Shown here one piece after another: positions 1 through 32,449 of a stretch of 32,449 nt of DNA. The position numbers and the translations under genes are program-made. The notes under the pieces were generated by a model. That model did not search any database, was not told where the DNA came from, and saw only the letters and a program-made list of their open reading frames with translations. This stretch comes from a virus (lineage: Duplodnaviria > Caudoviricetes), in the IMG/VR virus record IMGVR_UViG_3300032116_000830, positions 1 through 32,449 of that record, one strand, 5' to 3'. Position 1 is the stretch's first letter; each line of letters starts with the position of its first letter.

Positions 1-2765
1 GCAATTGTTCCTGTTATCTTTCTACCGTCAAGATAGACATTAATAGGCTGTGCGCCTGAGAAATCATTCATGCGATTAAGTGGAATGACTGCTTCGGGTC
101 CTTTTTCGCCAATCATAGCAAGTGTTGGCGTGTTGATGATTCCGCCTTTTGCAAGCATCGGAATGCCCATTGATTCCGCTTGCTTTTTTGCCCATTTTAC
201 TAGTCCTGCATTATTTGTCTTTAATCCTGTTTGCACTAATCCGCTTAAATACTTCTTTTCATTTTCCATAAAATCTAACATACCTAACATATCTTTTACA
301 GTTTGTTGTATTGTGGCTTTCGTGCTATTCAAGCCATCTAACAACGATTGACCAAATGACTGACCTGCATCTTGCCATTTTGGATTGTATGTTTGTAGTA
401 ACTTTAAAATTTCATCCTGATTATTTTTAATAACCATCTGCCGCGCTTCCTCGAATAACGCTTCTTCAGTCATTAATTTTTCGAATTTTTCTTTTGTTGC
501 TTGTATTTCCGCTTCATAAAAAGATTCTACTGCGCTTAATCTTTCCTGCAATGCGTTCTGTTGAGCTTCATATTGTGATTCATAACCTGACAATTCATTG
601 TCAAGTCTAGCTTCAATTGCTGTTATTTCTGCTTCTGTTTGCTTTTCAATTTCATTTTTTCGTATCTCTGCATTATCTTGGATGTTTTCAATCTGTGTTT
701 TGAGTGATTCAATTTGATTCTTTCTTTCTTCTAACAACAATTCTCTTTGACGCTTTGCAATTTCTTCATTCAGTTTCTGCTGTGCTTTTAATCGTTCTTC
801 TGCGCTATCTGCTGTTGATATTTCCTTCTGCAATTCTGCGATTCGTGTATTATATGCCTGTTCCTCAAGCTGTTTTTCTTCTTGGTCTGTCAATCCGTTT
901 ATGGCATCAATCTGCCTTTGCAATGCGTTGACTTGGTCAAGAGTTTCAGCATCGATTATCTGCAATTTGTTTTTTTGTGCATCGGTTAATACTTGTATTT
1001 CCTGCTTTGCTTTGTCTTTTAATGCCTTAACTTGCCTATCGTAATTTGTTTTAAGTGTCTTAAGTGATTCCTTGAGCGCATCCGTTTCATTATCGCGTCT
1101 TTGCTCGAGTGTTGATAATTGAGCGGCTTCCTGCTCTTGATATTGTTTTTTAAGTGCTTTTGTTAATGCATCACCTAAATTATTTAATCCTTTTTCTGTG
1201 TTGTCATACATTTGCTTTCTGGCTTCATCTGCTTCTTTTTGAGCCTGTGCAAGTGCATCTAATCCTTTTGATGTATCATTAACTGCTTTGTTATAGTCTT
1301 TTTCTTTATTCTTTGCATCATCTGTTTCTTCTGTTGTTGCTGTTATGTTTTCTTTTAAGTCTTGTAAGCCATCATTATATTCAAATGTTTTATCAGTAGT
1401 ATTTGAAATTTCATCGCCCAATTCGCCTGTTTTCTTTTTAGCTTTTTCCATCTGCGCCGCGGCTAATTCTGCCCCTAATGCGGCTTGTTCAGTTTGATAG
1501 TTAAATGTGTTTGTTTCTCTTTTAAGTTTCTGCTCATCTATAAGCGATGACATTTTTTCTCTGGCTTGGTCTATTTTTTCACCTAGTCCAGGTATCCAAC
1601 CTAAAAGCTTTTGGAATGCGGCTAAATACAAATCAACATACTTAAAAATTATCGTCTTAAGATACGATAATCCTTGCTGAAAGCCATATGATATTGCGTT
1701 GACTATCATCATCAATTGTATCTTGACGGTGTCCCAATTCTTCCACATATATAAAGCCGCAATGACAACGGCACCTATTGCCATAATGATTAATCCCATC
1801 GGATTAAGCGCAAGCCCTTTTAATGCAATACCTAGAGCTTTAATTGCAGGAAGCACCATTAAGAATCCTGCCTTTAACATAGGTAGCCAAATTAAAATTT
1901 TACCGCCAATTAACAACAAAGGACCTAAAACCGCTAAAAATGCCGCGAACCCAATAATCAACCCTTTTACTCCAGGCGATAAATTAGAAAATGATTTTAA
2001 CATTCCATTTAATCCGCCTATCATTTTGGTTATAAAAGGTAAAATGATTGTACCGAACTGCACTCCTAATTCTTTTAATAATTCTCCAAAACTTTTCATT
2101 TGAAAAGCCGCTGTTTCTGTATTTCTTGCAACATCTCCCTGCGCTTTTGTCGTTGCATCCATGACAAAAGCATATCTTAATTGCACTTTTTCGGCTTGTG
2201 TCATGTCACTTACATTTTTTTCAATGCCCTTAGATAATGCAAAGGCTTCTAAAGTTGATTCGTTCATGACGACACCTAACATTTTTAATGATTCTGTTTC
2301 ACCCGTAAATACTCCATTTAAGGCGGTCATTGCTTGTTCTATTGGAACATTTTTAAACGATGATAAATCCGCACCTAATTGAGTTAAATTAATTGACATA
2401 TCTGCGGCTTTATCTTCTGCAAACCCCATCGACGTTGCCATATCACCAAACAACGCCGCTGTATCTAATGCTGTTGATTGTGCTAACCCCATTGATTCAA
2501 TAGACGTTTGACTCCATTGCATCACTTTTTCTGCCGATGTTCCGAACGCTACATTGATTTTGTTTGTTGTTTCAACCATATCGCTCGCAAGTTTAAATGA
2601 TGCACCTGCCGCCGCTAAAATAGGCAAAGTGATAAACATAGACATTTTACTGCCTACATTCGCCATACCTTCACCAAATTTAGTTAACTTCTCTTGGGAT
2701 TTTGCAATCCCTTCTTCTAATCCTTTAAAATCTGCGGAAATTTTAACGAATAATTCTGATAACAT
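1..2765 (-). CDS. Tape measure protein (3' end truncated at window edge; absent from ORF track)
   Basis: ATG at 2763-2765. Reads MLSELFVKISADFKGLEEGIAKSQEKLTKFGEGMANVGSKMSMFITLPILAAAGASFK..., then a coiled-coil middle, and ends ...GGIINTPTLAMIGEKGPEAVIPL...VYLDGRKITGTI at the edge. Lies just downstream of the tail chaperones. Confidence 0.93.
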   Translation of the reverse strand, partial: MLSELFVKISADFKGLEEGIAKSQEKLTKFGEGMANVGSKMSMFITLPILAAAGASFKLASDMVETTNKINVAFGTSAEKVMQWSQTSIESMGLAQSTALDTAALFGDMATSMGFAEDKAADMSINLTQLGADLSSFKNVPIEQAMTALNGVFTGETESLKMLGVVMNESTLEAFALSKGIEKNVSDMTQAEKVQLRYAFVMDATTKAQGDVARNTETAAFQMKSFGELLKELGVQFGTIILPFITKMIGGLNGMLKSFSNLSPGVKGLIIGFAAFLAVLGPLLLIGGKILIWLPMLKAGFLMVLPAIKALGIALKGLALNPMGLIIMAIGAVVIAALYMWKNWDTVKIQLMMIVNAISYGFQQGLSYLKTIIFKYVDLYLAAFQKLLGWIPGLGEKIDQAREKMSSLIDEQKLKRETNTFNYQTEQAALGAELAAAQMEKAKKKTGELGDEISNTTDKTFEYNDGLQDLKENITATTEETDDAKNKEKDYNKAVNDTSKGLDALAQAQKEADEARKQMYDNTEKGLNNLGDALTKALKKQYQEQEAAQLSTLEQRRDNETDALKESLKTLKTNYDRQVKALKDKAKQEIQVLTDAQKNKLQIIDAETLDQVNALQRQIDAINGLTDQEEKQLEEQAYNTRIAELQKEISTADSAEERLKAQQKLNEEIAKRQRELLLEERKNQIESLKTQIENIQDNAEIRKNEIEKQTEAEITAIEARLDNELSGYESQYEAQQNALQERLSAVESFYEAEIQATKEKFEKLMTEEALFEEARQMVIKNNQDEILKLLQTYNPKWQDAGQSFGQSLLDGLNSTKATIQQTVKDMLGMLDFMENEKKYLSGLVQTGLKTNNAGLVKWAKKQAESMGIPMLAKGGIINTPTLAMIGEKGPEAVIPLNRMNDFSGAQPINVYLDGRKITGTI

Positions 2766-3080
2766 TTAATCACCACTCTCATAAGACGATACGAAAGCTT
2801 GCAGGAATTGTAATTGCTGTTGCCATGTTTGCTTTTTTCTTGGCTCGCGCGGCATGAAGTCCTCTGGTTTAAATGGTCTACCTTTGCTTCTGTTTGCATT
2901 GGCAATAACTGAACATACTAACGCAAATCTATAATGCTCACGCTTGGCATTCTGCTCATAAGCTTTGACCAAAAAAATATACTCTTTTAAAGTTAAACGC
3001 CACGCATCATCTGGACTTAAGCCAATGTTAGTTACTCCATTTGCCCAAAGCTCAATAATGCGCGGCGGTTTTAGTTTGGG
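2766..3080 (-). CDS. Tail assembly chaperone, gpT-like part reached by -1 frameshift
   Basis: Frame is open from the C_CCA_AAC slippery site (3074-3080): PKLKPPRIIELWANGVTNIGLSPDDAWRLTLKEY...KGRPFKPEDFMP. Lies between gpG and the tape measure gene. Confidence 0.85.
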   Translation of the reverse strand, partial: PKLKPPRIIELWANGVTNIGLSPDDAWRLTLKEYIFLVKAYEQNAKREHYRFALVCSVIANANRSKGRPFKPEDFMPREPRKKQTWQQQLQFLQAFVSSYESGD

Positions 3081-3394
3081 TTTTCTTCCGCTTCCTCGCC
3101 TGTGTCTGTTGATGTTTGTACTAGTTTATTAATTTTGGTGGTTATCTCCTGCATGTTACCCGTATGGATTAACCTACCTACTTGCTCAATCGTTAATGTA
3201 TCATCCTCATGTATCAAGCATGCCCACAGTAAAGCGCGGATGGATGTAGCTGAAATGTTATCGCCTATCGCGAACGCGCTTTTGCCTGTAGCATCCTCAT
3301 AAGCCGCCATCGCATTTAAATCAAATCTTAATGACCTTGGTTTATCTAAGTCTATGATAATCTCATTGTTTCTTTGTTTGTTTCGCGGCATCAT
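3071..3394 (-). CDS. Tail assembly chaperone (gpG-like)
   Basis: LRFDLNAM...IRALLWACL motif, position after the tail tube gene, ends at a slippery heptamer. Confidence 0.85.
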   Translation of the reverse strand: MMPRNKQRNNEIIIDLDKPRSLRFDLNAMAAYEDATGKSAFAIGDNISATSIRALLWACLIHEDDTLTIEQVGRLIHTGNMQEITTKINKLVQTSTDTGEEAEENPN

Positions 3395-3406
3395 GATTCT
3401 CCTTTA

Positions 3407-3808
3407 TTAAATTTGGCCTAATGATGGTTTGCCTGTAACTTTGAATGTAGCTGTGAATGGAATAACTCCATCTACAGGTGCTTCCATAGTAAATCCTGTT
3501 GTCAATACTGTTGCGGTGAATCTGGTCACGCTTGGGCTTGTAGGATAATCAATAGTCACCGTTGTTGTGCTAGATGTTTCCATCTGTACAATTGTCGCAC
3601 TCGCACTGGCTGTTGTGAAGTTACCTTCGATTGAAATCTCTCCACCATCTCGCAAGCCTTTAATGAACTCTCGATATGAACCTGATGAAGAATGAGTTGT
3701 AACGTCAATTGTTTCTGCTGTTAGATTTGGCGCGGAAATTGTTGTAATTTCCGAAATTGTTGTTGCATTTAATTTGAATATTGCTCCATTTGCAAAAGTA
3801 CCTGCCAT
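3407..3808 (-). CDS. Tail tube (major tail) protein
   Basis: ETIDVTTHSS...REFIKGLRDGGEISIEGNF...FTATFKVTGKP siphophage tube motif. Confidence 0.88.
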   Translation of the reverse strand: MAGTFANGAIFKLNATTISEITTISAPNLTAETIDVTTHSSSGSYREFIKGLRDGGEISIEGNFTTASASATIVQMETSSTTTVTIDYPTSPSVTRFTATVLTTGFTMEAPVDGVIPFTATFKVTGKPSLGQI

Positions 3809-3823
3809 TGTTTAACCTCTCCT

Positions 3824-4219
3824 TTAGTGGCAAATCACGTCGTAATTTGCGCTTATAATATGCTTATCTTCATCCCGTTCCGTACTGCTGTAAGTGTAGT
3901 AAACCTGAACCATCGTAAAATTGTCTGTAGTGAATTTTTTAAGATTTATTACATCATTGGCTAATTCTAATATCTCTTTTGCTAGTTTAAAACCACCGCG
4001 CCCGTTTTTTGTAAATATCATCATTTCTAATGTAACAAAAAAACCCGATTTATTCAATCTATTCTGATTTGCTTCGGTCATGCTTCCTATTGTCACATAA
4101 GGATATTGCTGATTTGTCGGCGGCTCGTCATATAAATTATTACTTATCTTAGTCATAAAGGTTGAGTTTGAAGCCAATGCGGTATATAAACTTTTTTGAA
4201 CTGACCACATCGCCGACAT
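3824..4219 (-). CDS. Tail terminator/completion protein (DUF3168-like)
   Basis: VQKSLYTAL...LYDEPP...YPYVTIG motif and synteny. Confidence 0.82.
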   Translation of the reverse strand: MSAMWSVQKSLYTALASNSTFMTKISNNLYDEPPTNQQYPYVTIGSMTEANQNRLNKSGFFVTLEMMIFTKNGRGGFKLAKEILELANDVINLKKFTTDNFTMVQVYYTYSSTERDEDKHIISANYDVICH

Positions 4220-4686
4220 TATTCTATCCCCTTTATTTTTCTTATTGCTGTTATCATCTTAGGTATTGCGGCATCATAAGCATTCTTCAAAAAATATCTT
4301 CCATATCCTTTCGGTCGCTTCTGTCCTCTAACTGTTCTTTTTGATGTTATACCTCCGCCGCCTTTTTCGTGTATATTAAGCGCATATTCAACATTGGTTC
4401 CTACCAATACTTCATATCCAATAGGTTGTTCAGTTTTTAGTTTTCCGTCATAGCTGTTGCCTTGTCTATCCGTATATGTGTAAGTTTTTCTTTTTTCTGT
4501 TAATGTCATGATGCTTGATTTTAATCTTCCTGTATCAACGGGTACCGCTCTCTTTGCTACGGTTTCAATTTCAACCCTGCTCATTGCAATGATGGTTTCA
4601 TATACTTCTTTTTTTAATTTATCTTCAAGATTATTTAATTCATTTTGTAAATCATTGACGTTCGTGACGGTCATTTGAATACTCAT
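4219..4686 (-). CDS. HK97 gp10-like tail component
   Basis: AKRAVPVDTGRLKSSI...VGTNVEYA...YFLKNA motif. Confidence 0.88.
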   Translation of the reverse strand: MSIQMTVTNVNDLQNELNNLEDKLKKEVYETIIAMSRVEIETVAKRAVPVDTGRLKSSIMTLTEKRKTYTYTDRQGNSYDGKLKTEQPIGYEVLVGTNVEYALNIHEKGGGGITSKRTVRGQKRPKGYGRYFLKNAYDAAIPKMITAIRKIKGIE

Positions 4687-4991
4687 ATTTCCGCCCTCGC
4701 TTTAATTGTCATCATCTTGCTTTGTTGCGTTTCGTCTAATACAGATTCAATCTCTAATGTTTGTCCTTTATAGATTAATCTGTTTTGATTGCTTATATCG
4801 CGTTTCCTCATTCGTATTGTGTATTGGTCGATTTGTTGTATTTTGTCAAAACGAGTTTCTTCTTTTGCCATCCCTTGCACATTTGCCCAAACGGTCGAAA
4901 CGGTTGACCATGTTTCTATAAAAGTTCCTCCGCCGCTTGCTGTTGTTGTGAGTGATTGTATAGTGACTCTATTCCTTAATATTGTAAGCAT
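4683..4991 (-). CDS. Head closure / head-tail joining protein
   Basis: LRNRVTIQ...GGTFIETW...VWANV...IRMR...RLIYKGQTLEIESV. Confidence 0.88.
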   Translation of the reverse strand: MLTILRNRVTIQSLTTTASGGGTFIETWSTVSTVWANVQGMAKEETRFDKIQQIDQYTIRMRKRDISNQNRLIYKGQTLEIESVLDETQQSKMMTIKARAEI

Positions 4992-5623
4992 TAGAAAATC
5001 CCCTTAGCACTTGCATAAGGATTAACAATGCGATTTATCATATCTTTAAGCAAAGCCACTCCATTAGATTCATAATTTATAGAGAAACCTTGTTCGCTCC
5101 ATCCTTGAGCATATTCTTGACGATTTTCATAAAGAAAAGCCGCTACTCGTAATATGGCTATTTTCATATCATTGTTTAACGTACTTGGTGTTGCATCTGC
5201 AACCATTCCCGCCACATAGGTTATTACATAACCATCGGCATCCCTGCCGCGCTTGAATTTATAATCATCATGAAATAGCTTATTTCCTGCAAGTCTATAT
5301 TCATCTGTGTCAATGGTTTCATACGTGCTATCGAAATTTTCTGCATATTGCAACGATGTTACGGAAAAAACAGGGATTCGCAATGCGTCCAATGTTTCAA
5401 TTCCGCCTGTTTGCTTTTGTGTGACTGTTCTGCGGTGAAAAGCTAATGATGCTTGTGTTTCAATCATCTTTCTAGCCGTCTTGATAATCTGCGCAATTAA
5501 AGCGTCATCTGTTGTGTCATCAACTTTAAAATAATTTTTAGCTTCGTTTACTGTGACTGGCTCATATGTTGGCTCGGTTTCGGAGACTGTAACAAATTGA
5601 CTAATCCAACTCTCTGTTAACAT
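4991..5623 (-). CDS. Head-tail connector (gp6-like)
   Basis: EPVTVNEAKNYFKVD...DDALIAQIIKTAR...ITYVAG...AILRVAAFLYENR. Confidence 0.9.
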   Translation of the reverse strand: MLTESWISQFVTVSETEPTYEPVTVNEAKNYFKVDDTTDDALIAQIIKTARKMIETQASLAFHRRTVTQKQTGGIETLDALRIPVFSVTSLQYAENFDSTYETIDTDEYRLAGNKLFHDDYKFKRGRDADGYVITYVAGMVADATPSTLNNDMKIAILRVAAFLYENRQEYAQGWSEQGFSINYESNGVALLKDMINRIVNPYASAKGIF

Positions 5624-5807
5624 GTTTCCTCCCCCTTGTTTTTATGACTTTGGTTTCATATTCAATCTCATCTGTTTCAAATTCAAGCAATCCAAGAGTA
5701 GCTAAATATTTCGCACGCTCGATGTCATTTGTTTCATATTCTTCGCCTGCTAAATAGTTTTTATTATCTGATTTGCTGTGGAATCTGTGCTTGACGATGT
5801 ATTTCAT
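5601..5807 (-). CDS. Small head-associated protein (68 aa; likely start MKYIVKHRF)
   Basis: AGGAG upstream of 5807. YLAGEEYET...RAKYLATLGLLE resembles small proteins found between capsid and connector genes. The ORF-track extension to 5966 overlaps the GT gene. Confidence 0.65.
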   Translation of the reverse strand: MKYIVKHRFHSKSDNKNYLAGEEYETNDIERAKYLATLGLLEFETDEIEYETKVIKTRGRKHVNRELD

Positions 5808-6501
5808 ACTGTTTGACATCCTCCTTGCGATATAAATGAGTAGCAGGATAATGCGTATCCATCGTAACTTGATAGCCATGTACTGCGGCTCGAATGCAGA
5901 ATGCTCTATCTTCCCACATGCTGAACGATACATTGTGAATCGGATTATAATTAACGCCTGACTCAATCACATCACGACGAATTAATATGCATGCTCCGCT
6001 ATAACCAACTTTCCATATTTCCTTTTGCTTGTACTTGCGCCAATCCTTATCTTTGCCATATCCGTAAAAATCATAATCCCACGCATTCGGCATCAACTCT
6101 TCACCAGGGTTCCATGCTGTCCAAAATATCTCGGATATTATTGGCTGATTCTGCATTACTAAATGTTGTAAAGTATTTGGATGTAGAATTAAATCGGAAT
6201 CAACTAGAAAAAAATAGTCATAATTTTCACTCAATGCTTTATGCAACAAATAATTCTTCATATTTGTAACATCTTTTAGGTTTTCTTTTTTCCAATGGTG
6301 AGTACTGTTTACCTCGTATTGCGTTTTATTCGTAAATTCCTCATATTGATTTTTATTCAAATATTTTTTTAATTCTGGAGAGTTATGCAAAATAAAAAAC
6401 AAATCTATTTCATGTTCACATTTTAAATTTGCTAATGATTCCAAATAATACTTAAAAATAGTTTCGTCCTGCTTTACTGATGAGCCTATGAGTATCTTCA
6501 T
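5764..6501 (-). CDS. Glycosyltransferase, GT-A fold (GT2-like)
   Basis: MKILIGS first strand, YDYFFLVDSD (DxD), GACILIRRDV, WEDRAFCIRA, HLYR. Confidence 0.88.
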   Translation of the reverse strand: MKILIGSSVKQDETIFKYYLESLANLKCEHEIDLFFILHNSPELKKYLNKNQYEEFTNKTQYEVNSTHHWKKENLKDVTNMKNYLLHKALSENYDYFFLVDSDLILHPNTLQHLVMQNQPIISEIFWTAWNPGEELMPNAWDYDFYGYGKDKDWRKYKQKEIWKVGYSGACILIRRDVIESGVNYNPIHNVSFSMWEDRAFCIRAAVHGYQVTMDTHYPATHLYRKEDVKQYEIHRQAQIPQQIR

Positions 6502-7274
6502 GACTCCACCTTTTGCGCTTGCACTAGCTTGGTATATTCTTCAACGAAATCTTTCTCAAATATTTCCGTATGTCCAAGATGACCGAATTGCAATGTTGTA
6601 TCACAATACATTTTAACTCCCGCTTCTTTAAGTTTTAAGCAGAATGTCAAATCCTCTCCAACATTAGGCAATGGAAAAAAATAAGGCTGTTGAATCTTCT
6701 CGAACGCTGAACGTTTTATAAGTGCGCATGCTAGCCCTGCGCCTTCTATCGGTAATAATCCTTCTCCATACTGTGCAGGTGCTTCAAGTTCTGGTACTCC
6801 GTCTTTATACTCGAATTTAGTATAAAAGCATGGTTGATATGGTTTTACTCGCTTGAATGCTTTTGCTGTCACAAATTCCAAGTTATGACGCAATAACATT
6901 TCTACGCTATTTGGATGGAATGTCATGTCGCTATCAATAAACATTAAATAATCATTTTCACTTTTAACAAATTCATGTGCAATATATTCACGAGCATCAT
7001 ATATGAGAGAATTTGATACCATGCAAAATTCATAATACACATTCTTATGATTAAGAAAAAATATTGCTTTCTCATTAAATTCCTTAATCGAATTGTCATC
7101 ATACTTGTTATTAATTAAATTCAATACAATTTTTTCATTTAATTTTATAAATTCTAAAATTAGATTAAGGTCATAAGGAATATTGAATCTTTTTGAGATT
7201 TTCCTTATAAAACTCTCAAATACTTTGAACTCAATCGGTCGGTGAATCGGAATGCCTATTAGAACCTTTGACAT
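6498..7274 (-). CDS. Glycosyltransferase, GT-A fold, with apparent in-frame insertion
   Basis: KVLIGIP, SLIYDARE, DYLMFIDSDM (DxD), GLACALIKRSAFEK, GEDLTFC, GHLG. Confidence 0.86.
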   Translation of the reverse strand: MSKVLIGIPIHRPIEFKVFESFIRKISKRFNIPYDLNLILEFIKLNEKIVLNLINNKYDDNSIKEFNEKAIFFLNHKNVYYEFCMVSNSLIYDAREYIAHEFVKSENDYLMFIDSDMTFHPNSVEMLLRHNLEFVTAKAFKRVKPYQPCFYTKFEYKDGVPELEAPAQYGEGLLPIEGAGLACALIKRSAFEKIQQPYFFPLPNVGEDLTFCLKLKEAGVKMYCDTTLQFGHLGHTEIFEKDFVEEYTKLVQAQKVES

Positions 7275-7307
7275 ATTAACATCTCCCTTAATGTTATCCC
7301 TTATTTA

Positions 7308-7358
7308 GGCGTGGAAACGGCAGGGAAACCGCTTTCGATTGCGCAATCTATCCACGCC
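7308..7358 (-). ncRNA. Candidate cis-regulatory three-way-junction RNA upstream of the GT genes
   Basis: Minus strand GGCGUGGA-UA-GAUUGCGCAAUC-GAA-AGCGG-UUUCCCUG-CCGUU-UCCACGCC: an 8-bp closing stem plus two inner hairpins. The G-U pair forms only on the minus strand. Confidence 0.55.
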
Positions 7359-7365
7359 AAGATGA

Positions 7366-7758
7366 TTAACCTATATATCTATCTCCATCACGTGCAACGA
7401 CTGCCGCGATGCCTGAAGCGGTGTCCGCTTTTGCAACGTAAACTCCTAAATATCTTTTTCCTTCTGTGATTTCAGACTCAAGCACATTAACATTAAGGAA
7501 TCTGCTTGCTGTTTGCGATGCGCCTGTGATTTCTTTTAGCTTTGTAGCAACTGCCCCTGCCCATGTAGCCGCGGTGGACTCCCACACCGATACGGTAATA
7601 ACTCCTGCTGTTGTTGCCACGCCTTGCGAGATGATTGCTAGATACTCCGTAAAGTCTTTCATATCGACAAGCTCGGAAGATGACGCCGCAACTGTGGAAG
7701 CTGTAGCGACAATTGCGCTAGTAAATAAAGTGCGTTCTGTGATTCTCTCCATTGTCAT
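7366..7758 (-). CDS. Putative capsid decoration/cement protein (Ala/Thr/Ser-rich)
   Basis: 130 aa, beta-rich, directly after the capsid gene; VDMKDF...KRYLGV pattern. Call rests mainly on synteny. Confidence 0.55.
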   Translation of the reverse strand: MTMERITERTLFTSAIVATASTVAASSSELVDMKDFTEYLAIISQGVATTAGVITVSVWESTAATWAGAVATKLKEITGASQTASRFLNVNVLESEITEGKRYLGVYVAKADTASGIAAVVARDGDRYIG

Positions 7759-7769
7759 TGTCCCCTTTC

Positions 7770-9002
7770 TTAAGCGCTAAAATCGCCCAAAATAACAAAC
7801 GGTGAAATTGTGCTTCCGCCTGCTCGCGGTGTGATTGCACTATCAAGCCATGGCTGACCATCAACGCGCTGAACGAATCTCCAAGCCTTTTCGTCATATT
7901 TGAATTTAACGTGCATGGATTCTTCAATTGTCAATCTCTGGCGGTCGCCGATTAGATAATATCTCATATCTGCCAACATAATATCGCCGATAGAACCCTT
8001 TGCCGGTACTTTTTCGGTTACTACAACTGGGATTCCGTAAATTGTAGTAGGCAATGCTGTACTGATGTTACCATTAAAGCCAGGCAACAAAATGTAATTG
8101 CTGTTTTCATCTTTTAGCTTATAGATGTCTGGCAATACACTTTGATTGATAACCCATACAGGACTTCCACCACGACGATAGAATCTAGCAAGCATATTCA
8201 CAAGGTCAACGGTTGTAACGCTTCCTGTTGTTCCGCGCGGTACTGTGACTGTTGCACCTGCATTGATGATACCCAATGGCTTGTTAACTCCATTGCCCGT
8301 TAAGAATGCGGCATCTTCTTCAAATGCAATTGTTTGTGAAAATACATCCGAAAGCAATTGTCCCATCGAAACAATGGAATCATCAATTAATTCATCTGAG
8401 CTTTCAACGTAACCGATGAGCTTTTTAGCTTCGAGCGTGATTTGCTTAAACTTCGGATTCGATTCTGTCTTTTCTTGCGCTTCGCCATTCCAATATGCTG
8501 TCACTCCTCCAAATAATGAGCCACTTGCGTTGCTTGCCATATTCAAAGCAGGAATCTTCATAATTGGACTGTTCATTGGAATGACTCGTGCGCCATTGCG
8601 ACGAACTACTGTTTCTTCCAATTGAACTCGAAGAACTTCATTTAAAAATTCATCTGGTACAAGATAACCGCCAAGGTCACCGGTATTTTCAACTAGATTT
8701 TTACGAGTGAACGCCTTAAGCTCGGCATCATTGTTGCGAACTTTTACAAGGAACTCGCCGAACGAATCCTTTTTTTGCACTCCAACGAATCCTGCTTTTG
8801 GCTGACTTGCTTGAAGACTCGCTAGCTTTGTTTCCATTTCTGTTTGATACTTTGAAAACATTGCATCAACGTCTTTTTGGTCGTTGTTGCGTGCATCAAG
8901 CATCTCCATAAATTTCACTTCAAGCGATTTCAAATCTTCCTTACTGACGCCATTAGAAATTGCGTCTGCAATTGCCTTCTGAACTTCATTGATAGACATC
9001 AT
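7770..9002 (-). CDS. HK97-family major capsid protein
   Basis: Coiled-coil delta domain, GGYLVPDEF, AYWNGEAQEK, EDAAFLTGNGVNKPLGII, TIYGIPVV, RVDGQP. Confidence 0.96.
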   Translation of the reverse strand: MMSINEVQKAIADAISNGVSKEDLKSLEVKFMEMLDARNNDQKDVDAMFSKYQTEMETKLASLQASQPKAGFVGVQKKDSFGEFLVKVRNNDAELKAFTRKNLVENTGDLGGYLVPDEFLNEVLRVQLEETVVRRNGARVIPMNSPIMKIPALNMASNASGSLFGGVTAYWNGEAQEKTESNPKFKQITLEAKKLIGYVESSDELIDDSIVSMGQLLSDVFSQTIAFEEDAAFLTGNGVNKPLGIINAGATVTVPRGTTGSVTTVDLVNMLARFYRRGGSPVWVINQSVLPDIYKLKDENSNYILLPGFNGNISTALPTTIYGIPVVVTEKVPAKGSIGDIMLADMRYYLIGDRQRLTIEESMHVKFKYDEKAWRFVQRVDGQPWLDSAITPRAGGSTISPFVILGDFSA

Positions 9003-9005
9003 TCA

Positions 9006-9599
9006 TCAACCTTTCAACTTTTTTATGATTTCAATTATCGTATTCGGCTCGATTTCGTCAGTGCCTATTGGCGGCTGATTTTCAAGTGATTTGATATATT
9101 CAATTACCATATCCATATTAGCATTTTTAACGTTCTCTAGCAATGAGCGCATTTTCATAATCTTGGCTTTGTCATTGGCGGCGAATGTTACAGGACTAAA
9201 TTCCCACAAACGAACTTCTTTAAGCATTCTAACTCTACGATTTCCCATCATTTTATAATCATCTTTGACCACATCATAACCTATCGACATTTCAGTAATG
9301 ACTCCATCTTTTATAAGTGTCATTGCTTTCTTGCCTGTATCGGTCATGCTTATTTTGGCTTTGACATATAAACCATTGTCATCTTCAATCATTTCCTTTG
9401 GAATTCCAATTGGCTCAGAAGCATCATGTTGCCACAATACTTTAATGCGTCCTTTATTTTCTGCAATAGTCTTTTTAAATGCACCGCGTTCGATGATGTC
9501 ATCGTATGCGTCAATGTTATTAAAAAAACTTGCGTAGCCTTCGAACTCATTATCATTGAGTGCCTTAGTTTCAAATTTAATGGCTTTGAAGTCCATCAT
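9006..9599 (-). CDS. HK97-family prohead protease
   Basis: FEGYASFFNNID...GAFKKT...LWQHD...MSIGY...LWEFSPVTFAAN. Confidence 0.95.
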   Translation of the reverse strand: MMDFKAIKFETKALNDNEFEGYASFFNNIDAYDDIIERGAFKKTIAENKGRIKVLWQHDASEPIGIPKEMIEDDNGLYVKAKISMTDTGKKAMTLIKDGVITEMSIGYDVVKDDYKMMGNRRVRMLKEVRLWEFSPVTFAANDKAKIMKMRSLLENVKNANMDMVIEYIKSLENQPPIGTDEIEPNTIIEIIKKLKG

Positions 9600-10231
9600 G
9601 CATCATCTCCGTATCTTTTTTTAATTTCTTCATTCATAAGATTTTTCATGTACTCCAAACCTCTTGAACCGACTGTGTGCCATTTCATTTGTGCAATTAC
9701 TCCTGCGGGTCGCAAATTCTCATAATGTCTAGCGCTCCACGCTTCCCTTAGCCTTATCGCTTCATTTTGTCTTGGTGTCAATTGGTCTGTAGGAATTTTA
9801 TTTTTTCTAATATCATATAGATGACGATACTGTTCATTACCGAGAATATTACCGCCCAAACTCCAAACCTTCGGATATTTTTCCTTTATCCTTTCCGCAA
9901 ATTCAAGAGGAAATAATTCGTATTTAGAATTTGTTAATGATACTGTTTCATCATCTCCGTGTTGCGGGAAATTCGTAACTTTTTTAATTTGATTTATCAT
10001 AAATATTAATTCGTTGTCATCTATTTCTTCCTCGATATTTCCTGATTCTTCTTCTATATCTTCTAACTCGTCATCTTCTTCCATTTCATCTTCGAAAGTT
10101 TCCCATTGTATTTCACAAACCGCAAATCGCTGTTCCAACTTCCCGAATTCATCAATCATAACTTCGTCGCTCATGCACCTTGTTAAAAATGATTCTTCAT
10201 CTTCTTCTCGTTTTGGTCTTGGTAATGGCAT
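9596..10231 (-). CDS. Hypothetical modular head-region protein
   Basis: MPLPRP...FLTRCM...QRFAVC N-terminal module, acidic linker, globular C-terminal domain. Its stop overlaps the protease start. Confidence 0.7.
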   Translation of the reverse strand: MPLPRPKREEDEESFLTRCMSDEVMIDEFGKLEQRFAVCEIQWETFEDEMEEDDELEDIEEESGNIEEEIDDNELIFMINQIKKVTNFPQHGDDETVSLTNSKYELFPLEFAERIKEKYPKVWSLGGNILGNEQYRHLYDIRKNKIPTDQLTPRQNEAIRLREAWSARHYENLRPAGVIAQMKWHTVGSRGLEYMKNLMNEEIKKRYGDDA

Positions 10232-10232
10232 A

Positions 10233-10793
10233 TCATATTACCCCCGTCGGAGTTTCTTCATAGTATTTTAAGCGCAATAATCCTGTTGTGTCTCCATCTG
10301 CAACAATTCGCTGAATCTTTAATAAATAATTTTCATTCTTTTTTGTGATAAATTCCCACATGTCATAACTATTTTGAGAACCTGCCATTGTTTGCCCGAC
10401 TCCTGTTGAACCGACAACATAATAAACTTTTCTTTTTGTTCCATCTGCTGTAACTGTTGAATTAGTGTAAATCTTTAAACTGCTTGTATTATTCGATGTA
10501 TGGTCACTATTATAAATTGTTACTTGCTGTGGAGATGTTGACTTTGCAACTGTAGGATTGACATATAACCATGCTTTTACTTCGGGTTTGTTTGTTGTTA
10601 ATTCAAAATCTTTTAAATGGCAATTATAAATTCCAGTTTCAAGATGATAATAAAGAGATGTTGTGCCTGTTAAGGTAAATTCTATATCAACATCATATCC
10701 TCTACCGTCATGGATTTTACTGTGTTCAAACTCCATCGTCTTGCGAGCAAATCCGCGTTCCTGTATTGAGTTTCGCATTGTTTCCGAAGCCAT
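10233..10793 (-). CDS. Hypothetical beta-rich protein, possibly virion-associated
   Basis: GGAGGTGA RBS, 186-aa Thr/Ser-rich ORF inside the head module. Confidence 0.65.
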   Translation of the reverse strand: MASETMRNSIQERGFARKTMEFEHSKIHDGRGYDVDIEFTLTGTTSLYYHLETGIYNCHLKDFELTTNKPEVKAWLYVNPTVAKSTSPQQVTIYNSDHTSNNTSSLKIYTNSTVTADGTKRKVYYVVGSTGVGQTMAGSQNSYDMWEFITKKNENYLLKIQRIVADGDTTGLLRLKYYEETPTGVI

Positions 10794-10802
10794 CTAATCA
10801 CC

Positions 10803-11582
10803 TCATATAATAACTTCTATTCGTTTCTGCCTTTCCTGAACTTCACTCACATGATATCGTTCAGTCCACATTTTAATCTTCGTGAATCCCTTTTGACTTG
10901 GTGTCATCCCTGCACTTTCTGCGTATGAGTTTTCATAGTCAAGAGATGAGCCTGTCGCCACAAAATATTGCATTATGATTTCTTTTTTCTCGTATTTTGG
11001 ATTCGGGATTATCATCTGCTTTGTATGGACTTGCCTTTTATGCACGTGTCCCATCAAATAAATATCTGCTAGTACATATTCACTTTGCTTTTGCAATCTA
11101 TTTAGTGAAGTTCCTGCACTTCCGCCATTGCCCGAGCCATGCCATACATTAACTAAATATGACCGTTTGCCAATGACATAACCTACAATCCCTTGATAAC
11201 GCATATACTTATTTTCGATTTCGAGCATCTGACAAAGATATAACGATAAATCAAAGCCACTTGTTTTATATATACGTTCCTCGTGATTTCCTGTTACTAC
11301 TCCATCGATAAGATGACGAACATCATATAATAGATTCTTAACTCGCATCATTTGTTGTTGTGCGTTTTGCTCTTGCTCATATACTCCTGCTCCAACGCTT
11401 TCTTTTGTTGCAGTTTCGGCTAAATCGCCCATTAATATAATTCGTGCTGTTTTATCATTTTTAATTTCTTTGATTTGTTTATTTATAAGTTTAACATCGC
11501 AATGCTCAGAGCCTAAATGCCAATCGCCCAAAGGGTAAAGTGTGATTAACTCTAATTCTGCATCACTCTTTATAATTTTCAT
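10803..11582 (-). CDS. Calcineurin-like metallophosphoesterase
   Basis: GDWHLG, MGDL, GNHE, WHG and GHVH metal-binding motifs. Confidence 0.9.
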   Translation of the reverse strand: MKIIKSDAELELITLYPLGDWHLGSEHCDVKLINKQIKEIKNDKTARIILMGDLAETATKESVGAGVYEQEQNAQQQMMRVKNLLYDVRHLIDGVVTGNHEERIYKTSGFDLSLYLCQMLEIENKYMRYQGIVGYVIGKRSYLVNVWHGSGNGGSAGTSLNRLQKQSEYVLADIYLMGHVHKRQVHTKQMIIPNPKYEKKEIIMQYFVATGSSLDYENSYAESAGMTPSQKGFTKIKMWTERYHVSEVQERQKRIEVII

Positions 11583-11597
11583 GGCTCACCACTTTCA

Positions 11598-11813
11598 TTA
11601 ATTCATTTCGTTTAATTGCTCTAATGATTCTTTTGGAGTAGACATTCTTATTTCATCTTCTTTGACTAAAATAACATAAGGCAATCCTACAAATGCAACT
11701 TCTTCTGATTCAAACATCGGTTCATACACGTCATATCCTCGCCATTTACCAATGTAAGATATTTCATCATATCCTTGTTTTTTTGCAAATTTCAAAATAT
11801 TTTCTTCACTCAT
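11598..11813 (-). CDS. Putative immunity protein for the MuF toxin
   Basis: 71-aa acidic ORF with ATGA overlap directly after the toxin domain. Function inferred from position only. Confidence 0.55.
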   Translation of the reverse strand: MSEENILKFAKKQGYDEISYIGKWRGYDVYEPMFESEEVAFVGLPYVILVKEDEIRMSTPKESLEQLNEMN

Positions 11814-13225
11814 GGCAATTCCCTTTCCATTATATTATTCACTGTATTTAGATTAAACATTTTATCGTCTATTCTTAATATTTTTGGTGGTGTAAATATT
11901 TTTATTTTTCGTGTTGTGAATGAAAATTTAAACTGATTAAAATAGCCTAACAAATCTTCGTAAATTTCTCCTATTTGAGGGTCATATAATCTTAATTCGC
12001 CTCTTGCATTTTTATACATGGTAATAATATGTGCTGTTCTTTTTCTTCCTTTCCACTCAAATTCTAATGTATATCTTTCATTTTTTTGAACAATGTTATC
12101 TATAAATTTTAAAAATTTTTTAGGGCTATCTGCTGTTTTATCAAATAATAAACTTGGCTTTAGTCCAGTTTGTGGGTCTAACCATGCTAATCGTGTATCA
12201 TATGATAATTTTTCCAACATTGAACCTTTAGTATTAGGCAATGTTGTAACTTCAAATCCTCTTAATCTAGCTTCAAACGTTACAACACATGATTGGCAAT
12301 TTATTCTATATCCTTCATCTTTTGAAAAGTTCGGATTAGGTTTACCGTGATTTGCTTCATCAAACGACATTTCTTGACCTCGTTTAACTCCTGCAATTTC
12401 GTCTGGTAATAAAGGATTTTGTATTATTGGCGTTGGATTCTCCTGAAATTCTACTGTTGGTTGTTCCTGCGTTAATCCTGCATAATCATAACCTATCGCG
12501 CAACGACAATTTATAACTTCGCTTGCAGGTAAATTAAAATCGCCTGGAGCTTCTCCGAAAAAGCCATTAACATTAAATAACTGGTCTAATCCTATTGGCG
12601 GATGATTTGCCATCGCTAGATGAGATTCTCTTGTGCTATCGTCAAATGTTGGAATCCATACTTTGTTAAGCTTAGATGATGTCTGTTTAGCTCCCGCCAT
12701 GCTTCCGTAGTTTGACGCGCTAACAACTTCAGTACGTGCGATTGTTTTACTTCTGTTAGGGATGATGTTGTCTAAATACAATCCATCTATCATTAATTCA
12801 GTTTCTGGGATACTTTTTCCTTCTTCAATTGCTTTTGCTACAATTCGTTTTATTTCTTTTTTTGTGGTTTCTGTGATTAAAACTACTTTTTCGGCTGTGA
12901 TGTCGTCAACATATCTCTTTATTTCATCTGTTAAAAAATCAAATCTTTTTTTAGCTTTAATCTCTGGAGCTTTTGACTCAATATCGTTATAAGTACGTGT
13001 TCCAAAGTCTTTGATGATTTCTGCATAAAAAAGTTTAAACATCTTGTGCCACTTATCATAATCTTCATTAATGATTTCAAATATCTCATTGGTCAGATTG
13101 TCATTGTTAAAGTTTTTCTTTTTGATTTTCTTCCTCTGTTCATCAAATGCTTTGGCTACTTCTCGTTCTACTTTAACATAAAACGGATTTCTGATTCGCT
13201 CAAACTGCTTAAAGAGTTTTTTTTT
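11810..13225 (-). CDS. MuF (SPP1 gp7-like) minor head protein with C-terminal papain-fold toxin domain; probably expressed as a -1 frameshift extension of portal
   Basis: RSKTIARTEV...W...DDSTRESH...PGD...INCRC MuF motif, then NCQSC...EARLRG...AHI...YDPQ. Frame is open upstream of ATG 13042 with no ATG/GTG/TTG back through the A9 run. Confidence 0.85.
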   Translation of the reverse strand, partial: KKKLFKQFERIRNPFYVKVEREVAKAFDEQRKKIKKKNFNNDNLTNEIFEIINEDYDKWHKMFKLFYAEIIKDFGTRTYNDIESKAPEIKAKKRFDFLTDEIKRYVDDITAEKVVLITETTKKEIKRIVAKAIEEGKSIPETELMIDGLYLDNIIPNRSKTIARTEVVSASNYGSMAGAKQTSSKLNKVWIPTFDDSTRESHLAMANHPPIGLDQLFNVNGFFGEAPGDFNLPASEVINCRCAIGYDYAGLTQEQPTVEFQENPTPIIQNPLLPDEIAGVKRGQEMSFDEANHGKPNPNFSKDEGYRINCQSCVVTFEARLRGFEVTTLPNTKGSMLEKLSYDTRLAWLDPQTGLKPSLLFDKTADSPKKFLKFIDNIVQKNERYTLEFEWKGRKRTAHIITMYKNARGELRLYDPQIGEIYEDLLGYFNQFKFSFTTRKIKIFTPPKILRIDDKMFNLNTVNNIMERELP

Positions 13226-14427
13226 GCGTTTAAATCTTTCTGTTCTGATTCTTCTGGTATCTGCATACCTAAATCATTAAAAAACACATCGCCGCCTAAA
13301 ACATCATCATATTCAAGCGCAAATCGTGCTTCATTCCGTTTTATTAGTCCATTCTTCCACAATTCCACAGTACGTTTAACTAATGCATCTTGACTCTCTT
13401 TTAATCCTGATACCGCTGATAAATCATAAGTTAATATAAGATTGTCAGCATATCGCGGTAATAAATCACTTGCTAACTTGTCTTTAATTGTTTCCAAATA
13501 TCTCGGGATGATGGTGTTCTCCCAAAAAGATTTGACCGCTTCGTTAAAGTTCGAATATGTCTGTCCTTCTGGGTCACCTACTAATTGAGAAGGAACGCCG
13601 AACGCGCTACAAATTTCTGTTCGATTTAATTTTCTTTGATTGAGAAAATCCATATCAACGCTAGATAATCCTATCGGCTGATATGTGGCTCTATCTGCAT
13701 TCAGCACAAGCGGTAAACGTGCGTTTGTTCCTCCGCCGTATCGCTTGCGCCATTCATCTCTTAAATTGTCGATTAATTCAGGCGATGGATTTTGAATTGT
13801 GAATATTCCCGCAGGAACGCCGCTATTCTGTAATGTGGATTTGTTCCAGTTGACTGCTTCGTTCTCGGTGTCAATGGTTCGACTTAATGCTCGTATTGGC
13901 GATAACCCGTCATATATTTCCAACGGGTCATTAAACTTGCTCCATAGTATTTCTTCCTTGTTATAATAAATCGGCTTGTAAATATCATATTGATAACCAC
14001 TAACAAATAATTCTTTGCTTGGAATCGGCTTCACGTAGTGAGGATATAGCGGAACCATTTGAGTAGGCATAGAAGGGTTGATATATTCGGCATAAAATTT
14101 TCCTTCAATCGCTAGGTACGTTGTCCATAAATCAATAAAATCCCTGCCACTCATAAAGCTGTTAGCTTTAAGATTAAGCATGTCAAGGATAGGATGTTGT
14201 TCTATTTCAATGTTCCTTCCACCGCGCCCACGTCTATATAATAACCATGGAACGCTTGATGTTGCTGAAGCAATTTGAGTAACGCAAGCATAAACCCAAA
14301 CAACCTTATTATAAGCTTCTGTTATATACTGTTTATCCTTCTGAATCGTCCAATAAGGTTGACCGTAGTTCCCTTCGCTCACATATTGATACTTCTGTTT
14401 GCGTAAAAATCTGTCCCAAAAAGCCAC
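13168..14427 (-). CDS. Portal protein (HK97 family); likely GTG start at 14427
   Basis: VWVYACV...HPILDML...GLSPI...NSGVPAGI...EICSAFGVP...TYSN...NEARFAL. GGGGTGA RBS before the GTG. Confidence 0.94.
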   Translation of the reverse strand: MAFWDRFLRKQKYQYVSEGNYGQPYWTIQKDKQYITEAYNKVVWVYACVTQIASATSSVPWLLYRRGRGGRNIEIEQHPILDMLNLKANSFMSGRDFIDLWTTYLAIEGKFYAEYINPSMPTQMVPLYPHYVKPIPSKELFVSGYQYDIYKPIYYNKEEILWSKFNDPLEIYDGLSPIRALSRTIDTENEAVNWNKSTLQNSGVPAGIFTIQNPSPELIDNLRDEWRKRYGGGTNARLPLVLNADRATYQPIGLSSVDMDFLNQRKLNRTEICSAFGVPSQLVGDPEGQTYSNFNEAVKSFWENTIIPRYLETIKDKLASDLLPRYADNLILTYDLSAVSGLKESQDALVKRTVELWKNGLIKRNEARFALEYDDVLGGDVFFNDLGMQIPEESEQKDLNAKKNSLSSLSESEIRFMLK

Positions 14428-14437
14428 ATAATCACCC

Positions 14438-15652
14438 CTAAAATAAAATTGCTTTATCTGCAAAAAAATCTTCTATGGCATATCTTAACGCATCTATCAA
14501 GTGATTATCTCTATCGACAGGTTGATTGATATAGAAGCCGTTTCTATCCATTTTGTATTGATAAATTTCTATTTCTTTCTTGAAATGCATACATTTTGGA
14601 TGTATAACTATTTTTTGCTTTTTAAGCCATTCAATCCCTTGATTTACTGAGTTTTTACCTTTTATTGCCGCTTTTGCTTTTATTCCTAATGCTTGCAACT
14701 CTCTTATGCTTTTTGGGTCTGCGCTGTCACATGTGATGTATTCATTGCCGATTATCTCCCTTATTCTCTCCGCTAACATGTCATTAGTCATTTCTAATTC
14801 CGCAAACTCATCTATAATATAAATTATTTTATTGTTTTTGTCATAATGTATCCTTATCAATGCGGAAGGGTCTGTTGCAAATCCGAAATCCAATCCATTA
14901 TAGTAATTATCGAATGTTGAATAATCAAATTCTTCAACTACATAATTTTTGAATATTGTTCTACCTAAAACTCCCCAATTACCCAAAGTATAAACATTGT
15001 AATAATATTCATCTTTTTCGTTTTCCATATTAAATATATCTTGTTGTGTTAAAAATCGATTATCTTTATAAGTAGTCTTTAATATCATCATATCATCATT
15101 TTTAAAAAATGTCCCTTCAAAAGTTTGAAAATACTCTTTAAATAACCAATGTGTTTGATAAATAGGATTAAATGACATAATAAACCTTTTAGTTAACTTT
15201 GATTCTCCGCGCAAACGTTTCTTTAACTGCTGAACATCCTCATATTCAACTTCCGTAGCTTCCTCTATCCATATATCGGTGATGACTCCTTGCGATGGTG
15301 TAATTGACTTTATTTTTTCTGTGTCATCCAATCCCGCGGTGAGTATCTGGCATCCGTTCTTGCATGTCAATGAATTGTCTGATTTGTTAAGCTCGAATAG
15401 ATTATTCATCTTCAAATTATCGATTGCTTTAATCAATTCATTCATTACGCTTCGTTTTATTGTTCTGGCGGTCTTTCGACATATGAGATAATTCCGCTGA
15501 TTAGCTACCACATCTATTATAGTGCGCTGTGCGAGGAAATAACTCTTTCCTGATGCACTCCCACCGAAAAATATTTGTAGTGGTGTAGTATCGTCTATAT
15601 AAGGTAAATAAGCCGCATTAAACTTTCCGCGGCTAATCTCATATTCAATCAT
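14438..15652 (-). CDS. Terminase large subunit (PBSX family)
   Basis: GGSASGKS Walker A, IWIEEATE Walker B, SFNP, GLDFGF..DP, NHLIDALRY. Confidence 0.96.
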   Translation of the reverse strand: MIEYEISRGKFNAAYLPYIDDTTPLQIFFGGSASGKSYFLAQRTIIDVVANQRNYLICRKTARTIKRSVMNELIKAIDNLKMNNLFELNKSDNSLTCKNGCQILTAGLDDTEKIKSITPSQGVITDIWIEEATEVEYEDVQQLKKRLRGESKLTKRFIMSFNPIYQTHWLFKEYFQTFEGTFFKNDDMMILKTTYKDNRFLTQQDIFNMENEKDEYYYNVYTLGNWGVLGRTIFKNYVVEEFDYSTFDNYYNGLDFGFATDPSALIRIHYDKNNKIIYIIDEFAELEMTNDMLAERIREIIGNEYITCDSADPKSIRELQALGIKAKAAIKGKNSVNQGIEWLKKQKIVIHPKCMHFKKEIEIYQYKMDRNGFYINQPVDRDNHLIDALRYAIEDFFADKAILF

Positions 15653-15989
15653 CTGTTATTCTCACTTTTATAATATTGTCGCCTTGATGGCTTATCTCCT
15701 GCTTGTCTGTCTGGCTTAGCCAATTCTTACCGAGCCATACTAGCATAGTTGTATTACCTGCCATTGCCGCTGTATATTGTGCGCGTCTCAAGCTCATTTT
15801 GCCTTTGCCTCTGTTTTTAGCAAAATACTCCGAAAAATTCATATTATATTCATCTTTTATGATTCTATCTAATGTATCATAGTTAATATTAAAATAATCT
15901 GCTATTTCTTCGCCTGTGCATTGTATCATGCATAACTTTTCCAATGCTTCGAAGTCAATTTCTTTTTTAGGTCTGCCTAGCTTTCGCAT
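15645..15989 (-). CDS. Terminase small subunit (likely start MRKLGRPKK)
   Basis: GRPKKEID...CTGEEIA...SLRRAQ...GNTTMLVWLGKNWLSQTD, directly before terL. Confidence 0.85.
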   Translation of the reverse strand: MRKLGRPKKEIDFEALEKLCMIQCTGEEIADYFNINYDTLDRIIKDEYNMNFSEYFAKNRGKGKMSLRRAQYTAAMAGNTTMLVWLGKNWLSQTDKQEISHQGDNIIKVRITDD

Positions 15990-17218
15990 TTTATCGCCTT
16001 CTTTCCTGTGTATTGCTCCCATCTTCTTATAATAACATCACAAAATTTTTCGTCTAACTCCATCGCATAGCATCTTCTGTTTAATTGTTCAGAAGCCAAT
16101 ATAGTAGTTCCTGAACCTGCAAATGGCTCTATGATTATATCATTTTCATCAGTCATCGCTTGTATATATTCAAATGGCAATTCAATCGGAAATGGAGCAG
16201 GATGATTTTTTCTATTTTCTCCTAGTTCGTATAAAATTGTTTGTACTGTCATCATCTTTTTAAATTTTTTCATTGTATCGCCTTTACTACTGTATTTAGT
16301 GCTTCCGTCTTTTTGTCTAACTGTTCTCAATCCACCTTTTTTAATGCTTTCTTTCTTTTTTTCTACAGTTAAATTTAATTCATAGGAATCAATTCCAAAT
16401 ACGAATATCCATTCGTGATTTATTGCAAACATTGCACTTGATTGTCCAATACTCCCGCTTTCTATTTTGTTCCATACATTCCAAGATAAAAATTTATATC
16501 CTACTTCTTTTGATTTTTCTATATAATCATTCCAATATTCTATTAATTCATGGTTTTTTCTTTGTATTCCAAGATTAATAATTTGATAATCAGTGTATTT
16601 TTTGTAACATTCGATGAATTTTATTAAATTTTTAATGGAAAGGTCTTTTTCTCCATTATAATCTCTTATATCTGAATAAGGCGGGCTAGTGAACAATATT
16701 CTAGCTTTATTTATCATCAACTTTGAAACATCTTTGGAATTTGTACTATCTCCACACATTAAACGATGATTGCCTAATTCCCATATATCTCCTAACTTTA
16801 CAACTGAATCTGTTAATTCAGCATTAAATTCATCTTCTTCTGCTTTTTTTAATTCCATTTTAAAACTATTTTCATCAAATCCCGTAAATTCATTTAATCC
16901 GTCTAGTTCTATTGCTAATAAATCTAAATCCCAATGACTTTGTTCACTTACTCTATTATCGGCTATCCTAAAAGCCTTTATTTGGCTTGGTGTCAAATCA
17001 TCCGCGATTATGCAAGGAACGCTTGCTATACCTAATTTCTTCGCCGCTTTTAATCTGGTATGTCCTGCCACGATTTCATTGTTGCCATCGATAATAATAG
17101 GATTCTTAAATCCGAAATTTTTAATAGATGACGCTACTGCATCGACTGCTTTATCGTTTTTGCGTGGATTGTTTACATATGGTATTAACTCGCTGATTGG
17201 TTTATAGATGATGTTCAT
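15977..17218 (-). CDS. ParB/Srx-like N-domain fused to an amino (N4C/N6A) DNA methyltransferase
   Basis: LIPYVNNPR...GHTRLKAA...ADNR; HRLMCGDS; TSPPY; HPAPFP; EPFAGSGTT. Confidence 0.92.
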   Translation of the reverse strand: MNIIYKPISELIPYVNNPRKNDKAVDAVASSIKNFGFKNPIIIDGNNEIVAGHTRLKAAKKLGIASVPCIIADDLTPSQIKAFRIADNRVSEQSHWDLDLLAIELDGLNEFTGFDENSFKMELKKAEEDEFNAELTDSVVKLGDIWELGNHRLMCGDSTNSKDVSKLMINKARILFTSPPYSDIRDYNGEKDLSIKNLIKFIECYKKYTDYQIINLGIQRKNHELIEYWNDYIEKSKEVGYKFLSWNVWNKIESGSIGQSSAMFAINHEWIFVFGIDSYELNLTVEKKKESIKKGGLRTVRQKDGSTKYSSKGDTMKKFKKMMTVQTILYELGENRKNHPAPFPIELPFEYIQAMTDENDIIIEPFAGSGTTILASEQLNRRCYAMELDEKFCDVIIRRWEQYTGKKAIKCES

Positions 17219-17592
17219 TGTTTCAACTCCTTGCCAATTTCCTCAATCCATCTTACACACACCGCCGCCGTTTGTATTAGCTCTATATATAAGTTAATAA
17301 CATTCTTATATTGTTCTTCCTCTTGCAATTCCTTGGCTACTTCTCCGACTTCTTCCATCAATACCGCCAATCTAATATGATGAGGAAATTCATGCAATTC
17401 ATCTTGCCGCTCGCGTTCGATGGAGATTCTTTCGAATATCTGCATCCGCTTATTAATCAATCTTGGGTCATGTTCATCAAATGTACCGTCATAAACTTCT
17501 TTTAAAACTTGATGTATCGTATTTATGTCATATCCTGATTCCTGCAAATCTCTTAAAAAGTTTATTAACATTTTCTTGTCTAAGAGTATCAT
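17215..17592 (-). CDS. MazG-like nucleotide pyrophosphohydrolase
   Basis: ERERQDE...LMEEVGEVAK...ELIQTAAV. Confidence 0.8.
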   Translation of the reverse strand: MILLDKKMLINFLRDLQESGYDINTIHQVLKEVYDGTFDEHDPRLINKRMQIFERISIERERQDELHEFPHHIRLAVLMEEVGEVAKELQEEEQYKNVINLYIELIQTAAVCVRWIEEIGKELKQ

Positions 17593-17801
17593 ATTTTCTC
17601 CTTTATCTTTTTAATTAAATATTTAGGATTGACGTTAGTTAAATTATTAAACCATTCGCTATAAAAAAATTGTTCTGTCTTGATTCGAAAGTTTCGGAGC
17701 GTTTTATTATCTTTGTCTTTTTTTAGTGCTTTTAAGCATGATTTATATTCATCAACTGCTGTGATGATTATTTCATTAGCTAATTGCTCATAAGGTTTCA
17801 T
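17589..17801 (-). CDS. Conserved hypothetical phage protein
   Basis: YEQLANEIIITAVDEY...EQFFYSEWF pattern; overlaps both neighbours. Confidence 0.7.
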   Translation of the reverse strand: MKPYEQLANEIIITAVDEYKSCLKALKKDKDNKTLRNFRIKTEQFFYSEWFNNLTNVNPKYLIKKIKEKI

Positions 17802-18484
17802 GCTTTCGCCTCCAATGCGTCAAATTTCTTCTTTTTCATTTCTGGATTATTCCGTAAAATTTCGCATTTTTTCCAAAATGTTCGAACTGCGATTAAAATA
17901 TCATGCAGGCGTTCCCTATCGATACTTATATTATACAATTCTATTGTTTTTGGGTCAAAATGCTCATTGCGTTGGTATAATGCTAATATAGCTTTTTCCA
18001 TTTTAAAAATGTGAAAATAAACATGAATCTGATTTAAATAACTTTGCATATCTGGGATGTAAGTAAAGGTTTTCACCTCCAAGATGATGTTGCGTTCATA
18101 GTCAATCCCATCTAGTACACCGCTTAACTTGTAATCATGGCATCGCTGTTTAGCGGTCATGAAGCTGTATCCTTTCTTTTCAATCTCGTTAATGATATGC
18201 GGCTCCATCTCGTTTCCGTATCTGGTATACATGTTGTCAACTTCCTTGCGTGGAATTATTCCTACTTTTTCTTGTGCAAGATTATAAGTTGAGCGGTTTC
18301 GCTGTGTCATAATGATATTAATTTCACTTGCTCCAAGATACTCCCCGCTTAATACTCGCGGTGCCTCGGGAACTCTTCCAACATCCTGCCGTAAATGTAT
18401 TGCCGGATGTAGAATCGCGGTATTCCTGTTATCTGTTTTAATTCTGAACATCTCCTTTTCCGATTGTTCCAAATGTATTGCCAT
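17798..18484 (-). CDS. YqaJ/lambda-exonuclease-like nuclease (true start probably downstream, near 18350-18400)
   Basis: LGASEI...YGNEMEP...SGVLDG...ILEVKT...YLNQIHVY PD-(D/E)XK pattern. Confidence 0.8.
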   Translation of the reverse strand: MAIHLEQSEKEMFRIKTDNRNTAILHPAIHLRQDVGRVPEAPRVLSGEYLGASEINIIMTQRNRSTYNLAQEKVGIIPRKEVDNMYTRYGNEMEPHIINEIEKKGYSFMTAKQRCHDYKLSGVLDGIDYERNIILEVKTFTYIPDMQSYLNQIHVYFHIFKMEKAILALYQRNEHFDPKTIELYNISIDRERLHDILIAVRTFWKKCEILRNNPEMKKKKFDALEAKA

Positions 18485-18744
18485 AAGTTATCTGGTATCT
18501 GGTCAAACTTTCCAAGTTCTTTAATTTCTAGCGGTTTAAAATTAACTGTAATATCCTTAGCTTCGCCATGGTTAATAATATAATGACCTTTTCTAATCCT
18601 TTTTAATATCGCTTTTAAAAACAATACATATATAACATTCTCCGCTTCTCGATGACTCCAATTCAAAGACTTTTTAACTTCTGAGGATGATGTAGTATTT
18701 CTAAATTGCTCCATTACTGCTTTTTGCTTTTCTGTCAATTTCAT
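18349..18744 (-). CDS. Putative winged-HTH DNA-binding protein
   Basis: MKLTEKQK...SSEVKKSL...ILKRIRKGHY pattern; ATGA overlap with the upstream peptide gene. Confidence 0.5.
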   Translation of the reverse strand: MKLTEKQKAVMEQFRNTTSSSEVKKSLNWSHREAENVIYVLFLKAILKRIRKGHYIINHGEAKDITVNFKPLEIKELGKFDQIPDNLWQYIWNNRKRRCSELKQITGIPRFYIRQYIYGRMLEEFPRHREY

Positions 18745-18830
18745 AATGTCCACCATCCAATAAAATAAGCGGCGGAAAAAAGTAATCCGAATCCTAATCC
18801 TGCTATAATCGCTTTTAATATGTCATTCAT
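18741..18830 (-). CDS. 29-aa single-TM peptide
   Basis: MNDILKAIIAGLGFGLLFSAAYFIGWWTL; ATGA overlaps on both sides and GGAG RBS. Confidence 0.6.
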   Translation of the reverse strand: MNDILKAIIAGLGFGLLFSAAYFIGWWTL

Positions 18831-19051
18831 TGTTTCATCTCCTTTGCTATTCCTCTAATAAATTTATTGTATCTTTCCAATGCTCTATCGGTTTCGCCCT
18901 TTGTTAATATTCCATTCATGTGGAAGGCAAATATATGTTTAAGCATCGTGTCATAACGTTCGTGATTCTCTCCCAATGTATATCCTTGTTTATTCAATTG
19001 GCTTTCTAGTGGCTCCGATATAATGCTGAAATACATATGATAATCTTTCAT
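18827..19051 (-). CDS. Hypothetical protein
   Basis: AAGGAG RBS and overlap coupling. Confidence 0.65.
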   Translation of the reverse strand: MKDYHMYFSIISEPLESQLNKQGYTLGENHERYDTMLKHIFAFHMNGILTKGETDRALERYNKFIRGIAKEMKQ

Positions 19052-19212
19052 TGTTTAATCTCCTTTTCTGATTCAAACATTTCTTCAAACGCATGTTCAT
19101 AAGCTGATAACTTCCCTCTTAAATATGCTATTTGTTCAATCGATTCTTGTATACTTGTTTTCATCTTTCTTATTTCTTGTATTAAAAACATCATCTTTTC
19201 AGTTTCTTTCAT
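19048..19212 (-). CDS. Hypothetical coiled-coil protein (start MKETEK)
   Basis: AAGGAG RBS and ATGA overlap. Confidence 0.6.
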   Translation of the reverse strand: MKETEKMMFLIQEIRKMKTSIQESIEQIAYLRGKLSAYEHAFEEMFESEKEIKQ

Positions 19213-19424
19213 TTCATCGACTCCTTGACTGCGATTAATCTGCATAAATACCATTCTGCCTTATGTAAATCTTCAATCCCATTCTTTTCATTGTATCGGC
19301 TTATATATTTAATGACATTCCCTTGCAAGTATCCTTCAAAGGCTTCTGGTGTCATCTTTGCCGCGATGTAGTCGATGGTTTCTATGCCGCCAAACTTATA
19401 ATGATTTGGGTTTATTTTGTCCAT
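19209..19424 (-). CDS. DUF3310 family protein
   Basis: INPNHY..GGIETIDYI...GNVIKYISRY..KNGIEDLHKAEWYL. Confidence 0.88.
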   Translation of the reverse strand: MDKINPNHYKFGGIETIDYIAAKMTPEAFEGYLQGNVIKYISRYNEKNGIEDLHKAEWYLCRLIAVKESMK

Positions 19425-19533
19425 TCCTTCGCCTCATTTCGTGAAGTGCTTGCCATTTATATTTAAGCTCGCATTCGTTGTCATTAAATATGATTTCTTT
19501 TAACTGTTCATCAGTTGCTTGATTCCAGTTCAT
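19396..19533 (-). CDS. Hypothetical 45-aa protein
   Basis: GAGGTGA RBS; MNWNQATDEQLKEIIFND... Confidence 0.6.
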   Translation of the reverse strand: MNWNQATDEQLKEIIFNDNECELKYKWQALHEMRRRNGQNKPKSL

Positions 19534-19542
19534 TTAATCACC

Positions 19543-20640
19543 TCAAAATAATGTTAGTTGACTTTCTTTTTTCTCTCTTTGAATTCTATGTTCTTCACGT
19601 CTGGTAAAGTCTTTAAAATCAGTTTTACGATATAATCCTGAATGAATCCAATCACGCATCGCTCTTACATGAAATGATTGCTGTTTTCCGTTTCCATCTA
19701 CTCCAACCTTTCCGTTTAAATCTCTGAATAGCATCGGATAAATATCACAATTCAATTCTCTTAAGCAATCCACTCGCATTAAATCTTCTTCCTCTGTGGT
19801 ATTAAATCCAATAAGCATATAAAATTTCAAATGATATGGCGGGATTCCATACTCCTGCAATAACTTAACTTTTTCTGGAACGATTTTCATCATATCATAT
19901 GTAACTGTTCCGCCTGTTTCTTGGTCAATCTTCTTTTTTGTTATTAAATCAAATGCAAAGAATAATTGTTTTTTGTTGGGATTGTATCCGCGATAGTTAA
20001 CGCTTTTTAATGCTTTTGCTATTTCTGGAGTAACTAATGTGATGTCATTCGCTTGGTCCCAATGAATTGAAAGATTATGGAATTTTATTTGCTCAACATC
20101 ATTCATGAAATCTCGATGGGCAAATGAGTTGTTATTCATAAGTATCAAATGATTGCTTCTTGGATTGATTAAATCCTTTACTTGCATTTCTCTATATTCT
20201 TGCAATCCTTCTTTTTTAGGTACCACACAAAAGGCGCAACCTACGTGACAACCTCGTGTTGTAAATCCAATCCCATAATCAATGTTATACATTTCATAAG
20301 TCCAAGGAACATGAGATATAGTGGCTATTTCTGGCGGCAATTCTGTGACTGTATAAGGTGCTTTTGTGTAGTCATCCCATCCAGTTCCACCTATTATAAT
20401 CTCTTTGGCTCTTTGTTCCCATAATGGCATCATTCGCTTAATCATTGGTCTTGTATTCGTAAAAATAGTTGATATATAAAGCTTATCCACTTTTTCGTTG
20501 TTGTATGGATAAAAAATTTCATCTCCATTTAGCTTGTGATATCCGTAAATTTTACCGCATGCGATATTTGGATATCTCTCGCGCCTGCCAAGATTATTAG
20601 TTTCTCTTTTGGTGTCGATATCCAAAATACCAATTTTCAT
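19543..20640 (-). CDS. Phage radical SAM protein
   Basis: TTRGCHVGCAFCVVP (CxxxCxxC), IGGTG, FAFD, YMLIGFNTT. Confidence 0.9.
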   Translation of the reverse strand: MKIGILDIDTKRETNNLGRRERYPNIACGKIYGYHKLNGDEIFYPYNNEKVDKLYISTIFTNTRPMIKRMMPLWEQRAKEIIIGGTGWDDYTKAPYTVTELPPEIATISHVPWTYEMYNIDYGIGFTTRGCHVGCAFCVVPKKEGLQEYREMQVKDLINPRSNHLILMNNNSFAHRDFMNDVEQIKFHNLSIHWDQANDITLVTPEIAKALKSVNYRGYNPNKKQLFFAFDLITKKKIDQETGGTVTYDMMKIVPEKVKLLQEYGIPPYHLKFYMLIGFNTTEEEDLMRVDCLRELNCDIYPMLFRDLNGKVGVDGNGKQQSFHVRAMRDWIHSGLYRKTDFKDFTRREEHRIQREKKESQLTLF

Positions 20641-20798
20641 TGTTCACATTCTCCTTTCTTGCAATCCTGCCCGTATGCTTCATTTTCTTCCACATACAAG
20701 AGATATCCATTCGCATGACATGTTACACATGGCTCAATTGTATCTTCGATTTTGATGTATCCAGTTCCTGCACATTCTGTACATATTATTTTTTTCAA
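20637..20798 (-). CDS. Small DnaJ-type zinc-finger protein (TTG start)
   Basis: GGAGG RBS; CTECAGTG...CVTCHANG. Confidence 0.65.
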   Translation of the reverse strand: MKKIICTECAGTGYIKIEDTIEPCVTCHANGYLLYVEENEAYGQDCKKGECEQ

Positions 20799-20908
20799 TC
20801 TCTCGCCTCCATCCATATAAGAATCACCATCGCTGTAAATAATGCTATTGTTATTATGACATTGATAACTACAATGGTTATAAGTAGCTGTGCGGTTTCT
20901 TGTGTCAT
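20795..20908 (-). CDS. 37-aa single-TM peptide
   Basis: MTQETAQLLITIVVINVIITIALFTAMVILIWMEARD; overlaps both neighbours. Confidence 0.55.
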   Translation of the reverse strand: MTQETAQLLITIVVINVIITIALFTAMVILIWMEARD

Positions 20909-21108
20909 ATTATTTTGGCGATAGACTTATAAAATCTATCTTTTGTGTTTATCTTGCTTACAACTGTAATGTTACTACGTGATTCATGATAATATTTTTC
21001 GCTGAGATTCTCCGCCGCGGCTTGTGCTTGTTCCCATGTAGTATAATAACGTGTTTTTACTGATTCGCCGTTGAGCCTATCAATTACAATCCCTTGATAC
21101 TTAATCAT
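20905..21108 (-). CDS. Hypothetical early protein
   Basis: AAGGAGTG RBS. Confidence 0.65.
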   Translation of the reverse strand: MIKYQGIVIDRLNGESVKTRYYTTWEQAQAAAENLSEKYYHESRSNITVVSKINTKDRFYKSIAKII

Positions 21109-21235
21109 TGTTCTTCACTCCTTTTATCCATTTGATATAATCCAATGCTAGTTCTAGATTAATAAACTTCTTATCTTGTTTGTCATTAATGTAAACAACA
21201 TATTCTTTTTTGATTTTCTTGATTCTGCATTCCAT
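21101..21235 (-). CDS. Hypothetical 44-aa protein
   Basis: AAGGAG RBS; MECRIKKIKKEYVVYIND... Confidence 0.6.
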   Translation of the reverse strand: MECRIKKIKKEYVVYINDKQDKKFINLELALDYIKWIKGVKNND

Positions 21236-21239
21236 TTTA

Positions 21240-21410
21240 TTAACTCCTTTTGATTAGCTTCATTTCTCTAATTAAATCAGAGTAGGTTTCACCATTAACT
21301 GTTCTTGCGCCGTCATGCTGTGCTTCGTATCCTTCTTTTAATATTACCCAATAACCGTCATCATCTTTCCAATATTCTTTAATTGCTTCTTTCATTTTTT
21401 TGCTGAACAT
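21240..21410 (-). CDS. Hypothetical 56-aa protein
   Basis: AAGGAG RBS; MFSKKMKEAIKEYWKDDDGYWVILKEGY... Confidence 0.65.
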   Translation of the reverse strand: MFSKKMKEAIKEYWKDDDGYWVILKEGYEAQHDGARTVNGETYSDLIREMKLIKRS

Positions 21411-21433
21411 TTGATTCTCCTTTTAGATGATTT

Positions 21434-21459
21434 GCGGAGTTTAGCCGCTCCGCTCGGCT
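21434..21459 (-). repeat. Intergenic pseudoknot-like element A
   Basis: AGCCG-A-GCGGAG-CGGCU-AAA-CUCCGC. Confidence 0.6.
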
Positions 21460-21465
21460 GTGTGA

Positions 21466-21681
21466 TTAGCAATCCTTGTATTCCAATGCTTCGATATCCT
21501 CGTATTCGCAATCTCTGGTGCTTAAAACATCTTCAAACTCAAGCTCGAAACCTTCTTCAATCAATTCATCGTGCAATTTGAATTTCGCTTTAAATTCTGC
21601 ATAATCCGTAAAAAGAAATTCTAGTTTGTCGCCATCATCATTGGTGTAGGTAGCTTGCAATACTGTTGTGAACATTGTCAT
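21466..21681 (-). CDS. Highly acidic small protein
   Basis: AAGGAG RBS; about 21 D/E in 71 aa. Confidence 0.7.
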   Translation of the reverse strand: MTMFTTVLQATYTNDDGDKLEFLFTDYAEFKAKFKLHDELIEEGFELEFEDVLSTRDCEYEDIEALEYKDC

Positions 21682-21698
21682 CTCTCCTTTGTTTTATT

Positions 21699-21722
21699 AG
21701 GCGGTTTTTACACCGCCTCGCC
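21699..21722 (-). repeat. Intergenic hairpin/pseudoknot-like element B
   Basis: GGCG-AGGCGG-UGU-AAAAA-CCGCCU. Confidence 0.55.
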
Positions 21723-21723
21723 T

Positions 21724-21864
21724 TTATTCCATCATCCATCCGTAAACCCATTCGCTGATATCCTCATCTGTAATTCCTGTTGCGATGTCCTCATCCATTA
21801 ATTCAGTTTCTCCGAATCCGTTGATGATTTCGTCAAGTGTGATTTCATCCCATGTCTTTTGCAT
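21724..21864 (-). CDS. Highly acidic 46-aa protein
   Basis: AAGGAGGTG RBS; MQKTWDEITLDEIINGFGETELMDEDIATGITDEDISEWVYGWMME. Confidence 0.65.
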   Translation of the reverse strand: MQKTWDEITLDEIINGFGETELMDEDIATGITDEDISEWVYGWMME

Positions 21865-21915
21865 TTGCTCACCTCCTTTGATTGATTGAACGATATTTAC
21901 ATCGGCATGCTTTGA

Positions 21916-22068
21916 TTATTTCAATCTGTTCATCATCACAATCGCATTTTCTAATCCTTGTATCATTCCTTTGATTCTTGCCTTTTCTACTGTATCCAAT
22001 TCTCCTTCTGTGAGTAAATCGATTAATGATTCAATTTTATTCACAATTTGTTGTTCTAATCTCTCCAT
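21916..22068 (-). CDS. Hypothetical 50-aa helical protein
   Basis: AAGGAGGTG RBS; MERLEQQIVNKIESLIDLL... Confidence 0.65.
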   Translation of the reverse strand: MERLEQQIVNKIESLIDLLTEGELDTVEKARIKGMIQGLENAIVMMNRLK

Positions 22069-22092
22069 TTTTTTCACCTCCTTTTATTGATT

Positions 22093-22116
22093 AGGCGGCT
22101 GTTACACCGCCTCGCT
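22093..22116 (-). repeat. Intergenic hairpin/pseudoknot-like element C
   Basis: AGCG-AGGCGG-UGU-AACAG-CCGCCU, a near-copy of element B. Confidence 0.55.
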
Positions 22117-22117
22117 T

Positions 22118-22429
22118 TTAGTTTTTCGCCATCCATTGAAGTGCTTTGCTTTCGTAACCTTTTGTAAATACTGTAACCCATTCGTCATCTTGCTTTACTG
22201 ATAATGTTCCTGCCCATCGGCTTTGCTTGCTTACTCCCCAACATTTTTCAAATTTTACTTCTTTTCCTGATTTCGTCTTTCCTGTTAATTCGTGTTCGCC
22301 TTCTAACTTTACATCTTTTAGCATTGCTTTCTTTTCTTCTTCTTTTTTAATTCTTGCTTGTTCTTTTTTTGCTTCTGCTTTCTTTTGTTGCTCTGCCCAA
22401 TATGCATCGTATTTGTTCATTGTGTTCAT
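22118..22429 (-). CDS. Hypothetical early protein
   Basis: First gene after the 22452-22481 promoter; AAGGAG RBS. Confidence 0.7.
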   Translation of the reverse strand: MNTMNKYDAYWAEQQKKAEAKKEQARIKKEEEKKAMLKDVKLEGEHELTGKTKSGKEVKFEKCWGVSKQSRWAGTLSVKQDDEWVTVFTKGYESKALQWMAKN

Positions 22430-22451
22430 CTCCTTTTTTTGGCTATGCCTA

Positions 22452-22481
22452 ATTTTATCATACTATATTATTATATGTAAA
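22452..22481 (-). promoter_or_regulatory. Sigma-A-like early promoter
   Basis: TTTACA-18 bp-TAAAAT with extended TG and an A-rich upstream region. Confidence 0.7.
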
Positions 22482-22490
22482 GCTTTATTT

Positions 22491-22868
22491 TTAATCATTC
22501 TCCATCTTTTTTAAAAAGATTTCAACTCGCGGATGCGCCTTATCTAACGTGAAGTCCATGACTCGCGGCAATGCGAATTTATCATTGGTGTAAATCCTAC
22601 CACGCTCCAACAAATCCAAAAGAATCTTTAATGTATTATGCGAATCTCTCAATCTTGCATTGGGATAAAAAAAATATAATTCAAGGATAACTTTTTCTTC
22701 TGCCGTTTCCCATTGGGATTCCTCCACATAAGCAATAGTTTTTTCTAATGCATCCTTATACCAATCATTTGCATACTTGTTAAGGATTCTCATGTTCCTG
22801 CCGCGTATCTTAGCATTAATGTACATATGATTTACCGATGGCGGTAACTTAAGTATTAATGGTTTCAT
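22491..22868 (-). CDS. rusA: RusA-like Holliday junction resolvase
   Basis: LPPSVNHMY...RLRDSHNTLKILLDLL...IYTNDK...PRVEI. Confidence 0.82.
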   Translation of the reverse strand: MKPLILKLPPSVNHMYINAKIRGRNMRILNKYANDWYKDALEKTIAYVEESQWETAEEKVILELYFFYPNARLRDSHNTLKILLDLLERGRIYTNDKFALPRVMDFTLDKAHPRVEIFLKKMEND

Positions 22869-22872
22869 TGTT

Positions 22873-23361
22873 TCATCTCCCTAACTTCAAATAATCATTC
22901 CCACGCATGAGCGCAACTTGCTGTTCCCGCTTGTGCATCGTATCATAAGCTTTAATAAAGTGTGCGCGGTCTGCGATTTCGTTTTCCGATAGGCAAAGTG
23001 TTTGCCATCCCATCGCATTTACCACTTCTGCTACTTCTGGCGGCATACTCTGCAATGCTTCAGCTTCTCGATAATATCCATAATTGCGAATCGCTTTAAT
23101 GACCATTCCCCATGCGCTCATACCGTCAAGCTTGCCAATGTTCTCGTATTCGATTATGTGCTGAATAATGTCATGGATTGTTGGCGCGAATCTGGATGAT
23201 TTAATGTGAGTTTCCGCGGCATGTTTTACAAGCTCATACGGATAGCGGCTGAGCATTGAGTGCCATACTTCCAACATTAATTCTTCTTTTCCTGATTCAA
23301 TAAATTTTGGATAACATACACTAAATATCGAAAATATTTTTACTACTTCTTTCTTCTCCAT
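22873..23361 (-). CDS. Replicative helicase loader/inhibitor (SPP1 G39P-like)
   Basis: MEKKEVVKIF...YP...W..ML...FAPTIHDI...AWGMV; follows the initiator gene. Confidence 0.75.
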   Translation of the reverse strand: MEKKEVVKIFSIFSVCYPKFIESGKEELMLEVWHSMLSRYPYELVKHAAETHIKSSRFAPTIHDIIQHIIEYENIGKLDGMSAWGMVIKAIRNYGYYREAEALQSMPPEVAEVVNAMGWQTLCLSENEIADRAHFIKAYDTMHKREQQVALMRGNDYLKLGR

Positions 23362-24208
23362 CCTGCTCCCCTCCATATTTATCATATAAGTTTTTGAGAT
23401 TGTCTTGTGTCTGCTCAAAGTTACTTCTTTTTCTGGTCATTGGCTGATTGAGATATGCATCAAACTTTGAGCTAAATAGTGTCAATGGTCGGAGATACTG
23501 TTGCATATCAGTTCCGGTCCATTCCTGCACCTTTTTATCTATTACTATTATACAATCTTCTTTTGTGTAACCTTTTTTAATTATTGAATCTATTAATTTT
23601 AAATTCGAATCTATCAACCTATAATTTGAACCGCTTTTTAGGTTCAAGTAGGATAAGATTTCTTCTGCTTCTGGACTATTTTTTTTCTTTGTATACACTT
23701 TGTGTACATTTTGTATACATGATTCTTTTTTTATATCTATATCTTTCTTTAACTTTAATTCTTTCTCTAACTCTATCTCTATCTCTGGTGTACATTTGTC
23801 GTACGTTTGTTGTAACATTTGTACATCTTTTTCATCATTTACTTTGTTTCTGTATTCTCTTATTCTATCGGCTTCGCTTGATGAATGACCTATAAAATTC
23901 TGTATATCTAAAATATAAATAGCTCCATTATCCATAATTTCGATTAAATCTAATTCCTTAAATATTTTTAATGCCTTTTCAACTACTCCAACGTTATGCC
24001 TAACAACTTGAGCTAAAATAGTAGAATTATACGGGATACGGTCATTAAACATTAACTTGCCTTCATTCTTCAAACTTCTTAAATATAATTTCAATAAAAT
24101 ATTTGAATATAAATATCCATCGGGCATTGACTCCAATACAATCATCGAATCACTATCAAAAAAATTATCCTTTAATTTTAAATAATAATATTTTTTGTTA
24201 TCTGCCAT
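23321..24208 (-). CDS. Phage replisome organiser / replication initiator
   Basis: KKYYYLKLKDNFF...ILLKLYLRSLK N-domain; EILSYLN...YLRPLTLFSSKFDAYLNQ C-domain. Confidence 0.92.
   Translation of the reverse strand: MADNKKYYYLKLKDNFFDSDSMIVLESMPDGYLYSNILLKLYLRSLKNEGKLMFNDRIPYNSTILAQVVRHNVGVVEKALKIFKELDLIEIMDNGAIYILDIQNFIGHSSSEADRIREYRNKVNDEKDVQMLQQTYDKCTPEIEIELEKELKLKKDIDIKKESCIQNVHKVYTKKKNSPEAEEILSYLNLKSGSNYRLIDSNLKLIDSIIKKGYTKEDCIIVIDKKVQEWTGTDMQQYLRPLTLFSSKFDAYLNQPMTRKRSNFEQTQDNLKNLYDKYGGEQDGEERSSKNIFDI
23690..23826. repeat. Iteron-like repeats, putative replication origin
   Basis: TGTATACA/TGTGTACA/TGTATACA at 23690, 23701 and 23712; TGTACATTTG-like copies at 23789, 23800 and 23811 (11-bp phasing), inside the initiator gene. 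Confidence 0.7.
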
Positions 24209-24369
24209 TACTTCACCTCCAATAGCCTATCAAGCTCCGATTGCGGAATACGCATAGTATGCTCGTTGACTCTTACAACTTTAATTTGCCCTTTTTTTAT
24301 CATCGTGCGAATTGTCAAAGGATGAACCGCCAATCTTTTTGCAACTTCAGTTACTTTGTAAACATTCAT
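24208..24369 (-). CDS. Excisionase-like HTH_17 DNA-binding protein (53 aa)
   Basis: MNVYKVTEVAKRLAVHPLTIRTMIKKGQIKVVRVNEHTMRIPQSELDRLLEVK; AAGGAGTGA RBS. Confidence 0.82.
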   Translation of the reverse strand: MNVYKVTEVAKRLAVHPLTIRTMIKKGQIKVVRVNEHTMRIPQSELDRLLEVK

Positions 24370-24389
24370 TTTTATCACTCCTTTTTATC

Positions 24390-24419
24390 ATTTTATCACA
24401 TTTTTATTAGTAGTGTAAG
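24390..24419 (-). promoter_or_regulatory. Sigma-A-like promoter for the replication genes
   Basis: CTTACA-18 bp-TAAAAT with extended TG. Confidence 0.6.
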
Positions 24420-24456
24420 GGCATTACATCGAAATGCAATGCCCTTGTGTACTACT
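24409..24456 (-). other. Long UUCG-capped hairpin overlapping the -35 element
   Basis: AGUAGU-ACAC-AAGGGCAUUGCAU-UUCG-AUGUAAUGCCCUU-AC-ACUACU. Confidence 0.7.
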
Positions 24457-24616
24457 TATTATTGATGATTCGCTCAACTTCTGTTTTGCTAATTCTTACT
24501 GATTTCGTGCCAAACTTGGTAAACTGTAGTTGACCGCGTCCCATCCATTGTCTAATTGTGATTTCTGCCATTCCTAAAATTTTAGCTACTTCTTTTACTG
24601 TGTAGTAAGTTTCCAT
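24452..24616 (-). CDS. Excisionase-like HTH_17 DNA-binding protein (54 aa)
   Basis: METYYTVKEVAKILGMAEITIRQWMGRGQLQFTKFGTKSVRISKTEVERIINNK. Confidence 0.82.
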   Translation of the reverse strand: METYYTVKEVAKILGMAEITIRQWMGRGQLQFTKFGTKSVRISKTEVERIINNK

Positions 24617-25083
24617 TCATCTGCATCCTTTTCATAGATTTTTTTTGTTACAACTTCGATTCTTTTAAGTGGCAATAGTATCCCTTGTGATTCGTAGTCT
24701 TTGTTTCGGCATGTCCTGATACGTTCCTCACATTTCCATTTTTCTACCCATCGCCGCATATCTGGAGTATCAATCACATAAATCCGCCAATCAACTAATA
24801 AATAAATGATATAATCGCTTTGACTTGTGTATGCCCAACCTTGTTTAGTAGGAAACACACTATAAAGCTCAATAAAAAAGTTTCCTGTTGTGCGTGCTTT
24901 GTCATCTGATTTGTATTCGATTTTCAATTGCGTTCCGTCTGGTCTTACAAAAATCCTATCGAATCCCTGCCGCTGTTCGTCCATCGTAACTTTTTTAATC
25001 TTGTAAAATTTACTGAAAAAAATATCTAATTCATCCTCATAACGTTCGCCCTTCTGCAACTGCTCATTAAAGTCGTATATCAT
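24595..25083 (-). CDS. PD-(D/E)XK-like nuclease-fold protein
   Basis: QRQGFD...KIEYKSD....TGNFFIE...GWAYTSQSD. Confidence 0.65.
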   Translation of the reverse strand: MIYDFNEQLQKGERYEDELDIFFSKFYKIKKVTMDEQRQGFDRIFVRPDGTQLKIEYKSDDKARTTGNFFIELYSVFPTKQGWAYTSQSDYIIYLLVDWRIYVIDTPDMRRWVEKWKCEERIRTCRNKDYESQGILLPLKRIEVVTKKIYEKDADEWKLTTQ

Positions 25084-25222
25084 TAGTTAAATTGTTGCGA
25101 TTCCGCATATCTATCCTCCTTTTCTCGATGTGCCATAATTCCCACAATCTTAAATAAAATCTGTTGTAACGTTTTGTTTTAAGCATACTATTGAGTAGCT
25201 TTCCGTATAACCATAATTTCAT
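25067..25222 (-). CDS. Hypothetical 51-aa protein
   Basis: AAGGAG RBS and ATGA overlap; MKLWLYGKLLNSMLK... Confidence 0.4.
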   Translation of the reverse strand: MKLWLYGKLLNSMLKTKRYNRFYLRLWELWHIEKRRIDMRNRNNLTNDIRL

Positions 25223-25521
25223 TTTCGCATCTCCTTATATTTTATTCCTTCTTGTGTCTGGTCAAGCCATTGATGACATGATACGCATACATGAATTAAA
25301 TCATCTGCAGTTGTCTTATGCTCGATTCTTTTCCTGCTCGTAATATGAGCCATTTGCGTGGCTCTCTGGCGGTCGCATATTTCGCAAGCTCCATTACTAC
25401 GTTCCTGCACTTCTCGTCGCGTCTGTGCGGTTATGTCGCCTTTCTGGCGTTGCGTTTGCTTTATGCGTTTGCCGCGTGTTTGAAACTGCTTAGAATATTC
25501 ACCGCTCATAAAATTTAGCAA
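25219..25521 (-). CDS. HNH-like zinc-binding protein
   Basis: VQERSNGACEIC...AHI...LIHVCVSCH. Confidence 0.75.
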   Translation of the reverse strand: MLNFMSGEYSKQFQTRGKRIKQTQRQKGDITAQTRREVQERSNGACEICDRQRATQMAHITSRKRIEHKTTADDLIHVCVSCHQWLDQTQEGIKYKEMRK

Positions 25522-25822
25522 TTGTCTGCCATGCTGATATCTCGGTTTCGATGGCTCTAATGCTTTCTCGCTTTGCGATGAAAAGTGAATCTTGCAACTC
25601 GCGTTGTAATACGATATCGGAGATATTTGCGTGTGCTACCTCCTTTATAATGCTTGCTTGTATCCCCATTTGTTTAAGTTTCATAATCTCGATGGCGAAA
25701 GCTTTTCGGTATGATGATTCCATTGTTGCGCGTTCCCTGGCGGCATCTGCCAGGGAATGTTCTTGCTCTTTCAATCTCTTAACGCATTCGATTATTTCTC
25801 GGGCTATCGTCTGGTACTCCAT
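25499..25822 (-). CDS. Hypothetical coiled-coil phage protein
   Basis: Helical 107-aa ORF in the recombination cluster. Confidence 0.65.
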   Translation of the reverse strand: MEYQTIAREIIECVKRLKEQEHSLADAARERATMESSYRKAFAIEIMKLKQMGIQASIIKEVAHANISDIVLQRELQDSLFIAKRESIRAIETEISAWQTIAKFYER

Positions 25823-25823
25823 C

Positions 25824-26123
25824 TCATTTCATCCAATCATCAATTTCTTTTTTTTGCGTGATTCCGTAAATTTTTTCAATTACCAAATCTTGCGTGTAAA
25901 TCTTTTTTCCTTCCTTTTCGTAACTTCCTGATTTGATGGAGCCATCGCAATGAATTTCTTCGCCTTTTCTATGTGAGTGCAGGATTCGCGACATTTCCGC
26001 AAATGCAGTCACATTGATGAAGCTTTTTTCTGTCTTTATAAGTGCCTTGCATACTGTTTTCTCTCCGCTTCCGTATAATCGCGGTTCGCCATAGATGTAA
26101 CCTTTAAGCTCGAATCTGTTCAT
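25824..26123 (-). CDS. ssb: Single-stranded DNA-binding protein
   Basis: MNRFELKG...FINVTAF...KGEEIHCDGSIKSGSYEKEGKKIYTQDLVIE OB-fold pattern. Confidence 0.82.
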   Translation of the reverse strand: MNRFELKGYIYGEPRLYGSGEKTVCKALIKTEKSFINVTAFAEMSRILHSHRKGEEIHCDGSIKSGSYEKEGKKIYTQDLVIEKIYGITQKKEIDDWMK

Positions 26124-26626
26124 TTTTTGCCCTCCAACCTTTGATAGATTTCTTCATACGTAAACCCACGTTCCTTAAGCTTATTGATATTTAACTCAAA
26201 GTTTTCAAGATTCCCGAACTTTTCCTCATACAATGATTTGATGATTTCTGGTATCTCTGCGGCTTCTTCCTTCTTAAGCTGTTCCTGCTTCGCCTGTGCG
26301 GCTTCCACTTCTTCGCGGCTTGCTATGGACTTTTTAATCTCGAATCCTGCCAATGCCAACGCTCTGCCGACTGCCGATGTTTCGCAATTTTCAAGTGCTG
26401 ATGTTTTGTTGATATAAGTACTTCCTTCTTGTTCATATGCATGTCCGATGGATAAAGCTTTTTCGGTTTCATGGTCGCGGTATATGGTCGCCTGCATTAC
26501 TATTCTTCCTTCTGTCCATGATACGATATTAGTGATGATTCTACCGTCTGGGTACTGCTCATAAAACTTAAGTATTCGCTCATTAACTGTTATATAATCT
26601 TTCAAAATATCTTTTTTTTCCATCAT
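26120..26626 (-). CDS. Putative single-strand annealing protein (Sak/Rad52-like)
   Basis: DYITVNERI...GHAYE....INKTSALENCETSAVGRALA; adjacent to ssb. Confidence 0.65.
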   Translation of the reverse strand: MMEKKDILKDYITVNERILKFYEQYPDGRIITNIVSWTEGRIVMQATIYRDHETEKALSIGHAYEQEGSTYINKTSALENCETSAVGRALALAGFEIKKSIASREEVEAAQAKQEQLKKEEAAEIPEIIKSLYEEKFGNLENFELNINKLKERGFTYEEIYQRLEGKK

Positions 26627-26805
26627 TTTACCTCCTCTAGTATTTTAATAAATTCTTTCTGTTCTGATACATTAAAATTTTGAACTAAATTTTCATACTG
26701 CAAATCCAATTCTCGATAATCTGCATTCATAGATTTTGCTAATCTGCGATGTTCTCGCATCTTCTGGCGCAATTCCAACGCGGCGCGGACTTTACTACTT
26801 GTCAT
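26623..26805 (-). CDS. Hypothetical protein (start MTSSKV)
   Basis: AAGGAGG RBS. Confidence 0.6.
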   Translation of the reverse strand: MTSSKVRAALELRQKMREHRRLAKSMNADYRELDLQYENLVQNFNVSEQKEFIKILEEVK

Positions 26806-27109
26806 ATCTGAACCCTCCTTTGCTCCCGAATGGATTGTCGTGCGTGAAATCTTCAAAGTGTCCTTTGCCTTCCTTGGCTTTTTCTCGAAATCTAATAAAA
26901 TCATCAATTTCGTCTAAAATGCTTGTAAATTCATCTGAAATGAAAACCTTGTTAAATTCATCATCTGTTGCTTTTCTGCCTAATACCTTCTCGCATGCCT
27001 TTTCGGTTTCTTCTTCCTCGTTGATGCTGATTGAATAATTTTTTTTGACTTTCCGCATGATTGACTCGTCAAGCAAATCAATGATTCTATCAAACTTTTC
27101 TTTGTTCAT
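26795..27109 (-). CDS. Hypothetical protein (start MNKEKF)
   Basis: AAGGAGGTG RBS. Confidence 0.65.
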   Translation of the reverse strand: MNKEKFDRIIDLLDESIMRKVKKNYSISINEEEETEKACEKVLGRKATDDEFNKVFISDEFTSILDEIDDFIRFREKAKEGKGHFEDFTHDNPFGSKGGFRYDK

Positions 27110-27128
27110 GTTCTCACCTCCTTCCAAT

Positions 27129-27157
27129 ATTTTAATATTTTTATGCATATATTGCAA
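27129..27157 (-). promoter_or_regulatory. Possible sigma-A promoter
   Basis: TTGCAA-17 bp-TAAAAT; the -35 lies inside the palindrome ATATTGCAATAT. Confidence 0.45.
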
Positions 27158-27455
27158 TATTCTTTTTTACTTCTGCAATTACTTCTTTTTTAATGTCTGT
27201 TTTCGTTCTCATGCTTTCGCCGTCTGTCATTAGTACATTGATTTCGCCGCCATAGCATGGTTTGAAATGTGCGCTGATTCGGATTGTAAAACCATCTAAT
27301 CCGTTTGGATGTGTGATTGTAAGGTATGAGCTTTCGCTTATTCGGCTTGCATCAAATCCAAGCTCAAATCCTTCTGGCAATAACTTTTCAACTACATCAT
27401 ATAATTTTTCCTCTACCCATTTTTTAATGTTGTTTTTCTGTGTCCAAGTTGTCAT
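27141..27455 (-). CDS. Hypothetical early protein (paralog of 27783-28076)
   Basis: GGGAG RBS; SESSYL...TIRISAH. Confidence 0.7.
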   Translation of the reverse strand: MTTWTQKNNIKKWVEEKLYDVVEKLLPEGFELGFDASRISESSYLTITHPNGLDGFTIRISAHFKPCYGGEINVLMTDGESMRTKTDIKKEVIAEVKKNIAIYA

Positions 27456-27479
27456 TTGTCATCGCTCCCTTGTTTGTTT

Positions 27480-27504
27480 GTCGGTATTTCCGACATACTC
27501 GGCT
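27480..27504 (-). repeat. Intergenic pseudoknot-like element D
   Basis: AG-CCGA-GUAU-G-UCGG-AA-AUAC-CGAC. Confidence 0.5.
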
Positions 27505-27508
27505 TTTG

Positions 27509-27733
27509 TTATTTTTTAATTTGTTCCTCTAATTCTTCATACATTTCTTTCCATTCTGTCGCTGTATCTTCCCAATTCTTCGCATGATTCTTATAATATT
27601 CGATTTCCTTTCTTAATGCTAAAATATGAGGATTATTTGTTTTCATGTTGTAAGCTTCATTTAAGATTTTTTCCCTTTCTTTTCCTGCATTTCCTGAAAT
27701 CATCTTAAAATTTTCGCCTGTCGCCATCGTCAT
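27509..27733 (-). CDS. Hypothetical early protein
   Basis: AAGGAG RBS; coiled-coil C-terminus. Confidence 0.65.
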   Translation of the reverse strand: MTMATGENFKMISGNAGKEREKILNEAYNMKTNNPHILALRKEIEYYKNHAKNWEDTATEWKEMYEELEEQIKK

Positions 27734-27751
27734 TACTCCTTTGATTTATTG

Positions 27752-27776
27752 GGCGGATTTGCCGCCGCCATCGGCT
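27752..27776 (-). repeat. Intergenic pseudoknot-like element E
   Basis: A-GCCG-AU-GGCGG-CGGC-AAAU-CCGCC. Confidence 0.6.
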
Positions 27777-27782
27777 TTTATT

Positions 27783-28076
27783 TTAATATTTTTTTAATCT
27801 CTTGATTATTATTTCTTTTACTTCATTTTTCAATTTGTTCATGTTTTTTACTTTTCCATCTTCTGAAATTGATACTGTAACATCATCATTTGTTTTATTG
27901 TCGCTTATTCCAATTGTTAGAATTGAATCATTTTTATATTTTATTATTATGCTTGATGATTGTTTGTTTTCTGCTACGATTAGATTCGCTTCATAATTTC
28001 TTGGCATCATTTTTTCAATTTGATAAATTAATGAATATCGAACATATCCCGAAACTTCTTGAACTTTTCTTGTCAT
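27783..28076 (-). CDS. Hypothetical early protein
   Basis: AAGGAG RBS. Confidence 0.7.
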   Translation of the reverse strand: MTRKVQEVSGYVRYSLIYQIEKMMPRNYEANLIVAENKQSSSIIIKYKNDSILTIGISDNKTNDDVTVSISEDGKVKNMNKLKNEVKEIIIKRLKKY

Positions 28077-28110
28077 TGTATTATCTCCTTTGATTTATTT
28101 ATCCGTTTTT

Positions 28111-28287
28111 TTATTCTTCTTTCATTCCTCTTTGCATACCTGCGGCATAAGCGGCTTCTAATGCGTTTCTAATTTTCCAAATGCTTATTGTTGGGAAGTT
28201 TTTTTCTTCATCTTCTGATGTTTTCAATGTTTCCAATCCCATTAGTAATTTCGCAATTTCTTGTAATTCCTGCTCTTTTCTTGTCAT
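28111..28287 (-). CDS. DUF6900-like 58-aa protein
   Basis: IAKLLMGLETLKT....F..ISIWKIRNALEAAYAAG; AAGGAG RBS; first gene after the promoter. Confidence 0.7.
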   Translation of the reverse strand: MTRKEQELQEIAKLLMGLETLKTSEDEEKNFPTISIWKIRNALEAAYAAGMQRGMKEE

Positions 28288-28319
28288 TTTTATCGTCTCC
28301 TTGTTATTTGGTATACCTT

Positions 28320-28349
28320 ATTATATCATGATATGTATTTGTATGTAAA
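28320..28349 (-). promoter_or_regulatory. Sigma-A-like early promoter
   Basis: TTTACA-18 bp-TATAAT with extended TG and an AT-rich UP region. Confidence 0.78.
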
Positions 28350-28397
28350 GCGCTATTTTAATATATTTCAATGTTTTTTAAAATTATTTTTTTGAGT

Positions 28398-28421
28398 AAA
28401 AAAAATAAGCCTTACGGCTTA
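28398..28421 (-). terminator. Intrinsic terminator ending the late (lysis) transcript
   Basis: UAAGCC-GUAA-GGCUUA followed by a U-tract, overlapping the endolysin stop codon. Confidence 0.85.
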
Positions 28422-28985
28422 ACGTTGCGATATCCTATGTAGGATTGTGATTATCTGTTCTTTGGTCATTGGCTCTTTTAGATTAGAATCATCTGTAAAC
28501 TTATTACGTACTGCCCATGCCAATGCATCCTTTGCCCATTCGCTAACCTTTGATTCATCTGCATAAAATTTTGTCAAGTATTCTGTAGGGTCGGTATGTG
28601 TGCCGAATCCAAATGAAGACGAATCCTTAAGACGAACTTCATAATGTAAGTGACTTCCTGCCGATTGTCCTGTGTTTCCTTCAGTGCCTATCGGGTCGCC
28701 ACGCTTTACCAAATTGCCCACATTAACGCCAATAGTGTGAAGGTGTGCATAACAATGTAATGCGCCATTGGAATCCCTCACAGCAACCACATTTCCATAA
28801 TTTCCGAATCCTGAGCCTTCCTTACCTTCCTTTGCAAAGATGACTTCACCATCGGTAAAGGATAGTATTGGCTTTTGATGACCAATCACCAAATCAATCC
28901 CACGATGAAATATACTAGTTTTTTTGATTGGATGTATGCGGTCGCCGTATGGAGATGTGATGCGGTACCCTGCAAATACGCTCAT
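28419..28985 (-). CDS. Endolysin: M23 peptidase with SLH-like C-terminus
   Basis: HRGIDL, YAHL, GNTGQSAGSHLHYEVR; VSEWAKDALAWA...PMTKEQIITILHR. Confidence 0.9.
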   Translation of the reverse strand: MSVFAGYRITSPYGDRIHPIKKTSIFHRGIDLVIGHQKPILSFTDGEVIFAKEGKEGSGFGNYGNVVAVRDSNGALHCYAHLHTIGVNVGNLVKRGDPIGTEGNTGQSAGSHLHYEVRLKDSSSFGFGTHTDPTEYLTKFYADESKVSEWAKDALAWAVRNKFTDDSNLKEPMTKEQIITILHRISQR

Positions 28986-29371
28986 TGTTTTTCCCTCAAT
29001 ATCTTAATGATATTTTTAAGTTGCGGCGGTAATGGTAACCCAATACGACCATAATTTTCAGTTATGCTCACAAGCTCGTTAGCGATAAAAAAGAATATTG
29101 CTCCAATCATGATGACATTCTGTCCTGTAAACTGGTCGAGTTGATTAGCTAATGCCACAACTAAAACCATTCCGAACTTTTTTATTAATCCTTTATATCC
29201 TATCGCTGATGATAAATTTTTTTCGATTATCGCCGCCATAACGCCTGTTAAATAATCCATGATGATGACAAAAAAGAATAACATTAACATCTGGCTCCAC
29301 TCCCCGAAAAAAAATGCAATAGCTGAGCCGATGAAAGCAATACCGCTATTTGCCGCAATTTGTTTCATCAC
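28982..29371 (-). CDS. Holin (toxin secretion/phage lysis holin family)
   Basis: DYLTG...SSAIGYKGLIKK...NELVSITENYGRIGLPLP. Confidence 0.92.
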   Translation of the reverse strand: MMKQIAANSGIAFIGSAIAFFFGEWSQMLMLFFFVIIMDYLTGVMAAIIEKNLSSAIGYKGLIKKFGMVLVVALANQLDQFTGQNVIMIGAIFFFIANELVSITENYGRIGLPLPPQLKNIIKILREKQ

Positions 29372-30352
29372 TTAACCTCCTAGTGCTGTTATGCGTGATT
29401 CAAGATTTTCAACTTTTTCTGTTAACTCTTGAATGGCTTTTACTAGTATCGCCTCTGTCTTTCCCCATCCTGTAACCGTCAGATAATCATCCGCTCCAAT
29501 GCTTACTGCATCGGGATATATCATTTGAATTTCCTGAGCAATAAATCCAACTTGGTGTCCGCTTCCATCTTTATAGTCAAACTCAACGGGTCGTAAATCG
29601 TTTATATTTTCTAATTGATTTGGCAAATTTTCAATATTTTCTTTTAATCTTGCATCTGAAAATGAACCAAACGCCGCTTGTGCCGCTCCATTTCCATTAA
29701 TTTGCCCACCACCTGTACCGCCTAAATTATTAGCAAATTGAATATAAACTTGTGCCGTTGAATTGGTATTATCATATTTTAAGAATCGTGCCGCGGCTGT
29801 AGCTGTTGTATTGGCTAATGCTAAATACGCGCCAAGAGGATAACGTGTTGTAGAAATGTTTTCTTCAAGATAAAAAGTAAAATTTGAATTTACTACGCTA
29901 CTTGAACCAAAAGCGAATCCTGTATTTCCGATATCCATTCTTGAAAATCCACCTGTTGCAATTGTAACTTCATCTGCCGCACTAAAATATATTCCAGTAT
30001 TTCCGTCACCTGTCGGCGAAATGCTCGGCGTTCCTGCCGTTCCTGCATTGACGAATATTTGCGAATTTGTTATTGCAATTGAAGATGTTGACGCTGTCAT
30101 TATTCTTGTTCCGCCACTTGATAAATTAATGACATCCGCGCCGCTGAAAAATATGCCTGTATTACTATCGCCTGTTGGTGCAATACTTGGTGTTGTTGCA
30201 CTCCCTGAAATCGTGACAAATTGTCCCGACATCGATGTACTGCCATCTTGTGTAATTGAAGCAAATATACCATCTTCAATTTTATTAAGATTTGTTGCAT
30301 TGATTGCGGGCGAACTTCCATTAACCCACGTTGTTTTAACGTATTGCGGCAT
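29372..30352 (-). CDS. Tail fibre with C-terminal S74 intramolecular chaperone
   Basis: W....PAINATNLNKIEDGI N-terminus, two PSIxPTGDxNTGI repeats, SDARLKENI...GFIAQE...LVKAIQEL. Confidence 0.88.
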   Translation of the reverse strand: MPQYVKTTWVNGSSPAINATNLNKIEDGIFASITQDGSTSMSGQFVTISGSATTPSIAPTGDSNTGIFFSGADVINLSSGGTRIMTASTSSIAITNSQIFVNAGTAGTPSISPTGDGNTGIYFSAADEVTIATGGFSRMDIGNTGFAFGSSSVVNSNFTFYLEENISTTRYPLGAYLALANTTATAAARFLKYDNTNSTAQVYIQFANNLGGTGGGQINGNGAAQAAFGSFSDARLKENIENLPNQLENINDLRPVEFDYKDGSGHQVGFIAQEIQMIYPDAVSIGADDYLTVTGWGKTEAILVKAIQELTEKVENLESRITALGG

Positions 30353-30356
30353 ATCA

Positions 30357-30797
30357 TCATCCCCTTTGTATTGAGTCGCGTCTTACAATTTGTATGCTTT
30401 CAAGATTGGTTTTATTTCGACTGTAAAGTACCCTGCTTATCATGATTCCGCTATTGGTCGCGCTTGATGCGGTAACTCCTGCAAAGATTCCAATTTCCTC
30501 GATTGCGGCTACCGCTTCACTATCTAATATGACCGCGGTTTTCTCTAGCTGTCCTACGTCTGGTTTCGTTGTGGTTATAAAAGTAGTGCGGAATATTTCT
30601 GCTCCAAGTTGCGTATCGGCATCACTTACAGTTGCTGAGCTTGTGCCTAATGCAAGATATTTGATTTCGCATGATGTCACTTCTCCATTGAGTGCATCGC
30701 GCAATAAGTTTAATCCTGCATTGGTGATTCGATTATTTACAATAAATCTTTCATCACCATCGATAATTTCAAATTCACCGAACCATCCTAAATTCAT
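30357..30797 (-). CDS. Tail/baseplate protein
   Basis: NRITNAG...YLALGT...DTQLGAEIFR...IEEIGIF. Confidence 0.7.
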   Translation of the reverse strand: MNLGWFGEFEIIDGDERFIVNNRITNAGLNLLRDALNGEVTSCEIKYLALGTSSATVSDADTQLGAEIFRTTFITTTKPDVGQLEKTAVILDSEAVAAIEEIGIFAGVTASSATNSGIMISRVLYSRNKTNLESIQIVRRDSIQRG

Positions 30798-30807
30798 TTA
30801 ATCCCTC

Positions 30808-32304
30808 CTAGCATGGCAATAATGTATCACTTGGAAATAATAAATCGCTTGGTAACGAGCATGCAAATACTGATATTGTATTAATCTCGTTCCACCCTTG
30901 AGATTCTGCGACCGTAGACAAAATAACTAATAATTCATTTTCTCGGATGCTCATTTTTAAATCTTGACGCAATAAATCCCTATAGAATTTCTGCCATCCG
31001 CCGAATGTTTCTCCGTCTATGGCATGGACTGTATATAATAACCTTCCTGTTCCATCTAATTCAGATATTTGAACTTTATCAATCAAAAAATCCGTTGAAC
31101 TGATGTTGTATTGTGTGAGGTTAACATTCTGCAACTGTCCTGCGGAAAGTCCCGCCGTATATGTGTCATATGTGATTTCTCGTAAAATTTTAGCATATTT
31201 TGTAAGTTTCCCGTTTGCGATGTCAAGTGCTTCCTGCCTTGATGATATCGCCGCATCAACATCTATTCTTTCATATACTCCAGTTCCACCTTCAACGCTT
31301 GCTCGCTCTGCAATCGCCGCGGGATTCTCTGAAACTAGAGATAACGCCACCAATCCGCGATATGTAACCTCGATAACATCGCTTGATGTGAGAATTGTTT
31401 CTGTACTGTCTTGGATGATTGTATTGGCGTTGTATAGGTAATAATATTTTTTTCCTGTGTCTATTCCATTAATCCCAATATCATTCGAATTAATTTCTGT
31501 GCTATTGATAAAAATGCGTGGCTTTTCTGCTATCGGAAAGCGCAAAATGAATGTTCGTGATACTCCATCTGGATTAGGCGTTGGTTTTTCAAGTGTGATT
31601 AAATCCGTTTGACTCAATCCGCCTCGAATGTATTGCCTATTGCGGTATTGTGACTTGTCTTGTTTAACGTTAATGTTCATAACTGCGCTTGTGTCTGTGA
31701 TTGAAAATGGAGCATTAAAAAATGTTCTCGGAGCAAAGTAGAATTTTTTGTCGTAGTCAATATACCATTGATATCCCGTGATTTCTGCAAGCTCATTCAT
31801 GGCATCTGCTACGGTTCCGACACGTGGGAATGTTGCCTGTTCCAATATCACAGTTGAAGCGAATGGAAATAATGTATCACTCGGAAATAGTCCGCTTGAT
31901 GGAAATAATGAAACTCCATATATTTCGCCGATTGTGACGCCTTCCGGCTCTAAATAAGTATAATATAAATCGTTGGCAATGTCTTGAGCTGATGTATTTA
32001 TATATGTCTTTGCAACCAATAATCTATCTGCTATCTGATGTTGGTCTACGCATTCTATATCATAAATAATGGCATTGTTTGTTATTGGTACGAATTTCTT
32101 TGGGTATAGCAAATAACCTGAAAAAATTAAAACTGCCGAATCATCATAAATAGAAATAGGCTGACCATCTGACAAAGATAATGTCATTGATGTATCAACC
32201 AACTGTAGCCGCGCCATTGAACGTTCATTAATGGCATCTTCAATTTCTATCGTGCCTACTCTAACTTTGTTTGTTCTATCTATTGAACTAATAAATATCT
32301 GCAT
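30808..32304 (-). CDS. Minor tail / hub protein
   Basis: AMNELAEITGYQWYIDYDKKFYF...YRNRQYIRGG; position in the tail module. Confidence 0.75.
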   Translation of the reverse strand: MQIFISSIDRTNKVRVGTIEIEDAINERSMARLQLVDTSMTLSLSDGQPISIYDDSAVLIFSGYLLYPKKFVPITNNAIIYDIECVDQHQIADRLLVAKTYINTSAQDIANDLYYTYLEPEGVTIGEIYGVSLFPSSGLFPSDTLFPFASTVILEQATFPRVGTVADAMNELAEITGYQWYIDYDKKFYFAPRTFFNAPFSITDTSAVMNINVKQDKSQYRNRQYIRGGLSQTDLITLEKPTPNPDGVSRTFILRFPIAEKPRIFINSTEINSNDIGINGIDTGKKYYYLYNANTIIQDSTETILTSSDVIEVTYRGLVALSLVSENPAAIAERASVEGGTGVYERIDVDAAISSRQEALDIANGKLTKYAKILREITYDTYTAGLSAGQLQNVNLTQYNISSTDFLIDKVQISELDGTGRLLYTVHAIDGETFGGWQKFYRDLLRQDLKMSIRENELLVILSTVAESQGWNEINTISVFACSLPSDLLFPSDTLLPC

Positions 32305-32449
32305 CTATCTCACCTTTATTTAGTCCCAATGTATTAATAGCAAATTCCGCATCATCAAATACTAGCGAAAAATAACGGTCTATCTCCGCCGCTTCTGCAT
32401 CGCTGACTAGCCAATTACAAATAAAATGTGTGTGTGTTGTGCCTGTGTA
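32288..32449 (-). CDS. C-terminal fragment of an upstream (probably tail) gene
   Basis: Open frame from the edge: YTGTTHTHFICNWLVSD...IDADIY*, overlapping the next gene's start. Confidence 0.55.
   Translation of the reverse strand, partial: YTGTTHTHFICNWLVSDAEAAEIDRYFSLVFDDAEFAINTLGLNKGEIDADIY

Follow-up and report, generated by a model that had tools for sequence, protein, structure and literature searches.

Phage portals are generally regarded as homomeric rings, with MuF as a separate partner. SPP1 gp7, for example, is a portal-binding protein that enters the virion in few copies and assists infection (PMC6316719, PMC5576092). In the MuF polymorphic toxins (Jamet et al., 2017; PMC5576092) the MuF1 gene follows directly after the portal gene, carries a variable C-terminal tip and is followed by a small downstream ORF. 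Portal and MuF are also found as a single ORF, in Microbacterium EA3/EA5/EA8 and EB (PMC7302621) and in the records of Arthrobacter Brynnie, GBK2 and Silence. Two kinds of recoding are relevant to such genes: (i) -1 ribosomal frameshifting, known for the tail chaperone (G/GT) and the capsid/tail extensions of T3, T7, A2, A118 and PSA, where a slippery site near the gene end yields a minority C-terminal extension (PMC5009743, PMC10885494), while the frameshifts treated in the accessible text of PMC4493119 and PMC3556154 concern tail chaperones; and (ii) transcriptional slippage, as in dnaX (tau/gamma) of Thermus thermophilus, in which an A9 run inside the gene leads to a long and a short product. 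According to the excerpts available of PMC5009743 and PMC1088944, runs of nine A/T slip efficiently in vivo, and in Escherichia coli the ribosome shifts far less on A_AAA_AAC and A_AAA_AAA than on A_AAA_AAG. Recoded phage structural genes, single-ORF portal-MuF fusions and MuF toxins are thus all in print separately.

The window analyzed here, i.e., the whole stretch of 32,449 nucleotides, encodes on its minus strand, in this order, terminase, portal, MuF, small ORFs, prohead protease and capsid (features at the portal-MuF junction are listed in Table 1). The source virus record is a tailed-phage fragment with an estimated completeness of 47%, and among the 18 window proteins scanned there was no integrase that would point to a temperate phage. 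The portal was assigned to PF04860 (E 1.6e-66) and is also matched by phrog_2662 (positions 35-429); its GTG start has a Shine-Dalgarno (SD) pairing of -6.5 kcal/mol. Scans of the window for promoters and terminators gave signals at chance level. Among cultured phages, the nearest relatives have Geobacillus, Parageobacillus and Bacillus as hosts; since their portals are only 32-39% identical, a Bacillota host is only a guess. Of the genome-contig searches for a host, one returned no relative and another only alphaproteobacterial and rickettsial portals.

Table 1. Features of the portal-MuF region of the window (positions are those of the whole stretch).
Feature	Position	Strand	Remarks
HK97-family portal gene (419 aa, 48 kDa)	13168..14427	-	GTG 14427, TAG 13170-13168; frame-0 product
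Slip site A9C	13216..13225	-	A9 = 13225-13217; GCA AAA AAA AAC at 13227-13216, then TCT
Portal/MuF overlap	13168..13215	-	frame 0: 15 portal tail codons and stop; frame -1: first MuF helix
Start-less first 60 MuF residues	13043..13222	-	predicted helices 2-35, 43-53 and start of 55-84
MuF (gpF/SPP1 gp7-like) domain	12473..13222	-	-1 frame; Pfam core ~12494-12856
Papain-fold toxin-like tip, C-terminal	11813..12400	-	PF15644, E 3.4e-12
71-aa ORF, candidate immunity protein	11598..11813	-	overlaps MuF-toxin stop

The window does not contain a single-ORF portal-MuF gene: the portal frame is closed by the stop at 13170, and MuF lies in frame -1. The latter frame is open from 13273 (the upstream TGA is at 13276) to 11810, and its first ATG/GTG/TTG is the ATG at 13042, whose anti-SD pairing is -1.8 kcal/mol vs. 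-3.7 to -10.4 kcal/mol for all 18 of the 18 other operon genes scored. An earlier interpretation, made from the letters of this DNA (the sequence-only reading), had thus accurately described a MuF frame free of stops from about 13273 to 11810 and lacking a start before a weakly preceded codon at 13042. The encoded domain belongs to PF04233 (E 1.2e-7). Its predicted fold matches phage minor capsid/MuF models in BFVD (best E 1.5e-12), and a search of solved structures with the MuF model gave no match. When the -1 frame was modelled with AlphaFold2, beginning at the run and using a 75-row alignment, the pTM was 0.92 and the 60 residues without a start were confidently predicted as helices (pLDDT 93-98). 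The segment upstream of ATG 13042 is matched by phrog_2468 and phrog_2662, and the start-less segment aligns with the MuF start of in-frame portal-MuF fusions. Close homologues in the databases are called approximately 25-60 residues short and most of them cover 75-76% of the MuF domain; these annotations are corrected by our analysis, since the N-terminal segment has mostly been left out of the calls. Joined to the portal, the -1 frame would give a predicted portal-MuF-toxin fusion of 872 aa (101 kDa).

The A9 at the end of the portal gene is the only A/T run of at least nine in the 32.4-kb window. It contains two in-phase heptamers, A_AAA_AAA (13225) and A_AAA_AAC (13222), and is separated from the portal stop by 15 sense codons, which confirms the A9 and the canonical A_AAA_AAC that the sequence-only reading had placed about 16 codons before the stop. 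T_TTA_AAC at 13234 was also considered as a slip site and was rejected, as it is not conserved (absent in L005). The length of the run, which the same reading had wanted checked, is unchanged and free of indels in contigs from four of four DNA runs, with no A10; three of these runs may represent the source sample, and the fourth (X13), not so marked, also bridges the run. The contig of an RNA run (X16) crosses the junction with A9 and no indel, and is uninformative on slippage or expression because contigs lose minority variants and RNA libraries may hold DNA. A portal search yielded 35 loci, 25 of which have A9C equally far from the stop, and a search with the downstream motif alone, blind to run length, recovered exactly these 25 viral contigs.

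The clade of the window was represented by 19 distinct loci with 17 distinct overlap sequences, and the portal core was compared in 17 full-length members. A9C is invariant in all 19 loci, though the preceding codon varies (GCA, GGA or GTA). In the portal core the codon was kept unchanged in none of 12 columns of invariant lysine, none of 14 of asparagine and none of 65 four-fold columns, and a single codon was retained in five of 98 two-fold columns. The portal stop occupies the same codon in 19/19 loci, and no start codon in the MuF frame is common to the clade; related phages therefore have both the conserved slip site and the start-less MuF frame that the sequence-only reading had predicted. 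The frame under selection changes from 0 to -1 at the run: in the 12 codons upstream of it the pairwise synonymous/non-synonymous codon differences amount to 314/650 in frame 0 and 63/870 in frame -1, and downstream of it to 433/340 in frame -1 and 83/757 in frame 0. Conservation, the frame switch and the absence of a MuF start together support one site with two products, the portal by itself and a fusion of about 870 aa, as first suggested from the sequence. We assign a probability of about 0.88 to the main reading, i.e., that the A9 at the portal end is a real, selected recoding site at which the fusion would be made, either by the polymerase or by the ribosome.

Relatives in which portal and MuF are in frame also keep the run, in the linker between the two parts. 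It is A9 in L025-27, L033 and L114, and A10 in L028-31, L067-71, L115 and others. The cultured phages GBK2 and Silence, in both of which the fusion of 685-700 aa is annotated simply as 'portal protein', have an in-frame T9 in the linker, and relatives of GBK2 carry T9, T10 or T7 (the last in L245), with L251 lacking a run. A model of the natural L033 fusion places the run just before the first MuF helix, where a disordered linker (residues 393-428) ends. Within the two nearest portal clades, which were chosen by us, 43 of 49 distinct junctions have a run of at least nine (the exceptions are L038, L039, L085, L109, L116 and L117), and the background is three such runs in 317,308 other bases. 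A MuF-anchored scan found a run of at least eight in none of 37 distinct separate-gene junctions, many of them close kin. The runs of relatives are A9, A10, A11 or T9 and occur in all three codon phases, i.e., phase 0 (L123), phase 1 (L025 and L105) and phase 2 (others), with the window's clade entirely in phase 2. The out-of-frame clade stands beside in-frame clades in the trees, and L109 and L066 are out of frame inside an A10 clade; both are quick trees. In 12 in-frame loci the median distance to the first stop in the other frames is 3 codons vs. 7 in the background for -1 and 6 vs. 11 for +1, a weak comparison, given the kinship of these loci and a test framed after the data were seen. Distant in-frame fusions often have no run (L034, L035, L038, L089, L090, L094, L119, L122, L125 and Brynnie, plus nine further ones in the MuF-anchored scan), and a mixed ring is therefore not needed by all phages. 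No slip run was found at the portal end of the distant cultured phages PB15, Pq0, PHS21, 1N2-2, MD02 and P12026, nor of two Manatee Spring records.

The route that we favor, at slightly better than even odds, is slippage of RNA polymerase on A9. The polymerase would add an extra A to some transcripts; A9 transcripts would then be translated into the plain 419-aa portal, A10 transcripts into the predicted fusion, and A8 transcripts into a portal that stops two codons past it. The resulting portal ring would be mixed, a few of its subunits bringing MuF, and any tip, into the procapsid by way of a disordered linker. Among the in-frame relatives the same slip would give a short portal instead, as in Thermus dnaX. 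Two properties expected of transcriptional slippage were observed, namely a conserved run of at least nine and, across relatives, independence of the codon phase. The runs of L109 (out of frame, with A_AAA_AAG and six A's only) and L245 can hardly be long enough for polymerase slippage, which counts against this route.

The second route, programmed -1 frameshifting by the ribosome at A_AAA_AAA or at A_AAA_AAC, would give the same products from an mRNA that stays A9; we regard it as a serious candidate, with odds of about one in three. Every run contains an in-phase X_XXY_YYZ heptamer, followed in the window by 468-469 open codons in frame -1. The 23 long ORFs of the window contain 49 in-frame heptamers, and at least 60 open -1 codons follow only the ones at the portal end and the tail-chaperone end. 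The heptamer at the tail-chaperone junction of the same phage is C_CCA_AAC, and A_AAA_AAC is itself the predicted tail-chaperone site of phiCbK (PMC3556154, in the part of the text available). L109 and L245 would be explained by ribosomal slippage, and in the GBK2 group the -1 stop follows the run within 0-2 codons in all seven run-bearing loci, the +1 stops ranging up to 46 codons. Against this route, one heptamer would leave two or three of the nine A's free to change, and none of them varies in 19/19 loci; A_AAA_AAG, the stronger heptamer, is never present in the clade. A conserved stimulator, which is usual for such sites but not universal, was not found either. Among pseudoknot-free folds there is no conserved 3' hairpin in the clade (consensus -0.92 kcal/mol, with no two-sided change), most members fold less strongly 3' of the run than the portal background does, and the upstream SD pairing is ordinary, with no sign of an SD-like 5' stimulator. 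The polymerase route appears likelier because all nine A's are kept, no stimulator was found and the runs of relatives occupy all three phases; slippage of the ribosome on A_AAA_AAC, as proposed in the sequence-only reading, is for the same reasons not established. Both routes may act at the window site, and the family may use both.

It is highly unlikely that MuF is an ordinary separate gene translated from a non-canonical or internal codon, with the run kept for another reason. Separate MuF genes with their own start are the common layout in distant relatives and occur also in L085, L116 and L117. In L008, an exception in the clade, an ATG with strong SD pairing (-7.8) is found at codon +19 of the MuF frame, and an ATC at 13126 in the window has an SD pairing of -5.9 kcal/mol. 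However, purifying selection on frame -1 begins at the run, upstream of all these candidate starts, and in nine of the 19 loci a -1 stop lies just 5 codons before the MuF frame begins. A start at 13042 would moreover cut off two and a half predicted helices, and in-frame fusions retain the run though they need no start. Still less probable is phase variation at the DNA level, in which replication slippage would flip the population between A9 (MuF off) and A10 (all subunits fused). L066, with A9 out of frame beside near-identical A10 sisters in frame, fits such a flip, but its A9 may be an assembly slip. MuF is under purifying selection in the clade while out of frame in 19/19 loci, and neither the 25 contigs found blind to run length nor the four DNA runs included an A8 or A10 form; because contigs drop rare variants, a low flip rate could have escaped this comparison. 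Finally, a homopolymer assembly error or a pseudogenised fusion, suggested by the error-prone nature of homopolymers and by the in-frame fusions in the family, is hardly credible, since the same run length recurs in independent assemblies with portals 73-100% identical and the MuF frame is intact and selected.

The C-terminal tip carried by the -1 frame resembles papain-fold toxins. Its Cys 12298, His 12031 and Asp 11983 are invariant in 30 of 30 aligned homologues and are presumably catalytic, as in papain folds; no sequence match to the tip was found among solved structures. As in MuF polymorphic toxins, MuF stands directly after the portal and ends in a toxin domain, the tips are variable and a small ORF lies downstream. 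Among the fetched loci, this 71-aa ORF (21 homologues, no Pfam family) occurs only directly after a papain-fold tip, in three distinct lineages (L001-type, L015 and L020), a distribution as expected of an immunity gene (PMC5576092, in its accessible text), for which it is a candidate. Toxicity of the tip, immunity conferred by the 71-aa protein and delivery into a cell are all predicted. Of the 17 clade loci with a complete MuF frame, three have the papain-fold tip, three have other extensions of about 300 aa and 11 have no tip; the papain-fold tip was also found on many other MuF1 and MuF2 proteins. Because 11/17 clade members keep the site without a tip and the tip rides on other MuF proteins, the slip appears to serve MuF, the toxin being swappable passenger cargo. 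The idea that the fusion exists in order to tether a toxin to the ejection vertex, put forward in the sequence-only reading, does not hold in general.

By analogy with SPP1 gp7, the slip would set a similarly low MuF copy number in the window phage. We infer that the fusion is a minority product that fixes the stoichiometry, bearing in mind that many distant phages carry the fusion without a slip run. A broader proposal, made tentatively and at somewhat less than even odds, is that the homopolymer slip is a family-wide device for building a mixed portal ring, in which a few subunits carry MuF and a swappable toxin covalently into the procapsid (cf. Gag-Pol, which packages its enzyme in this way), where the prohead protease may free it. 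The gain or loss of one base would flip the default product between plain portal and fusion and would thereby adjust how much MuF and toxin each virion receives, and lineages would switch between polymerase and ribosome slippage at one and the same junction. Release of MuF by the prohead protease is a guess, based on a near-invariant lysine in the linker of the fused proteins, as prohead proteases of such kind cut after lysine. A slip site at the portal end would bring the portal into the set of recoded phage genes and would account for the way in which single-ORF portal-MuF fusions avoid placing MuF on every subunit. Recoding at this junction can be tested directly, since the unannotated T9 form is present in GBK2 and Silence, both of them cultured phages whose hosts, Geobacillus kaustophilus and Bacillus megaterium, are harmless.

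No report of slippage at a portal-MuF junction was found among the matches listed for the openly accessible full-text literature. The word 'portal' is absent from the searched text of the recoding review PMC5009743 and of the PRFect paper PMC10885494, and 'frameshift' from the main text of PMC5576092. The window resembles the -1 frameshifts of phage structural genes in its slippery site near a gene end and its C-terminal extension; it differs in that no portal gene is named among them in these texts, and in that the extension consists of an entire further head protein together with its cargo. The MuF polymorphic toxins share the gene order, but are described as separate genes whose products presumably associate non-covalently with the portal, as SPP1 gp7 does (PMC5576092, accessible text), whereas the MuF-toxin of the window is start-less and would exist only as an extension of the portal. 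With the single-ORF fusions the window shares the succession of portal and MuF, and phrog_2662 spans both; unlike the window, in which the parts are out of frame, those fusions are annotated as one constitutive ORF, with the T9 of GBK2 and Silence present in the linker and Brynnie lacking a run. A close parallel is dnaX of T. thermophilus (PMC5009743, PMC1088944, in the available sections), whose layout is the same as that of the in-frame GBK2, Silence, L025 and L033, with nearby stops in both other frames. That system, however, is a cellular replication gene, while the window holds a phage head gene in which it is the long product that would need the slip.

In a distant phage whose portal is 28% identical (locus L123), the portal-MuF junction carries an A9 run whose codon phase is 0; the -1 frame encodes MuF and has a 270-aa extension followed by a 70-aa ORF. 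Locus L066, an out-of-frame member of the clade of relatives with an A10 run, likewise has A9, with A_AAA_AAG in phase; its near-identical sisters have A10 and are in frame. The A9 of L066 may be either a natural flip of polarity (portal and MuF in or out of frame at the run) or an assembly slip.

The in-frame portal-MuF ORF of Parageobacillus phage JGon-2020a (L038) terminates ahead of the last MuF motif, which is found in the +1 frame beyond the stop of the fused ORF. In phage Silence (L037), the place of the tip and small ORF of relatives is occupied by two separate ORFs, of 344 and 64 aa, for which Pfam gave no match.

Members of the A10 clade (L028-L031, L067-L071 and the out-of-frame L109) carry an inserted domain between the slip site and MuF. 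Compared by eye, this domain looks like the C-terminal domain of the 211-aa gene product of the window, which had no match in Pfam or PHROG; in L016, L017 and L019, this gene is shortened to its N-terminal 71-79 aa. The presence of the metallophosphoesterase gene and of the phrog_5335 gene varies among close relatives. The two glycosyltransferase-like genes have the capsid region on one side and the head-tail connector on the other, and their products might act in virion glycosylation. DNA near-identical to window positions 12000-14400 is present in 2017-2024 sequencing runs labeled freshwater, lake water and fungus metagenome.

Coordinates of features in the window and in related phage loci
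Feature	Source	Position	Strand	Remarks
Tail assembly chaperone junction, C_CCA_AAC heptamer	window	3074-3080	-	the two ORFs lie at 3071-3394 and about 2766-3080
Two glycosyltransferase-like genes (Anp1, GT2-like)	window	5764-7274	-	
Separate 211-aa gene	window	9596-10231	-	
Metallophosphoesterase gene and phrog_5335 gene	window	10233-11582	-	between MuF cassette and protease
A9 run, MuF frame with 270-aa extension, 70-aa ORF	L123	3667-5414		
344-aa and 64-aa ORFs	L037	3463-4705		3' of portal-MuF gene

At the tail assembly chaperone junction of the window, the heptamer lies immediately 5' of the stop and is followed by 102 open -1 codons, which is the canonical arrangement of a G/GT-type frameshift.
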